Below, in pieces: positions 1-64,000 of a stretch of 64,000 nucleotides of DNA. Source of the stretch: an uncultured Bacteroidota bacterium (lineage in GTDB: Bacteria > Bacteroidota > Bacteroidia > Chitinophagales > Chitinophagaceae); assembly GCA_903927185.1 (NCBI GenBank), contig CAIYLW010000026.1, forward strand, positions 22,759 to 86,758, given 5' to 3'. The notes under the pieces were generated by a model. The model was not told where the DNA came from. It made no database searches and saw only the letters and a program-made list of their open reading frames with translations. The position numbers and the translations under genes were made by a program. Numbering within the stretch: position 1 is the stretch's first letter; each line of letters starts with the position of its first letter.

Positions 1-223
1 GATGCTTGATTTCGTGTTTTAGATCGTGTAGATTGATGAGTTGAATGTGAAATTGATTATGAAAATGTTCAATGCCTTCAACCGTTTCTTTATCCGTTTT
101 TCCGGGAGCAAATAAATACAATTCGTTTTTTAATTTGTTGATCTTTTCCCGATAGGCAGTTAGTACTTGCTTCCATTTTTTGCACTCTTCAATGAGTGCC
201 AGATGCTGTGCTTCTGTGATCAT
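1..223 (-). CDS. Hypothetical His-rich helical protein; 3' end runs off the window (MITEAQHLALIEECKKWKQVL...EHFHNQFHIQLINLHDLKHEIKH)
   Basis: Manual translation from ATG at 223; open to the window edge; not in the ORF track. Confidence 0.7.
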   Translation of the reverse strand, partial: MITEAQHLALIEECKKWKQVLTAYREKINKLKNELYLFAPGKTDKETVEGIEHFHNQFHIQLINLHDLKHEIKH

Positions 224-299
224 TGCAATCTTTTTTAGAATGAAGAATTTGGTGGTGTTTAATCCTAAAGATTTGACTTAATAAATTTAAAAACAGACC

Positions 300-333
300 A
301 AAAAAATAACCATGACAAGTGTCATGGTTATTT
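300..333 (-). terminator. 14-bp inverted repeat followed by a 7-T run on the minus strand; probable intrinsic terminator of the L,D-transpeptidase gene, or an operator
   Basis: AAATAACCATGACA-AG-TGTCATGGTTATTT at 304-333; A-run at 300-306. Confidence 0.5.
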
Positions 334-426
334 ATGAAAAATTATATTATATTAAAAAGAATTGTTGTTAAAACGATTTTGAAATCAAATTAATAAAAAA
401 ATCTAACTATCAGAAAAATGGGTCTA

Positions 427-1155
427 CTAAGAAATTTTTGGATTCAGTAATTTGCTGTGAGAAGTATAAAACAAATCCGGACTATAAACGAAAAGACAAC
501 TGCCATCCCGAATTGTTTCGATGATGGGTTTCTTGAGAGTTTCAGGGATTGCAGGGCATCCCAAGCTTCGACCTATAAACCCTTTTATTTTTGCTGTTTT
601 TTCGCTCACATAATTTGCACTATGTATTACTATGCCGCGCTTATAAGCGTTGTCGTTAATACCAGCTTCTTGTCCATCTAAACGTAAAGAGTATCCATGT
701 TTACCTTGATAAGTTCCTGCTGTAGTATAAAAACCCAAACTACTTTTAAGGCTATTGAAAGAATTTGAAAAGTGAGTGGCTATTACAGTACCAGAATTTT
801 TGCCGTGAGAAACAAATGTGTTGAATAATAATTGCCCACTTACCAGGTCAATTACAAACAAACGTTTTTTGCTGGATGGCAAACTAAAATCGATGATAGT
901 TAGGATATTATCTTTTTGAATTTTCCCTGCTTCTATTAATGTATTGTAACCAGTTAATGCATATTCGAAAGCAGCCTTTGATAGACCTAAGTCTGATAAT
1001 TGAAGTGAATCGTATAGGAATGCGTTTTTATCTAAATTTTTTATAGAAGGCGCAGAAGCAGTGAGCGTTGTTTTTTTATTGATTGATTTTGACTTACCGG
1101 TACCAAATACAAATGTGCCCATGAGCATAGCCACAGGAATCAGGTAAAATCTCAT
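427..1155 (-). CDS. Murein L,D-transpeptidase catalytic domain protein (YkuD_2-like)
   Basis: HSANY...GRSLGCPA His/Cys motif, IIDFSLPS, SHGKNSG. ATG at 1155 preferred over TTG at 1179. TAAATTTG promoter box at 1209-1202. Confidence 0.85.
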   Translation of the reverse strand: MRFYLIPVAMLMGTFVFGTGKSKSINKKTTLTASAPSIKNLDKNAFLYDSLQLSDLGLSKAAFEYALTGYNTLIEAGKIQKDNILTIIDFSLPSSKKRLFVIDLVSGQLLFNTFVSHGKNSGTVIATHFSNSFNSLKSSLGFYTTAGTYQGKHGYSLRLDGQEAGINDNAYKRGIVIHSANYVSEKTAKIKGFIGRSLGCPAIPETLKKPIIETIRDGSCLFVYSPDLFYTSHSKLLNPKIS

Positions 1156-1441
1156 TTTTTTAAAATGATGCGACCGCAAGTTTGATGAATTTAGTGAGGC
1201 GCAAATTTACACTATTCAATTTTACCCTGCTGTTTTTCATAAAAACCTTAGCCTAGGTTTAACTTATTTTTGGTTATTTATAGCAATAATTAGGCATTTT
1301 TTGACAAAAAACAGTGAAAATAGCTACAAAAAACGCTAAAAATCATTTTTTTCATTTTATACATTTTAGACTGGCCTGACAAATTTTAGAATTGTTTTCC
1401 ACGTTCTGTTTTTCAACAAACCATCTCTTTATCTTGCATTC

Positions 1442-3799
1442 ATGCAGGAGTATCTGAATGGATTGAATGAACCTCAACGGGAGGCAGTGACATATATAAA
1501 TGGACCCATTATGATTGTGGCTGGGGCTGGAAGTGGTAAGACCAAAGTTTTGACTACCCGAATAGCACATTTGATGGCGAATGGGGTGGATGCATTTAAT
1601 ATTCTTGCGCTTACATTTACCAATAAGGCAGCTGCTGAAATGAAGGAAAGGATTGAAAAGATCCTCGGCAATTCTGAAGCTCGTAACCTATATATTGGAA
1701 CCTTTCATTCGGTTTTTGCCAGAATTTTAAGAGCCGAAGCACATCGTTTGGGTTATCCCAGCAATTTTACAATTTATGATACGGATGATAGCAGGTCGGT
1801 CATCAAAACCGTTGTTAACGAATTGAATCTGGATGATAAGCACTATAAGGCCAATGTGGTGGGCAACCGTATTTCACAAGCTAAAAATGCACTAGTGGGT
1901 CCGGCAGAATATGCGGTGGATTATTATATACAACAGGAAGATATGCGAGCAAACCGCCAAGCAATCTCTCAGATTTATCTTGCTTATGCGAATCGTTGTT
2001 TCAAGAATGGAGCGATGGATTTTGATGACTTATTGTTGAAGATGCACGAGTTATTGAAAAATTTTCCGGAGGCACTTTATAAATATCAGCACAAGTTCAA
2101 ATACATTTTAATTGATGAGTATCAGGATACCAACCCTGTTCAGTACGAGATCACGAAGTTGTTAGCTGCTGTACATGAAAACATTTGTGTGGTGGGAGAT
2201 GATGCACAGAGTATTTATAGTTTCAGAGGTGCGACAATTGAAAATATATTACAGTTTCAGAAAGATTACGATGATGTAAAAATTGTAAAGCTGGAGCAGA
2301 ACTATCGAAGCAGTAAGAATATTATTCATGTGGCAAATGAAATTATCAAAGTTAATCAAGGACAGATTCCGAAAAATCTGTGGACCGATAACAATGAAGG
2401 AGAGAAGATTCGTTTGGTGCGTACAATGACAGATAATGACGAAGGAAAATTTGTGGCAGATACCATTCAGGAACAAAAATTACGCAATCATTTTTATAAT
2501 CAAGATTTTGCTATTTTATATAGAACCAATGCACAGAGCCGTGCTTATGAAGAGAGTTTGAGAAGGATGGGTATTGCATATCGGATTTATGGTGGTGTAA
2601 GTTTCTATCAACGGAAAGAGATCAAAGATTTTTTAGCTTATCTACGTGTGATTGTAAATACAAAAGATGAAGAAGGCTTAAAAAGAATTATCAATTATCC
2701 GGTAAGGGGAATTGGTAAAACCAGTATTGAAAAATTGGTGATAGCAGCAAATGATTTAAATATTTCGATGTTTGATGTATTAGCGAGAGCAGGAGAATTT
2801 GGTTTTAAAGGTGGCACACTAGAAACTATGCAAAACTTTGTAACGATGATCCGTTATTTTCAAAGTTTGATGGGAGAGAAAAACGCCTATGACTTAGCTA
2901 TTCAGGTAGGTAAGCATACCAATATTGTAAAGGAATTGTTTAGCGATAAAACCACCGAAGGTTTAGCACGATATGAAAACATACAAGAAATTTTAAACTC
3001 TATCAAAGAGTGGACGGAAAGTCCGAGTAATGATGATGGTGAGTTGGGTGATAAAAGTCTGGGATCTTATCTGCAACAAATTAGTTTGGTAACGGATGCA
3101 GATGATAATAAGCAAGAAACAGATGTAGTAAAGTTAATGACGATTCATGCTGCGAAGGGATTGGAATTTAGTTGCGTGTTTGTAGGAGGAATTGAAGAGA
3201 CTTTATTTCCAAATGCAATGGCCATTAATACCAGAGAAGAATTGGAGGAAGAGCGAAGATTATTTTATGTAGCCATAACCAGAGCGAAGCAACATTTATG
3301 GTTAACATATGCAAACTCGAGATATCGATTTGGACAATTAGTTCAGAACGAACCTAGCCGGTTTATTGAAGAGATGCCGGAAGATTATGTAGATAAAAGT
3401 TATGCTGGTGGTGGAGCACGTAATAATGCTGGGACCCAGTTTGGTTCTGGGTTTGAACGTATGCAAAGAGGTGCAGGATATGGAAATGCTGCATCAGCAG
3501 AAAAACGATACGGCCCCCCTCCAAGTAAAAAACCAGATGCAGGAAAAACCAAGCCAGAATATTTACCAATAGTTCCCCCTTCTTCTAAAGTAGTAGAGCA
3601 TCAACCTTCTGGAAATTTTGTAGCAAGCGATACAAGTCAATTAGCTGCAGGGCAAAAAGTGGAACATCAAAAATTCGGATTTGGAATTGTTGGTAAAATA
3701 GAAGGTTCTGCTCATAATCCTATTGCAACAATTCAATTTGAATTGAACGGAGAGAAAAAAATTATGTTGAATTATGCGAAGCTTCGGATAGTTGATTAG
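1442..3799 (+). CDS. uvrD: ATP-dependent DNA helicase UvrD/PcrA
   Basis: AGAGSGKT Walker A, DEYQD, VGDDAQSIY, LEQNYRS, TIHAAKGLEF, EERRLFYVA; C-terminal Tudor-like domain. Confidence 0.95.
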   Translation: MQEYLNGLNEPQREAVTYINGPIMIVAGAGSGKTKVLTTRIAHLMANGVDAFNILALTFTNKAAAEMKERIEKILGNSEARNLYIGTFHSVFARILRAEAHRLGYPSNFTIYDTDDSRSVIKTVVNELNLDDKHYKANVVGNRISQAKNALVGPAEYAVDYYIQQEDMRANRQAISQIYLAYANRCFKNGAMDFDDLLLKMHELLKNFPEALYKYQHKFKYILIDEYQDTNPVQYEITKLLAAVHENICVVGDDAQSIYSFRGATIENILQFQKDYDDVKIVKLEQNYRSSKNIIHVANEIIKVNQGQIPKNLWTDNNEGEKIRLVRTMTDNDEGKFVADTIQEQKLRNHFYNQDFAILYRTNAQSRAYEESLRRMGIAYRIYGGVSFYQRKEIKDFLAYLRVIVNTKDEEGLKRIINYPVRGIGKTSIEKLVIAANDLNISMFDVLARAGEFGFKGGTLETMQNFVTMIRYFQSLMGEKNAYDLAIQVGKHTNIVKELFSDKTTEGLARYENIQEILNSIKEWTESPSNDDGELGDKSLGSYLQQISLVTDADDNKQETDVVKLMTIHAAKGLEFSCVFVGGIEETLFPNAMAINTREELEEERRLFYVAITRAKQHLWLTYANSRYRFGQLVQNEPSRFIEEMPEDYVDKSYAGGGARNNAGTQFGSGFERMQRGAGYGNAASAEKRYGPPPSKKPDAGKTKPEYLPIVPPSSKVVEHQPSGNFVASDTSQLAAGQKVEHQKFGFGIVGKIEGSAHNPIATIQFELNGEKKIMLNYAKLRIVD

Positions 3800-4950
3800 T
3801 TATTTTTCTTACTAGTTTTTAATTTTTTTTCTACTGATGCTGGTGCATAAACCCCTCCTTTTGGATTTGGTAATAGGGTAGAATTTGGTAAGAATAAAAA
3901 TGTTTCTGGCAGCAAAAACGATAAGGAAGAATTTGTATTAGGATTAGTTTTTTTATATCTCAACAGCACTTCCATTTGAGGTCGATCTTCTTGTACATTT
4001 GGTTGAACAGATAAAGGATATTTATCCCATCTAGAACCTGCAGCCCAATAGCACCCATTGATATTATTTTCACTCAGGTATTTTAGAAAATTATCGAGTA
4101 GTTTCAACCAACGCAAGTCGTTATCAGGTACGCCATATTCTCCAATGGTCCCCTGTTTATTATTATCTTTCAACCACCTAACAAATGGCATGGTTCTCAT
4201 CACACCCGTGTATTCATCTACGCCACTGTTTTCATAGGTTTCTGAATATCTGCCGGAAAAATTTTTATCAAAATAACAATGTGCATCATAGATAATACTA
4301 TTGCTGGGGTCGGTTAAATTTTTCAGCACATCACTATATTGATACCATTTATCTGCACTGGCATAATTATCTCCCGAGATAATTATGGCTGTTTTTTTGT
4401 CAACAGTTCTAATCCCATTAATGGCTTCTTGCGCAGTGGTAAACCAATCGAATTCGCCCATATCATGCGGCTCACTCATTATTTCAAAGCCGTAAATATT
4501 TTTTTCGTTTTTTAGTGCCCTAGCCATCTTGATCCAGAAATCGGTAAAATGATTTCTCGTTACTGTTTTGCCCCCGACTACATGTTCTGTATCAGCAATT
4601 TTATAACGTCCAAAGTTGTGCATGGTTAAAATCACTTTGATATTTCTGGGAGCACAATACAAGAGTACTCTTCTGATCTCGTCAATATTTTCTTGATTAA
4701 AATCTCCACCAGGAATTGTTTGAACCCTTTCCCATTTGAAGGGGATGGTCATTAATTGAAAACCTTGCTGATAAAAATATTCAATATCGTTTTCAGAAGG
4801 ATAGGCATAGTCTTTATTCAAAACCCCGGGGATTATCTTTTCTTCAAATTCAGCTCCACATATATTAATTCCAAAGGGAATTCCTTTAGTTTGAGCGAAA
4901 CCGTTTAAACTCATTGTAATTAAAAGGCTGAAAAAGATATATAATCGCAT
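3796..4950 (-). CDS. Secreted glycoside hydrolase family 5 (cellulase/endoglucanase-like)
   Basis: Signal peptide; GINICGAEF, IPFKWER, HNFGRY, MSEPHD (acid/base Glu), YDAHCY, IGEYG (nucleophile), YWAAG. Confidence 0.85.
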   Translation of the reverse strand: MRLYIFFSLLITMSLNGFAQTKGIPFGINICGAEFEEKIIPGVLNKDYAYPSENDIEYFYQQGFQLMTIPFKWERVQTIPGGDFNQENIDEIRRVLLYCAPRNIKVILTMHNFGRYKIADTEHVVGGKTVTRNHFTDFWIKMARALKNEKNIYGFEIMSEPHDMGEFDWFTTAQEAINGIRTVDKKTAIIISGDNYASADKWYQYSDVLKNLTDPSNSIIYDAHCYFDKNFSGRYSETYENSGVDEYTGVMRTMPFVRWLKDNNKQGTIGEYGVPDNDLRWLKLLDNFLKYLSENNINGCYWAAGSRWDKYPLSVQPNVQEDRPQMEVLLRYKKTNPNTNSSLSFLLPETFLFLPNSTLLPNPKGGVYAPASVEKKLKTSKKNN

Positions 4951-5164
4951 AGGTTTAACTTCCTGGTATCAACGTAAAATACCCTTGAATTATTGATTGA
5001 ATCTGTTAATAAAACAGTTTTTTAATCCTTATGAGGTTTTCGATATCCGAAAAATATGGCCTAATCGTAGTTTGCAAAGTCCCTAAATAGGCAAACCCTG
5101 TTTCCTTTTGATTAAATTTGCAGCTGTATTATTTAGGCAATGCCCGAATAGAAAATAGATAATT

Positions 5165-5764
5165 ATGATCCAAACAGGCAATCCGGTAATTAGCATTTAT
5201 ACCGAAATGACACCCAATCCGGAAACAATGAAGTTTGTTGCTAATAAACTTTTATATCCCGGAAAGAGTATTGATTTTGCAGAAGAATCATTAGCAGCAC
5301 CTTCGCCCTTGGCAAAAGAGCTGTTTAGCTTTCCTTTTATTAAGAGTGTATTTATTGCCAGCAATTTTATTACACTTACCAAAACACCGGAAACAGATGA
5401 TTGGCAAGATGTAATTCCAGCTATCAAAGCCTTTATGAAAGAGTATCTTGAAAATGGTGGAGTTGTGGTTAATGATGATGAAGTAGCTAAAGTAAAACAA
5501 GAATCTTCTAATACGGTAAGTGAAGATGATGATGATATAGTGAAGCGTGTAAAAGAATTATTAGAGAATTATGTAAAGCCGGCAGTTGAAATGGATGGCG
5601 GAGCGATTCAATTCAAGAGCTATAATGATGGAATTGTAAACCTGATGTTACAAGGTAGTTGTAGCGGTTGCCCTTCTTCAATGATAACATTAAAGGCGGG
5701 TATTGAAGGAATGATGAAAAGAATGATTCCCGAAGTGAAAGAAGTGGTAGCTGAAGCGGAATAA
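5165..5764 (+). CDS. nfuA: NfuA/NifU-family Fe-S cluster carrier (Nfu_N + NifU_C)
   Basis: TPNPETMKF N-domain; PAVEMDGG and GSCSGCPSS CxxC motifs; TAAATTTG box at 5113-5120. Confidence 0.9.
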   Translation: MIQTGNPVISIYTEMTPNPETMKFVANKLLYPGKSIDFAEESLAAPSPLAKELFSFPFIKSVFIASNFITLTKTPETDDWQDVIPAIKAFMKEYLENGGVVVNDDEVAKVKQESSNTVSEDDDDIVKRVKELLENYVKPAVEMDGGAIQFKSYNDGIVNLMLQGSCSGCPSSMITLKAGIEGMMKRMIPEVKEVVAEAE

Positions 5765-5791
5765 TTAAAATAGTTTTTTTGAGTGTAATTA

Positions 5792-5826
5792 GCGCCTCCC
5801 CGATATTCGAGGGGGCGTTTTTGTTT
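5792..5826 (+). terminator. Intrinsic terminator after nfuA
   Basis: GC-rich hairpin cgcctccccga-tat-tcgagggggcg followed by tttttgttt. Confidence 0.75.
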
Positions 5827-5975
5827 AATTATATCCCAAAATACTCCAAAATCTATTAAACAGCACTCAAAAACAAGGATTTTGAATAAAACCTTGACTA
5901 TTATTTTATACTTTGATTTTCAATGATTTATAAGTGTACTTTCATTAAAGACATTTTTATCTTAAATCTAAACAG

Positions 5976-6407
5976 TTGAAAAAGAGTATAATATCAATTA
6001 TTACTTTATTTATCATTTTCAATGCATCTGCACAACTGAAAACTACCTCACCTAATACATTAGAAGATAGAGTAAAAAATGAATCAAATAAAACAGAGGT
6101 AATCGAATTGTTAGAAATCTTAAGAGCTGATTTATATACCAACTTTAAACAAGAGTTTGTATTTGTAGTAAAGGACGTTTCATTTAAGAAAAATTATAGT
6201 TGGTTTGTTGGGGATGTACAAAGAAAAGATGCTGAAAATATTAGGATGCTTGATAATAATTCAACTTGTTGTAAGGTAGAAGCCCTCTTTAAAAAAAATC
6301 AAGGGGTATGGCATTTAATAGAAGCGCAAGCATTTAGTAAACATCCCTGGTACTTAGATTTAAAATGCAAATATCCTGACCTTCCAAAAAGATTAATTAT
6401 CCAATAG
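5976..6407 (+). CDS. Hypothetical secreted protein
   Basis: 143-aa ORF with signal peptide (NASA/Q). Confidence 0.65.
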   Translation: MKKSIISIITLFIIFNASAQLKTTSPNTLEDRVKNESNKTEVIELLEILRADLYTNFKQEFVFVVKDVSFKKNYSWFVGDVQRKDAENIRMLDNNSTCCKVEALFKKNQGVWHLIEAQAFSKHPWYLDLKCKYPDLPKRLIIQ

Positions 6408-6594
6408 TAGGTTAATTTTAAATTTTTTCTACTGTATTTAGTTTCATTTTACTTCTACTAAGCAGTAAATTACTGCACTACATAAATTGAATATTCTTTT
6501 CTGAAGCTTCAAAACTTTATATTTTGCTATTTTATTAATAAAGCATTAGTTTAAAGAATGCAAAATTCGTTCCTTTGATTCTTGTAATAAAATA

Positions 6595-8118
6595 ATGAGA
6601 AAAATAGTTATCACATTTCTTAATAATCATTGGGATGCACTTATTGCTTCAGTTTTGGGATGTATTGTCATTTATTGTCTAACAAGATTTGGAGGTATTG
6701 GCATTTCACCAGATTCAGTTGGATATAGTGAAGCGGCCATCAACCTAAAAGATAAAGGAGCATTGTTAGACTTTAATGGATTGGCGCTTGTAGATTTTCC
6801 GGCTGGTTATCCACTATTTTTATCGTTCTTTTATTTATTAACTGGAATATCTCCTATCCTATTATCTCCATTCATAAACGCATTATTATATGTAGGTGTT
6901 ATTTTGATAAGTAGTAGCATCATGCAATCTTTTCAAGGAGTTACCAGATGGTATCGAATTGCTATTTTAATTTTGTTGGCATCAAGTCCTTGTCTTTGGG
7001 AAGTGTATGGTATGATCTGGTCGGAGACTTTGTTTTTATTTTTGGTGTTGTTTTTTATGTTGGGATGGAAAAATTATTCTAATAAAAAAACAATCTTTTC
7101 ACTTTTGCTATTAGCATTAGTAACTGCTTGTGCTTTTGTTACAAGATTTGCAGGGATTACATTAGTGGCTACTGGAATTGCGTTGATATTTTTTGATGAA
7201 TCTATTTCGATTCTTAAAAAAATAAAACATTTGGCTTTATTTTTTGTGGGCAGTATTTCTTTTGTTATAATCAATCTTATTCGAAATCATTATGCCAGCG
7301 GAACCCTTTCTGGTGTGAGAGAGAAAGCTTTGAGAACAGCGGGTGAGAATTTATTAGATATTGGTTCAGTATTAGGCGGATGGTTTCCTTTTATTGGTGA
7401 ACACGCTTTAGCTGGCGCCATTATTTTTTGTTTATTAGTTGCATTTGCTGTTATACAAATTGTTTATCGATTAATTCAACAACAATTTTATTCGAAACTT
7501 GAAACTGTTGTTTATGGTTTCTTTTTAGTGTATAGCATTTTTATCATATTAATTTCCAGTATTTCTCGCTTCGAAGAATTAAGTAGCCGATTATTATCCC
7601 CAATGTATATTCCAATCATTTGGGTAAGTACCTGTTGGATTCCGAATTTTATTCAGAAAAAAAGCAGAACCTTTCGAATTGTATTATTGATGGGAACTGC
7701 AGTATTTTTTATAGCGGTTTTAAAAAATTATTACCAACAAAATGTGGAAACTTGGGATGGAATTGCTTATGCAGGTATTCCAGGTTATTCTGAAAAACAA
7801 TGGAAAGAATCACCTACTATTAAATATATAAATACCCATAAGGAAAGTATAAATGGAGCAATTTATTCTGATGCATATGATGGTTTGTATTATTTAACTG
7901 GCGTAAAATCTTTGCCACTTCCCCATAAAGAAATTGAATCTGAGAAAAATAAATTTTTAAATAATACTTCTCTAATTGTTGTTTGGTTTAAAGATGGTGT
8001 AAATACAGATCTGATAGACCTTGACTATATTAACTCCCATAAAAAATTACAACTCACTAAAAGTTTTGAAGATGGAGCGATCTATTTTTATACTGATTCT
8101 ATTTCAGTAAAGCAATAA
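6595..8118 (+). CDS. Polytopic membrane GT-C fold glycosyltransferase (ArnT/PMT-like)
   Basis: About 11 TM segments; ISPDSVGY acidic loop after TM1, FPAGYPLFLS, WSETLF, TRFAG; soluble C-terminal domain. Confidence 0.65.
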   Translation: MRKIVITFLNNHWDALIASVLGCIVIYCLTRFGGIGISPDSVGYSEAAINLKDKGALLDFNGLALVDFPAGYPLFLSFFYLLTGISPILLSPFINALLYVGVILISSSIMQSFQGVTRWYRIAILILLASSPCLWEVYGMIWSETLFLFLVLFFMLGWKNYSNKKTIFSLLLLALVTACAFVTRFAGITLVATGIALIFFDESISILKKIKHLALFFVGSISFVIINLIRNHYASGTLSGVREKALRTAGENLLDIGSVLGGWFPFIGEHALAGAIIFCLLVAFAVIQIVYRLIQQQFYSKLETVVYGFFLVYSIFIILISSISRFEELSSRLLSPMYIPIIWVSTCWIPNFIQKKSRTFRIVLLMGTAVFFIAVLKNYYQQNVETWDGIAYAGIPGYSEKQWKESPTIKYINTHKESINGAIYSDAYDGLYYLTGVKSLPLPHKEIESEKNKFLNNTSLIVVWFKDGVNTDLIDLDYINSHKKLQLTKSFEDGAIYFYTDSISVKQ

Positions 8119-8134
8119 TTTCTAACAATTATTT

Positions 8135-8752
8135 ATGACAATAAACCATTTTTTGGATCAACTCATCAACGGAATTAAACAAACAGGTTTCTGGGAATTT
8201 ATTGGTGTATTTGCAGGTATAGCTAGTGTATGGTTTAGCAGAAAGGAAAACATTTTGGTGTATCCTGTAGGTTTAATAAATACTATTATCTATATCTATA
8301 TAAGTGTAAAAGGTCATTTATTGGGAGAAGCTAGTGTGAACTTATATTATACCTTGATGAGTATTTATGGCTGGGTATTATGGAGTAGAAAAGATCAAGT
8401 AAAACAAGAAAATATTTTACATATTACTAATAGCAATACCAAAGAATGGTTGATACAATTATTATTTTTTGCTGCATTTTATTTTGCAATATATTTTTCT
8501 CTGACTTGGGCAAAACAAGCTTTTGCCCCTGAAGCAATTCCATGGGCAGATGCTTTTGCCAGTGCCACAGCTTATACAGGAATGTGGTTGATGGCAAGAA
8601 AAAAAGTAGAGAGCTGGATCTGGTGGATTGCAACAAATATGGCTTCAATACCGTTGTACTTTATAAAGGGTTATGTTTTTACCAGCGTACAGTTTTTGGT
8701 GTTATTGATTTTAGCAATAGCGGGACTAATCAGCTGGCAGAAAAAAGCTTAG
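8135..8752 (+). CDS. pnuC: PnuC-family vitamin (nicotinamide riboside-type) transporter
   Basis: YPVGLIN, YGWVLW, DAFASA, WLMARKKVESWIWWI motifs. Confidence 0.9.
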   Translation: MTINHFLDQLINGIKQTGFWEFIGVFAGIASVWFSRKENILVYPVGLINTIIYIYISVKGHLLGEASVNLYYTLMSIYGWVLWSRKDQVKQENILHITNSNTKEWLIQLLFFAAFYFAIYFSLTWAKQAFAPEAIPWADAFASATAYTGMWLMARKKVESWIWWIATNMASIPLYFIKGYVFTSVQFLVLLILAIAGLISWQKKA

Positions 8753-8757
8753 AAAGT

Positions 8758-9300
8758 ATGACTATAAAAAAGGTAGTAGTAATAGGACCAGAATCTACTG
8801 GCAAGAGTAGCTTATGTGCAATGCTTGCAGCACATTTTAATAGTAGTTGGTGTCCGGAATATGGACGTGAATATCTAACTGTAAACGGTAAATCTTATCA
8901 GTATTCTGATTTATTAAAGATTGGGCAGGAGCAATTAAAATTGGAAGATCGATTTGCCAATGAATTAATTGAAGGGCAAAAAAGTCAAATACTATTTGTT
9001 GATACGGATATGTATGTTATGAAGGTTTGGTGCGAATATGTTTTTCAAGAATGTCACCAATTTATACTTGAGCAAATTTGTGAAAGGAAATACGACCTCT
9101 ATCTTTTATGTGATGTGGATCTGCCTTGGGTGCAAGATGAATTGAGAGAATACCCAGAGGATGGTCCGCGTAAAGAGTTGTTTCAAATTTATAAAGACTT
9201 ATTAATTAACCAGAATGTTCCTTGGGCAACAATTAGTGGAACTTATGAAGCGCGAGAACTTGCTGCAATTGAAGCAGTAAAAGGCTTAATGAATCAATAA
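8758..9300 (+). CDS. NadR-type ribosylnicotinamide kinase / ATPase domain protein
   Basis: VVIGPESTGKS Walker A, PEYGREYL, VDTD, YDLYLL, LPWVQDELRE; start at ATG 8758 after the pnuC stop. Confidence 0.85.
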   Translation: MTIKKVVVIGPESTGKSSLCAMLAAHFNSSWCPEYGREYLTVNGKSYQYSDLLKIGQEQLKLEDRFANELIEGQKSQILFVDTDMYVMKVWCEYVFQECHQFILEQICERKYDLYLLCDVDLPWVQDELREYPEDGPRKELFQIYKDLLINQNVPWATISGTYEARELAAIEAVKGLMNQ

Positions 9301-9984
9301 TTGTATGTCTTCATCATCTTCAATATTATGCATCTGTTGCAGGATTTGTGGATAGCGCCACTTAACACGATGGCTTATTGGTTTTACTGTAAATTTTTTC
9401 GGATTAGGTAAACATGCGATGATCATTGAAGCTTCGGTTCTGCTAAGTTGCTTTGCATGTTTTCCAAAATATTGCTGGGCTGCTGCTTCGATACCAAAGA
9501 CGCCTGGGCCCATCTCAATGGTATTCATATAAACATCTAAAATGCGATGTTTACCCCAAATCAGTTCTATTAATATAGTAAAATAAGCTTCTGGTATTTT
9601 TCGAATGTATTTAGTTATTCCACCACCTTGCCAAAGAAATACATTTTTAGCTACTTGCTGTGTAATAGTACTTGCTGCTGAGCCAAGGGGTAATTTTTGT
9701 TTGTGCCCTTTTTTAGGTTTCAGGCTTTTCTCTATCGCGTCCCAATCGAAACCACTATGATCAGGGAATGCCTGGTCTTCACTTGCAATGGCAGCTAATT
9801 TTGAGTTGGAAGAAATTTCTTTACCACTTACATAATCTCTTTTTAAACCGTATTCAAAACTATTACTGATTTGTGTAATGGTTATAGGAGGAGTTACCCA
9901 CTTACAAATAATCACATACAAGAGAGAAGAAAGAAACATCCATAACAGTATTTTCTTAGTCCATTTCCAAATCTTTCTAAACAT
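9286..9984 (-). CDS. mtgA: Monofunctional peptidoglycan transglycosylase
   Basis: EDQAFPDHSGFD, ASTITQQVAKNVFL, RILDVYMN, FGIEAAA (GT51 motifs). Confidence 0.9.
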   Translation of the reverse strand: MFRKIWKWTKKILLWMFLSSLLYVIICKWVTPPITITQISNSFEYGLKRDYVSGKEISSNSKLAAIASEDQAFPDHSGFDWDAIEKSLKPKKGHKQKLPLGSAASTITQQVAKNVFLWQGGGITKYIRKIPEAYFTILIELIWGKHRILDVYMNTIEMGPGVFGIEAAAQQYFGKHAKQLSRTEASMIIACLPNPKKFTVKPISHRVKWRYPQILQQMHNIEDDEDIQLLIH

Positions 9985-9997
9985 CTTGCAATAAATT

Positions 9998-10543
9998 TTA
10001 TAATTGTAAGGTAACCAACCTATATTTCGAACCTAATTGAAGATAGGATTTATGGGTGTTCTGTAAGATTTTTCCAATTATAAAAAACCCTGCTGCAATA
10101 CTTAGTTTTGGTAGATTATCAGATCCAAAAACAGGATCTGATTTAATCAAACTATTGGCAACATTTAATAAAATAAAAGCAGCACTTCCTAATTGAAATA
10201 AGCTTCCATCAGTAATTAGATTGCTTGAGCTTCCTTTTTTTGGCATCCCATAAATTTCATTGATATGCAATTTCAAAATTCCAAAATGAACTGTATCAAT
10301 GGTGGGAAGTCCGAATTGATTACCAACTTGTCGAACTTGTATCTGATCAATTATTAAACTATCGTTTTGAATTTTTTTAATAACTCCTTCAATCCATTGT
10401 TTACTACTGAATTGAAAAAGTATATAAGAGCCGTTAGTCCATGATTGCAGTGTTTGACCATGATGCTTCAACATCAACACATCCCTCTGCGCAAATACTG
10501 ATAGAGAAAAAATGCAGCAGATAAGCAGACTTATTATTTTCAT
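9998..10543 (-). CDS. Hypothetical exported protein
   Basis: 181-aa ORF with signal peptide, co-oriented within the gene run. Confidence 0.65.
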   Translation of the reverse strand: MKIISLLICCIFSLSVFAQRDVLMLKHHGQTLQSWTNGSYILFQFSSKQWIEGVIKKIQNDSLIIDQIQVRQVGNQFGLPTIDTVHFGILKLHINEIYGMPKKGSSSNLITDGSLFQLGSAAFILLNVANSLIKSDPVFGSDNLPKLSIAAGFFIIGKILQNTHKSYLQLGSKYRLVTLQL

Positions 10544-10553
10544 GTAATTATTT

Positions 10554-11210
10554 CTATTTTAACTTATCGCCAAAACTTAGGATCCCCCAACAAAGAGCTA
10601 TTCCAAATCCTATTAAAATTAATCCAGAAAGGCGATTGATAAAATGTAAGTTTTTGACGGTTAGCTTAGGTCTTAATTTACCTGCTAAGGAAACTTTTAA
10701 GAGATCAGTTGCTAGAACAAAAACTAGGCAAGTGCCAAATACAACAGCCCTGTATTGAAAAGGATCTGCATGAGTAACTGAGTCGGCCAAAATTGCTGCT
10801 GACCAAGCAAACCAAAAAATGAAAACACCAGGATTGAGCATATTCATAAAATAACCTGATAGAAATATGGCTGCCCAATCGCGTTTTCGAAAAACTTTTT
10901 CTTTTAAATTATTTTCTTCATCTACTACCACTTTCTTAAAAAAGAAAGTATAAATACCTACTCCAATTAAGAAGAGACTACCAGTTACTGCAATAAATGT
11001 TTGATGTTTTAAAGCAGTATGAAAAAGAGAAGTAAAAAAATTGCAAATAAGCAAGAGTGTAACGTCGCTACTAGAAACTCCAGCTACAAAAACATAACCA
11101 GCCTTGTGTCCATGATTAATACTTTGTTTAATGATGGCAAAAATGACAGGTCCCACAGAAATTGCGAGAAGAAATCCCAATGCTAAACCTTTAAAGAGGG
11201 CTGCTACCAT
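10554..11210 (-). CDS. LysE/RhtB-family exporter
   Basis: AISVGPV, GVSSSD, NMLNPGV motifs; about 6 TM. Confidence 0.85.
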   Translation of the reverse strand: MVAALFKGLALGFLLAISVGPVIFAIIKQSINHGHKAGYVFVAGVSSSDVTLLLICNFFTSLFHTALKHQTFIAVTGSLFLIGVGIYTFFFKKVVVDEENNLKEKVFRKRDWAAIFLSGYFMNMLNPGVFIFWFAWSAAILADSVTHADPFQYRAVVFGTCLVFVLATDLLKVSLAGKLRPKLTVKNLHFINRLSGLILIGFGIALCWGILSFGDKLK

Positions 11211-11242
11211 TGCTGAAAAATAAATTGGTATAAAATTTTTGC

Positions 11243-12769
11243 TTAAATGGGTTCGCCCTTAATAAACTTTTGCCAATCGGCTAACATAGCACCTTTCAAT
11301 ACTCGAGGAAATTTATGCTGGCCACCAATTTTACCCTTAGCGGTCATGAAATTCATAAAATCCTGTTCACTTAGCACGTCAAGCATTACATCTTTTAATG
11401 CTGTTCTTCTTTCTACAGCATAGTCATCGTTAAGTTCACAAAGATGTTTATCAATTCTTTTCGCCAATCGATCTTTATCAAAACTATCGTTACAAGCTAC
11501 AAACCAATGATGCGCAAAGAAATTTCCATAAGGCACACCTGCCACTGTGAATTCCGGGATACAGATATTCAGTTCTTCGCTAGCCAATTGAATGGCTTTA
11601 TTCATATTATCCACGCTCAAATGTTCTCCGACCAAACTTAAAAAGTGTTTGGTTCTGCCAGTAATAATTACTTCGCATCTTTCTTTGTCGACAAAACGAA
11701 CGGTATCACCAATAAGATAACGCCAAGTGCCAGCAGTAGTGCTAATAAGTATAGCATAATCTTTTGCTTCTTCCACTTCGTGTATCATGAGTGCTTCCGG
11801 ATTATCTATCATGTCGCCATTGGCATCGAAATTATTTTCATCAAAGGGAACGAATTCCAGGAAAATATGTTCGTTAGTAACCAGTTTCATTCCTTGCGCA
11901 TACTGTCGATCCTGATATGCTATAAAACCTTCACTTGCCAAATAGGTTTCTATATATGTGATAGGTTTACTTAGTAATTTTTCAAACCCTTTTTTATAAG
12001 GTTCAAAACTTACGCCACCATGCACAAAGAAGGCAAGGTTTGGCCACATATCATGAATGGTATTCAATTTGTAACGTTCTATGACCATTTCCATGCACAT
12101 CTGAATCCAAGCAGGAACGCCTACTAAAAAACTGATATCCCATTCTGGCGCTTTATCTACGATTTCTTCCAGTTTCTTGTTCCAATCTTTTTGTTTAGCT
12201 ATTTGTTTACCTGGCTTATAAAAGGGTTGAAACCAAAAAGGAGACTTTTTTTGGGTAATTCCGCTCAAGTCGCCAGAATAATAACCGGGTCCTTTTTCCA
12301 AATCTGTGCTACCGCCAAGTGTTAACCACCCTCTGCCCAAAGCTCCAAAAGGAATATCTTCGTAGTTGCGAAGGGTTAGCAATTGTTTAATCATGACTAT
12401 CTTATTGCCTCTGAGCAAGTCGTTGGTAACAGGTATGAATTTACTAGCTGATTCGCTTGTTCCACTACTTAGTGCATAATACTTGATTTTGCCAGGCCAG
12501 CAGATATCAGACTTGCCTTCCAGGGTTTTATGCCACCATTCTTGATAAATCTTATTATAATTATAGGTGGGAACCAATTCCTGAAATTTCTTACCAGGGT
12601 GTTTGCTAACCAGAATATCGTCGAAATGATAAGTTTGTCCGAATTCAGTAAACCTTGCCTTCCGTAGCATTTTTTTTAAAACCCTTAATTGTTGTCTTCT
12701 CGGATTATTCTGAGGAAGGCGCAAGGCTTTAAGAATAGAGTTCGGAAGCTTGATATCAAGAATTGCCAT
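11243..12769 (-). CDS. GH3 (auxin-responsive) family acyl-acid amido synthetase-like protein
   Basis: SSGTS, YLASEG and YLIGDT adenylation motifs; GGQHKFPR C-terminus. Confidence 0.85.
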   Translation of the reverse strand: MAILDIKLPNSILKALRLPQNNPRRQQLRVLKKMLRKARFTEFGQTYHFDDILVSKHPGKKFQELVPTYNYNKIYQEWWHKTLEGKSDICWPGKIKYYALSSGTSESASKFIPVTNDLLRGNKIVMIKQLLTLRNYEDIPFGALGRGWLTLGGSTDLEKGPGYYSGDLSGITQKKSPFWFQPFYKPGKQIAKQKDWNKKLEEIVDKAPEWDISFLVGVPAWIQMCMEMVIERYKLNTIHDMWPNLAFFVHGGVSFEPYKKGFEKLLSKPITYIETYLASEGFIAYQDRQYAQGMKLVTNEHIFLEFVPFDENNFDANGDMIDNPEALMIHEVEEAKDYAILISTTAGTWRYLIGDTVRFVDKERCEVIITGRTKHFLSLVGEHLSVDNMNKAIQLASEELNICIPEFTVAGVPYGNFFAHHWFVACNDSFDKDRLAKRIDKHLCELNDDYAVERRTALKDVMLDVLSEQDFMNFMTAKGKIGGQHKFPRVLKGAMLADWQKFIKGEPI

Positions 12770-12829
12770 CGTAGAATGAACGTTATTGTTTACTAATTAC
12801 GAAGCTAAAGCAAATGCTTTAAAAAACGC

Positions 12830-13972
12830 TTATGAAATGATATTTGCAGTAAGGGTCTCACCTTCGGATTCTTTAGAGTCGCTTCCTACTATACTTTGGC
12901 TATTACTAGCCCGAAAGCGAAATTGAGCGCCCGAATGGCTAAGCTCTTCTACTTTTTGAATGATCTCTTTCCAACTAAATTGCTTTGATTCGCAAAAAAT
13001 CAAAGTGCTATTTTTGTCTAAAATAGGCTGATTTTCCGTCATTTTTGTTAAAAAAACCATGGGTTCTGCCCGATTTTTATCAAATTCACGCTTTTTTGCC
13101 CATTTTTTAAAAGGATAAGCACCAATTTTATAAAACGCTGAAAATAAGCCCCTTAGTATAATTGCTGCTTGAATAAAAAATCCAAAAAAACCAGCTTTCG
13201 ACCCACGATAGTTTTTTTGAACGAATAAAAGCATGGCATTATAAAATAGTATTACATAATTCAAACTACCTTTTCTAGTGCTCTCCCCTTTGAAATGGAT
13301 GATGGAGGATCCCGAAAAATAGTAATTAGTAAACCCGGCTTTTTGAATTCGGTAGCTAAGGTCAATGTCTTCGCCATACATAAAAAACCGTTCATCAAAT
13401 CCTCCAGTAAGTTCTAAAACTGGTTTAGGTATCATCATAAAGGCACCAGCCAAAACATCTACTTCATGATTTTCGAAGGAGTTGAGATGACCTAATGAAT
13501 AACGATTGAACCTGGAGGATTTTGGAAAAAGGGATGAAAAACCAAGTAATTTATAGAACGCGCGAACTGGAGAAGGGAAAGCCCTTTTGCTCTCAGGTAA
13601 AAATTTACCAGATCCATCCAACATTCGAATACCCAAGGCTCCGGCCTTGGAATGGGCTTTCATAAATTGTATACAATTGGTTAAGCAATCCTCAGGAATA
13701 AGGGTATCGGGGTTTAAAAAAAGGATAAAACTTCCTGAACAATGCTTTACTGCATGATTATTAGCAGCACCAAAACCGATATTTTTTTGGTTTTCCAGGA
13801 ATGAAACTCCAGGGAAAAGAGGCCGAAGATAGTCAAGCGAACCATCTGTTGAATGATTGTCTACTACCCAGATTTCTGCATCGATTTGTTCAACCGCTTT
13901 TAAAACAGCGTGTAAGCACTGTTCTAAAAAGAATTTGACATTGTAATTGACTATGATGATTGATAATTCCAA
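12830..13972 (-). CDS. Glycosyltransferase family 2 (WbbL/rhamnosyltransferase-like)
   Basis: IIIVNYN, VDNHSTD, GFGAANN, LNPD, GAFMM, FFMYGEDID, HFKGES; TTG start. Confidence 0.85.
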   Translation of the reverse strand: MELSIIIVNYNVKFFLEQCLHAVLKAVEQIDAEIWVVDNHSTDGSLDYLRPLFPGVSFLENQKNIGFGAANNHAVKHCSGSFILFLNPDTLIPEDCLTNCIQFMKAHSKAGALGIRMLDGSGKFLPESKRAFPSPVRAFYKLLGFSSLFPKSSRFNRYSLGHLNSFENHEVDVLAGAFMMIPKPVLELTGGFDERFFMYGEDIDLSYRIQKAGFTNYYFSGSSIIHFKGESTRKGSLNYVILFYNAMLLFVQKNYRGSKAGFFGFFIQAAIILRGLFSAFYKIGAYPFKKWAKKREFDKNRAEPMVFLTKMTENQPILDKNSTLIFCESKQFSWKEIIQKVEELSHSGAQFRFRASNSQSIVGSDSKESEGETLTANIIS

Positions 13973-14078
13973 GAAGTAAATCTATATCGAATTAAGAAAA
14001 AAATCAGCTCGAACACAAAGATGCTTATTTAGATACGAAATCTTTCATAATCCTGATATTCGGCGGTACTTTTGCAGT

Positions 14079-14864
14079 ATGATGTTAAAGCATACACTTA
14101 TCAAAGCAGCCGAAGCCGGTGCCGCTGTGATGCAAAGCTATTTCAACGGAAAATTTGAAATTAGCAATAAAGAAGGAATTAATAATCTGGTTACAGAAGC
14201 AGATCATGCATCTGAGAAAGCCATATTTGAAGTAATTAAAAATGATTTTCCGGATCATTATATATTAAGTGAGGAAGCAGGTGAGATCATTCAAGATTCA
14301 ACTTATAAGTGGATCATCGATCCGATTGATGGCACTGTTAATTTTGCCAATGGCATTCCAATTTGTTGCGTAAGTATTGGGGTGGAACAGGAAGGTAAAA
14401 TGATTTTGGGTGCGGTATATAATCCTTTTATTAAAGAATTCTTTTTTGCACAAAAAGGTTTCGGAGCTACTTTAAACAATAAAAAAATTCAGGTTAGTAC
14501 TAGAACTGAAGTAATAAAAAGTTCGATGGTAACAGGCTTTCCTTATACTTATTTAGATGCACCAAATGGTCCCTTACAAATTTTTGAAAAATTGATTCGT
14601 AAGGGTGTTCCGGTAAGAAGATTGGGTAGTGCAGCGATCGATCTTTGTTGGGTTGCTGCAGGAAGATTTGATGGATTTTATGAACATAAATTACAAGCTT
14701 GGGATAGTGCTGCTGGATTTTTAATGGTAGAAGAAGCCGGAGGAAAAGTAACTGATTTTAAAGGAGATTATTATTCTCCCTATCAACCGCATATATTAGC
14801 AACCAATGGATTGATACACGAAGAATTATTAGATATTGTAAATGGCGGAGAAGTTCGCGGATAG
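14079..14864 (+). CDS. suhB: Inositol monophosphatase family protein (SuhB-like)
   Basis: VTEAD, ILSEE, WIIDPIDGTVNF, RLGSAAIDL, WDSAAG. Confidence 0.9.
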   Translation: MMLKHTLIKAAEAGAAVMQSYFNGKFEISNKEGINNLVTEADHASEKAIFEVIKNDFPDHYILSEEAGEIIQDSTYKWIIDPIDGTVNFANGIPICCVSIGVEQEGKMILGAVYNPFIKEFFFAQKGFGATLNNKKIQVSTRTEVIKSSMVTGFPYTYLDAPNGPLQIFEKLIRKGVPVRRLGSAAIDLCWVAAGRFDGFYEHKLQAWDSAAGFLMVEEAGGKVTDFKGDYYSPYQPHILATNGLIHEELLDIVNGGEVRG

Positions 14865-14898
14865 GATCAGTAGCATTTGAAAATAATCAAAATAAATT

Positions 14899-15930
14899 AT
14901 GGAAGAAAGAACAGAAATAGCCGACTTGGGTGAGTTTGGATTAATAGATCACCTAACCAAAAATTTCGAAATACAAAACGTATCAACAGTTTTAGGCGTT
15001 GGAGATGATGCTGCAGTGATTGATCATTTCGGAAAACAGACAGTGATAACCACTGATTTATTGTTAGAAGGAATACATTTTGATTTAATGTATACCCCCT
15101 TGAAACATCTTGGCTATAAATCGGTGATGGTGAATTTGAGTGATATCTATGCAATGAATGCAACACCTACTCAGATCACAGTAAGTATTGGTATAAGTAA
15201 TAGAATTAGCATTGAAGCTTTAAATGAATTTTATGAAGGGATTTATATTGCCTGTGAAAAACATGGTGTAGATCTGATTGGTGGCGATACCTCTACTTCT
15301 CAAAAAGGATTTATTATTTCTATCACTGCTATAGGGGAAGTAACTCCTGATAAATTTGTGAAAAGAAGCACGGCTCAAAAAGGCGATCTTATTTGTGTAA
15401 GTGGAGATTTGGGTGGTGCTTTTCTGGGATTAACATTGATGGAAAGAGAGAAAAAGATTTATCTCGAGAATCCAAAAATACAACCCGACTTAGAAGATGA
15501 AAGCTATATAGTAGGTCGCTTATTAAAACCAGAAGCAAGAAAAGAAGTCATTGAATTTTTTGAAAAAAATGAAATAGTTCCAACGGCAATGATGGATGTA
15601 AGTGATGGTTTGAGCAGTGAAGTATTGCATTTGTGTAAACAGAGTAATCTAGGTTGTATCATATACGAAGAAAAATTACCGATATCAGACGAAAGCAGAA
15701 AAGCTGCTTACAAATTTGGGTTAGATCCTACTGTTTGTGCTTTGAATGGAGGAGAAGATTATGAATTAATCTTTACGTTGAAACAGGAAGACCATGATAA
15801 AATTACACTGAACGAAGAAATTAGTGTTATTGGATACATGACCGATATTGAAGCAGGAAGTAAACTATTTACCAAGGGCGGAAATGAATATCCTATAACC
15901 GCACAAGGATGGAATGCTTTTAATAAATAA
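14899..15930 (+). CDS. thiL: Thiamine-monophosphate kinase
   Basis: GEFGLI, GVGDDAAV, NLSDIYAM, IGGDT, MDVSDGL, GGEDYEL. Confidence 0.95.
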   Translation: MEERTEIADLGEFGLIDHLTKNFEIQNVSTVLGVGDDAAVIDHFGKQTVITTDLLLEGIHFDLMYTPLKHLGYKSVMVNLSDIYAMNATPTQITVSIGISNRISIEALNEFYEGIYIACEKHGVDLIGGDTSTSQKGFIISITAIGEVTPDKFVKRSTAQKGDLICVSGDLGGAFLGLTLMEREKKIYLENPKIQPDLEDESYIVGRLLKPEARKEVIEFFEKNEIVPTAMMDVSDGLSSEVLHLCKQSNLGCIIYEEKLPISDESRKAAYKFGLDPTVCALNGGEDYELIFTLKQEDHDKITLNEEISVIGYMTDIEAGSKLFTKGGNEYPITAQGWNAFNK

Positions 15931-15938
15931 ATCATATC

Positions 15939-17429
15939 ATGCAGAGAGGTCGTTTATTAATAGTTCTTTTCTGCCTATTTTTTTGTTGGTCATGTAGTAA
16001 TTTAAGAATTGGGCAATATTCGATCCATCAAAAATATCCTGCATCTGCTCTCAAAGAAGACGCGCAAATTCTTGAGAAAATTCTCGAGTCTAATCATCCT
16101 AGTCTTTATTGGTATACACCTAAAGAACAAATGGATGTTTATTTTGCAGAAACTATTCAAGGTATTAAGGATTCATTAACCGAAATAGAATTTAGAAATA
16201 GAATTGCTGTATTGGTGAGTAAGATTAAATGTGGTCATACTATTGTTCGATATTCCAATCAATTTATTAAATCTCTTACAAAAAACAGGGCACCACAATT
16301 TCCTTTATCTATCAAGACATGGGAAGATAGCCTTGTGGTATTAGCTAATATTTATCCTGAATCGAATATCAAAAGAGGAACAATAATCACATCAATAAAT
16401 GGAAGGTCGAATAAAGAGTTATTGGATAGCTTTTTTAAATTCATCAGCATTGATGGAAACAACAATTATTATAAGAGTCAAATTGTTAGTAATAATTTTG
16501 GAGCTTGGTACAGAAATGGTTTTGGAAATGATAGTAGTTATTTGTTTGGATATATTGATAGTTTGGGAATTGAAAGAAAAGAAACTGTCAGAAGTTTTCG
16601 ACCATCGATTTTGGAAAGATCTAAAATGGACTCTTTGCAAAAACTAATGTATGCCTTTAAAATACCCACTAAAAAAGAAATTAGAAAAGCTAGAAGGAAT
16701 GCAGAATTGTCTTTAAAATTTGATAATACAACGAGCACAGCCTATATGCATTTAGGGGGATTCTCCATTAATGGGTTACAAAAATTTATGCGAAAGTCGT
16801 TCCGGCAAATAGCAGAAAATAAAGCTCAAAACCTTGTCATAGATTTAAGAGATAATGGTGGAGGGCATTTGAATAACAGTATTCGGCTTACACAATACTT
16901 ATCCAAGCATCCATTTAAGGTTGCAGACACTGTGGTTGCAGTTAATAGAAATTTTGAATACAGTAAATATATTCATCAATCATTTTGGTATTGGTTTCCT
17001 TTAAATTTCAATACTACCAAAATGCAAGATGGAAAGTATCATTATCATCGTTTTGAAACAAAAAAATACTTGCCAATCGTTAACCATCATTTTGATGGGA
17101 ATATTTATTTATTACAAGGTCTATCTACTTTCAGTGCTGCTTCAGTTTTTACCGCAAGTTTAATGGGGCAAGATAATGTGCAATTAATAGGCGAAGAAAC
17201 CGGGGGTGGATTTTATGGTAATTCCGCTATTCATTTGTTGAATGTGGAATTACCGAATACTAAAATTCAAGTTACACTTCCTTTGTTTAGAGTGGTACTA
17301 GATAAAGATCGTCCAAAGGGTAGAGGAGTTATGCCTGATATATTAGTGAAGCCCAATTCTTTTGCAATTAGGCAAGGGGTAGATCTTAAAATGCAGGTGG
17401 TGAAGGAGATGATAAGAGACAAAAGATAA
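15939..17429 (+). CDS. S41-family peptidase, probable lipoprotein
   Basis: Lipobox-like CWSC; IDLRDNGGG, TFSAAS (catalytic Ser), IGEETGG, GVMPD. Confidence 0.85.
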   Translation: MQRGRLLIVLFCLFFCWSCSNLRIGQYSIHQKYPASALKEDAQILEKILESNHPSLYWYTPKEQMDVYFAETIQGIKDSLTEIEFRNRIAVLVSKIKCGHTIVRYSNQFIKSLTKNRAPQFPLSIKTWEDSLVVLANIYPESNIKRGTIITSINGRSNKELLDSFFKFISIDGNNNYYKSQIVSNNFGAWYRNGFGNDSSYLFGYIDSLGIERKETVRSFRPSILERSKMDSLQKLMYAFKIPTKKEIRKARRNAELSLKFDNTTSTAYMHLGGFSINGLQKFMRKSFRQIAENKAQNLVIDLRDNGGGHLNNSIRLTQYLSKHPFKVADTVVAVNRNFEYSKYIHQSFWYWFPLNFNTTKMQDGKYHYHRFETKKYLPIVNHHFDGNIYLLQGLSTFSAASVFTASLMGQDNVQLIGEETGGGFYGNSAIHLLNVELPNTKIQVTLPLFRVVLDKDRPKGRGVMPDILVKPNSFAIRQGVDLKMQVVKEMIRDKR

Positions 17430-17449
17430 GAGTGGAAAATAAGTTAAGA

Positions 17450-17662
17450 CTAGGCTTCAGCCTGGGGCTGAGAATACCTGATGATATTGTGCTTTAGCCC
17501 TTACAGTAGACCCATCAAAAGAGAGAAAGGTCATCCCCTCCTAGAAGTTCACACAGCGTAAGGGCTAAAGCCCGATTCCTACTCCATTATACACCTCCAG
17601 TTTAAAAGCTGGGGTTAACTATACTTTTTCATCAAATCCTCAGCTTAGAAGCTAGGGTTAAC
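17450..17662. repeat. Cluster of REP-like short palindromes between convergent genes
   Basis: Perfect 14-bp inverted pair gctttagcccttac (17491-17504) / gtaagggctaaagc (17558-17571). Two near-identical palindromes at 17594-17619 and 17638-17662. A further palindrome ctaggc-ttca-gcctgg at 17450-17465. Confidence 0.65.
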
Positions 17663-17670
17663 CATATAAT

Positions 17671-18771
17671 TTAAATCTCAGTCGTAATAAGATTTTCTAT
17701 TTCTAAAGTTTCTGATAAGCAAACCAAATTTGCAGGTTTTCCGATTGCAATAGTTCCTAAATGGTGGTTCATTTGAATGGCTTTTGCGGGATAGGTACTT
17801 ACCATTCTCAATGCTTCTTCCAAAGAGATGCCAACTTTATCGACTAAGTTTTTTACAGAAGATAACATCGTAAGTGCAGAGCCACTGAGAATGCCATTTG
17901 ATTCGTATCTATCACCCACCAGATGATGGGGATAAGGTCCAACTGTTGTTTCTGCAACTGCATCTGTTATCACAAACAATCGATCACCCATTTGTTTTTT
18001 TGCAATTTTTATTGCTTCAAAATCAACATGGTATCCGTCTGGAACGATGCTACACATCACAGTAGGATGATTAAATACAGCCCCAACAAAACCAGGTGCA
18101 CGATGTTGAAGTGCGCTCATCGCATTGAATAAATGCGTGGCAGTTTCGATACCATTATCGAAAGCTTCAGTGGCTTCATGAAAGGTAGCATTGCTATGGC
18201 CAGCAGATACTATGATCCCTGATGATTGGATGAATTGAATAATTTCTTGGCTGCAGACTTCTGGTGCAAGAGTGATAATTTTTATTACATCTTTACCATA
18301 TTCAAGTAACTCTTTTACTTCGGATAAAGAAGGAGAATGAATATATTCTTCTAAATGCGCACCTTTTTTTATAGGGTTAAGCCATGGTCCTTCTATATGT
18401 AAACCAAGACAACCCTTTCCACCTTGTTGCCAATAATCTTTTACCGCATCAATGCATTCGTAAAAAACAGAGTTACTATTGGTAGCAACAGTTACCACAA
18501 AATGCGAAGCTCCACCTTTGCTACAATATTGGTACAAAGTAAAAATAGAATCAGCTGATGGATATACAGCTAATAATTTATCATGAGCGCCATAAATCTG
18601 AATGTCTAAAAATGCAGGTGCAACTATATCATAACTATATGCATGATTTGTAATGGGTTCTTCGTAGGGAAATATTTCAATTATTCTGTTATCTTCAATA
18701 ACTACGGCATGTTTGAGTAAGCAATTGTTGCCTGTAAATAATTGCTTAGCAAGAAGGGTTTTTTTATGCAT
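17671..18771 (-). CDS. nagA: N-acetylglucosamine-6-phosphate deacetylase
   Basis: PAFLDIQIYG, GLHIEGP, TLAPE, SAGHS, THLFNAM, DGYH, ITDA, LSGSALTM. Start at 18771 overlaps the upstream stop (ATGCATAA). Confidence 0.9.
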   Translation of the reverse strand: MHKKTLLAKQLFTGNNCLLKHAVVIEDNRIIEIFPYEEPITNHAYSYDIVAPAFLDIQIYGAHDKLLAVYPSADSIFTLYQYCSKGGASHFVVTVATNSNSVFYECIDAVKDYWQQGGKGCLGLHIEGPWLNPIKKGAHLEEYIHSPSLSEVKELLEYGKDVIKIITLAPEVCSQEIIQFIQSSGIIVSAGHSNATFHEATEAFDNGIETATHLFNAMSALQHRAPGFVGAVFNHPTVMCSIVPDGYHVDFEAIKIAKKQMGDRLFVITDAVAETTVGPYPHHLVGDRYESNGILSGSALTMLSSVKNLVDKVGISLEEALRMVSTYPAKAIQMNHHLGTIAIGKPANLVCLSETLEIENLITTEI

Positions 18772-19567
18772 CTGGGTTGTTTTGGAAAATATTAAATTGG
18801 TCTGCGTCTTTCCAGAAAGGAAATTTTTTTCTTGTTTCGTTGAGTGAATCTTTAGATAATTCAAAACTATGTATCACTTCTTCCTGTTGTTTTGAGAATA
18901 GAATATTTCCAAGAGGGTCAATTAACATACTATCGCCACTATGATTGATTCGATTGCCATCTTCCCCTACTCGATTAACGCCAATGACATAAGATTGATT
19001 TTCGATAGCACGTGCAGTAAGCAATGTTTTCCATGCATGGTTTCTTCTTTCAGGCCAATTAGCCACGTAAATTAGTAAATCATATTCTGGCGATTCGTTA
19101 GATTGTTGGCGTGCCCATATAGGGAAACGTAAGTCGTAACAGATTTGTAAATTAATTTTCCATCCATTAACACTGGTAATGAGTCGTTTATTTCCTGCGG
19201 TATAATGTTGGTCTTCACCAGCATAAGCAAACAAATGACGCTTATCGTAAAATCCATAATTCCCATTGGGTAACATCCAAATTAAACGGTTAAAATAGTG
19301 GCCATTTTCTTCAACAATGATACTTCCCGTTAAAATTATTTTTTTAGCATTCGATATCTTTTTCATCCATTCAACGGTTTCACCCTCCATAGTTTCTGCT
19401 AATACTGCAGGCCTCATACTAAAACCGGTAGAGAACATTTCAGGTAAAATAACCAGGTTTGTTTTTTCGGTTATCCTCATTATTTTATCTTCCAGTATGG
19501 CCAGGTTGCGTTTCTTATCCTCCCAAAAAAGAGCAGTTTGAATCAGGGTTACAGATAGTGCTTGCAT
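18764..19567 (-). CDS. Nitrilase-family omega-amidase (YafV-like)
   Basis: LPEMF (Glu), YDKRHLF (Lys), ICYDLRFP (Cys), ARAIENQ. Confidence 0.9.
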   Translation of the reverse strand: MQALSVTLIQTALFWEDKKRNLAILEDKIMRITEKTNLVILPEMFSTGFSMRPAVLAETMEGETVEWMKKISNAKKIILTGSIIVEENGHYFNRLIWMLPNGNYGFYDKRHLFAYAGEDQHYTAGNKRLITSVNGWKINLQICYDLRFPIWARQQSNESPEYDLLIYVANWPERRNHAWKTLLTARAIENQSYVIGVNRVGEDGNRINHSGDSMLIDPLGNILFSKQQEEVIHSFELSKDSLNETRKKFPFWKDADQFNIFQNNPDA

Positions 19568-19597
19568 AAAGTGATGTGAAAGTTGACTATAATATTA

Positions 19598-20074
19598 CTA
19601 TTTTTCTTTTGATCGGATTTGTGCAATGGCATCTTGAATTAAGTTCGACTCATACCCTTTTTGCAAAAGGTAGTTGGTTGTTTTGGCCATTCTGCTAATC
19701 CATTGTTCAGATTTGATGGAATTCCATTTAGTGGAAGCTAGTTGTAGCAAGCATTTGCGGTAGTCTGCTTCAGCAATTACTTTTAATCCCTTTTTGATAT
19801 TAAATGAGCTAACTTTTTTTTGTTGAAGGGCAGCATTGATTTTAATTCTTCCCCATTTTTTACTTCGAAAGTGTCCGCCAGCAAAGAGTATAGCATATCT
19901 TTCTTCATTAAGATAGCCTTCTTCAATAAGTTTCGATAAAAGGGGTTCTACCTCTGTTTTGCGTAATCCGAAAGAATAGAGCTTTTCTTTTGCTTCATGA
20001 TGACTCCTTTCCTGATATGCACAGTATTGCTTCAATTTTTGAAATGCCTGTTCTGGTGTGTAATTTTTTATCAA
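19598..20074 (-). CDS. recX: Regulatory protein RecX
   Basis: YCAYQERS, GYLNEERYA, KKWGRIKI, YLLQKGY. Confidence 0.9.
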   Translation of the reverse strand: MIKNYTPEQAFQKLKQYCAYQERSHHEAKEKLYSFGLRKTEVEPLLSKLIEEGYLNEERYAILFAGGHFRSKKWGRIKINAALQQKKVSSFNIKKGLKVIAEADYRKCLLQLASTKWNSIKSEQWISRMAKTTNYLLQKGYESNLIQDAIAQIRSKEK

Positions 20075-20163
20075 AACAAATTCTTTGAAAAAGGAAAATA
20101 AGAATATTATATTTGTAGATAACCCCTTGTTAAATTTTACGAAGGTAGTTATAACCTTTTTCT

Positions 20164-20571
20164 ATGAGTACTGTAAAGTATAGTGTTTGTTTAATTGATG
20201 ACGATAAGGTCTATCAATTCACTTCAAAAATGATTCTAGAAGCTACACAGCTTACTAGCAAAATCATTACTTTCTTTAACGGAAAAGAGGCGATTGATTT
20301 TTTTTTAGCCCCTGAAAATCAGCATATTGATATCCTTCCTGATGTAATTTTTTTAGACATCAATATGCCCATCTTGAATGGCTGGAATTTCTTAGAATTG
20401 TTTGATAAAATATATTATTCCCTCCCTAAAAAGATTCTAATTTACGTAGTAAGTTCTTCCGTGGATGATAGTGATATGGAAAGATCGAAAAGCTTTGCTT
20501 GCGTTACAGACTATGTAATAAAACCCATTAATAAGGAAAAATACCGCTTACTACTTTCAGTGCCGGGATAA
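20164..20571 (+). CDS. Single-domain response regulator (CheY-like receiver)
   Basis: LIDDD, FLDINMP (phospho-Asp), VSSS, KP; TATATTTG box upstream. Confidence 0.9.
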   Translation: MSTVKYSVCLIDDDKVYQFTSKMILEATQLTSKIITFFNGKEAIDFFLAPENQHIDILPDVIFLDINMPILNGWNFLELFDKIYYSLPKKILIYVVSSSVDDSDMERSKSFACVTDYVIKPINKEKYRLLLSVPG

Positions 20572-20690
20572 GTTTGTCGTTTTCAATCCACAACTCATTC
20601 ACATTAATTGCATTATTGGCAGAAACCCCCATTTCTATCGAGGGAATATTAACATTTTGCACTAGGTTTGTTGGAACATAAATATGCAGA

Positions 20691-21806
20691 ATGAAATTCA
20701 TTGTTTCTTCCTCCTCTTTGTTAAAACACCTGCAACAAATTAGTGGTGTTATTAATGCAAATACAGTATTACCAATACTGGAAGACTTCCTTTTTGAAAT
20801 TGAGGACAAAAAATTAAGTGTTGTAGCCACAGACCTTGAAACCGTTATGCGTGTTCAGATGGATGTAGAGAGCAAAGTGAATGGAAAAGTTTGTATTCCG
20901 GCTAAAATACTTTTGGATACCCTAAAGAATATTGCGGAACAACCCTTGACTTTCAATATCGATAAGAACTTCTCTGTGGAGATTACCAGCGATAATGGTA
21001 AATATAAAGTTATGGGTGAAAATCCGGATAATTTCCCAAAAGAACCTTCTGCTGATGATACTACCGGATTTAATATGTCTAGTAGTGCTTTACTTACAGC
21101 AATTAATAAAACTTTGTTTGCAGTAAGTGGTGATGATCTTCGCCCAGCTATGACAGGTGTTTTCTTTGAACTAACTAAAGAATACGTTCAGTTTGTAGCT
21201 ACAGATGCCCATCGTTTAGTAAGATATAAACGTATTGATACCAAAGCTTCTAAAGTAGATTCTTTTATAGTTCCTAAAAAGCCTTTGAATCTTTTAAAAA
21301 ATGCATTGCCTGATAATGATGACGAACTAACCATCAGTTATAATAATAACCATCTTTTTGTTCAACACGGCTCCACTCAAATGATTTGTCGTTTGATTGA
21401 CGCTCGTTTCCCTGATTATAAAGTGGTGATTCCAACAGACAACCCTTATAAATTAATTGTTAGCAAAGCAGATTTTCAAGGTGCTTTACGTCGTGTAAAT
21501 GTTTTCTCAAATAAAAGCACCAATCAAGTTGCTTTGAATATCAGTGGTAGCGAATTGCAATTGGCTGCTCAGGATGTTGACTTTAGCTTTGAGGGTAATG
21601 AGCGAATGAATTGTCAATATGATGGAGAAGACCTTCAAATTGCTTTTAATGCCAAATTTTTAATTGAGATGTTGAATGCAGCTGATACGAATGATGTTAA
21701 AATGGAATTATCAACTCCTACTAAGGCTGGTTTAATTAAACCAACTGAACAGGCTGAAGGCGAAGATTTGCTGATGTTGGTTATGCCATTGATGTTAAAT
21801 AATTAG
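20691..21806 (+). CDS. dnaN: DNA polymerase III beta sliding clamp
   Basis: ATDLE, ATDAHRL, RLIDARFPDY, AFNAKFL, LVMPL. Confidence 0.95.
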   Translation: MKFIVSSSSLLKHLQQISGVINANTVLPILEDFLFEIEDKKLSVVATDLETVMRVQMDVESKVNGKVCIPAKILLDTLKNIAEQPLTFNIDKNFSVEITSDNGKYKVMGENPDNFPKEPSADDTTGFNMSSSALLTAINKTLFAVSGDDLRPAMTGVFFELTKEYVQFVATDAHRLVRYKRIDTKASKVDSFIVPKKPLNLLKNALPDNDDELTISYNNNHLFVQHGSTQMICRLIDARFPDYKVVIPTDNPYKLIVSKADFQGALRRVNVFSNKSTNQVALNISGSELQLAAQDVDFSFEGNERMNCQYDGEDLQIAFNAKFLIEMLNAADTNDVKMELSTPTKAGLIKPTEQAEGEDLLMLVMPLMLNN

Positions 21807-21827
21807 AAAAACCATACTATATATGTA

Positions 21828-21857
21828 GCCGTCTCGAGAATTCGAGACGGTTTTTTT
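21828..21857 (+). terminator. Intrinsic terminator after dnaN
   Basis: ccgtctcga-gaat-tcgagacgg followed by 7 T. Confidence 0.85.
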
Positions 21858-21918
21858 GTGCTTTGATAAATCAGGAAAGCAATTATGTTTGTATATTGAA
21901 CGAAAATTGCTTGCCCAA

Positions 21919-22740
21919 ATGATTGAATCAATTGTAAATTATTTCGAACATATTCCTAGTCTACATCGAACTTTAATATTAGCGGGAGGTATTAGTTTTT
22001 TCTGGATCATTGAAAGTTTTTTCCCTTTATTTGGCTTTAGGTATAATAAATGGAAGCATGCTTCTATTAATATATTCTTTACATTAACCACAATTGTTAT
22101 CAATTTTGCCTTTGCATTATTAATCGTAAAAGCAAGTGATTGGGCAATCGGTCGTTATTTTGGATTGATGCAACTAGTATCAATGCCGCTATGGGTATTT
22201 ATGATCCTTGGATTGTTATTGATGGATTTGATTGGAGCTTACCTCATTCATTACATTGAACACAAGGTAAAGTGGATGTGGAAATTTCATATGGTACACC
22301 ATGCAGACACGCATGTAGATACCACAACAGCCAATAGACACCATCCAGGAGAAAGTGTTTTTAGGGCAGTTTTTGCAATGATTGCTGTATTAATTTGTGG
22401 CGCACCAATGTGGTTATTGATGATGTACCAAAGTTTAAGTGCAGTTCTATCACAGTTCAATCACGCAAATATCCGTTTGCCTTTATGGTTAGATAACGCC
22501 ATTGGATGGGTGTTAGTTTCACCAGATATGCATAAGGTTCATCACCATATTGTACGCCCTCAAACTGATAGTAATTACGGGAATATTTTTTCTATTTGGG
22601 ATAAAATTTTCAGGACTTATAATTATACACCTATTGACCAAATTCAATATGGACTTGATGTTTTAGACAATAGTAAGGACGAGAGCTTAGCCTTCCAACT
22701 AAAAATTCCTTTTGATGGAAATGTGAAAACGGATTATTAG
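21919..22740 (+). CDS. Sterol desaturase / fatty-acid hydroxylase family protein
   Basis: His boxes HYIEH, HMVHH, HHP, HAN, HKVHH; NYG; ATG at 21919 preferred. Confidence 0.85.
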   Translation: MIESIVNYFEHIPSLHRTLILAGGISFFWIIESFFPLFGFRYNKWKHASINIFFTLTTIVINFAFALLIVKASDWAIGRYFGLMQLVSMPLWVFMILGLLLMDLIGAYLIHYIEHKVKWMWKFHMVHHADTHVDTTTANRHHPGESVFRAVFAMIAVLICGAPMWLLMMYQSLSAVLSQFNHANIRLPLWLDNAIGWVLVSPDMHKVHHHIVRPQTDSNYGNIFSIWDKIFRTYNYTPIDQIQYGLDVLDNSKDESLAFQLKIPFDGNVKTDY

Positions 22741-22773
22741 TTGTTTCACCCCATCTTTGCATAAATCGTTTTT

Positions 22774-23502
22774 ATGAAGATCGCCGCATTTATTCCAGCA
22801 CGTTATGCAGCCACTCGCTTCCCAGCTAAATTAATGCAGTTGTTAGGTGATAAAACCGTAATTAGACATACCTACGATAATACAGTAGCAACAGGTTTAT
22901 TTGATGAAGTGTATGTAGTAACTGATAGCGATATTATTTTTCAAGAGATCAATAATTATGGTGGTAAAGCTATTATGAGTATTAAAACACATGAGAGCGG
23001 TAGCGATAGAATTGCAGAAGCAGCATTAAATATGGAAGTTGATATTATCGTGAATGTTCAAGGCGACGAACCATTTGTTCAAAGAGAACCTCTGGAAAAA
23101 TTATTAGCTGCATTTTCGGGCAAGGATGGCGATACGGTAAAAGTTGCTTCTTTAATGCAAGAATTAAAGGACCATATATTAATTGAAGATCCTAACTATG
23201 TAAAAGTTACCGTGGACCGCAATATGAATTCACTTTTCTTCTCTAGAAGTGTAATTCCCTACCCCAGAGATAAATCGAATGCTATTTCTTATTACGAGCA
23301 TATTGGCGTGTATGCGTTTCGTAAGGAATCGCTTATACAATTTACCAACTGGCCAATCACAGCTTTGGAAGCAGCAGAAAAAATTGAATGTCTTCGGTAT
23401 CTGGAATATGGTATCCCATTACGAATGGTTGTAACAAATTATATGGGTGTGGAAATCGATACACCGGAGGATTTGATTAAAGCTGCCAAGCTCTTAAAGT
23501 AA
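22774..23502 (+). CDS. kdsB: 3-deoxy-manno-octulosonate cytidylyltransferase (CMP-Kdo synthetase)
   Basis: IPARYAATRFPAK, HESGSDR, NVQGDEP, FSRSVIP, HIGVYAF, EKIECLR. Confidence 0.92.
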   Translation: MKIAAFIPARYAATRFPAKLMQLLGDKTVIRHTYDNTVATGLFDEVYVVTDSDIIFQEINNYGGKAIMSIKTHESGSDRIAEAALNMEVDIIVNVQGDEPFVQREPLEKLLAAFSGKDGDTVKVASLMQELKDHILIEDPNYVKVTVDRNMNSLFFSRSVIPYPRDKSNAISYYEHIGVYAFRKESLIQFTNWPITALEAAEKIECLRYLEYGIPLRMVVTNYMGVEIDTPEDLIKAAKLLK

Positions 23503-23523
23503 ATGGGTAGTGAATTAATAACA

Positions 23524-23598
23524 GCAATCGTTTGAAATTTTTAGGCTGAAACATTTTGCAATGCTTTTACTATCTTTCTGTTTCAAAATAACGATTGC
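23524..23598. promoter_or_regulatory. Two LacI-family-like operator sites upstream of the sugar porter
   Basis: GCAATCGTTTGA (23524-23535) and AATAACGATTGC (23587-23598); both have a central CG and resemble GCAAWCGWTTGC. Confidence 0.5.
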
Positions 23599-23600
23599 TT

Positions 23601-24950
23601 ATGAATCAGAACAAGCTTCTCCGCTGGTCTATTGTGGTAGCCCTTGCAGGTTTTATTTTTGGATTTGATACAGTAGTCATTTCAGGCGCTAACCAGCCTA
23701 TAAAAGAACTCTGGCATACCTCCCCTCTTTTTCACGGTTTCTTTATCATGTCAATGGCCCTCTGGGGAACAGTTATTGGTGCTTTGTTTGGAGGAATACC
23801 AACTGAAAAATTTGGTAGAAAAAAAGTATTGCTTTGGGTAGGAATTCTATTTGCAATATCTGCTTTTGGTTCTGCCTTTGCGAGCAATCCTTATATGTTT
23901 TCTTTCTTTCGTTTTATAGGTGGATTGGGAATTGGTATTTCCTCAGTTGTGGCACCTATTTATATTTCAGAGATTTCAACGCCCGCTACCCGAGGAAAGC
24001 TTGGAGCACTTTATCAATTTAATATTGTATTTGGAATTTTGATTGCGTTTCTATCAAACTATTTTTTACAAGGTTTTGGCGGAGCAAATGATTGGCGTTG
24101 GATGTTAGGTGTATTAGCTGTTCCTTCCATTATTTATACCGCTTTAGTATTTGGTATTTCTGAAAGTCCGAGGTGGTTAATTACTAAAAAAAATGATCAA
24201 GGAGCTGCTAAAAAAATTATGCTCCAGATTGGAGTCACAGATGTTGAGGCAGAAGTAGCAAATATTATTCAAAGCAATCAGCATGATGCCTCTGCTGGTA
24301 AAGCATCTGATTTCTTTAATGCAAAACATAAGAAGATTATTTTCTTAGCATTTTTGATTGCATTTTTTAATCAGGTATCTGGTATCAATTTTATACTATA
24401 TTATGCACCGGAAATTTTAGAGAAAGCTGGATTAGCGGCTAAAGAATCTTTATTCAATTCTATTGCTATCGGTGGCACCAATTTGATCTTCACGTTTGTG
24501 GGATTGTATTTGATCGATAGACTTGGAAGAAAAACACTTTTATTAATTGGTTCTTTTGGTTATATCATCAGCTTATCATTAGTGTCGTATGCATTCTATG
24601 CACATACTGGTCCGATATTTTTAATGACTTTCTTATTGATGTTTATTGCAGCACACGCTGTTGGTCAGGGCGCTGTTATTTGGGTATTTATTTCTGAAAT
24701 ATTTCCGAATAAAATACGCTCAGCCGGACAATCATTTGGAGCGAGTATTCACTGGGTGTTTGCTGCATTAATCACTTTGATTACACCCTATTTTTTAGAT
24801 AAGGATAATGGTATATTTAAAGAAAATCCTTGGCCTATTTTTGCATTTTTTGCAGGAATGATGGTTTTGCAATTGATATGGGTTATTACTAGTATGCCTG
24901 AAACAAAAAATATATCTCTAGAGGAATTAGAAAAGAAACTAATCAACTAA
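23601..24950 (+). CDS. Sugar porter family MFS transporter
   Basis: FGFDTVVISG, FGRKK, PIYISEIS, RGKLG, ESPRW, QVSGIN, DRLGRK, ISEIFP, PETK. Confidence 0.92.
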   Translation: MNQNKLLRWSIVVALAGFIFGFDTVVISGANQPIKELWHTSPLFHGFFIMSMALWGTVIGALFGGIPTEKFGRKKVLLWVGILFAISAFGSAFASNPYMFSFFRFIGGLGIGISSVVAPIYISEISTPATRGKLGALYQFNIVFGILIAFLSNYFLQGFGGANDWRWMLGVLAVPSIIYTALVFGISESPRWLITKKNDQGAAKKIMLQIGVTDVEAEVANIIQSNQHDASAGKASDFFNAKHKKIIFLAFLIAFFNQVSGINFILYYAPEILEKAGLAAKESLFNSIAIGGTNLIFTFVGLYLIDRLGRKTLLLIGSFGYIISLSLVSYAFYAHTGPIFLMTFLLMFIAAHAVGQGAVIWVFISEIFPNKIRSAGQSFGASIHWVFAALITLITPYFLDKDNGIFKENPWPIFAFFAGMMVLQLIWVITSMPETKNISLEELEKKLIN

Positions 24951-24959
24951 ATAAGTAAA

Positions 24960-26447
24960 ATGTATAAGAGTATACTAATCTTAAGCTTGTTCTTTGCAGG
25001 AAAAATTGCTGCTCAACAACAAGCTTTATATAAAGAAACTTATCGACCTCAGTATCATTTTAGTCCTTCTAAAAATTGGATGAACGATCCAAATGGATTG
25101 GTATTTAAAAATGGAACGTATCATTTATTTTTTCAGCATAATCCATTTGGAAATGTTTGGGGTCATATGAGTTGGGGCCATGCAATTAGCAAGGATTTGA
25201 TTCATTGGACAGAGTTACCACTGGCACTAGCAGAAGAAAATGGCATTATGATATTCTCAGGATCAGCAGTTCTTGATAAAGCAAATACTTCCCATTTTTC
25301 AAATTCAAAAGATAAACAACCTTTAGTTGCAATATATACTGCGCATACAGATACTTTGCAAGCTCAATCCCTGGCATTTAGTAATGACGATGGGTTGACC
25401 TGGAAAAAATTTGAAGGAAATCCTGTATTGGATTTGAATAAGAAAGATTTTAGAGACCCCAATGTGTTTTGGTATCAAGCCAAAAGACAATGGGTCATGG
25501 CCGTATCTCAGCCCTTGGAACATCAAATTTCATTTTATGCTTCAAACAATTTAAAACAATGGAAATTGTTGAGCAATTTTGGTCCTTCGGGTGACTTAAG
25601 CGGTGTTTGGGAATGTCCAGATTTAATGCAAGTACCAATTGAAGGACAGCCAGGAAAAACAAAATGGGTTTTATTCACTTCTCAGAATAGTACTATGCAA
25701 TATTTTGTAGGTGAATTTGATGGCACCAATTTTTTAGTTGATAAAGCTAATTCTACCATCCATAAACAAGACTACGGTACAGATTATTATGCTGCTGTAA
25801 CTTATCATAACACTACAGATAAACAACCAATTAGTATTGGATGGGTAAATAATTGGGAATATGCGAATACCATTCCAACAGCACCTTGGAAGAGTGCCAT
25901 GTCGTTACCAAGAAAGCTTTCAGTAAAAAAAATAGGCCATGATTGGGTGTTGGTTCAACAACCCGTTCTAGCTCTTGAAAATCTTCGATTAATAAAGGAA
26001 AATATTTCAAATACTACTGTTTCCAAAGAATTAATTTTGGCTCAAAAGGGCAACAGCTTTGAAATGGAATTAAACATGATTCCATCAAAAAATGCCATTG
26101 GGGGAATTAAACTAGCAGTTGGGAATGGGCATTATTTTGAAATAGGCTATGATGCTGCAAGGGAAATAATATTCATCGACAGAGCAAAAACCAATCAATC
26201 CTTTAATGCTAAATATGCTTCTATCAATAGAAAAGAAGCTTCGCTCAAAACAAAACAAGGTAAAATTAAATTGCATATTTACTTTGATGAATCGATCATT
26301 GAAATTTATACTGCCGATGGAACTGTTGTATTTACTGCTCAAGTTTTTCCTGGAAAATCAGAAACGGGATTGGAGTTTTATAGTAACGGCTCAGCAATTC
26401 AGTTCGAAAATATCCATTACTGGAAAATGAAATCAAGTTGGTTTTAA
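24960..26447 (+). CDS. Glycoside hydrolase family 32 (levanase / beta-fructosidase), secreted
   Basis: WMNDPNG, WGHMSWGHA, FSGS, FRDP, WECPD catalytic motifs; signal peptide. Confidence 0.92.
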   Translation: MYKSILILSLFFAGKIAAQQQALYKETYRPQYHFSPSKNWMNDPNGLVFKNGTYHLFFQHNPFGNVWGHMSWGHAISKDLIHWTELPLALAEENGIMIFSGSAVLDKANTSHFSNSKDKQPLVAIYTAHTDTLQAQSLAFSNDDGLTWKKFEGNPVLDLNKKDFRDPNVFWYQAKRQWVMAVSQPLEHQISFYASNNLKQWKLLSNFGPSGDLSGVWECPDLMQVPIEGQPGKTKWVLFTSQNSTMQYFVGEFDGTNFLVDKANSTIHKQDYGTDYYAAVTYHNTTDKQPISIGWVNNWEYANTIPTAPWKSAMSLPRKLSVKKIGHDWVLVQQPVLALENLRLIKENISNTTVSKELILAQKGNSFEMELNMIPSKNAIGGIKLAVGNGHYFEIGYDAAREIIFIDRAKTNQSFNAKYASINRKEASLKTKQGKIKLHIYFDESIIEIYTADGTVVFTAQVFPGKSETGLEFYSNGSAIQFENIHYWKMKSSWF

Positions 26448-26522
26448 ACAAATGTTAGGATTGTTAGCTTATTTTTGAATTGATGTATCTTCGCACTATC
26501 AATTAAGTTTAAATAGTGATTT

Positions 26523-27599
26523 ATGTCAACTTTCCGCAATTTTAAAATGGTTAGCTATGTGGTATATGGCCGCGGTAGTTTTAATCAATTGGATGAAATT
26601 TTAGCACCTCAACGAAATGGGGAAGCTCCCATGATATTTTTAGTAGACCATTTTTTTGAAGGCAAACCTTTAGCGAGCCGAGTTCCATTAAGAGGTAAGG
26701 ACAAGATCATTTTTGTTGATGTTACTTATGAGCCAAAAACAACACAAGTAGATAAATTAGCACAAGGATTGCAAGACGAGTTTGGAACTATAAGTGGTGT
26801 GATTGGAATTGGTGGCGGGTCTGCAATGGATTTAGCAAAAGCAGTTGCATTGATGATGAATAACCCTGGATCATCAGCTGATTATCAAGGATGGGATTTG
26901 GTAAAACAGGCAGGTGTATATAAAGTAGGTATTCCTACACTAAGTGGTACCGGTGCTGAAGTAAGTAGAACAACGGTGTTAACTGGTCCGGTAAGAAAGC
27001 TAGGGATGAATTCTGATTTTACTCCTTTCGATCAAATAGTATTGGATCCGGAATTAACTAAAGATGCGCCGATTAATCAGCGTTTTTATACTGGAATGGA
27101 TTGTTATATCCATTGTATTGAAAGTTTAGAAGGCACTTTTCTAAATGAATTTAGTAAGAGTTATGGTGAGAAAGCTTTACAATTATGTCAGAAGATATAT
27201 GTTGAGAAAAACCATTGGGATGAAGAAAGTGATGATCAATTAATGATGGCCTCTTATGCTGGTGGAATGAGTATTGCCTATTCACAAGTAGGGGTTGCAC
27301 ATGCAGTGAGTTATGGTTTGAGTTATTTATTAGGCACTAAACACGGTATTGGAAATTGTATTGTAATGAATCATCTTGAAGAATATTATCCAGCAGGTGT
27401 GAAGGAGTTTAAATGGATGGTAGAGAAGAATAATATTGAAATTCCAGTTGGAATTTGTAAGGGTTTGTCGGAAGCAGATTTTGAAAAGATGATTAATGTA
27501 TCCATGGGAATGAAACCCCTTTGGGAAAACGCATTGGGTAAGGATTGGGAAAAGATCATGACTCGCGAAAAGTTACGTACGCTCTACGATAAATTATAA
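26523..27599 (+). CDS. kdnB: Iron-containing alcohol dehydrogenase family; KdnB-like Kdo 8-oxidase
   Basis: GGGSAMD, GTGAE, MDCYIH, AHAVSY and KHG metal ligands. Segments GRGSF, PGSSADYQGWDL, GPVRKLG and MMASYAGGMSIAYSQVG match my recollection of Shewanella KdnB. Confidence 0.7.
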   Translation: MSTFRNFKMVSYVVYGRGSFNQLDEILAPQRNGEAPMIFLVDHFFEGKPLASRVPLRGKDKIIFVDVTYEPKTTQVDKLAQGLQDEFGTISGVIGIGGGSAMDLAKAVALMMNNPGSSADYQGWDLVKQAGVYKVGIPTLSGTGAEVSRTTVLTGPVRKLGMNSDFTPFDQIVLDPELTKDAPINQRFYTGMDCYIHCIESLEGTFLNEFSKSYGEKALQLCQKIYVEKNHWDEESDDQLMMASYAGGMSIAYSQVGVAHAVSYGLSYLLGTKHGIGNCIVMNHLEEYYPAGVKEFKWMVEKNNIEIPVGICKGLSEADFEKMINVSMGMKPLWENALGKDWEKIMTREKLRTLYDKL

Positions 27600-27627
27600 T
27601 TAACTGAATTTTTAAGTATAGTATGTT

Positions 27628-28119
27628 ATGTCGATACGTATTTTCATCACCGGAGGCACATTTGATAAAGAATATAATGAGTTAAATGGACAGTTGTATT
27701 TCAAAGACACGCATATTAATGAGTTATTGAAATTAGGGAGGTGTAGAGTAGATGTAGATATCCGAACCTTAATGATGGTGGATAGTTTAGAAATGACCGA
27801 CGATGACCGACAATTAATTGCACGCCAGTGTCAGAATTCAGATGAAGACAAAATCATCATCACACACGGTACAGATACAATGTCTGAAACGGCAGCAGTT
27901 TTGGCCAAAGAAACTTCTAATAAGACAATTGTATTAACTGGTGCCATGATTCCCTATAAATTTGGCAGTTCTGATGGGTTATTCAATTTAGGAAGCGCTT
28001 TAGCTTTTGTGCAAGCATTGCCTAAAGGGGTTTATGTTGCTATGAATGGACGTTATTTTACTTGGGATAATGTTCGTAAGAATAAACAGACGGGAGGATT
28101 TGAAGAAATCAATCCATAA
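27628..28119 (+). CDS. Short-chain L-asparaginase (catalytic N-domain only)
   Basis: TGGT and HGTDT motifs, LTGAM, SDGLFNL; 163 aa. Confidence 0.85.
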   Translation: MSIRIFITGGTFDKEYNELNGQLYFKDTHINELLKLGRCRVDVDIRTLMMVDSLEMTDDDRQLIARQCQNSDEDKIIITHGTDTMSETAAVLAKETSNKTIVLTGAMIPYKFGSSDGLFNLGSALAFVQALPKGVYVAMNGRYFTWDNVRKNKQTGGFEEINP

Positions 28120-28124
28120 ATACA

Positions 28125-30524
28125 TTATTCCAAATCCATCGACCGGTATACATTAGTATAGTGTAATATTTTTTTAAATAATTCTTCCGGTAAAAAAGGT
28201 TTTACCACCACATCATTGATTCCAATTTTTTCGATACGTTGTTCTATTTCTTTTGGTGGACTTGCTGTTAATGCAATAATAGGGATAGTAATATCTCTGT
28301 CTCTTAAAATTTTGGTGGCAGTAAAACCATCCATTATAGGCATATTCAAATCCATTAATATCAGCTTGTGCCTTTTTAAATCAATCATGTCTAAACATTC
28401 CTGTCCGTTTAAAGCAACATCTACTGAAGCGCCCCATCTTTCCAAAAAGTTAACTGCTACTAAAATATTTACTTCACTGTCTTCTACTAATAATATGTCG
28501 ATATTTTTTAACGGCATAACTTCTTCAGAGGGTAATTGCTGATATTGCTCGGGACTAATTGTAAGGTTATTACTTAAAAGAAAACTTTGAGTGAAAGAAA
28601 AAATGGAACCTTTACCTAATTCGCTTTCTAGTTTAAGTTCAATACCCTGTAAGTTTAGTAACATTTTAGTAATTGCTAAGCCCAAGCCAGTTCCACCAAA
28701 GCTTCTAGAAGTGGAAGAATCTGCTTGTGTAAATCTTTCAAAAATAAATTGCTGTTGTATTTTATCAATTCCAATTCCTGTGTCTTGAATTATAAACAGA
28801 ATCTTAATATTTTCGTCATTCTTTTCAAGTACTGTTATTGTGAAAATAACTGTTCCTTTTTTTGTAAACTTAATGGCATTGTTTAAAAGGTTATTGAGTA
28901 TTTGAGTAAGTCTTGTAGGGTCGCCCAATACCGAAAGTTGGTAGGATGGATCATAATTTAAGATCAATTCATTCTGCTTATCGCTGGCATAGGTTTTGAA
29001 TCCATTAATAATATTTTTACAAATTTTAATTAGATTCATTTCAATTGATTCGAAATTTATTTTTCCGGCCTCAATTTTATTGTAGTCTAAAATATTATTG
29101 ACAATAGATAAAAGATTGTTAGCAGAAAATACCATTACATTTAAGTACTCTTCTTGATCTTTTCGAGGTTTATCGCGTAATAATAAATTGGAAAGACCAA
29201 TGACTGAATTTAATGGTGTTCTTATTTCGTGCGACATTGTAGATAAAAACTCACTCTTGGCTTGTAACCCTTGTTCCGCATCATTTTTTGCCTTCTTTAG
29301 AATAAATGCAAATCGATAAGAAAGTATTAAAGATTGTAAGAAAAAGAATGTGAAATAGCATATAAAAATCAAACCTTTTTGCGCAGTTGTAATTCCAAAA
29401 TGCTCTAATACTATTAATATAGTAACGATTAAGCCAATAGTTGTTCCCCATAAAGAATAATTTGCTCCAATTCTTTTATGTTGAGCGGCTTTAATGTAAA
29501 CATAAAAAACATAGAGAAAAAAGACCAACATGGCAATCAGGAAATAATTAATGACAGCAGTAGAATAGATGGTTGGTAATAATAACGTAATGGCACTGAA
29601 TCCAATGCTGAAAACAATCATTAATTTTAATACTATCTTATTAAATTCTTCTGGGTATAGATACCATGTATAAAATGAAAAAGTAAATGCACTGGCATAT
29701 AGACTTAAATATTCTAATTGAAAAGTAAACCAAAATGATAGGTTAGGAAAGATATGATGCAATTCATAACCACCACCACCAATAATTCGAAGGCTATAAG
29801 AGATACAAAATAGCGAGAAGTATAAAATAGCTTTATCGTGTTTTCCAAATAAGTAGAGACCAAAAAAGAAAAGGCCTCCCATGAATAAACAACCTGTGAG
29901 CAAAAAATCGTAGGATTTACTTTTATCATCCATCAGTATCATTTTTGTACGATTACCGATTGCAATTTCTTTATAAGGGCCACCTTTTGCATGCCAGTAG
30001 TTGGCGATTTGCAAAACTAATACAAGACTGTCTTTATCAATTTCCAGAGGAAGTGTTTTACTAACCCAATTAACTTTTGAAGTGGCTTTACTAGTATCTG
30101 GAATACCATTCAATGAAAAAACTTTCCCATTCACATAAAGTCGATAGCTTGAATAAACATCAGGAATAAAAAGAGCTAAATCGTTTTTATTTTTTGGTAG
30201 TAATACTTTCAGATAATAAGTGGCATAACCAATTGAAGGTAGTTGAACACCATTCAACTTTGTATCATTCCACATATTAGGATATTCAGTAAAAGTAGTT
30301 TTCGAATTGATACTATCAGGTGTTACCAATTGATGCCAATAAAATGCCCACTCACCTTTCATGCTAATAGTGGTGTTTGATAGATCAGTTTGGCGCAAAT
30401 CTAGAACCGCTCTTTTTGCAATAGGTAGGGTGTCGGCCTTTGTATTTGTAGTTGCAAAAAGGAAAAAAAATAGCCAGGTAAGCGCTATTGATTTAGGTTT
30501 ATTGGCTCGCTTTAGTAACCACAT
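28125..30524 (-). CDS. Hybrid sensor histidine kinase (extracellular sugar-binding-like domain + 7TM-DISM-like + HisKA + HATPase + receiver)
   Basis: GEWAFYW; about 7 TM; [29 protein letters not shown]; MDLNMP receiver; ATG at 30524 preferred. Confidence 0.88.
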
Positions 30525-30632
30525 AAAAATGATAATTAAATTCAGCTGGATAAACCAACTTGAAGACAAATAAAAGTAAACAACTTTTATTTAATTGGTA
30601 CATATATAATAAAATCGTTAAATAATTTTAAT

Positions 30633-30661
30633 AAAAAAGCCACCCTATTTTGTAGGGTGGC
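30633..30661 (-). terminator. Intrinsic terminator after the OmpA/MotB-family gene
   Basis: gccacccta-ttttg-tagggtggc with a T6 tract on the minus strand. Confidence 0.8.
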
Positions 30662-30686
30662 AGTAGAATTTGGGTTAGCCTATCTA

Positions 30687-31574
30687 TTACTTCTTAGTCT
30701 CTAATAATTTGAAGAATTGATCTAATTGTGGTAAGATTACAATTCTAGTTCTGCGATTGGCTGCACGACCTTCATTTGTTGAATTGTCTGCAAGTGGAAG
30801 ATATTGACCACGACCAGCAGCCGTCATACGTTTTGGATCTAAGCCATAAGTAATTTGTAAAATACGAACTACCGTAGTGGCGCGTTTTACACTCAAATCC
30901 CAGTTGTCGGAAATGCCATTGCTTTTTATAGCAACTGAATCGGTATGTCCTTCCACCATAAATTCGATATCAGGTTGAGCATTTAAAACTTTAGCAACTT
31001 TTCCTAAAACTTCTTTTGCTCTATCTGTTACATCATAGCTACCACTTTTAAATAAAAGCTTATCTGAAATATCAACATACACAACACCTTTATCAACTTT
31101 GATATTAATGTCTTTATCGTCTAGGTTACCGATAGCACCTTTTAGATTCATCACTAATGCCATGTTCAAAGAATCTTTACGAGCAATAGAACCTTGTAAA
31201 TCTTTGATATAAATATCTTTGGAGCCAATATTCTCTAAAGACTTTTTAATACTTTCAGCCTGAGAACCAGTTACTACAGAAAGATCTTTCAGTTGATTTA
31301 AAACAGTGTTATTGTTTTGTTTTAGGTAATCGATTTGACTTTTTAAATCAGCATTAGAAGACTCCAAAGCAGATTTTTTTGTATTCAGTTCGCTTACTTG
31401 ATTGTTACATTTATTTTGTTCATCTTGAAGTGTGCGATATTTGCCTTGTAGTTCAAGGTATGCACCATTTAATTCACCATACTTAGCTTCAGCTTGTCTC
31501 ATTTGTTTCTGGCTAACGCAAGAAAATAATAAAACTGAACTCAGACCAAGCACAACATAGTTTCTAATTTTCAT
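30687..31574 (-). CDS. OmpA/MotB-family peptidoglycan-binding lipoprotein with N-terminal coiled coil
   Basis: Lipobox LFSC; coiled coil; VEGHTD, NWDLSVKRA, NRRTRI. Confidence 0.85.
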   Translation of the reverse strand: MKIRNYVVLGLSSVLLFSCVSQKQMRQAEAKYGELNGAYLELQGKYRTLQDEQNKCNNQVSELNTKKSALESSNADLKSQIDYLKQNNNTVLNQLKDLSVVTGSQAESIKKSLENIGSKDIYIKDLQGSIARKDSLNMALVMNLKGAIGNLDDKDINIKVDKGVVYVDISDKLLFKSGSYDVTDRAKEVLGKVAKVLNAQPDIEFMVEGHTDSVAIKSNGISDNWDLSVKRATTVVRILQITYGLDPKRMTAAGRGQYLPLADNSTNEGRAANRRTRIVILPQLDQFFKLLETKK

Positions 31575-31673
31575 ATCTATTTGTTTTAAACCGTGTATAA
31601 GATTCTAAACGTAAAATTAACCCAAAAATTGTATTCTACTGATGTTTGAATAAATGATTCAACATAATATAGT

Positions 31674-33329
31674 TCAAGTACAAAAAATTACTAATTCATT
31701 GGCATTAGCCCAACCTTCATATTTGGTTTGGTATTTGCCATCAATTATATTTCGTTTTATTTTCAAGGTTGGCGTAAGAACACCGTTTTCTATTGTCCAT
31801 TCTTCTGAAAGTATAACTAGTCTTACAATCTGTTCGTGATGTTCTAATTCTGAGTTTACATTTTTTAAAAATGCCTTCAAATCGTTTGTAAGTTGAATTT
31901 TTTCTACATTTTTTATAGACTCTGACAGTATACAAAGTGCAATAGCGTGTGGCATGGCATGACCAACTACACATGCTTGATCAATAAAGCTATGTGCAAG
32001 AAGTTGACTTTCTATTGGTGCCGGGCTGATATATTTTCCCTTACTCGTTTTAAACTGGTCTTTAATCCTTCCTGTAATCGTTAAATAGCCTTCTGAGTCA
32101 ATTAACCCCTGATCTCCTGTTCGTAAAAATTCATCCTCAAAACAGGCGGCAGATAATTCTGGTTCTTTATAATATCCTTTCATTGAAGCATCACTTTTCA
32201 CTTGAACTTCTTGATCTGAAGCAATACGAACAATTACTTCAGGATAGGATTTTCCAACCGTACCGAATCGTATATTGTTTTTTCTGTTTGCATGAGAGAG
32301 GGCTAAATTTTCAGTCATTCCATAAGCTTCCATAATAATAATCCCCAATTTTGAATACCATTCAAGTAATGCTTTATTAATTGGTGATGCCCCAGTGAAA
32401 ATAAAATGTGCTCTTGACAGACCAAGTTTTTTGCGAATTATTTTTTTGAAAATGTTCGACACTACTGGAATAGATAAAATGCGATTTAGTTTTTTCTGAG
32501 GCATCTTTTTTAAAATCCCTTCTTGCATTTTTTCCCAAATACGAGGAACTGCCAGAAACATGGTTGGTTGTGTGTCTTGTAGATTTACAGAAAACCGGTC
32601 CATCGATTCTACGAAATACATAGTACTGCCAGTAAAAATGGTACCGCATTCAACTAACATTTTTTCCGCTACATGGCATAATGGTAAATAAGAAAAAAAT
32701 ATTTCTGTTTGAATGGTCGGGTTTGTTTTAAGAAAAGAATTAACTGCAAAATTCATTGCACGATGAGTGTGCATCACCCCTTTGGGTTGTCCGGTAGTAC
32801 CAGAAGTATAAATGATGCAGGCTAAAGAATCCAAATCAAGCGTTGGTTTACCAATAAATGGTTTTTGCTCTCTAGTAAAATCGGTCCAACTTGTACAATT
32901 TTCAATCGGATAAAAGGGAAAACATATTTGCACAAGGTGTTTAGGAACTGCGGCTTGCATTTTTTCTGGATGATCTAATTTGCCTACGAAGATCATTTTT
33001 GAATCACTATGAAGTAATAATTCAGTTAAAGAGTTAGGACTGATATTAGGATAAAGTGGAACAGACACACAGCCAGCCATCATAATAGCTATATCTGCCA
33101 TAATCCAGTAGGCACAGTTTTTACTGAGTATTGCAATTTTATCTCCATCATGTAAACCCATTGCATGAATGGCGGTAACCATTTTTCTAATTTCTTCTCC
33201 AGCAGACTGCCAACTAAAATTTTGATATACTTGATTAACTGGCTCAGCCAAAAAAAGTTTTTCGGGCTTTGTTTGTTCGAATCGACAAAAGCTATCAATG
33301 ATGGAAGGGGGGTTATGCGATTCTGTCAT
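31674..33329 (-). CDS. Long-chain fatty acid-CoA ligase (AMP-binding family)
   Basis: YTSGTTGQPKG, SYLPLCH, YGMTE, RTGD, TPTLKIKR. Confidence 0.9.
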   Translation of the reverse strand: MTESHNPPSIIDSFCRFEQTKPEKLFLAEPVNQVYQNFSWQSAGEEIRKMVTAIHAMGLHDGDKIAILSKNCAYWIMADIAIMMAGCVSVPLYPNISPNSLTELLLHSDSKMIFVGKLDHPEKMQAAVPKHLVQICFPFYPIENCTSWTDFTREQKPFIGKPTLDLDSLACIIYTSGTTGQPKGVMHTHRAMNFAVNSFLKTNPTIQTEIFFSYLPLCHVAEKMLVECGTIFTGSTMYFVESMDRFSVNLQDTQPTMFLAVPRIWEKMQEGILKKMPQKKLNRILSIPVVSNIFKKIIRKKLGLSRAHFIFTGASPINKALLEWYSKLGIIIMEAYGMTENLALSHANRKNNIRFGTVGKSYPEVIVRIASDQEVQVKSDASMKGYYKEPELSAACFEDEFLRTGDQGLIDSEGYLTITGRIKDQFKTSKGKYISPAPIESQLLAHSFIDQACVVGHAMPHAIALCILSESIKNVEKIQLTNDLKAFLKNVNSELEHHEQIVRLVILSEEWTIENGVLTPTLKIKRNIIDGKYQTKYEGWANANELVIFCT

Positions 33330-33340
33330 ATGCAACTGTT

Positions 33341-33901
33341 TCAAATAGTTTGTAAATGTGAAAGACTTAGTTCAGGATATTTTCCTTGAACAGGGGCGAA
33401 ATAATTAATTATTTTTTTGAAGTCGGCGGCTTCATCATTACTGGTATAGAAGGGTTCTTCTATTCTAATTTCTTTATTGGCATAGTCAAAAGCAACCATC
33501 ACAATGGGCACATTTGCTTTTTGGGCGATAAAATAAAATCCGGTTCTAAGTCGCTCTACTTTTTTGCGAGTTCCTTCGGGAGAAAGGGCTAATAAAAATT
33601 CGGAATGAATATTAAAAAGATCCACTGCCTGGTCAACCATATTTTTTTTACTAAAACGATCAACAGGATGTCCTCCAAAATAACGAAGCAAAAATCCACC
33701 GGGTCCTTTGAAAAGCTCTTGCTTACCGAAAAACTTCAATGATTTTAATTCTAGAATACTTCTAGCTGCAAGACCAATAAATAAATCGTCTACGCAAGTA
33801 TGCGGTGCAACGATAATGACAGCTTTTGGTGTATTAATAGGAAATTGTACGCTAATCTTCCATCCAATAATACGAAAATAGAGTTTCCAGAGAAATCTCA
33901 T
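33341..33901 (-). CDS. 1-acyl-sn-glycerol-3-phosphate acyltransferase family (PlsC-like)
   Basis: HTCVDD (HxxxxD), PVDR, SPEGTR, TGFYFIA. Confidence 0.85.
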   Translation of the reverse strand: MRFLWKLYFRIIGWKISVQFPINTPKAVIIVAPHTCVDDLFIGLAARSILELKSLKFFGKQELFKGPGGFLLRYFGGHPVDRFSKKNMVDQAVDLFNIHSEFLLALSPEGTRKKVERLRTGFYFIAQKANVPIVMVAFDYANKEIRIEEPFYTSNDEAADFKKIINYFAPVQGKYPELSLSHLQTI

Positions 33902-34025
33902 GGGCAGCAATCTTTTAATAACAAGTTAAGGTTTGCTTTTGATTTTAAACAGAAAATATATCGTCAAATCAGATGAAATTGAACAATTTTATATTAGTTT
34001 ACATTTTTACGCTAAAACCCCTACA

Positions 34026-34496
34026 ATGTCTAATTTCAGAGGCTTTATTGGCTCAGAGCTTTTGGCTATTAAACAGCATCTAGCTTCAATAAAAAGTGCC
34101 ATCCCCAATAAAGTAAAATTATCACCCCCAGAAAGAAGGAGTTTGTTCAAATTACATCTAAAAAGGAAAGATTTTGCTTTAAAAGCCATCGCATTAATGC
34201 GAAAGAGTCCGAGTTCAGCTCCAAGTTTTGTTGATATTCAAGCTTGTAATAGTTATATGTTATTATTCGAACAATACACCGAATTGATGCAGGAAGTAGA
34301 AGCAGTAAAACGACATCTTGAAGATGCAAGATTATTAGTTGGCCATGAAATATTAAAACAAACTCGTTCCTATTTTCAGAATGCAAAGAATGGGGCTGAT
34401 TCTGGTGATCATCATTTTGAAAAAATAGTACAATCTCTAAAACCTTTCTATGCCGTTGGTAGAAACAGTAAAAAATTAGAAGAAGAGCGAGAATAA
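34026..34496 (+). CDS. Conserved hypothetical all-helical protein
   Basis: ATG at 34026; LSPPERRSLFK...LEDARLLVGHE pattern resembles an uncharacterised family as I recall it. Confidence 0.65.
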   Translation: MSNFRGFIGSELLAIKQHLASIKSAIPNKVKLSPPERRSLFKLHLKRKDFALKAIALMRKSPSSAPSFVDIQACNSYMLLFEQYTELMQEVEAVKRHLEDARLLVGHEILKQTRSYFQNAKNGADSGDHHFEKIVQSLKPFYAVGRNSKKLEEERE

Positions 34497-34619
34497 GAAA
34501 ATTATCAATCCCTGAATCTGCGCTTTTATCCATTTATTGAGTCACTCAAATAAAGAATTATTTAATATATCAATTTTATGGCAAATTTGTGGTGTTGATA
34601 TAGTGAAATCCATAAAATA

Positions 34620-35690
34620 ATGAACAAGTACTTTAGAATTGACAAGATTAGCAGAAAAAAACTATACTGGATTTTCCAGGCATGTGGTTGGCTTGCTATG
34701 TTGTTTTATGAATTGATCAATTATGTAGGGCTCGGTTTCTTTACTGTTCCTGATTATTTATCCTTGGTGTGCTTAACAGTAATTGCCATGTTGTTCACGC
34801 ATCTTTACAGATATATTATCAATCACTCAAATTTTAACAGACAAGCCTATATTTTTCAATTCTTTTGGATGATTGTGAGTTGGATAATTCTGTCATTACT
34901 GATTCCATTAACAGGTACTTTTCTATATCATTTCATCAATCATAAAGTGAAGCTCAGCTTTTTGAATCTAAACTTTTTTATGAATGTGATTAACTGGAGT
35001 CGATACCTGGTTGTTTGGTTATTAATGTACCATATTTCTAAATTCTTATACTATAAGTCGAGAGCAGATTTACGTCAACTGCATACTGTGCTTGAATTAC
35101 AGACCGCACAATTGGAAATATTGCGTCTGCAATTAAATCCACATTTTTTATTTAATGCATTAAATAGTATTCGATCGTTGATTATTACTGACGGTGAACA
35201 AGCCAGAAATGCGACAACTTTATTATCACAACTATTGCGACATACTTTAAACTATGAAAAACAAAGTTTTATATCGCTGCAACAAGAATCAGATATTGTT
35301 AATGATTATTTGGCTCTAGAGAAAATTAGATTTGAAGAGCGATTAGAATATTGTGTAGATATTGACCCGGAAATATATGATGTTACAGTACCACCAAGTA
35401 TCTTATTAACGCTTGCAGAAAATGCCATAAAACATGGGATTAATAAATTAGTAAAAGGTGGAACAATAGTTGTGGAAGTGAAAAAGATGGAAAGTCACAT
35501 ATTTATTTGTGTTACTAATAATGGTAAGATTACAGCAAATGAAGATAAAGCCAGACAGGGTATAGGAATTTCTAATTTAAATAAGCGGCTTAAGTTGTTT
35601 TATACTTCACATCCAGAAATGGTATTACAGCAGGTAAAAGATGATGTCGTAGCAGCAAGCATACAATTACCTATCGAACATAATAATTGA
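34620..35690 (+). CDS. LytS/YehU-type sensor histidine kinase
   Basis: 4 TM; QLNPHFLFNALN, YLALEKIRF, LAENAIKHG, GIGISN. Confidence 0.9.
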   Translation: MNKYFRIDKISRKKLYWIFQACGWLAMLFYELINYVGLGFFTVPDYLSLVCLTVIAMLFTHLYRYIINHSNFNRQAYIFQFFWMIVSWIILSLLIPLTGTFLYHFINHKVKLSFLNLNFFMNVINWSRYLVVWLLMYHISKFLYYKSRADLRQLHTVLELQTAQLEILRLQLNPHFLFNALNSIRSLIITDGEQARNATTLLSQLLRHTLNYEKQSFISLQQESDIVNDYLALEKIRFEERLEYCVDIDPEIYDVTVPPSILLTLAENAIKHGINKLVKGGTIVVEVKKMESHIFICVTNNGKITANEDKARQGIGISNLNKRLKLFYTSHPEMVLQQVKDDVVAASIQLPIEHNN

Positions 35691-35742
35691 TTTTACTACG
35701 AGGATATTTATATAAATTGTTTCTTTACATGAAACCTAACTC

Positions 35743-36318
35743 ATGATCCATTCACAAAACAAGATCATAATTATAACGGCACCTTCGGGAGCAGGTAAGT
35801 CTACCATCACTCATTATTTATTGAATAAATATCCACGGCTATCTTTTTCCATATCCGCTGCTACGAGAAGTCCGAGAGGGAAGGAAAAAGACGGGATTGA
35901 TTACTATTTTTTGAGCGAGGCTGAATTCAAACATAAGATACATGAAGAGGCTTTTTTGGAATGGGAGATGGTATATGAGGGAAAGTATTATGGTACCCTT
36001 AAATCTGAATTAGATCGTATATGGGCAGCCGGGAAAGTGCCTATGCTAGATATTGATGTAAAAGGAGCTATACATGTACAGCAGCAGTTTGAAGAAAATT
36101 GCCTTTCAATTTTTATTGAACCACCCTCTGTAGAAGAGTTGCGCAAAAGATTGGAAAGCAGAGGCACAGAAACTCCAGAGAGTTTAGCTACAAGAATAAA
36201 TAAAGCTAGCTATGAGATTTCTTTCAATCATCGGTTTAGCAAAACCATTGTCAACGATGAACTAAGTAAAGCCTGTGAAGAGACGGAGGCGGTTATTAAA
36301 GATTTCTTAGGTTGGTAA
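35743..36318 (+). CDS. gmk: Guanylate kinase
   Basis: APSGAGKST, SAATRSPR, DGIDYYF, YYGT, DIDVKGA. Confidence 0.95.
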   Translation: MIHSQNKIIIITAPSGAGKSTITHYLLNKYPRLSFSISAATRSPRGKEKDGIDYYFLSEAEFKHKIHEEAFLEWEMVYEGKYYGTLKSELDRIWAAGKVPMLDIDVKGAIHVQQQFEENCLSIFIEPPSVEELRKRLESRGTETPESLATRINKASYEISFNHRFSKTIVNDELSKACEETEAVIKDFLGW

Positions 36319-36356
36319 GATTGTTTTACGGAAATTTATTATCTAACAATTTTACT

Positions 36357-37175
36357 ATGCCATTTACAAACAGAACCATTTTAATTACAGGTGCCAGCAG
36401 AGGAATTGGCAAAGCAATGGCTATTCGTTTAGCCAAAGAAGGTGCGAATATTGTGATTGCCGCTAAAAGTGTGGATGAGGATCCAAGATTAGGAGGCACT
36501 ATCTATTCTGCAGCTGCAGAAGTTGAAGCTGCTGGTGGAAAAGCGTTGGCTGTACAAGTGGATATCAGAAATGAAGAACAGATCCAAAGTATGGTAAAGC
36601 AAGCTGTTGAAAAATTTGGAGGGATTGATGTAGTTATCAATAACGCATCTGCTATTCAGTTAACTGGTACTGAGCAAACAGAAACAAAACGTTTCGATTT
36701 AATGCAAAGTATCAATGTGCGGGGTACATTCTTAGTGGTAAAACATTGCCTACCTTATTTACGCAAAGGTAAAAATCCACATATCATTACTCTTTCTCCT
36801 CCGGTAAATTTAAATCCAAAATGGATGGGGGGACATATTGCATATACCATCACTAAGTTCAATATGAGTATGTTGGCATTGGGTTGGTCGGCTGAATTAA
36901 AAGGAGCGGGGATTGCATCTAATGCTTTGTGGCCTAGAACCACTATTGATACAGCAGCAGTGAGAAATTTATTAGGAGGAGAAACCTTAGCTAAGATGAG
37001 TAGAACGCCAGAAATCATTGCCGATGCGGTATATTTTATTTTAAAGAAAAATGTATCACAGTGTACTGGTCATACTTTTATTGATGAAGAAGTTTTAGCT
37101 GGAGAAGGCATTACAGATTTAGAAAAATATTCAGTTGTGCCAGGCGCGCATTTATATACCGACCTTTTTGTTTAA
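36357..37175 (+). CDS. Short-chain dehydrogenase/reductase (HSDL2-like)
   Basis: TGASRGIG, NNAS, YTITK (YxxxK), NALWPRT. Confidence 0.88.
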   Translation: MPFTNRTILITGASRGIGKAMAIRLAKEGANIVIAAKSVDEDPRLGGTIYSAAAEVEAAGGKALAVQVDIRNEEQIQSMVKQAVEKFGGIDVVINNASAIQLTGTEQTETKRFDLMQSINVRGTFLVVKHCLPYLRKGKNPHIITLSPPVNLNPKWMGGHIAYTITKFNMSMLALGWSAELKGAGIASNALWPRTTIDTAAVRNLLGGETLAKMSRTPEIIADAVYFILKKNVSQCTGHTFIDEEVLAGEGITDLEKYSVVPGAHLYTDLFV

Positions 37176-37194
37176 TCATTACTAACTAAATCAC

Positions 37195-38667
37195 ATGAAA
37201 AAGATTGTTACTGCAGGTGCACTATGCCTTGCAACGGGACTATTATTAGCGCAAAAGACAAAAATAAAACCTGCTGCAATTAATGCAGTTGACGTTTTAA
37301 AAACGCAAGCCATTCAAGATATACAAAGTGGATATAATGCTTACAAAAATGTGGCTTTGCAAATTTGGAACTTTGCTGAAGTGGGATATAAGGAAACAAA
37401 AAGTTCTTTATTACTTCAACAGACTTTGAAAGATGCTGGCTTTAGTGTTCAAGCTGGTGTTGCAGAAATACCAACTGCTTTTGTAGCTACTTATGGTAGT
37501 GGTAAACCGGTAATTGGTATACTGGCTGAGTATGATGCCCTTCCCGGATTAGCACAAAATGCAGTTCCTGAAAAATCTGGAATTGCAGGTAAAGATGCTG
37601 GACATGGATGTGGCCATAATTTATTTGGTACAGCATCTGTAGCTGCTGGTATTGAAATCAAACAGCTGATAGAATCTAAAAAATTTACCGGTACTATCAA
37701 AGTATTCGGTTGTCCTGCGGAAGAAGGTGGCAGTGGTAAAGTATATATGGTAAGAGCAGGTTTATTTAATGATGTAGATGTAGCAGTACACTGGCATCCT
37801 GGAGATGCCAATGAAGTAACAATGATCAGTGCCTTGGCAAATACTTCTGCCAAGTTTCGTTTTCATGGAATATCTGCACACGCGTCAGCTTCACCAGAAA
37901 GAGGAAGGTCTGCCTTGGATGCAGTAGAATCGATGGATTTTATGTCGAATATGATGCGTGAACATATCCCACAGGAAACCAGAATACATTATGTAATCAC
38001 CAATGGCGGAAAAGCTCCTAATGTAGTACCGGATTTTGCCGAAGTATTTTATTATGTACGTCATCCTCAAAGAGATCAAGTGGTTTCAATTTTTGAGCGT
38101 TTAGTAAAAACGGCGAAGGGTGCAGCACTTGGAACAGAAACTACCATGGATTATGAGATCATTGGAGGAACCCATGATCTTTTAATTAATCAAATATTGG
38201 GAGAAGCCATGCAGGCGAACCTTGAAAAAGTAGGAGGTGTTACTTATTCGGAAGATGAAATTGCATTTGGCAAAAAATTACAATCTAGTTTCACTTTTAA
38301 AGCACCTGCAATAGAGAGAGCATCTAATATTGAAGCTTTGAAGAAAACCTCAGATAAACAAGTTGGACAAGGTTCAACAGATGTGGGTGATGTTAGTTAT
38401 GCAGTACCTACCGTAGGTTTATCTGCTGCTACTTGGATTCCTGGAACACCTGCGCATAGCTGGCAGGCTGTGGCATGTGATGGCACTGAAATTGGTACAA
38501 AAGGAATGATGGTAGCCGCCAAAACAATGGCACTAACAGCAATTGATCTTTTTACGAATCCTGCATTGATTCAAAAAGCAAAAGACGAATTTAAAATTGC
38601 TAAGGGTGATTATCAGTATAAAGCTTTATTAGGTGATCGGAAGCCGGCTTTGAATTATAGGGACTAG
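37195..38667 (+). CDS. M20-family amidohydrolase (AbgB-like), secreted
   Basis: EYDALPGL, HGCGHN, PAEEGG, HWHP, GKAPNVVP, GSTDVGDVS, PGTPAHSW. Confidence 0.88.
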   Translation: MKKIVTAGALCLATGLLLAQKTKIKPAAINAVDVLKTQAIQDIQSGYNAYKNVALQIWNFAEVGYKETKSSLLLQQTLKDAGFSVQAGVAEIPTAFVATYGSGKPVIGILAEYDALPGLAQNAVPEKSGIAGKDAGHGCGHNLFGTASVAAGIEIKQLIESKKFTGTIKVFGCPAEEGGSGKVYMVRAGLFNDVDVAVHWHPGDANEVTMISALANTSAKFRFHGISAHASASPERGRSALDAVESMDFMSNMMREHIPQETRIHYVITNGGKAPNVVPDFAEVFYYVRHPQRDQVVSIFERLVKTAKGAALGTETTMDYEIIGGTHDLLINQILGEAMQANLEKVGGVTYSEDEIAFGKKLQSSFTFKAPAIERASNIEALKKTSDKQVGQGSTDVGDVSYAVPTVGLSAATWIPGTPAHSWQAVACDGTEIGTKGMMVAAKTMALTAIDLFTNPALIQKAKDEFKIAKGDYQYKALLGDRKPALNYRD

Positions 38668-38696
38668 AAATAAGAGATAAGAATGAAGAGATAAAG

Positions 38697-38730
38697 AAAG
38701 AGGCTGCATCATTTGATACAGCCTCTTTTT
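38697..38730. terminator. Terminator hairpin, possibly bidirectional, between convergent genes
   Basis: aaagaggctg...cagcctcttttt. Confidence 0.8.
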
Positions 38731-38747
38731 ATGATTAGAACTTTATG

Positions 38748-41480
38748 TTATTTTTTATTAAAATCACCACCATAAACTAGAATCAGTTTTCCAGGTTTGA
38801 TGTATTTAACCAACGCCTGATTTACTTCAGCCAATTTTAATGAAGTTACTTTTTTCTCCATATCAGTGTACCAAGTCAGATCACGATTAATATAGAGATA
38901 TGATTCTAATAAATTTGCAAGTTGCCCATCTACACCGAGAGAAATCTTACGACCTTGTAACCAACTGTCTGTTGATTTCTTTAACTCATCTTCTGTAAAT
39001 CCTTTATCAATTGCTTTGTTTATTTCTTGCTTCAATGCACTGTCTAAACGATTTTTATAAATTGGATTGAAGATGGCATACACGCCCCATTGTGCGGATT
39101 TATCTACACTGGAAGCTTGGAAGAAAGATCCTGCACCATAACTCATGCCTTCACTTTCTCTTAAACGCTTTGGTATGCGTGAAGATAGAAATGCGCCACC
39201 ACCTAATAATTCATCAGCCATAGTTAATGCTGCAAAATCTGCATCACTATCAGACATTTGAATATTCATAAATCCTAGAGCCATTGCATTTGCCTTGTCT
39301 GGAGTAAGTATGGTTTCATCGCTACCAGCTACATCAAAGTATTGGCGAGGTATTCTAGTAAAGTTTGTTTTCGAATTCAATGATTGGAAAACAGAACTAA
39401 TAGCTTTGTCTGCGTCTTCTTGAACGAATTCTCCTACAAGCGCACCTGTTCCAAAATTGGCACCATAATGACTATTAAAGAATTCTTCTAACTCAGATCT
39501 TTTTAATTGGTTTAGAGCAGCAATTTCTTCATCAGCATCCATAGTGTGATAAATACTTGATTTAGGATAACGCTCACTTTTTTGAGATGCTAAAATAGAT
39601 GCACGAAACTGTGGATCGTTTCTGTTGGCATCTAGAGAAGCTTTAGTTTGTGCAATTAGTTTTTCTAATTCATTTTGATCAAAAGAAGGGTTGCTAATAA
39701 TTTCTTTTACTAAAGCCATACATGCAGTAAAGTGCGGCTTGTCTGTATTAATATTAATATTTACTACCTGTCCACTTCCTGAAATATTAATCTGTGATTT
39801 TATTTTATCAAGGCTATCATTCAGTTGTTTTTTACTAAGCGTTTTTGTGCCATTTCGTAACATGGATGCGGTAATACTAATAATCACATCTTTGTTTTCT
39901 AAACTTTTTTCATTACCGATGCGTAATTTAAAGTTGCCGATAATTTTTTCTCCTTTTGCTGGTTTTCTCAATAAAGCATATTTAAAACCATTCGATAATT
40001 TCTTATACTGAGTATTCTTTTTGATATTAGCTACACTGGTTTCGAATGTTTCAGTTTGCTTTTTAACTTCCTTGCCTTTATAATCTTTCACTAATGCATT
40101 GATATCTCCAACATCAGCCACTTTTACTCGGTCAGGATTTTTGTCAGGAATAAACAATCCCCATGTTCTATTTGAAGGTTTGTAATAATTCTTAGCAAAA
40201 TTTTGAACCTCAGGCAGACTTAATTTTTCAACTCTGTCGCGATTAATAAAAAACAACCTCCAATCACCTGCACCTATCGCCTCAGTAAGATTAATACATA
40301 AACTGATGGTATTGTTTGTTGTATTTTCTGTTCTTTTAATTAATGCATTCTTTGCTCTTTCTAATTCTTCAGTGGTAATGGTAGTTTTGCCAAGATTATC
40401 TAGGGTGGAAAGAAAAACTGTTTTCGCAGAATCAATACTTTTTTCTTTTGGAATTTCTGCTTGCAAATAAGTGAAGCCTGGATCTTTTAAAGCCAATAAT
40501 TCCTGATCAACACTGGTCGCTAATTTTTTCTCAACTAGTGCTTTGTATAGAATTCCAGATGGATTATTTGTTAGAATATTTAGTAATGCTTGATTTGCTG
40601 CGTAGTCTTTATCAGAATATGCTGCTGTGTGATACATCATCCCCATATATTGAATATCACCAACTCTTTTAAGTTCTACATAACGTTCACCATCTTGAAC
40701 CGGTTCAACTGTATAAGTGGGTTGTAATACCCTTGATGGTTTTGGAATATTATTATAAAACTGTTGAATCCATGCTAGTGCTTTAGCTTCATCGAATTTT
40801 CCTGCTACCATCAAAACAGCATTATCTGGCTGATAATACTTTTTGTAAAATGCTCGAAGATTATCAACGGGTACTCTTTCGATATCCTCTTTGCTACCAA
40901 TGGTTGATTTTCCATAATTATGCCATAGGTAACCGCTTGCAATGATTCGTTCTTCTAAAACAGAGCTCGGGTCGTTTTCTCCTGATTCAAACTCATTTCG
41001 CACTACACTAAATTCTGTTTTTAATTCTTCTTTTAGGATCTGACTATTCACCATTCGATCAGATTCCATATCCAAAGCCCATTTTAAATTATCATCGCTT
41101 GCTGGAAGAACTTCGTAATAATTAGTTCTATCATACCAAGTAGTGCCATTGGCAGATGCGCCTTTGTCGGCAATTGTTTTCTTGATGTCTTTATATCTTT
41201 TGGATGTTTTGAACATCATGTGTTCGAGTAAATGCGCCATCCCGCTTTCTCCGTATCCTTCATGGCGAGAACCTACTAGGTAAACGATATTTACCACAAC
41301 ATTGTTTTGAGAATTATCAGGTAACAAAAGTATACGTAAACCATTATCTAGTTTGTATTCTTTAATTCCCTCAACTTGTGTAACCAACTGCGGCGTCGAG
41401 CCATTAGGTTTCATTGACTGACTATTTACCGAACTCATCAAAGTAAATAGGCATAAAAGCACTGATGAAATTTTGAGCAT
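38748..41480 (-). CDS. M16-family zinc protease (PqqL/pitrilysin-like)
   Basis: HLLEH (HxxEH), NGTTWYDRTNY, downstream NEFE; second M16 module; signal peptide. Confidence 0.92.
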   Translation of the reverse strand: MLKISSVLLCLFTLMSSVNSQSMKPNGSTPQLVTQVEGIKEYKLDNGLRILLLPDNSQNNVVVNIVYLVGSRHEGYGESGMAHLLEHMMFKTSKRYKDIKKTIADKGASANGTTWYDRTNYYEVLPASDDNLKWALDMESDRMVNSQILKEELKTEFSVVRNEFESGENDPSSVLEERIIASGYLWHNYGKSTIGSKEDIERVPVDNLRAFYKKYYQPDNAVLMVAGKFDEAKALAWIQQFYNNIPKPSRVLQPTYTVEPVQDGERYVELKRVGDIQYMGMMYHTAAYSDKDYAANQALLNILTNNPSGILYKALVEKKLATSVDQELLALKDPGFTYLQAEIPKEKSIDSAKTVFLSTLDNLGKTTITTEELERAKNALIKRTENTTNNTISLCINLTEAIGAGDWRLFFINRDRVEKLSLPEVQNFAKNYYKPSNRTWGLFIPDKNPDRVKVADVGDINALVKDYKGKEVKKQTETFETSVANIKKNTQYKKLSNGFKYALLRKPAKGEKIIGNFKLRIGNEKSLENKDVIISITASMLRNGTKTLSKKQLNDSLDKIKSQINISGSGQVVNININTDKPHFTACMALVKEIISNPSFDQNELEKLIAQTKASLDANRNDPQFRASILASQKSERYPKSSIYHTMDADEEIAALNQLKRSELEEFFNSHYGANFGTGALVGEFVQEDADKAISSVFQSLNSKTNFTRIPRQYFDVAGSDETILTPDKANAMALGFMNIQMSDSDADFAALTMADELLGGGAFLSSRIPKRLRESEGMSYGAGSFFQASSVDKSAQWGVYAIFNPIYKNRLDSALKQEINKAIDKGFTEDELKKSTDSWLQGRKISLGVDGQLANLLESYLYINRDLTWYTDMEKKVTSLKLAEVNQALVKYIKPGKLILVYGGDFNKK

Positions 41481-41496
41481 AGTTTTCGTTTTTATT

Positions 41497-41532
41497 AAAA
41501 AGAAAACCCACATTAAAAATATAATGTGGGTT
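41497..41532 (-). terminator. Intrinsic terminator after lysS
   Basis: aacccacatta-N6-taatgtgggtt followed by TTCTTTTT on the minus strand. Confidence 0.7.
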
Positions 41533-41588
41533 CTTCAAAAGTATTACTAAAAAATAACGATGTCAATAGAAAAGTAGATTAAAATGAG

Positions 41589-43139
41589 TTAGACTTGATG
41601 AGCGGTATTTGTATCAGAACCATTGTTCTCAGGACGCATTTGCGGGAACAATAACACATCTTGAATAGATACCTGATTGGTCATCATCATGCATAGGCGA
41701 TCTATTCCAATTCCTATTCCAGAAGTTGGCGGCATACCGTATTCCAGAGCTCTCAAAAAATCGTAATCGATAAACATAGCTTCATCATCACCTCTTTCCA
41801 TCAACTTTGCTTGTTCTTCAAACCGTTCTCGTTGATCAATAGGATCGTTTAATTCAGTGTAAGCATTTGCAATTTCTTTACCATTCACCATCAGTTCAAA
41901 TCGTTCAACAAGTCCAGGTTTGCTTCTGTGTTTTTTTGTAAGTGGGCTCATCTCCACTGGGTAGTCGATAATGAATGTAGGTTGTATATAAGTGTGTTCA
42001 CTAGTTTCTCCGAATAATTCATCGATCAATTTACCTTTACCAATATTATTGGGAACAGAGATATTTAATTGCTTACATACATCTCTTAAGCCAGTCTCAT
42101 CCATCCCACTTACATCTATGCCTGTATTTTCTTTGATGGCATCCAAAATACTAATACGTCTATAAGGTGCCTTAAAATTGATAATCTTATCTCCCAAAAC
42201 CACATCAGTTGTTCCATGTAAACTCAAAGCAATTTTTTCAAACAATTGCTCTGTTGTTTCCATCATCCAGAAATAGTCTTTATAGGCAGTATACCATTCG
42301 AGTACGGTAAATTCTGGGTTGTGCGTTCGGTCCATTCCTTCATTACGGAAGTTTCTGCTAAACTCATATACCCAATCAAAACCACCAACGATTAAACGTT
42401 TTAGGTATAATTCATTCGCTATTCTAAGGTATAAAGGGATATCCAGTGCATTATGGTGTGAAATAAATGGACGGGCAGCAGCACCGCCTGGAATGCTTTG
42501 TAATACTGGTGTATCTACTTCCAAAGCACCCTGAGCATTCAGGAATTCACGGATGGTATTAACGAGTTTTGTTCTTTTTACGAAAGTATCTTTTACCTCA
42601 GGATTAATGATCAGGTCTGCATAGCGTTGGCGGTAACGGAATTCTGGATCTGTTACTGCATCAAATACATTTCCTTCCTCATCTCTTTTAACCACTGGAA
42701 GAGGCTTCAAAGATTTAGTAAGCAGGGTTAAGGTTTGTGCATGAATTGAGGTTTCCCCTGTTTTAGTGATGAATCCGAATCCTGTAACACCGATTATATC
42801 TCCAAGGTCAAGACCTGTTTTAATCACTACATCCCATAAAGTCTTGTCTTCATCCGGACAAACATCGTCTCGCTTCACGTATAACTGAATAATTCCTTTA
42901 CTATCCTGAATTTTTATGAAAAGAACTTTGCCTTTATCGTTAATACTCATAATACGGCCAGCAACACAAACTTGAGCAAACTGCTCTTTGGTCTCTTCGG
43001 TATAATTTTCTTTGATATCTGTTGAGAAGTGAGAAACAGGATAAAGTGGTGCAGGAAATGGATCGATTCCTGCTTCTTGCATTTTCGTCAACTTTTCACG
43101 ACGAATGATTTCTTGTTCAGACAAGTGGGATAAACTCAT
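41589..43139 (-). CDS. lysS: Lysine--tRNA ligase (class II)
   Basis: RYRQRYADL, GGAAARPF, LRIANELYLK, FRNEG, HNPEF, GMPPTSGIGIGIDR. Confidence 0.97.
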   Translation of the reverse strand: MSLSHLSEQEIIRREKLTKMQEAGIDPFPAPLYPVSHFSTDIKENYTEETKEQFAQVCVAGRIMSINDKGKVLFIKIQDSKGIIQLYVKRDDVCPDEDKTLWDVVIKTGLDLGDIIGVTGFGFITKTGETSIHAQTLTLLTKSLKPLPVVKRDEEGNVFDAVTDPEFRYRQRYADLIINPEVKDTFVKRTKLVNTIREFLNAQGALEVDTPVLQSIPGGAAARPFISHHNALDIPLYLRIANELYLKRLIVGGFDWVYEFSRNFRNEGMDRTHNPEFTVLEWYTAYKDYFWMMETTEQLFEKIALSLHGTTDVVLGDKIINFKAPYRRISILDAIKENTGIDVSGMDETGLRDVCKQLNISVPNNIGKGKLIDELFGETSEHTYIQPTFIIDYPVEMSPLTKKHRSKPGLVERFELMVNGKEIANAYTELNDPIDQRERFEEQAKLMERGDDEAMFIDYDFLRALEYGMPPTSGIGIGIDRLCMMMTNQVSIQDVLLFPQMRPENNGSDTNTAHQV

Positions 43140-43214
43140 AATAATAATTGCTTAGAGCGAGCAAAATTAACGCTTGTTGAGCAGGTTGACAAGGGGTAGC
43201 TAAATAATAGGTCT

Positions 43215-43811
43215 CTAGTTTTGTTTTTTATGAAAAAGTTTTTGATAGATCTCTGCTTCAGATAACTCAATCAATTCTCCTGCATGCATATTGTTAAGAC
43301 GAATATCTTCAATACTATTTCGTATCAATCGTAATGTTGGGAATCCAACTTTAGCGGTCATCTTTCTGACTTGTCTATTTTTTCCTTCAGATAAAATCAA
43401 TTCGATCCAAGGTGCAGGAATTTCTTTTCTAAATCTGATTGGAGGGTTACGTACTGGAACGATTGGATCTATTTCGAAAATTTTTGCAACTGCATTTTTG
43501 GTACGATAGATTTTTCCATCGAGGTTAATATCAACTCCATTTGATAATTCTGTAATAGCTTTTTCATTAATTGCTCCTTCAACTTGAACCCAATAACTAC
43601 GCTGATGAAAAAATTTTGGATGTAGCAATCGATGATTTAATTGTTTATCATTTGTAAGTAAAAGCAAACCTTCACTATCAAAATCCAATCTTCCAACAGG
43701 ATATACATCTTTTGGAACCTTACAAAAATCAGCTAAAGTTTGTTTGCCTTCTTCCCGTGAAAATTGAGAAAGTACTTGATAAGGTTTGTATAATTGGAAG
43801 TAGTAATTCAT
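43215..43811 (-). CDS. rRNA pseudouridine synthase (RluE-like, no S4 domain)
   Basis: YKPYQVL, GRLDFDSEGLLLLT (catalytic Asp), EGKNRQVRKM. Confidence 0.9.
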   Translation of the reverse strand: MNYYFQLYKPYQVLSQFSREEGKQTLADFCKVPKDVYPVGRLDFDSEGLLLLTNDKQLNHRLLHPKFFHQRSYWVQVEGAINEKAITELSNGVDINLDGKIYRTKNAVAKIFEIDPIVPVRNPPIRFRKEIPAPWIELILSEGKNRQVRKMTAKVGFPTLRLIRNSIEDIRLNNMHAGELIELSEAEIYQKLFHKKQN

Positions 43812-43886
43812 AAAAAACAAAAGTCCCGCAGAAGCGAGACTTTGTATATGGATGGGTTAGTAAGTACCAGGAAATCAACTTTCCTT
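43812..43886 (-). ncRNA. Candidate small RNA or leader RNA (5' hairpin, single-stranded linker, intrinsic terminator)
   Basis: Promoter TTTG-N19-TAATATTG (43920-43890); hairpin AGGAAA-GTTGA-TTTCCT; terminator AAAGTCTCGC-TTCT-GCGGGACTTT followed by TGTTTTTT. Confidence 0.5.
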
Positions 43887-44230
43887 ACACAATATTAAAA
43901 AACCTTTTATCTAATGCAAAAATATTTTTAAACAATTTTATTAACATTTTCAAGCAGGTTGTGAATTTCATAGCTTTTTTTGACATTGTTTTTCGAAATA
44001 ATTATCATTTTTTCCCAAAATAAATAATCAAAATTTTAAAATAAAATTGGCTGAAACATCAACGAATAAAGGTTTTCAGCTGAAAATTAAAAATTTAAAC
44101 TTGCTAATGAAATAGAATTTGATTCATCAAAGTAACCTTAAAAAAGTTTGGTTAAAAGGCTCGATTTTTATTAAAAATAATTTCTGCTTTGCAGTAGACA
44201 TTACCTTTGATTTTCACAAAAAACTCAGTT

Positions 44231-45175
44231 ATGAAGTTTCCTGCTCCTGTTTCTGTTGAATGGCTGGCTGATTTAATCGGCGCCGAAATTTCCGGTAATC
44301 GCAGTTTACAGATAAGTGGCATCAATGAAATACATAAAGTAATGAAGGGTGATCTTGTTTTTGTTGATCATCCAAAGTATTACGAAACATGTTTAAACAG
44401 CGAAGCAAGTTTCATCATTATTAATACAAAAGAAGTTTCTGTTCCAGCAGGCAAAACTATTTTTATTGTTGAAGAACCATTTGAATCGTATCTAAAAATT
44501 GTACAGTACTTTAAACCTTTTGTTGCTGCAGAAAAATCAATTAGCGATAATTTAGTGATTGGTGAAGGATCTGTTATAATGCCAAATGTATTTGTAGGGA
44601 ATCAGGTAGTGATTGGAAAAAATTCGGTGATTTATCCTAATGTAAGTTTGTTGGATGGAACAATTATTGGAGATAATGTAATTATTCAAGCCGGCACCGT
44701 TATTGGTAGCGATGCATTTTATTATAACACAAAAAAGAATCGAGAGAGTTGGTTTAAGCGAATGCAAAGTTGTGGTAATGTAGTAATCGAAGACAATGTA
44801 GAAATTGGTGCTGGATGTACCATCGATCGTGGAGTAACTGCTGAAACAAGAATTGGTTTTGGAACTAAAATGGATAATATGGTGCACATCGGTCATGATA
44901 CCACCATTGGAAAAAATTGTTTATTTGCGGCACAAGTGGGTATTGCTGGCGGAACAATTATTGAAGATGGTGTTACACTATGGGGACAAGTTGGGGTTAG
45001 TAAAACGCTTACAATTGGAGCAAATGCGGTAGTGCTTGCGCAGAGTGGTGTGCCTTCTTCCTTAGCCGGAGGGAAAACTTATTTTGGGTATCCTGCTGAA
45101 GATGCTTCCTTAAAGCGAAGAGAATTGGTATGGATTAAACGTATTCCTGAGCTTTGGAAAAAAGTAATGGAATAA
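44231..45175 (+). CDS. lpxD: UDP-3-O-acyl-glucosamine N-acyltransferase (LpxD-like)
   Basis: LpxD N-domain; hexapeptide repeats; IGAGCTIDRG, KMDNMVHIGHD, AQVGIAG. Confidence 0.85.
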   Translation: MKFPAPVSVEWLADLIGAEISGNRSLQISGINEIHKVMKGDLVFVDHPKYYETCLNSEASFIIINTKEVSVPAGKTIFIVEEPFESYLKIVQYFKPFVAAEKSISDNLVIGEGSVIMPNVFVGNQVVIGKNSVIYPNVSLLDGTIIGDNVIIQAGTVIGSDAFYYNTKKNRESWFKRMQSCGNVVIEDNVEIGAGCTIDRGVTAETRIGFGTKMDNMVHIGHDTTIGKNCLFAAQVGIAGGTIIEDGVTLWGQVGVSKTLTIGANAVVLAQSGVPSSLAGGKTYFGYPAEDASLKRRELVWIKRIPELWKKVME

Positions 45176-45213
45176 AAAAAAGTCCTCCCGATTATTCGAG
45201 AGGACTTTTTTTT
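45174..45213. terminator. Bidirectional terminator between lpxD and hemL
   Basis: A-run, agtcctc-ccgattattcga-gaggact, T-run. Confidence 0.85.
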
Positions 45214-45214
45214 A

Positions 45215-46513
45215 TTAGAAAGAACTCAAAGCTAAGTGGGTAGCTTCAATGGTCTTATCCAAATCTGCATATGTTAATGCATTATTCAAAAACCAGCTTT
45301 CGAAAGCTGAAGGGGGGAGATAAATACCTTGATCTAACATGGCATGAAAATACTTTTTAAACAAATCGTTATTGGCTGATGCTGCTGTAGCAAAATCAGT
45401 TACGGGATGATCGCTAAAGTGTATACTAATCATTGAACCAAAACGATTTATCACATAGGGTTGTCCCCAGTTTGACAATATCTTTTCAAGTCCTTGATGT
45501 AAATAAGCAGTTTTTTGATTCAACTCTTCATAAATATGGGGATTGCTCTTAAGTTCTTTTAATAAAGTATATCCAGCTATCATGGCGATGGGATTCCCGC
45601 TTAAAGTACCCGCCTGATATACATTTCCAAGAGGTGCAATATGTTCCATAATTGCTTGCTTGCCACCGAAAGCACCAACAGGCATTCCTGCTCCAATTAC
45701 TTTTCCATAAGTAACTAAGTCTGCTTGTATGCCTAATTTTTCTTGAGCACCTCCAGCAGACAAACGAAATCCAGTCATTACTTCATCGAAAATAAAAACG
45801 ATCGATTCTTCATCACAAATTTTCCTTAGTCCTTCTAGAAACCCAGTTGCAGGTAATACACATCCCATATTTCCTGCAACAGGTTCAACTATTATGGCAG
45901 CTATTTCGCCTTTGTTTTCACCTATTAATTTCTTTACTGCATCCAAATCATTATAAGGAGCAACTAAAGTATCGTTTGCAACTCCAGCTGTAACTCCGGG
46001 AACAGTTTGAATATTAAAAGTAGCCAAGCCGCTTCCTGCTTTTACAAGAAAAGAATCTGCGTGTCCGTGATAATGGCCTTCAAATTTGATAATCTTGTTT
46101 TTGCCTGTGTAACCTCTTGCTAATCTGATTGCACTCATACAAGCCTCGGTACCACTGCTTACCATTCTAATTAAATCAATTCCGGGAGTCATACTACAAA
46201 TCAACTCCGCCATTTCAATTTCTAATTCTGTAGGGGCTCCATATGAAGTAGAATAAGGGGCATATTCTTGAATAGCTTCTACTACAGGAGCATAAGCGTG
46301 ACCTAAAATCATGGGCCCCCAGGATGCGATAAAATCGATGTATTGATTGCCATCAACATCATATAAATAGGCACCCTTGGCCTTTTTAATAAATACTGGA
46401 TGGCCTCCAACACTTTTAAATGCCCTAACTGGAGAGTTAACGCCGCCAGGGATTGTTTTTTGTGCTCTTTCAAAAAGTGATGCACTGTTTGTTCTATTCA
46501 TCTTCATGATCAT
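45215..46513 (-). CDS. hemL: Glutamate-1-semialdehyde 2,1-aminomutase
   Basis: [45 protein letters not shown]. Confidence 0.96.
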
Positions 46514-46520
46514 TCAAAAA

Positions 46521-47495
46521 TTATCCAAGTAATCTTACTGCGTCTTTTGCGAAATACGTAGCAATCAAATCAGCACCAGCTCTTTTAATGGAACCTAGTG
46601 TTTCTAGTATTGCTTTGTCTTCTTCAATCCAACCCATTTTCGCAGCTGCTTTTATCATCGCGTATTCGCCGCTGATATTGTAAGCACTTACCGGCACTTC
46701 TACAGCATTTTTGATTTCGCGAATAATATCTAAATAGGAAAGAGCGGGTTTAATCATTACGATATCTGCACCCTCTTCGATATCCATCAATGTTTCCCTA
46801 ACGGCTTCTATGCGATTACCATAATCCATCTGATAAGTTTTCTTATCGCCAAAACCAGGTGCGCTATCTAATGCATTTCTAAAAGGGCCATAAAAGCAAG
46901 ACGCATATTTGGCGCTATAACTCATGATCCCAGTTTTACTGAAGTTATTTTCTTCAAGTGCCTGGCGAATTGCTCCGATACGGCCATCCATCATATCACT
47001 CGGTGCCACAAAGTCTGCTCCAGCAGAAGCATGACTAACACTCATTGCTGCTAAAACTTCTACTGTTGCGTCGTTTACAATTTCATTATTTTCTACAATG
47101 CCATCATGACCATAACTAGAAAACGGATCAAGTGCTACATCAGTCATGATGCACATTTCAGGAACGGCCTCTTTAATTGCGCGAATACTACGTTGCATTA
47201 ATCCATTTGGATTAAGCGCTTCTGTTCCTTTGTTATCTTTCAAATTATCTTCGCACTTAATAAAGAGTAACACCGACTTTAAACCCATTGCCCACAATTC
47301 ACGAACTTCTTTGATGGTTTGATCTAATGAGCGACGAAAATATCCAGGCATGGAGCTGATTTCAGAAACGATATTTTCTCCTTCCACTATAAATAATGGA
47401 ACAATAAAATCATTGGGAGTTAATATTGTTTCACGCACCATTGCTCTGATAGCAGGGCTTTGGCGGAGTATTCGGTTTCTTCTTTGTAAATACAT
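46521..47495 (-). CDS. hemB: Porphobilinogen synthase
   Basis: DVALDPF, APSDMMDGRI, SYSAKY, YGPFR, MIKP, YNISGEY. Confidence 0.96.
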   Translation of the reverse strand: MYLQRRNRILRQSPAIRAMVRETILTPNDFIVPLFIVEGENIVSEISSMPGYFRRSLDQTIKEVRELWAMGLKSVLLFIKCEDNLKDNKGTEALNPNGLMQRSIRAIKEAVPEMCIMTDVALDPFSSYGHDGIVENNEIVNDATVEVLAAMSVSHASAGADFVAPSDMMDGRIGAIRQALEENNFSKTGIMSYSAKYASCFYGPFRNALDSAPGFGDKKTYQMDYGNRIEAVRETLMDIEEGADIVMIKPALSYLDIIREIKNAVEVPVSAYNISGEYAMIKAAAKMGWIEEDKAILETLGSIKRAGADLIATYFAKDAVRLLG

Positions 47496-47504
47496 ATTCT
47501 TAAG

Positions 47505-48536
47505 TTAAATACTGTATTCTTTTACAGCGTCCACAAATGCTCTAGCATGGTCAACTGGAATATTCGGAGTAATACCATGTCCAAGGTTTGCAATATATTT
47601 TTGTGCACCGAAACTATTGATCATTTCGATAACCGACTTTTTAATTTCAGGAATAGGTGCCAACAATTTAGCGGGATCAAAATTACCTTGTAATGTTATT
47701 TTGTTACCGGTTAATTCGCGGGCCATTTCTGGGCTTACACACCAATCAATTCCTAAGCCCGATGCACTGCTATTACTTAGATCTTTAAGTGCATACCAAC
47801 TTCCTTTTGGAAAAAGAATAACTGGCGCATCTTCCTTCAAAGCATCGGCAATTTGAAGTAAATAAGGTTGAGCTAGTACTTTGAAATCTGCTGGACTTAA
47901 TGCGCCAGACCAACTATCAAATACTTGTAAGGTATCAGCTCCAGCTTTTACTTGCGCTTTTAAGTAGGCAATAGTAATAGTGGTAATTTTTTGTAATAGT
48001 TCATGAGTAAGCGCAGTTTGGGTATAAGCAAATTGTTTTGCTTTTTCCCAGGTTTTAGAACCCTTTCCTTCAATCATATAACAAAAGATGGTCCAAGGTG
48101 CACCAGCAAAACCTATTAAAGGAACACGACCATTTAAAGCACTTTTTGTAAGACTAAGGGCTTGCATTACATAGGAGAGACTTTCTTCAACTCCTTCTGT
48201 AATCAAGGCATCAACATCGGCTTTGGAGATAATTGTTTTGGGTAAAACGGGTCCTTTATTTTCTTCTAATAACACTGTTAAACCCATTGCTTGAGGAATC
48301 ACTAGTATGTCTGAGAATATGATTGCAGCATCAACTCCAATTTGATCAACGGGTTGTAATGTGATTTCTGTAGCAAGTGCAGGTGTTTGAACACGCGTGA
48401 AAAAATCATATTTTTCACGAAGTTTAATATAATCTGGTAGATATCGGCCTGCCTGACGCATCATCCAAACAGGAGGGCGTTCAACTTTCTCATTACGTAA
48501 AGCTCTTAATAGTAGATCATTTTTTAATAAGGTCAT
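47505..48536 (-). CDS. hemE: Uroporphyrinogen decarboxylase
   Basis: [35 protein letters not shown]. Confidence 0.96.
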
Positions 48537-48558
48537 ATAGAAATCTGGGATTATTATT

Positions 48559-49287
48559 TTAATTAGTATCTAAAAAATAGTCGATCATTTTTTTAACAAG
48601 CTTGTCTTTACCCGGCAATTCAGATACAACAATTTTATTTATTGTTTTGGAAGCCAATTCTGCAGCAGTAGTAGTTCCAATTGAAAATAGAACAGTTGAA
48701 GCAACTAATTGGTTTGATTTAAAAAAACTGGAAACTGCACTTGGACTGAAAAAAAGTATACCGTGATATGTTTTATCAAGTGTATGAGACACTTCTTTTG
48801 TTTGGTAAACTTCTATTTCGTTTACTCTGATGCCATTATTACGAAGGATATTGGGTAATTCCTCTCTTCGCTGATCGCCACAGAAAAAACAAAGTTTATT
48901 TGTCATTCTATCTTCCACAATCAATCCAGCTAATTCTGCTGCATTAGTTGCTGTTCCAATAATTACTCCTTCACCGAAATGATGTTTCACCAATTTATTC
49001 GTTGTAATGCCGATGCAATATACCTTCCAATCGGGTTTAGATTTAGTTATATAAGAGGCTACGGCATCTACAGCATTCATACTGGTAAACACAACTATCG
49101 ACTCGGTTAGAAGTAATTCTTTTATTTTTTTGCTGAGCTCTTTATCATTGATTGGGGTAGTTTCAATAAAAGAGAGACAATCTATATCAATACCAAGATC
49201 CTTCGCAATTTTTATTTGCGAAGGATCGATGGGGCGTGTTGATAATATTTGAATTCTATTTTGCAGTAGTTCTAATTTTTTCGGCAA
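48559..49287 (-). CDS. hemD: Uroporphyrinogen-III synthase (non-AUG start likely)
   Basis: [27 protein letters not shown]; position between hemC and hemE. Confidence 0.88.
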
Positions 49288-50182
49288 TTGCTAAACCGCC
49301 ATTTTCCAAAATCTTTTGAGCTGCTTTAATCCCAAGATCATGAATAGAGGATTCAATAGGCTCTATCATTTCTACTTCTGCTTTCTCTTTTCCATCTAAT
49401 GAAAGAATATTTCCTTTAAAAAAAACATGTTCATTTTTGATTTCTGCAAAAGCACTGATTGGTGTAGAGCAGCCCCCAAGCAATGTTCTTAGGAAATCTC
49501 TTTCAATTTTCGTGCAACTTGCTGTTGTAGGGTTGTTAATTGTTGCAGTAGCATCTAAAACAAAGTTGTCATTATCTCTTGAAACTATCATGATGGCACC
49601 CTGTGCAGGAGCTGGTAACATCCAGTTAAGATCTATTGAGTTTTCAGGACGAACACCAATGCGCTCTAAACCAGCAGCAGCAAATATGGCTCCTTCCCAA
49701 TTTTGTTCTTTCAATTTTTGTAGACGAGTATTTACGTTCCCGCGAATATTTTCAATAAGATGATTAGGGTAACGATTTAGCCACTGAGATTTTCTACGAA
49801 TACTACTTGTAGCTATTACAACAGTAGATTCAAAATCATTAAGAAAAACAATATCCGATTTATATACAAATATGTCTTTCTGAGATGCCCTAGCTAATAC
49901 AGCAGCCTGAATCAACCCAACTGGCAAAACTGTAGGCACATCTTTCATCGAATGTACTGCAATATCAATTCGATTATTTAATAAGGCAATGTCTAAGCTT
50001 CTTGTAAAAACACCTTGAACTCCCATTTCGTATAAGGGGGTCTGCAAATCAATATCTCCCTCACTTTTAATATAAACCAGTTCGGCTTCGTATCCTTCTA
50101 ATTCCAACAGCCTTTTTACTTCATTTGCCTGCCAGACCGCTAACTGACTTTCTCTGGTACCAATTCTAATAATTTTTTGCAT
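49256..50182 (-). CDS. hemC: Hydroxymethylbilane synthase
   Basis: GTRESQLAVWQA, VHSMKDVP, TSSIRR, IRGNVNTRL, ERDFLRTLLGGC. Confidence 0.96.
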   Translation of the reverse strand: MQKIIRIGTRESQLAVWQANEVKRLLELEGYEAELVYIKSEGDIDLQTPLYEMGVQGVFTRSLDIALLNNRIDIAVHSMKDVPTVLPVGLIQAAVLARASQKDIFVYKSDIVFLNDFESTVVIATSSIRRKSQWLNRYPNHLIENIRGNVNTRLQKLKEQNWEGAIFAAAGLERIGVRPENSIDLNWMLPAPAQGAIMIVSRDNDNFVLDATATINNPTTASCTKIERDFLRTLLGGCSTPISAFAEIKNEHVFFKGNILSLDGKEKAEVEMIEPIESSIHDLGIKAAQKILENGGLAIAEKIRTTAK

Positions 50183-50190
50183 CTTATTTT

Positions 50191-51423
50191 TTATGCTGTA
50201 GCGATAAACTCATTTAAAGCTTCTAAATAATAGCAGCCTTGTTGATTTTGCTCTTTCATTTTTACCGCCATGCCATTAACCAATTTCTGAATCTTTTCGT
50301 CGTTCTTATGAACAGGAGCACTACTGAATTTCGCTGAATAGTTGATAAAAATATCACATTGATGCAACTGCTCCAACTTTGTTTTAATGGCTTTCAATAC
50401 TGGCACATTTCTGCGCATCTTATGCCATTCAATAAACTCATGGCTATATTTTTCTATAATTTCCAAGGCTTTTGGCACTTCTTCTTGCCTTTTCTGAAGA
50501 GTACTATCCTTAATTTTTGAAAGTTCATCCACGTTCACCAATTGGATATTTGTTAATTCCTTTGCGGAAACTTCTACATTATAAGGAATAGATAAATCGA
50601 GAATGAGTTTTTGATTACCACCAGCTAATTGGTCTTTAGTGATAACAGGCTTTTGAGAATTGGTGGCTACTATTATAATATCTGAAGAAGCAACTACTTC
50701 ATCCATTACTTCAATGGGTGCAAATCGAATTCCCATTTCTAAAGCCAACTCAGCTGCTTTTGAAATAGTTCTATTCACCAAAACGATATTTTTAGTATCC
50801 AGATAGTCTACTAAATTTTTGCAAGTATTCTTTCCGATTTTACCAATACCTAATAATGCAATTTTCTTTCCTTCGATTATTGGAAATTGATCACGAATGT
50901 ATTGCACAGCTGCAAAGGAAACTGAAACCGTACCCCCACTTAATAATGTGGTTGTTTTAATTTCTTTTGAAGCTTGGAGAACAGCGTTCACTAATCTTTC
51001 CATATACCCACCCATGCAATGATGTTCTTTAGAAAATTTTACTGCTTTTTTAATTTGACCCACTATTTCATAATCACCTAAAATTTGCGAGTCCAGACCT
51101 GCTCCAACCTGAAATAAATGTTGCATCGCTTCTTCACCCTTTTTTGTATAAGCGATTTCATTAAATAGTTCTGCTCCACCTTCAGTATGTTGGCAAATTA
51201 AATTAGTTAAAGAAGAGGCATCTTCTGCAAAGCCATAAATTTCTGTTCTATTACAAGTAGACAAAACAAATAAATCAGTTAAACCGATTTTCTCCGCATC
51301 GGATAAAATTTGTGAATACTGTTCTTCACCAACAGCAAATAAACTTCTGCGAGTTGCATCTGTTTTTTTATAGTTGACTCCAACAACAAAAAAGTTTACT
51401 ATTTCTATTTGTCTGTATTGCAC
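50191..51423 (-). CDS. hemA: Glutamyl-tRNA reductase
   Basis: LSTCNRTE, GLDSQILGDYEIVGQ, SVSFAAV, VNRT, DLSIP. Confidence 0.95.
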   Translation of the reverse strand: MQYRQIEIVNFFVVGVNYKKTDATRRSLFAVGEEQYSQILSDAEKIGLTDLFVLSTCNRTEIYGFAEDASSLTNLICQHTEGGAELFNEIAYTKKGEEAMQHLFQVGAGLDSQILGDYEIVGQIKKAVKFSKEHHCMGGYMERLVNAVLQASKEIKTTTLLSGGTVSVSFAAVQYIRDQFPIIEGKKIALLGIGKIGKNTCKNLVDYLDTKNIVLVNRTISKAAELALEMGIRFAPIEVMDEVVASSDIIIVATNSQKPVITKDQLAGGNQKLILDLSIPYNVEVSAKELTNIQLVNVDELSKIKDSTLQKRQEEVPKALEIIEKYSHEFIEWHKMRRNVPVLKAIKTKLEQLHQCDIFINYSAKFSSAPVHKNDEKIQKLVNGMAVKMKEQNQQGCYYLEALNEFIATA

Positions 51424-51484
51424 TAGTTCTAAATAATGTTCAGCTTCAAAATTAGTCGTAGCAATCGTTATAGGGAAAGCCGGA

Positions 51485-51500
51485 TGTCATATTACTGTCA
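51485..51500 (-). promoter_or_regulatory. Direct repeat TGACA-N6-TGACA upstream of the hemA promoter
   Basis: TGACA-GTAATA-TGACA on the minus strand, 30 nt before TAATTTTG (51454-51447). Confidence 0.55.
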
Positions 51501-51509
51501 TTTCGTGAT

Positions 51510-51545
51510 ATGATTTATATCATGTTAACACTTGATTACCATCAT
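51510..51545. promoter_or_regulatory. Two FNR/CRP-like boxes, 22 bp apart
   Basis: ATGAT-TTAT-ATCAT (51510-51523) and TTGAT-TACC-ATCAT (51532-51545), compared with the FNR consensus TTGAT-N4-ATCAA. Confidence 0.55.
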
Positions 51546-51600
51546 ATTTAATTAAGTATTTTTTACGCTAAGGCATGTTTAACTATTCAAATTTAATTTC

Positions 51601-51616
51601 TGACAATGCCATGACT
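51601..51616 (+). promoter_or_regulatory. Direct repeat TGACA-N6-TGACT upstream of the hemH promoter
   Basis: TGACA-ATGCCA-TGACT, 30 nt before TATATTTG (51647-51654). Confidence 0.55.
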
Positions 51617-51671
51617 CAAAAATAAGTTTGCGACTAAATACCTAACTATATTTGAATTTAACCAAGAAAGA

Positions 51672-52721
51672 ATGTCCCCTAAAAAAGCTGTTTTATTGAT
51701 GAATCTTGGATCTCCTGATTCAACTGAAGTTAAAGATGTTAAGAAATATTTAAATGAATTTTTAATGGATGGTAGAGTAATTGACTATCCTTATTTATTC
51801 AGAAAGCTACTTGTTCAAGGTATAATTGTTCCCTTCCGTTCACCAAAATCAGCTGAAGCATACAAAACTATTTGGACAGATGAGGGATCTCCGCTAGTAG
51901 TTTTAACAAAACAATTACAAGCTTCTTTACAAGAAAAACTATCAGCTCCCGTAGAAATTGCGATGCGTTATGGCAATCCTAGTCCGGAGCAAGCTTTTGA
52001 TAAACTCTTAGAAAGAGATTCAGAAATTGAAGAAGTTATAGCAATTCCGTTGTATCCACACTATGCCATGTCTTCATATGAAACTGCCGTAGAGCATGCA
52101 AAAGCTGCTTTTGCAAAAAAGAAATATCCATTTAAACTTAATTTTATTAAGCCTTTTTATAATGAGTTTCATTATATACAAGCGATGGCTGATAATATGA
52201 AAAACTATCTTCAACAGGATTACGATCATATTCTGTTTAGTTACCATGGTATTCCTGAACGACATATTAAAAAAAGCGATATCACTGGTAAACATTGTTT
52301 ACAAGTTGAAAATTGTTGTAGAGTTCCTTCAGAAGCACACGACTATTGTTATAGACACCAATGTTTTGAAACCACCAAGCTTATTGCGGCAACTTTAAGA
52401 CTACCTGCACTAAAGTATAGTATTGCATTTCAGTCTCGTTTGGGAAGGGGTTGGCTACAGCCTTTTACCGACATTCGCCTTGAAGAAATGCCAAAAGAGG
52501 GTATTAAAAAATTATTAGTAATATGTCCTGCTTTCGTAAGCGACTGTTTGGAAACTTTAGAGGAAATTGCCGAAAGAGGAAAGGAGTCGTTTTTAGAAGC
52601 TGGTGGTGAAGAATTTACAATGATTCCTTGTTTAAATACACATCCAATGTGGGTTGAAGCACTTAGTGAGTGGATCAATGAGTATGGTGAAACAAGCCGA
52701 CAAATGATTTTAGAACAGTAA
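51672..52721 (+). CDS. hemH: Ferrochelatase
   Basis: LMNLGSP, AMRYGNP, PLYPHY, FSYHGIP, FQSR, FVSDCLETLEE, CLN. Confidence 0.96.
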   Translation: MSPKKAVLLMNLGSPDSTEVKDVKKYLNEFLMDGRVIDYPYLFRKLLVQGIIVPFRSPKSAEAYKTIWTDEGSPLVVLTKQLQASLQEKLSAPVEIAMRYGNPSPEQAFDKLLERDSEIEEVIAIPLYPHYAMSSYETAVEHAKAAFAKKKYPFKLNFIKPFYNEFHYIQAMADNMKNYLQQDYDHILFSYHGIPERHIKKSDITGKHCLQVENCCRVPSEAHDYCYRHQCFETTKLIAATLRLPALKYSIAFQSRLGRGWLQPFTDIRLEEMPKEGIKKLLVICPAFVSDCLETLEEIAERGKESFLEAGGEEFTMIPCLNTHPMWVEALSEWINEYGETSRQMILEQ

Positions 52722-52723
52722 TT

Positions 52724-53269
52724 ATGTATACTTATATAAAAGCACTCCATATTATTTTTGTAGTTACCTGGTTTGCAGGTCTATTTTATTTTCCTCGTTT
52801 ATTTATATATAATACAGAGGCAAATGATAAACCATTAGAAGTTAAAAATGCATTACAAGAGCAGTTCCGAATCATGTTGAAAAGGCTTTGGTATGGGATT
52901 ACTTGGCCCTCGGCGATTCTTACGCTGATTTTTGGATTAACTGTTATGTTTAATGGTAATTGGCAAAAATTATTGGGAGACTCTGCAGGAAAATGGCTTG
53001 AGATTAAATTAGCTTTCGTAGTTGTATTATATATTTATCATTATACGCTGCATGTTGTATTTAAACAACAAATGAAAGGTATTTTCAAATATAGTTCCCA
53101 GCAATTAAGAATATGGAATGAAGTGGCTACTATATTATTGATTGCAATTGTGATGCTGGCTACAGTTAAAGAAAGCATCAGTTTTGTTTGGGGTATTATC
53201 GGAATTCTACTTTTTATTGCACTATTACTAATAGCTATTAAAATTTATAAAAATCTTAGAAAGAATTAA
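52724..53269 (+). CDS. hemJ: Protoporphyrinogen IX oxidase HemJ
   Basis: KALHIIFVVTWFAGLFYFPRLF, LRIWNE; membrane protein located between hemH and hemN. Confidence 0.9.
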   Translation: MYTYIKALHIIFVVTWFAGLFYFPRLFIYNTEANDKPLEVKNALQEQFRIMLKRLWYGITWPSAILTLIFGLTVMFNGNWQKLLGDSAGKWLEIKLAFVVVLYIYHYTLHVVFKQQMKGIFKYSSQQLRIWNEVATILLIAIVMLATVKESISFVWGIIGILLFIALLLIAIKIYKNLRKN

Positions 53270-53292
53270 TACTTCTAAATAATTATTTTATT

Positions 53293-54657
53293 ATGGATAA
53301 TTCAATATTAGAACTTTTACATAAATACGATCTACCAACACCACGATATACCAGTTACCCCACAGTTCCTTATTGGGATTTTAATTCATTGGATGAGGCT
53401 AAATGGAAGCAGTCGGTTGTGGATACCTATGAAGCAGAGAATGGTGAGATCTGTATTTATATACACCTTCCATTTTGCGAGAATATGTGCACTTTTTGTG
53501 CTTGTAATAAAAGAATTACGGTTAATCATGCAGTAGAAGACCCATATATAAACACTGTTTTGAAGGAATGGAAAATGTATAGAGACTTATTAAAGTCTAC
53601 ACCGGTGATCAAGGAAATTCACTTGGGTGGCGGAACTCCTACATTTTTTAGCCCTGAGAATTTAGAAAAACTGATCAAAGGAATTACAGCTGATATGGAA
53701 ATTAGTCCAGATCATGAATTTAGCATTGAAGTACATCCTAATTATACTACTGAAGCTCATATTAAAACATTGGCAGAAGTAGGTTTTAATCGGGTAAGTT
53801 TAGGTGTTCAGGATTTTGATCCACATGTGCAGTTTGTAATTAATAGAATTCAGTCATTCGAGAAGACCAATGAAGTAGTTGAATGGGCCAGAAAATATAA
53901 TTTCAGTAGTATCAATGTTGATTTAGTTTATGGTCTTCCACATCAAACTGTAGCAAGTGTTGAGCATACTGTTAATTTGATCAAGGGGTTTATGCCAGAT
54001 CGAATAGCCTTTTATTCTTATGCGCATGTACCTTGGAAGAGTAAAGTTCAAAGGAGATACACTGAAGCTGATCTTCCAACTGCTTCACAAAAATGGGCCA
54101 TGTATCATCGTGGAAGGGAATTGTTCGAAGAAGCTGGTTTTAATAGTATTGGAATGGACCATTTTGCTTTATTGAATGATAAACTTTTTAAAGCAGCAGA
54201 AGAAGGAAATTTGCACAGAAATTTTATGGGCTATACAACTACAAAATCAAAGCTTATTATTGGTTTAGGCGTATCGAGTATAAGTGACTCATGGACTGCA
54301 TTTGCTCAAAATGATAAAGAAGTTGAATCTTATCAAGAAAAAATAAATCAAGGAATTTTGCCACTTGTTCATGGCCACGCGTTGAACTCAGAGGATTTGG
54401 TAATTAGAAAAAAGATTCTTGAGTTAATGTGCGAGAATAAAACAAGCTTGGAAGAAGATAGTTTTGAAGAGGTTTTTATAAATTCAGCTATTGATAAATT
54501 AAAGCAATTAGAAGTAGATGGATTACTGAAAATGGAAGGGAAAAATATTATTGTTTCTAATAAGGGCAAATCATTTATTCGAAATATCAGTGCCGCAATA
54601 GATGCTCAGCTTTGGAGAAAACAAATGATTGGGAATACTTTTAGTAAAGCTATTTAA
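53293..54657 (+). CDS. hemN: Oxygen-independent coproporphyrinogen III oxidase (radical SAM)
   Basis: PRYTSYP, HLPFCENMCTFCAC, GGGTPT, GVQDF, GMDHFA, RNFMGY. Confidence 0.95.
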   Translation: MDNSILELLHKYDLPTPRYTSYPTVPYWDFNSLDEAKWKQSVVDTYEAENGEICIYIHLPFCENMCTFCACNKRITVNHAVEDPYINTVLKEWKMYRDLLKSTPVIKEIHLGGGTPTFFSPENLEKLIKGITADMEISPDHEFSIEVHPNYTTEAHIKTLAEVGFNRVSLGVQDFDPHVQFVINRIQSFEKTNEVVEWARKYNFSSINVDLVYGLPHQTVASVEHTVNLIKGFMPDRIAFYSYAHVPWKSKVQRRYTEADLPTASQKWAMYHRGRELFEEAGFNSIGMDHFALLNDKLFKAAEEGNLHRNFMGYTTTKSKLIIGLGVSSISDSWTAFAQNDKEVESYQEKINQGILPLVHGHALNSEDLVIRKKILELMCENKTSLEEDSFEEVFINSAIDKLKQLEVDGLLKMEGKNIIVSNKGKSFIRNISAAIDAQLWRKQMIGNTFSKAI

Positions 54658-54664
54658 TAAAAAC

Positions 54665-55252
54665 TCATAATTGTAAATCATAGAAATGAGGTTGATAATG
54701 CTCCTTTCTTAAAATTTTCAGAAGGTCTTTTTCAAAAGATTCAATGGGTGAGTCGATGATTCTACCCATTTCTTTTTTCCCATCGAATATAATATAGGTT
54801 GGTGTACGAACTATATTTTTACCTTCCTCTTCGTGTTGGGGACTTTGTTTATACATGGCTGCTGTATTATTTAAAAAAATCAGTTTTATCTGATTACTAT
54901 CAACTGCTGCCTCTTTTAATATTTTCAGCATATTTGGCATATCTGCTTTACTTTCTCTACACCAAGTGCCTGCATAAATTTCAATTCTCTTTTTTTTAAA
55001 AGCTTTAGAAAGCGCTTCAATACTATTACTATCGGTTTGATAACTATTATAATTAGGTACAAACCAATCGCTGAAGGGTTTTTCTAATAGCATTTGTGAA
55101 GAACAGAATCCCAATAAAACAGTTTGATTATTGTCGTTAATAACAATACTGTTCGAATAATGAGGTGTTGCATTATTTAGCAATGAGTGGTTACAAGAAA
55201 GGGTAACCAAGATTAGCATTACTAAAAAAAATATTTTTGAAATTATTTTCAA
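54665..55252 (-). CDS. Thioredoxin-fold lipoprotein
   Basis: Lipobox TLSC; GTWCRES, RTPT, GRII. Confidence 0.75.
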   Translation of the reverse strand: MKIISKIFFLVMLILVTLSCNHSLLNNATPHYSNSIVINDNNQTVLLGFCSSQMLLEKPFSDWFVPNYNSYQTDSNSIEALSKAFKKKRIEIYAGTWCRESKADMPNMLKILKEAAVDSNQIKLIFLNNTAAMYKQSPQHEEEGKNIVRTPTYIIFDGKKEMGRIIDSPIESFEKDLLKILRKEHYQPHFYDLQL

Positions 55253-55265
55253 GAATTAATAACAA

Positions 55266-56240
55266 TTACAATTGATACAATTTTTTTAACTCTGAACAAA
55301 TTCGATCGATAGAAGTCTGTATGCTACGATATTGAAATTGTGGTAAGGCTTTTAAAAGTTTACTATTATCGAATTGAACATTAGCTCTTGCTGTTCTTGA
55401 AGTTTCTTTTGTTAACAAAGGAGTCTTACCTGTGAATCTTCCTTTTATTCCTTCCAGACGCCATACAATTTCAGCTAATAATGCAGTAACTTTTTTGTGT
55501 GGTGCTTTTTTATGAAAAGCATTTGCAATCATTGTAAAGATGTCTCGGTAGGGTAAATTTGCTCCACTTAAAATATAGCGTTGATCGCAGATCGAACTTT
55601 CCATCAAAAGTATCATAGCATCTACTACATCTGCTACATCTACAAAACCACTACTCCCTTCTGTATACCAGGGGAATTCATCATAAGCAGATTTGAAAAT
55701 AGCTGTTGAACCTTTTGACCAATCGCTTACACCTAAAATAATTACTGGATTCACTACTACCACTTTTAATCCTTCACCCATGCCTCGCCATACTTCTATT
55801 TCAGCGAGATACTTACTTTTCCCATATTCACTATTACTGGTTTCTTCGGTCCAGTTCATTGTTTCATTAATAGCTTGATCTTCTCTAATTCTACCCAAAG
55901 CTGCTACTGAACTAACGAATAGTAATTTCTCAATATTAGCATTCAAGCATGCATTCACAATATTGGCCGTGCCTTCAATATTGGTATGGTGCAATGATTT
56001 TTTATTTTTTGCTGTAAAAGAAACAATTGCAGCGCAATGGTATACTTGTGTAATACCTATCATTGCTTCTTCCAATGCAACTATATCTAGTATATCTGCT
56101 TTAAACCAATCAACAGCAGCTAATTCTGGTGTGGATGGAATTTCTGAACGATATAATGCCCTCACTGACTTACCCTGAGCAACCAGTGCCTTAATAAGGT
56201 GTGATCCAACTAAGCCTGTTGCTCCGGTTACTAAAATCAT
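55266..56240 (-). CDS. NAD-dependent epimerase/dehydratase family protein
   Basis: TGATGLVG, HCAA, VSSVAAL, YGKSK, VVNP. Confidence 0.88.
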   Translation of the reverse strand: MILVTGATGLVGSHLIKALVAQGKSVRALYRSEIPSTPELAAVDWFKADILDIVALEEAMIGITQVYHCAAIVSFTAKNKKSLHHTNIEGTANIVNACLNANIEKLLFVSSVAALGRIREDQAINETMNWTEETSNSEYGKSKYLAEIEVWRGMGEGLKVVVVNPVIILGVSDWSKGSTAIFKSAYDEFPWYTEGSSGFVDVADVVDAMILLMESSICDQRYILSGANLPYRDIFTMIANAFHKKAPHKKVTALLAEIVWRLEGIKGRFTGKTPLLTKETSRTARANVQFDNSKLLKALPQFQYRSIQTSIDRICSELKKLYQL

Positions 56241-56292
56241 GTAGAACTATTTATTTAAAGGGAAATTTTGGTCCGCTAAGATAAAAGATTCG

Positions 56293-56709
56293 TTATTGAC
56301 ATTTCAAACAGGTACCACTTACTACCACATCTACCTGACTTACTAAAAATCCAACAGGTAAAGCCACTGACGGAACAGTTACATGATCTAGGCAATAGGT
56401 AGTTCCGCATTGGTCGCACATAAAATGTACATGATTGTCGTGATGATGTCCTTCGCTGCAATCATCTTTACACAATGCATATCGAACAGAATTGTCGGCT
56501 GAAGGTATTGTATGAATAATACCTTTTTCAACAAAAGTTTGAAGGGTTCTATAAATCGTCACCCTGTCAAATTCCTCTCCGCTTTGTTGTTCTATATCTG
56601 CATGTGCTAATGCTCCTTTGCGTTGTAGAAACATTTCCAGAATTTTTTTCCGGCTATCAGTAATACTTAACTGATTTCTTTTAAGTGTATCTAAGATCCT
56701 TGGATGCAT
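56293..56709 (-). CDS. Fur-family transcriptional regulator (Zur-like)
   Basis: DRVTIYRTL; HHHDNHVHFMCDQC and CLKC CxxC pairs; ATG at 56709 preferred. Confidence 0.88.
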   Translation of the reverse strand: MHPRILDTLKRNQLSITDSRKKILEMFLQRKGALAHADIEQQSGEEFDRVTIYRTLQTFVEKGIIHTIPSADNSVRYALCKDDCSEGHHHDNHVHFMCDQCGTTYCLDHVTVPSVALPVGFLVSQVDVVVSGTCLKCQ

Positions 56710-56719
56710 GCTGAAGCTA

Positions 56720-57376
56720 TTAGGGATTATTACCAAAAATACTATTTACAAAATTGCCATTTCCAGCTTTTTCTTTTAAAAGTTTACGGATATCTACTTT
56801 TATTTTCTCCAATTCATCGGCTTTTAATCCATCGTAAACCTGACCTCTTACTTTGCCATCTTTATCTACCAATGCAAAGAATTGAGTATGTATAAATTGA
56901 TCTTCAATTTTTTCAACATTATTTTTTGGGTCGTCCAATAAATAAGAACTTCTAGCCATACTATAAAGACTATCCTTACGACCTGTCAGGAATACCCATT
57001 TTTTGGTATCAACTTTTAAAGAATCAGAATAGACTTTCATTCTAGCAACAGTATCACGATTGGGGTCGCAAGTGTGAGAGATTATTAAAAAGTCTGGCTC
57101 GTTCTTAAAAGTTTCAGCGATACTTTTCATATTGGTATTCATATGCGGACAAATACCTTTACAATTTGTAAAAAAATACTCCACCACACATACTTTTCCT
57201 AACATATCTCGATCGGTAAAAGTTTTATCATCCTGGGTTTGAAAATGGAAGGGTTTCACATAACTAATCGTTGATAATTTGGTTCTCCACTCATCATTTC
57301 CTCGAAATAAAAAGAAATAGAATCCGATAAGGAGTGCAAAAAAGAAGAGTAGATAACCAATTAATTTCTTTCCCAT
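56720..57376 (-). CDS. SCO1/SenC-family copper chaperone
   Basis: N-terminal TM; FFTNCKGICP (CxxxC), WVFLTG, FIHT. Confidence 0.92.
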   Translation of the reverse strand: MGKKLIGYLLFFFALLIGFYFFLFRGNDEWRTKLSTISYVKPFHFQTQDDKTFTDRDMLGKVCVVEYFFTNCKGICPHMNTNMKSIAETFKNEPDFLIISHTCDPNRDTVARMKVYSDSLKVDTKKWVFLTGRKDSLYSMARSSYLLDDPKNNVEKIEDQFIHTQFFALVDKDGKVRGQVYDGLKADELEKIKVDIRKLLKEKAGNGNFVNSIFGNNP

Positions 57377-57436
57377 AGTTGAACAATTAATGCAAAGTTA
57401 GGGCGCAAGTGCTTTTCTTCATGTGCTTTATTATTT

Positions 57437-57451
57437 TGCAACAATGTTGCA
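57437..57451. promoter_or_regulatory. Perfect 7-1-7 inverted repeat (Fur-family operator-like) inside the merC-like promoter
   Basis: TGCAACA-A-TGTTGCA, between TTTG (57435-57438) and TATATTTG (57458-57465), which are 19 nt apart. Confidence 0.7.
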
Positions 57452-57484
57452 TTTATGTATATTTGCATTATTATTATTGAATCG

Positions 57485-57871
57485 ATGAAAGTTAATTTGG
57501 ATTTTTTGGGAATTGCTACATCCTTGGCTTGTGCCATTCATTGTGCCTTATTACCCTTAGTGCTTACTAGTTTACCCATATTTGGTATCAATATTATCGA
57601 CAATTTATATTTCGAAAATATGATGGTGGGTATTGCTTTTATTGTGGGGATTCTTGCATTAAGACATGGAAAGCAAAAACATCACCATAGTTTGATGCCA
57701 ATTGTGGTCTTCAGCTTTGGGATTCTTTTATTATTTGCTAAAGTGATTTGGCATGAGTGGCAATATTGGTTCCTTTTTCCAGCAGTAAGTTTGATAGTTA
57801 CGGCACATTTACTCAACTTTGGTTTTTGCAGAATTCATAATCATGCTCATGCAGATGATTGTGATCACTAG
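57485..57871 (+). CDS. MerC-domain membrane metal transporter-like protein with His-rich tail
   Basis: [12 protein letters not shown], 4 TM, HHHS loop, C-terminal [11 protein letters not shown]. Confidence 0.82.
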
Positions 57872-59373
57872 TTAATATTATAGCTAGTTCCCCCATCTTT
57901 TTCATCCTTCAATTGAATACCTAAAACGGCCAATTCATTTCTAATTTTATCACTTGTCATAAAATCCTTATTGGATTTAGCATCCTTACGAATGCTAATC
58001 AGTAATTGAAGAACTCCATCAAGCTGGCCATTATCGGCAGACCTTTCTCCTACTAATCCAAACACGTCTTCCAAAAAGACTTTCAATTGTTTTTGAAGAA
58101 GCAACGAGGTTTTACCACTAATTGCAGTATCTAAAATATGTTTGTCTTTAATTGAATTTATTACAGATGATAATTCAAACATATTAGCCAATACTTTGGC
58201 TGTGCTGAAATCATCATTCATGAATTCATCGAATTCAGCAATTTGTTTTTGAACCTTATCATCTAGCGAATTATCAGATGCAATAGTATCTGCAGAAAAG
58301 ATTTGTTTATTAAACCATTCGTATGCTTCCCATAAACGTTTCAACGCTTTTTCTGAGGCTTGTAATGCTTCGTTACTGAAATCGAGCGTGCCTCTATAAT
58401 GACTTTGTAAAATAAAGAAGCGGATGGTCATTGGAGTATAGGCTTGTTCTAAAATGGGACTATTTCCACTGAATAATTCAGTTAGTTTAATCACATTATT
58501 ATAACTCTTACCCATTTTTTTACCTTGAATAGTAATCATGTTATTATGCAACCAATAGCGAGCTGGAGTTTTATGATTACATACGGTACTTTGTGCAATT
58601 TCACATTCATGGTGAGGAAATTGAAGGTCCATGCCACCGCCGTGTATATCAAACTCTTCACCTAAATATTTACTACTCATAGCCGAACATTCAATATGCC
58701 AACCCGGGAAACCCTCGCCCCATGGGCTATTCCAGCGCATAATGTGTTCTGGTGGAGCTGACTTCCAAAGTGCAAAATCGTTTTTATCTCTCTTCTCATC
58801 TTGATTATCTAACTCACGTGTAGTATCGAGTTGATCTTCTAAATTTCGCCCGCTTAGCATGCCATAGGGCTTACCCAACTTGGAGAAATCGATATTGTAT
58901 TTTGCCACATCGAAATACACGGAACCATTAGCTTCATAAGCATATCCGTCTGAAATGATTTTTTTGATCATCTCTATCTGTTCTACAATATGACCAGTTG
59001 CTGTTGGCTCAATACTTGGAGGTAAATTATTAAATCTACTCATGGCCCAATGATAGAGATTGGTATATTTTTGTACCAATTCCATAGGTTCGAGTTTTTC
59101 TAAAACAGCTTTTTTGCTAATCTTATCTTCCGCTTCGCGACCTTCTTCTTCAAAATGACCAGCGTCTGTAATATTTCGAACATAGCGTACTTTAAAACCC
59201 AGATACATCAAATAGCGATAAATCACATCAAAAGTAATGAAGGGACGGGCATGACCTAAGTGACTTTCACCACTTACTGTTGGTCCGCACACATACATAC
59301 CCACATAGGGTGCGTTAATAGGAGTAAATATTTCTTTTTGTCTGCTTAAGGAATTATAAACTTTCAAAGACAT
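57868..59373 (-). CDS. cysS: Cysteine--tRNA ligase
   Basis: [47 protein letters not shown]. Confidence 0.97.
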
Positions 59374-59435
59374 GTTATAGTACTTGTGAGATTGTGAATT
59401 GAGTTATAAGCCACTTAAATGGGCCAAATGCCTAA

Positions 59436-59483
59436 TTAATAGCAGCAACAACAACTGTAGGTATAAAAATGGCTCAAATACAT
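59436..59483 (-). CDS. Candidate cysS leader peptide MYLSHFYTYSCCCCY
   Basis: ATG TAT TTG AGC CAT TTT TAT ACC TAC AGT TGT TGT TGC TGC TAT TAA; stop 62 nt before the cysS ATG; TTATCTTG promoter-like box 6 nt upstream. Confidence 0.75.
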   Translation of the reverse strand: MYLSHFYTYSCCCCY

Positions 59484-59534
59484 GGAGCGCAAGATAAGAA
59501 AATAAAGCCGTTTCGACAGAAGGGAAGAACTGAT

Positions 59535-60647
59535 TTATTTGTTTAGCCTAAGATCAGTTACTAACATCATATGATCGCTTAAATCTTCATCCACCATATC
59601 AAATTGTTTCACTGAGAATCGATTATCTGCAAGAATATAATCGATTCGTAAGGTAGGGGCCAATGACAAATAAGTTCTGCCAATTCCAAAATCCTTTTTT
59701 AAAAAGCAATCTTGCCAATTTCCTTTGATATTAAAATAGGTATAAGAATTTGGGACATCGTTAAAGTCGCCGGTTATAATACTGGGTAAATTAGAAAGGT
59801 CTCTTTGGCTTCTAACAATATCGGCTTGAACCCCTCTTCTAGTAAAAGCGAGTTTCATTTTATTAAAAATATTTTTAGAAGCTGATACGGTTTCTTCATC
59901 TTGCTCTTTTATTTTTTCAATATCAATATAATCCTCTTTTTTAAATTTAAAGGATTGCAAATGGGTATTGAAAACGCGGACGGTATCATTGCCTTTTAAA
60001 ATGTCAGCAAAAATGAGACTTTCAGCAATAGGGAAATTAGTTTTTCCCGAATCAATAATTGGATATTTTGAAAAGATGATACTTCCGGAATGATAATTAC
60101 CATTGTTACGCAGGTAATCTCTTGAAAAAAAATAATATGGAAATGCTTTTGTAAATAAAGAAATATTATCTGCGTAATTTCTTTGGGTACTACTATTAAA
60201 TTCTTGTAAGCAAACAATATCAGCCTGCATATTTGTAATAATTTCAGCCACTTCGTTTCTTGTTAGTCTCTTAGCATCAATATTTTTGCTAAGCCCATTG
60301 AAGCTTCTTACATTCCAATCTACAATTCGAATATTCTGCGTATGCTTTTTTTTATTGAAACCAGCCCCTGCATGCCAAGCAAATACAACGCCTAATTGTT
60401 GCCAACCAAAGCAAAGAGAAATAAAAGGAATCCAGGCAATAACTGGTTTGGCAATCAGCCAAAATATAGTTGTGAAAAATAGAAGTACAATTAAGTAAGG
60501 AACAATTAATCCAGTGAATCCGAAAAACCACCAATTTGCTGGATTGATATAAGGAGAAAGACAAGCAATTACAAAAACTGCTGCCATAAAAATTGTGATC
60601 GTTAAGCTGAAAGATTTAAATGTGCGTCGCAAAAAACTTTTTGCCAT
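59535..60647 (-). CDS. Endonuclease/exonuclease/phosphatase (EEP) family protein with N-terminal TM segments
   Basis: WNVRSF, CLQEF, NTHLQS, GDFNDVP, RIDYI, SDH. Confidence 0.9.
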   Translation of the reverse strand: MAKSFLRRTFKSFSLTITIFMAAVFVIACLSPYINPANWWFFGFTGLIVPYLIVLLFFTTIFWLIAKPVIAWIPFISLCFGWQQLGVVFAWHAGAGFNKKKHTQNIRIVDWNVRSFNGLSKNIDAKRLTRNEVAEIITNMQADIVCLQEFNSSTQRNYADNISLFTKAFPYYFFSRDYLRNNGNYHSGSIIFSKYPIIDSGKTNFPIAESLIFADILKGNDTVRVFNTHLQSFKFKKEDYIDIEKIKEQDEETVSASKNIFNKMKLAFTRRGVQADIVRSQRDLSNLPSIITGDFNDVPNSYTYFNIKGNWQDCFLKKDFGIGRTYLSLAPTLRIDYILADNRFSVKQFDMVDEDLSDHMMLVTDLRLNK

Positions 60648-60672
60648 ACGATAAAATTAATGAAATTCGATC

Positions 60673-61758
60673 TTATAGCTGAATATCTGTGATAATTGGG
60701 TAATGGTCTGATAAATGAAGATGTGGAGAACTGTATTGAATCGTTTTTATATTTGGGCTGGTAAATAAGACGTCGATTCTGAGTGTAGGAGATAGACTAT
60801 CGTACGTTCTTCCAAACCCCCATCCTTTTTCAAGGAAGGCATCGTGAAGACCATTACTAACATGATGATACACGAAACTTGATGGAACAGAATTCATGTC
60901 CGCAGTATAAATAAATGGAATAGTAGAACTATCTAATGATTTTTTAATTAGTTCGGCCTGTTTTAAATGTATCTTATCAAAATATGCAAGCCTCCTTAAT
61001 TTATCTCTTTTCATTAAAATTGCTTCGTCGTATTTAACAAATTTCAGGCGATTACTATTATTGTTGTCCTTTAATTCAATATGAATACCCATCGAAAGTA
61101 AATGAGTATTATAAACTCGCAATAATTTAGAAGGAGTTTGTATCTCAACCCATTGTAAAAATTCAGGCGAATTAATATTCGAAAAAGAAATATTATTTTT
61201 CTTTAAAAAAGGCCATCTTGAAAATATAATAACACCATTATTAGGATCTGCCTCACTAAAATAACTATACTTTAATCCTGTCAATAATTTAATGTTTTCT
61301 GTTGTTGCATTAGCATGTGGATAATAGGTAGAACAGTAATCTTGAAAACATATAATATCTGCATTTGCTGATTTAATATATTCAAGCATTTGGTTTATTT
61401 TTCCTGAGTTGGAAACACTTTGGGATAAAAAATTATTTACATTCCAAGATAATATGCGAATCTGATTTTGAGATTTTGCTTGAACAAATGCTTTACTTGG
61501 ATGAAGACCATAAACCGAAATAATATTTTTATATCCAGCAAAAAGTACCAGAAAAAAAATCCAGGCAAATTTTTTAAATAAAATAAGACTAAGGATACAC
61601 CAAATCAACATAATGATTAATCCTATTGGGAAAAATAAACTAGCAAAAGAAAAAAAATAGCCATAAAATGGGCTTATATAAGGAGTTAAACAAGTAAGCA
61701 AGTAGAGGATACTTCCAGTTATACCTAAGCTTAGAACTATTTTCTTGAATAGTTTCAT
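60673..61758 (-). CDS. EEP family protein with N-terminal TM segments (paralogue)
   Basis: SWNV, CFQD, NTHL, ADMNSVP, RIDV, SDHYP. Confidence 0.88.
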   Translation of the reverse strand: MKLFKKIVLSLGITGSILYLLTCLTPYISPFYGYFFSFASLFFPIGLIIMLIWCILSLILFKKFAWIFFLVLFAGYKNIISVYGLHPSKAFVQAKSQNQIRILSWNVNNFLSQSVSNSGKINQMLEYIKSANADIICFQDYCSTYYPHANATTENIKLLTGLKYSYFSEADPNNGVIIFSRWPFLKKNNISFSNINSPEFLQWVEIQTPSKLLRVYNTHLLSMGIHIELKDNNNSNRLKFVKYDEAILMKRDKLRRLAYFDKIHLKQAELIKKSLDSSTIPFIYTADMNSVPSSFVYHHVSNGLHDAFLEKGWGFGRTYDSLSPTLRIDVLFTSPNIKTIQYSSPHLHLSDHYPIITDIQL

Positions 61759-62681
61759 AAAAGATCTTCCTTACTAGCCCTTTTTAAAAATGACTTTTCC
61801 TCTTCAGTTAGAAACTGGTAGCCTTGTTGATTAATTTTATCAAGAAGGGCATCAATTCTAGTTTGTGTAATGTCAGAATTTTTTTGCTTGATGTTACCAA
61901 TTGACTTAGCAAATAAGTTATCTCTTGAATCTTTTTGTGGTCTTTTTTTATCAGGGCTAAATAAATCATTCAGCCAATCTATAAAGTGATTCATCCAGGC
62001 ACCCCAATCAGTTCCTCTTCTTAATTGTCGAATAAAAAGGAATCCAATAGCTCCACCTGTAAGATGGGAAGCTGCAATACCGGCATTATTTCCAGCCAAG
62101 GTTGCAAAATCGATGGCAACAAAAACTACCATTAAAACCCAAAGCGGAATTCCTCCGTTTATTAATGGGAAGATTCTATATTCAGGTGCCAAGGTAGTTG
62201 TAGCTACAGCAATTGCCATTACCGCGGCACCTGCACCTATTAAAGGACCAATAGTAGTTACATGATTTGCTAATGCAGGGAAAAGGTTTACTGTAATTAA
62301 GAAAACTATTCCTCCTACTATTCCTCCATATAAATAAATTGGAATTAATTTATTATTTCCAGTAAGGTCCTGAAGTATATATCCAAATGCCCACAACCAA
62401 AGTAAACTGCTAATTAGTCCCCAGATACTTTCGTGAGTAAACATGTAAGTAAATAGTACCCAGGGTTTGTTTAAAAAATTATCTGTTACAGCTGGTAATG
62501 TAAACCAATCGAATACTTGTTTATAGAAAAACTCAATTGGTATTTCAGATAGATAGTAGATGATCTTTATAAATGTGAGTAGAACAAATACTAATAGATT
62601 AATCGCAACCAAGTATACCAGCGCATTATTATCCTGTCCTAATAAAATGCCACGATTTGATTTTGTTGATTTTTCAAACAT
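61755..62681 (-). CDS. Rhomboid-family protein lacking the catalytic Ser, with C-terminal helical domain
   Basis: TYMFTH, GAGAAV in place of GxSG, ASHLTGG; IDALLDKINQQGYQFLTEEEK tail. Confidence 0.85.
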   Translation of the reverse strand: MFEKSTKSNRGILLGQDNNALVYLVAINLLVFVLLTFIKIIYYLSEIPIEFFYKQVFDWFTLPAVTDNFLNKPWVLFTYMFTHESIWGLISSLLWLWAFGYILQDLTGNNKLIPIYLYGGIVGGIVFLITVNLFPALANHVTTIGPLIGAGAAVMAIAVATTTLAPEYRIFPLINGGIPLWVLMVVFVAIDFATLAGNNAGIAASHLTGGAIGFLFIRQLRRGTDWGAWMNHFIDWLNDLFSPDKKRPQKDSRDNLFAKSIGNIKQKNSDITQTRIDALLDKINQQGYQFLTEEEKSFLKRASKEDLL

Positions 62682-62699
62682 AATGGTAACGGGATCTAA

Positions 62700-63539
62700 T
62701 TAATAAAAATGCTTCTTATTCTTTTTGTTCCATGTCATTACAATAATCAAACCTACAATTGCTCCTCCCACATGTGCCCACCGTGCAATATTATCACCAG
62801 CAGAATTGCGTATAGCAAAGAATAGTTCCCAAGCAAAATAGCCAATACCCAGCCACTTTGCTTTGATTGGAACTAAGAAATATAAATAGATATAAGTATT
62901 AGGAAATAAGTAAACAAAAGCTGCCAAAATACCAAATACAGCACCACTTGCGCCTATAGTAGCTGTATTTAAGTTCGCTTCATAGTAACTCGATACATAT
63001 TGAAATAAAGCATTAGTAGCTTCCAGGTTGTTTGGATTATTTGCCACCATACTCACTAATTCCGAGTTTTGTTCAAATGCATGAGGATGCTTCATTCCGA
63101 AATTGAAAAGAGCAGCAGTTTGTCCACTATTAGAAGCACGTTCCACCAAAACATTAGAATAATCTTTCATTAATGGAACTAACTCGTAGCTCAAAAAAAG
63201 CAAATGCATTAATGCAGCGCCAAGTCCACAGATAATGAAAAAAGTAAGAAATCGCTTTGGTCCCCAAAGGTTTTCCAGAACTGCGCCAAACATATATAAG
63301 GCTAACATATTTCCGAAAATATGTCCGAAATCGCCATGAAGAAACATATGGGTAATTAGTTGCCATGGCTTAAATAATGGACTTTGCCATGCATGCAGTG
63401 CAAAAACATTTTCAAATGAAAAGCTTGCACCTTGACCGCCCAAAGTATTTTGTGCTAGAAAAACTAGTCCGTTTATAATCAGTAGATTCTTTACAACGGT
63501 AGGTAATATTTCAAATCTACTGGGTCTGAATTCAGTCAT
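62700..63539 (-). CDS. Rhomboid-family intramembrane serine protease
   Basis: WQLITHMFLHG, HIFGNM, GASGAVFG (Ser), AHVGG (His). Confidence 0.92.
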   Translation of the reverse strand: MTEFRPSRFEILPTVVKNLLIINGLVFLAQNTLGGQGASFSFENVFALHAWQSPLFKPWQLITHMFLHGDFGHIFGNMLALYMFGAVLENLWGPKRFLTFFIICGLGAALMHLLFLSYELVPLMKDYSNVLVERASNSGQTAALFNFGMKHPHAFEQNSELVSMVANNPNNLEATNALFQYVSSYYEANLNTATIGASGAVFGILAAFVYLFPNTYIYLYFLVPIKAKWLGIGYFAWELFFAIRNSAGDNIARWAHVGGAIVGLIIVMTWNKKNKKHFY

Positions 63540-63999
63540 TTCTAAGTTTTAATTGAACCACATTTTCGATATGTAAGGTATGTGGAAACATATCAACAGG
63601 TTGTATTTTCTCCACAGAATATTTTTCATCTAATAAAGCTAAATCCCTTGCTTGTGTAGCAGGATTACAGCTTACATAAACAATGGTAGGAGCTGCAATT
63701 TCTAATAATTTCTTAATCAGTTTTTCGTGCATCCCTGCCCTCGGTGGATCGGTAATGATTACGTCGGGTTTCCCATGTTCTGCAAAGAACGCATCATCGC
63801 AGATATCTATTACATCTCCCGCAAAAAAACTGCACTGTTTTAAATTATTTAACGCGGCATTTTCTTTTGCATCTTCAATTGCTTCTGGTACTACTTCTAC
63901 ACCAATGAGTTTTTTTGCCTGCTGACTCACGAAAATGCCAATACTTCCAGTGCCACAATATAAATCATAAACAACTTGGCTACCATTTAGTTCTGCAAA
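63532..63999 (-). CDS. rlmD: 23S rRNA (uracil-5)-methyltransferase, 3' part; 5' end lies outside the window
   Basis: YDLYCGTGSIG (manual extension to the window edge), GVEVV, DPPRAG, YVSCNPAT, DMFPHTLHIE. Confidence 0.92.
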   Translation of the reverse strand, partial: FAELNGSQVVYDLYCGTGSIGIFVSQQAKKLIGVEVVPEAIEDAKENAALNNLKQCSFFAGDVIDICDDAFFAEHGKPDVIITDPPRAGMHEKLIKKLLEIAAPTIVYVSCNPATQARDLALLDEKYSVEKIQPVDMFPHTLHIENVVQLKLRND

Positions 64000-64000
64000 G

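Follow-up and report, generated by a model that had tools for sequence, protein, structure and literature searches.

A recurrent Cys-codon leader ORF in front of cysS in Chitinophagaceae, a candidate sensor of charged tRNA(Cys)

Is the short ORF that carries a run of Cys codons just upstream of the cysteine-tRNA ligase gene a real genetic element, and, if so, how might it act on the gene behind it? We addressed this question in a 64,000-nt stretch of DNA from an uncultured member of the Chitinophagaceae (the window), in which the presumed regulated gene, cysS, lies on the minus strand at 57868..59373 (ATG at 59373). It encodes a protein of 501 aa that matches PF01406 at 1.1e-98, carries a DALR_2 domain and has homologues named cysteine-tRNA ligase. 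Upstream of it, on the same strand, lies a leader ORF of 15 codons plus a stop, MYLSHFYTYSCCCCY (59436..59483, ATG at 59483), with four consecutive Cys codons, TGT TGT TGC TGC (59442..59453), which are the presumed sensing codons; a spacer of 62 nt separates its stop from the cysS ATG. The initial annotation had given these positions together with the four Cys codons, a promoter-like box and a content of 9 C and 1 G in the last 36 nt before cysS, and all of them hold. A run of four TGY codons occurs only once in the 64 kb, on either strand (0.09 expected), and no further small ORF with a Cys run was found within the window, hence no wider regulon was seen there. An Rfam search of 59000-59900 at E-values up to 10 matched no family, which led us to reject a riboswitch or T-box reading. 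We favor, at roughly 55%, a ribosome-mediated leader that senses Cys-tRNA(Cys), in which stalling would raise cysS expression, most likely via less premature termination or loss of the transcript; in this proposal we infer that the uORF is translated, where transcription starts, in which direction regulation works and at which step it acts.

The uORF recurs in relatives. We compared 160 cysS loci, 80 from species-representative genomes and 80 from metagenomes, all of them Chitinophagaceae-like with 70-92% CysS identity; most of the compared sequences are metagenome-assembled, and all relatives belong to the Chitinophagaceae apart from four Cytophagales loci. An ATG-initiated uORF with a Cys run was present just 5' of cysS in 59 of the 160 (39/80 genome and 20/80 metagenome loci), so that the Cys-codon uORFs anticipated for the cysS upstream regions of Chitinophagaceae are indeed conserved, with synonymous variation. 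The window's own subclade, at the loci reached via the closest CysS proteins, carried it throughout, and none of the four Cytophagales loci did (0/4). Cultivable carriers include Sediminibacterium roseum (L022) and Lacibacter luteus (L080); in Segetibacter aerophilus (L056) the uORF is of the variant preceded by a leader of about 22 nt. Across 51 non-redundant leaders, over which all architecture statistics were taken, the uORF had a median length of 14 codons (range 9-21) and a median of 5 Cys (range 3-8), and the spacer from its stop to the cysS ATG had a median of 67 nt (interquartile range 59.5-72.5). Ahead of the Cys run, residues varied freely between lineages (MKRISIS.., MFFLSHT.., MRYPHRYG.., MKKYFYT.. 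and others). The run itself stayed, with the choice between TGT (152 codons) and TGC (106 codons) drifting between leaders. Such a pattern is typical of a regulatory leader that is translated and in which the Cys codons are what matters functionally.

These observations bear directly on whether the ORF arose by chance, or marks an untranslated (UGY)n motif in RNA or DNA. Taken over its full length, the leader shows no unusual structure, as such a reading would allow, but for every Cys run save one there was an ATG upstream in the same frame, the stop followed directly after the last Cys in 46 of the 51 leaders, the T and G of the Cys codons were invariant with only the third position varying between T and C, and the ATG kept a fixed distance of 4-7 nt from a promoter box. 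Moreover, runs of three or more TGY codons were 22-fold denser in the 200 nt 5' of cysS than across the rest of the fetched DNA (1.08 Mb); outside cysS leaders, Cys-codon runs were mostly antisense triplets within genes. Because of the recurrence in relatives, the single occurrence of the fourfold run in the window and this positional density, we regard a chance origin as extremely improbable, and the uORF is a real, conserved and unannotated element, very probably a regulatory leader ORF of cysS. The one Cys-run frame that had no upstream ATG, at locus L053, contains a degenerate Segetibacter-type uORF at about -100 to -61 relative to cysS, in which ATG has become ATA and three Cys codons are left; it retains an anti-Cys GCAG and a downstream TACCTTTG box.

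Where the transcript would begin was judged from the promoter. A predicted Bacteroidota sigma-A -7 box, TATCTTGC, of the TAnnTTGY variant, occupies a conserved position at 59489..59496 on the minus strand and ends 5 nt before the uORF ATG. The 8-mer TTATCTTG at 59497-59490, 6 nt before the ATG, is the promoter-like box that had been pointed out initially, and it lies where it was said to lie. Counting the bare 8-mer in the window gave 5 copies against 5.6 expected, that is, chance frequency; we rejected the motif count as evidence, and the promoter call therefore rests on conserved position across loci. With the box defined as TAnnTTTG with at most one mismatch, or as TAnnTTGY, it ended 4-7 nt before the uORF ATG in 86% of the 51 leaders. 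In F. johnsoniae the -7 box spans -12 to -5, with the transcription start 4-5 nt after the box (PMC6847099), and the TAnnTTGY variant has been described in F. psychrophilum (PMC9723704). The same geometry would put transcription initiation in the window at 59484..59485 on the minus strand, leaving a 5' UTR of about 1-2 nt. A look for RNA evidence turned up DNA metagenomes and fragmentary metatranscriptome contigs of relatives, none of which spans the leader. The position of the box thus implies a nearly leaderless transcript with the uORF at its predicted 5' end, as the initial annotation had suspected; leaderless mRNAs make up only about 5% in the flavobacteria studied (PMC9723704).

Several relatives depart from this arrangement. 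At L036, L037, L054, L056 and L057 the upstream box lies 20-26 nt from the uORF ATG, and those uORFs are therefore leadered. A second perfect -7 box (TACCTTTG or TACTTTTG) follows just after the uORF stop in Segetibacter-like leaders, about 10-25 nt past the stop at L036, L037, L042, L054, L056, L074 and L078, and also at L098, L100, L124 and L137; the hexamer CTTTTG was found in 7 spacers, with 1.2 expected. This second box could be an internal, uORF-independent promoter for basal cysS expression, or merely the U-rich tail of the hairpin formed by the Cys tract.

The relatives that do without the uORF, about 60% of the family members, retain the promoter. In these the same promoter region (...aaaataaaatatctttg...) lies 5-14 nt before the cysS ATG and overlaps the stop of the upstream EEP-family gene; in L020, L021, L023, L024, L026, L040 and others, cysS itself has leaderless geometry, the box ending 5-7 nt before its ATG. 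Because uORF-less relatives have the same promoter directly before cysS, the uORF and its spacer appear to behave as a cassette of about 110 nt placed between an unchanged promoter and the gene. L008, the only negative inside a positive clade, reads TATCTTGC, 5 nt and then the cysS ATG, so that its indel places this ATG exactly where the uORF ATG normally sits, 5 nt past the box. L084 and L168 are about 90% identical on both sides of the element, with L084 lacking about 110 nt that comprise the uORF and most of the spacer. In a CysS tree, all members of one large Sediminibacterium-like clade, the window among them, had the element, all of the about 44 loci in its sister clade did without it, and presence was patchy in the rest of the family.

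Such clean loss in close relatives argues against a functional Cys-rich micropeptide, either metal- or redox-active or the precursor of a modified peptide, that is merely co-transcribed with cysS. Its length class and its aromatic or hydrophobic residues followed by poly-Cys are conserved, and MerC, SCO1/SenC and Fur are encoded among the neighboring genes, all of which would suit a peptide of this kind; against it, the Cys run alone is conserved while the N-terminal residues vary freely, the element was found only in front of cysS, and maturation or export genes were not found nearby. We therefore consider a micropeptide function highly improbable.

The neighborhood itself is ordered as EEP-cysS-MerC-SCO1, an order conserved in relatives. 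Upstream of cysS, the minus strand carries a tandem pair of paralogous genes of the Exo_endo_phos family (PF03372), at 59535-60647 and 60673-61758, whose products have hydrophobic N-terminal segments. The stop of the proximal gene comes shortly before the promoter of the cysS leader; in relatives it overlaps the A/T-rich upstream part of this promoter. No terminator was found between the proximal gene and the cysS leader, and thus read-through transcripts, in which the uORF would be leadered, are possible. On the other side, a MerC-family ORF (57455-57871, plus strand) converges on cysS (57868-59373, minus strand) with a 4-nt overlap of the 3' ends, followed by SCO1/SenC (56720-57376) and a Fur-family regulator (56293-56736), both on the minus strand.

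We then asked what the Cys codons might do as RNA. In the window, a hairpin domain at 59410..59446 on the minus strand is formed by GCUGCU (59446-59441), which corresponds to the last two Cys codons, paired with AGUGGC (59415-59410). Enclosed by it are the codon for Tyr, the stop and a short hairpin of its own, in which GGC (59432-59430) pairs with GCC (59424-59422). The local fold amounts to -9.7 kcal/mol, and the duplex is stronger than in shuffles at p = 0.033. Over the 51 leaders, the duplex joining the final Cys codons to the beginning of the spacer averaged -7.64 kcal/mol as compared to -5.38 kcal/mol in composition-matched shuffles (set-level z = -8.0; 0 of 400 shuffled sets reached the observed value), whereas the control arm, codons 2-6 against the spacer, gave z = -0.8 and thus no set-level complementarity. 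In line with this pairing, the first 30 nt of the spacers contained 14 anti-Cys pentamers of the form RCARC, with 2.0 +/- 1.5 expected. Typical forms of the hairpin hold the stop in the loop, as in GCUGC-UAA-GCAGC, GUUGC-UAAG-GCAAC and GUUGU-UAAU-ACAAC.

An RNAalifold consensus of the window's clade showed changes in the 3' arm alone, and these preserve the pairs (U-G to U-A, G-U to G-C). Double compensatory changes were not found in the hairpin of this clade because the 5' arm is fixed by coding, and the covariation evidence is accordingly one-sided. In one relative from this clade the inner hairpin was swapped for an unrelated one in the same place.

Folding was unevenly distributed along the leader. 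Compared to shuffles, the Cys tract with the first 30 nt of the spacer had more structure (mean z = -0.81, p = 7e-6), and the last 40 nt of the spacer with the first 15 nt of cysS had less (mean z = +0.71, p = 8e-11). The folding energy of the window's whole leader was no better than that of shuffles (z = +0.61). In the window, the unstructured and G-poor distal spacer (59374..59409, minus strand), delimited by folding against shuffles and by composition, runs into the cysS start codon. The modeled leader is thus bipartite, with a structured proximal part and an open cysS start region.

Two other pairings were considered. The initial annotation had proposed that GAGCCAUUU in codons 3-6 of the uORF pairs with AAGUGGCUU (59416-59408). 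This helix does occur in the minimum-free-energy structure of the window's leader, but the nearest relatives read GAGCAAU.. at this place, so that the helix is weaker or absent in them, and codons 2-6 give no set-level signal; we rejected it as a conserved element. Pairing of the 5' end of the uORF, including its AUG, with the spacer was likewise rejected as a general feature, being real in two clades only and reaching p<0.05 in 12% of leaders. In those clades (L064, L076, L079, L080, L134 and L141; L003 and L007) the complementarity spans 7-10 bp and involves lineage-specific elements, AUGAAGAA or AUGAAAC with a conserved spacer UUCUUCAU or GUUUCAU. According to the modeled pairing, transcription of the spacer would leave the start codon at the 5' end sequestered.

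Taken as a ribosome-mediated leader, the locus could work as follows. Transcription would start 1-2 nt before the uORF AUG, and a ribosome would load at the 5' end and translate the 15 codons. When charged tRNA(Cys) is plentiful, it would clear the four Cys codons, terminate and leave, freeing the last Cys codons to pair with the beginning of the spacer in the hairpin around the stop codon. Under a shortage of charged tRNA(Cys), the ribosome would stall on the Cys run and cover both the arm and the stop, blocking the hairpin, and cysS expression would rise, most likely through less premature termination or loss of transcripts in the leader. The sensing step, proposed because of the leader anatomy and established attenuation biology, is the part of which we are fairly sure. 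Cysteine or Cys-tRNA sensing, as first suggested for this locus, is by far the best reading, the terminal Cys run being the only invariant feature and specific to cysS. For the output step, we give reduced premature termination about even odds. Weighing against the proposal are the missing U-tail and terminator in the window's clade, a whole-leader stability no greater than that of shuffles, the one-sided covariation of the hairpin, and the many relatives, including the four Cytophagales loci, that dispense with the element.

Evidence for a termination-type output comes from the relatives. Relaxed hairpin and U-rich-tail sites were present in 20 of the 51 leaders, as compared to 7.8 +/- 2.1 in spacer shuffles (maximum 13); in 17 of these 20 a ribosome stalled at the last Cys codons could reach the 5' arm, which often was the Cys tract itself. 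Many relatives would therefore carry a hairpin with a U-rich tail resembling an intrinsic terminator that is occluded by the ribosome; the leader would then be a minimal attenuator, with the ribosome itself as the antiterminator. No antiterminator or alternative pairing was found in the window or in the relatives with U-tails. The window's clade differs in its tail. The relaxed scan yielded no site in this clade, in which the stem is followed by UUAUAACU and no U-run, and the standard scan found no intrinsic terminator in the window's leader, both bearing out the statement of the initial annotation that a classical U-tailed terminator is missing from the window. With such a degenerate tail, termination would be weak, pause-dependent or dependent on a factor such as Rho.

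A Rho-dependent output of the tna type, with the same sensor, would have the stalled ribosome block Rho loading on an unstructured spacer that has more C than G. Spacers averaged 24.5% C and 11.7% G at a constrained length of about 60-72 nt, their distal part is unstructured, the window's clade has no canonical terminator, and Rho was proposed earlier for terminator-less Cys-run leaders (PMC1262725). The initial annotation had relied on the C-rich, G-poor composition in the same sense, an argument that does not stand: a skew of this size or larger is seen in 28% of the window's other 5' regions, so it is within the genome's normal range. A rut-like composition that is ordinary for the genome carries no weight either way, and Rho-dependence is therefore neither supported nor excluded by it. 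Furthermore, an open and G-poor start region is needed anyway for translation initiation in Bacteroidota, and the hairpin of the replete state removes single-stranded RNA, with no obvious favor to Rho. Overall, an output of this type appears unlikely to us.

We hold the same view of a translational output with the same sensor, in which the Cys tract or its partner would occlude the cysS start and stalling would free it. This mechanism was shown experimentally for polycysteine leaderless sORFs, of the Ms5788A type (10.1101/834739), and would suit a window that has no terminator. When a stalled ribosome was imposed as a constraint, the modeled accessibility of the start rose from 0.59 to 0.63-0.64, a small but significant gain that was larger in a few lineages (L054, L056, L074). 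Nevertheless, the partner of the Cys tract is the neighboring spacer, at least 36 nt ahead of the cysS AUG, and not the start region, the latter is less structured than shuffles in all states, and Bacteroidota have no Shine-Dalgarno sequence to sequester (PMC6847099). With accessibility almost unchanged under the modeled ribosome and the region selected to be open, we rejected sequestration of the cysS start region.

That, in a phylum without Shine-Dalgarno sequences, a leaderless poly-Cys uORF controls an essential aaRS gene with neither an intrinsic terminator nor start-site sequestration, the whole sensor of about 110 nt being gained and lost as a cassette, is a tentative idea, to which we lend rather little credence. 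A 70S ribosome held at the 5' end might, for instance, act with the hairpin of the Cys tract to control the access of Rho, the pausing of RNA polymerase or mRNA decay that depends on the 5' end.

The favored reading, a ribosome-mediated Cys-tRNA(Cys) sensor, would make this a case, well sampled with 51 distinct leaders, in which stalled ribosomes report on amino-acid supply in Bacteroidota, a phylum in which RNA-level regulation is poorly charted, initiation proceeds without Shine-Dalgarno pairing and leaderless mRNAs are rare. Close relatives with or without the cassette behind the same promoter offer natural matched controls, suited to the question of how a stalled ribosome would bring about more cysS expression in a leader that has no classical terminator. 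For annotation, the analysis flags a conserved small ORF and a regulatory 5' leader of cysS in Sediminibacterium-like freshwater bacteria.

How does this leader compare to known systems? Classical attenuators, such as trpL, hisL and the pheST leader, hold a run of cognate codons in a short ORF, with these codons in the 5' strand of the first hairpin. The cysS leader resembles them in both the cognate-codon run and its place in the first hairpin's 5' strand; it differs from the trp and his type in that the window has no antiterminator/terminator pair and no U-tract, and in that its Cys run abuts the stop. The T-box, by which cysS is controlled in the Firmicutes manner, had no matching fold here in the Rfam search described above. 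Compared to the tna-type Rho leader, the C-over-G skew is present here but ordinary for the genome, and the distal spacer is unstructured.

Among Cys-codon leaders of cysS, a close likeness is uORFC-8-2 of Rhodobacterales, reported by Brewer et al. 2021, in which two tandem Cys codons lie in a stem followed by an intrinsic terminator, and which was interpreted as ribosome-mediated attenuation responding to Cys-tRNA(Cys) (PMC8632094). Both are cysS uORFs with consecutive Cys codons inside the first stem, the last two Cys codons forming its 5' arm here. uORFC-8-2, restricted to alpha-proteobacteria, has Cys as its codons 14-15 and continues into another stem and a U-run terminator, whereas the present element has 3-8 Cys at the C-terminus, is nearly leaderless by prediction, has no U-run in the window's clade and occurs in another phylum. 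Because there was no Rfam hit, the two evidently have independent origins, as judged from sequence comparison with a release, Rfam 15, that possibly does not include uORFC-8-2. In Deinococcus deserti, dRNA-seq revealed that the cysS mRNA starts directly with the AUG of a leader peptide of 10 aa (de Groot et al. 2014, PMC4007540); that leader has two Cys only, a Shine-Dalgarno sequence before cysS and a mapped transcription start, the start being predicted here.

Polycysteine leaders are also known in front of other genes. In actinobacterial cys operons, terminator-less leaders with Cys runs near the stop were predicted, and Rho was suggested (PMC1262725). In M. smegmatis, Ms5788A (Canestrari et al.) represents leaderless translational attenuators in which the Cys tract pairs with a downstream Shine-Dalgarno sequence (10.1101/834739). 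The mycobacterial sORFs and the element described here share a Cys run at the 3' end by the stop, a base-paired Cys tract and the absence of a classical terminator. The former are leaderless, and for the latter a leaderless start, with a 5' UTR of 1-2 nt, is predicted from box geometry. They differ in that the mycobacterial sORFs control cysteine-biosynthesis operons and pair their Cys tract with the Shine-Dalgarno region, whereas this element fronts cysS, finds its partner in the first 40 nt of the spacer and leaves the cysS start open.

For flavobacteria, leader-peptide attenuation has been noted for amino-acid biosynthesis operons, and the transcriptome supplements of F. psychrophilum list nothing for cysS (PMC9723704). 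Our literature search returned no description of a Cys-codon leader for Bacteroidota cysS, in keeping with the novelty that the initial annotation had supposed for this phylum; beyond it the supposition does not extend, as Cys-codon cysS leaders are known (PMC8632094, PMC4007540), as are polycysteine attenuators in mycobacteria. In the broad sense of leader-peptide attenuation, the locus appears to qualify, having a uORF of cognate codons whose other residues drift. It lacks the defining structures of a classical attenuator, of uORFC-8-2 with its U-run terminator and of the Ms5788A type with its start-site pairing. To summarize, this leader would work like known Cys-codon leaders and combines their features, being new for Bacteroidota and of a kind that has already been described.
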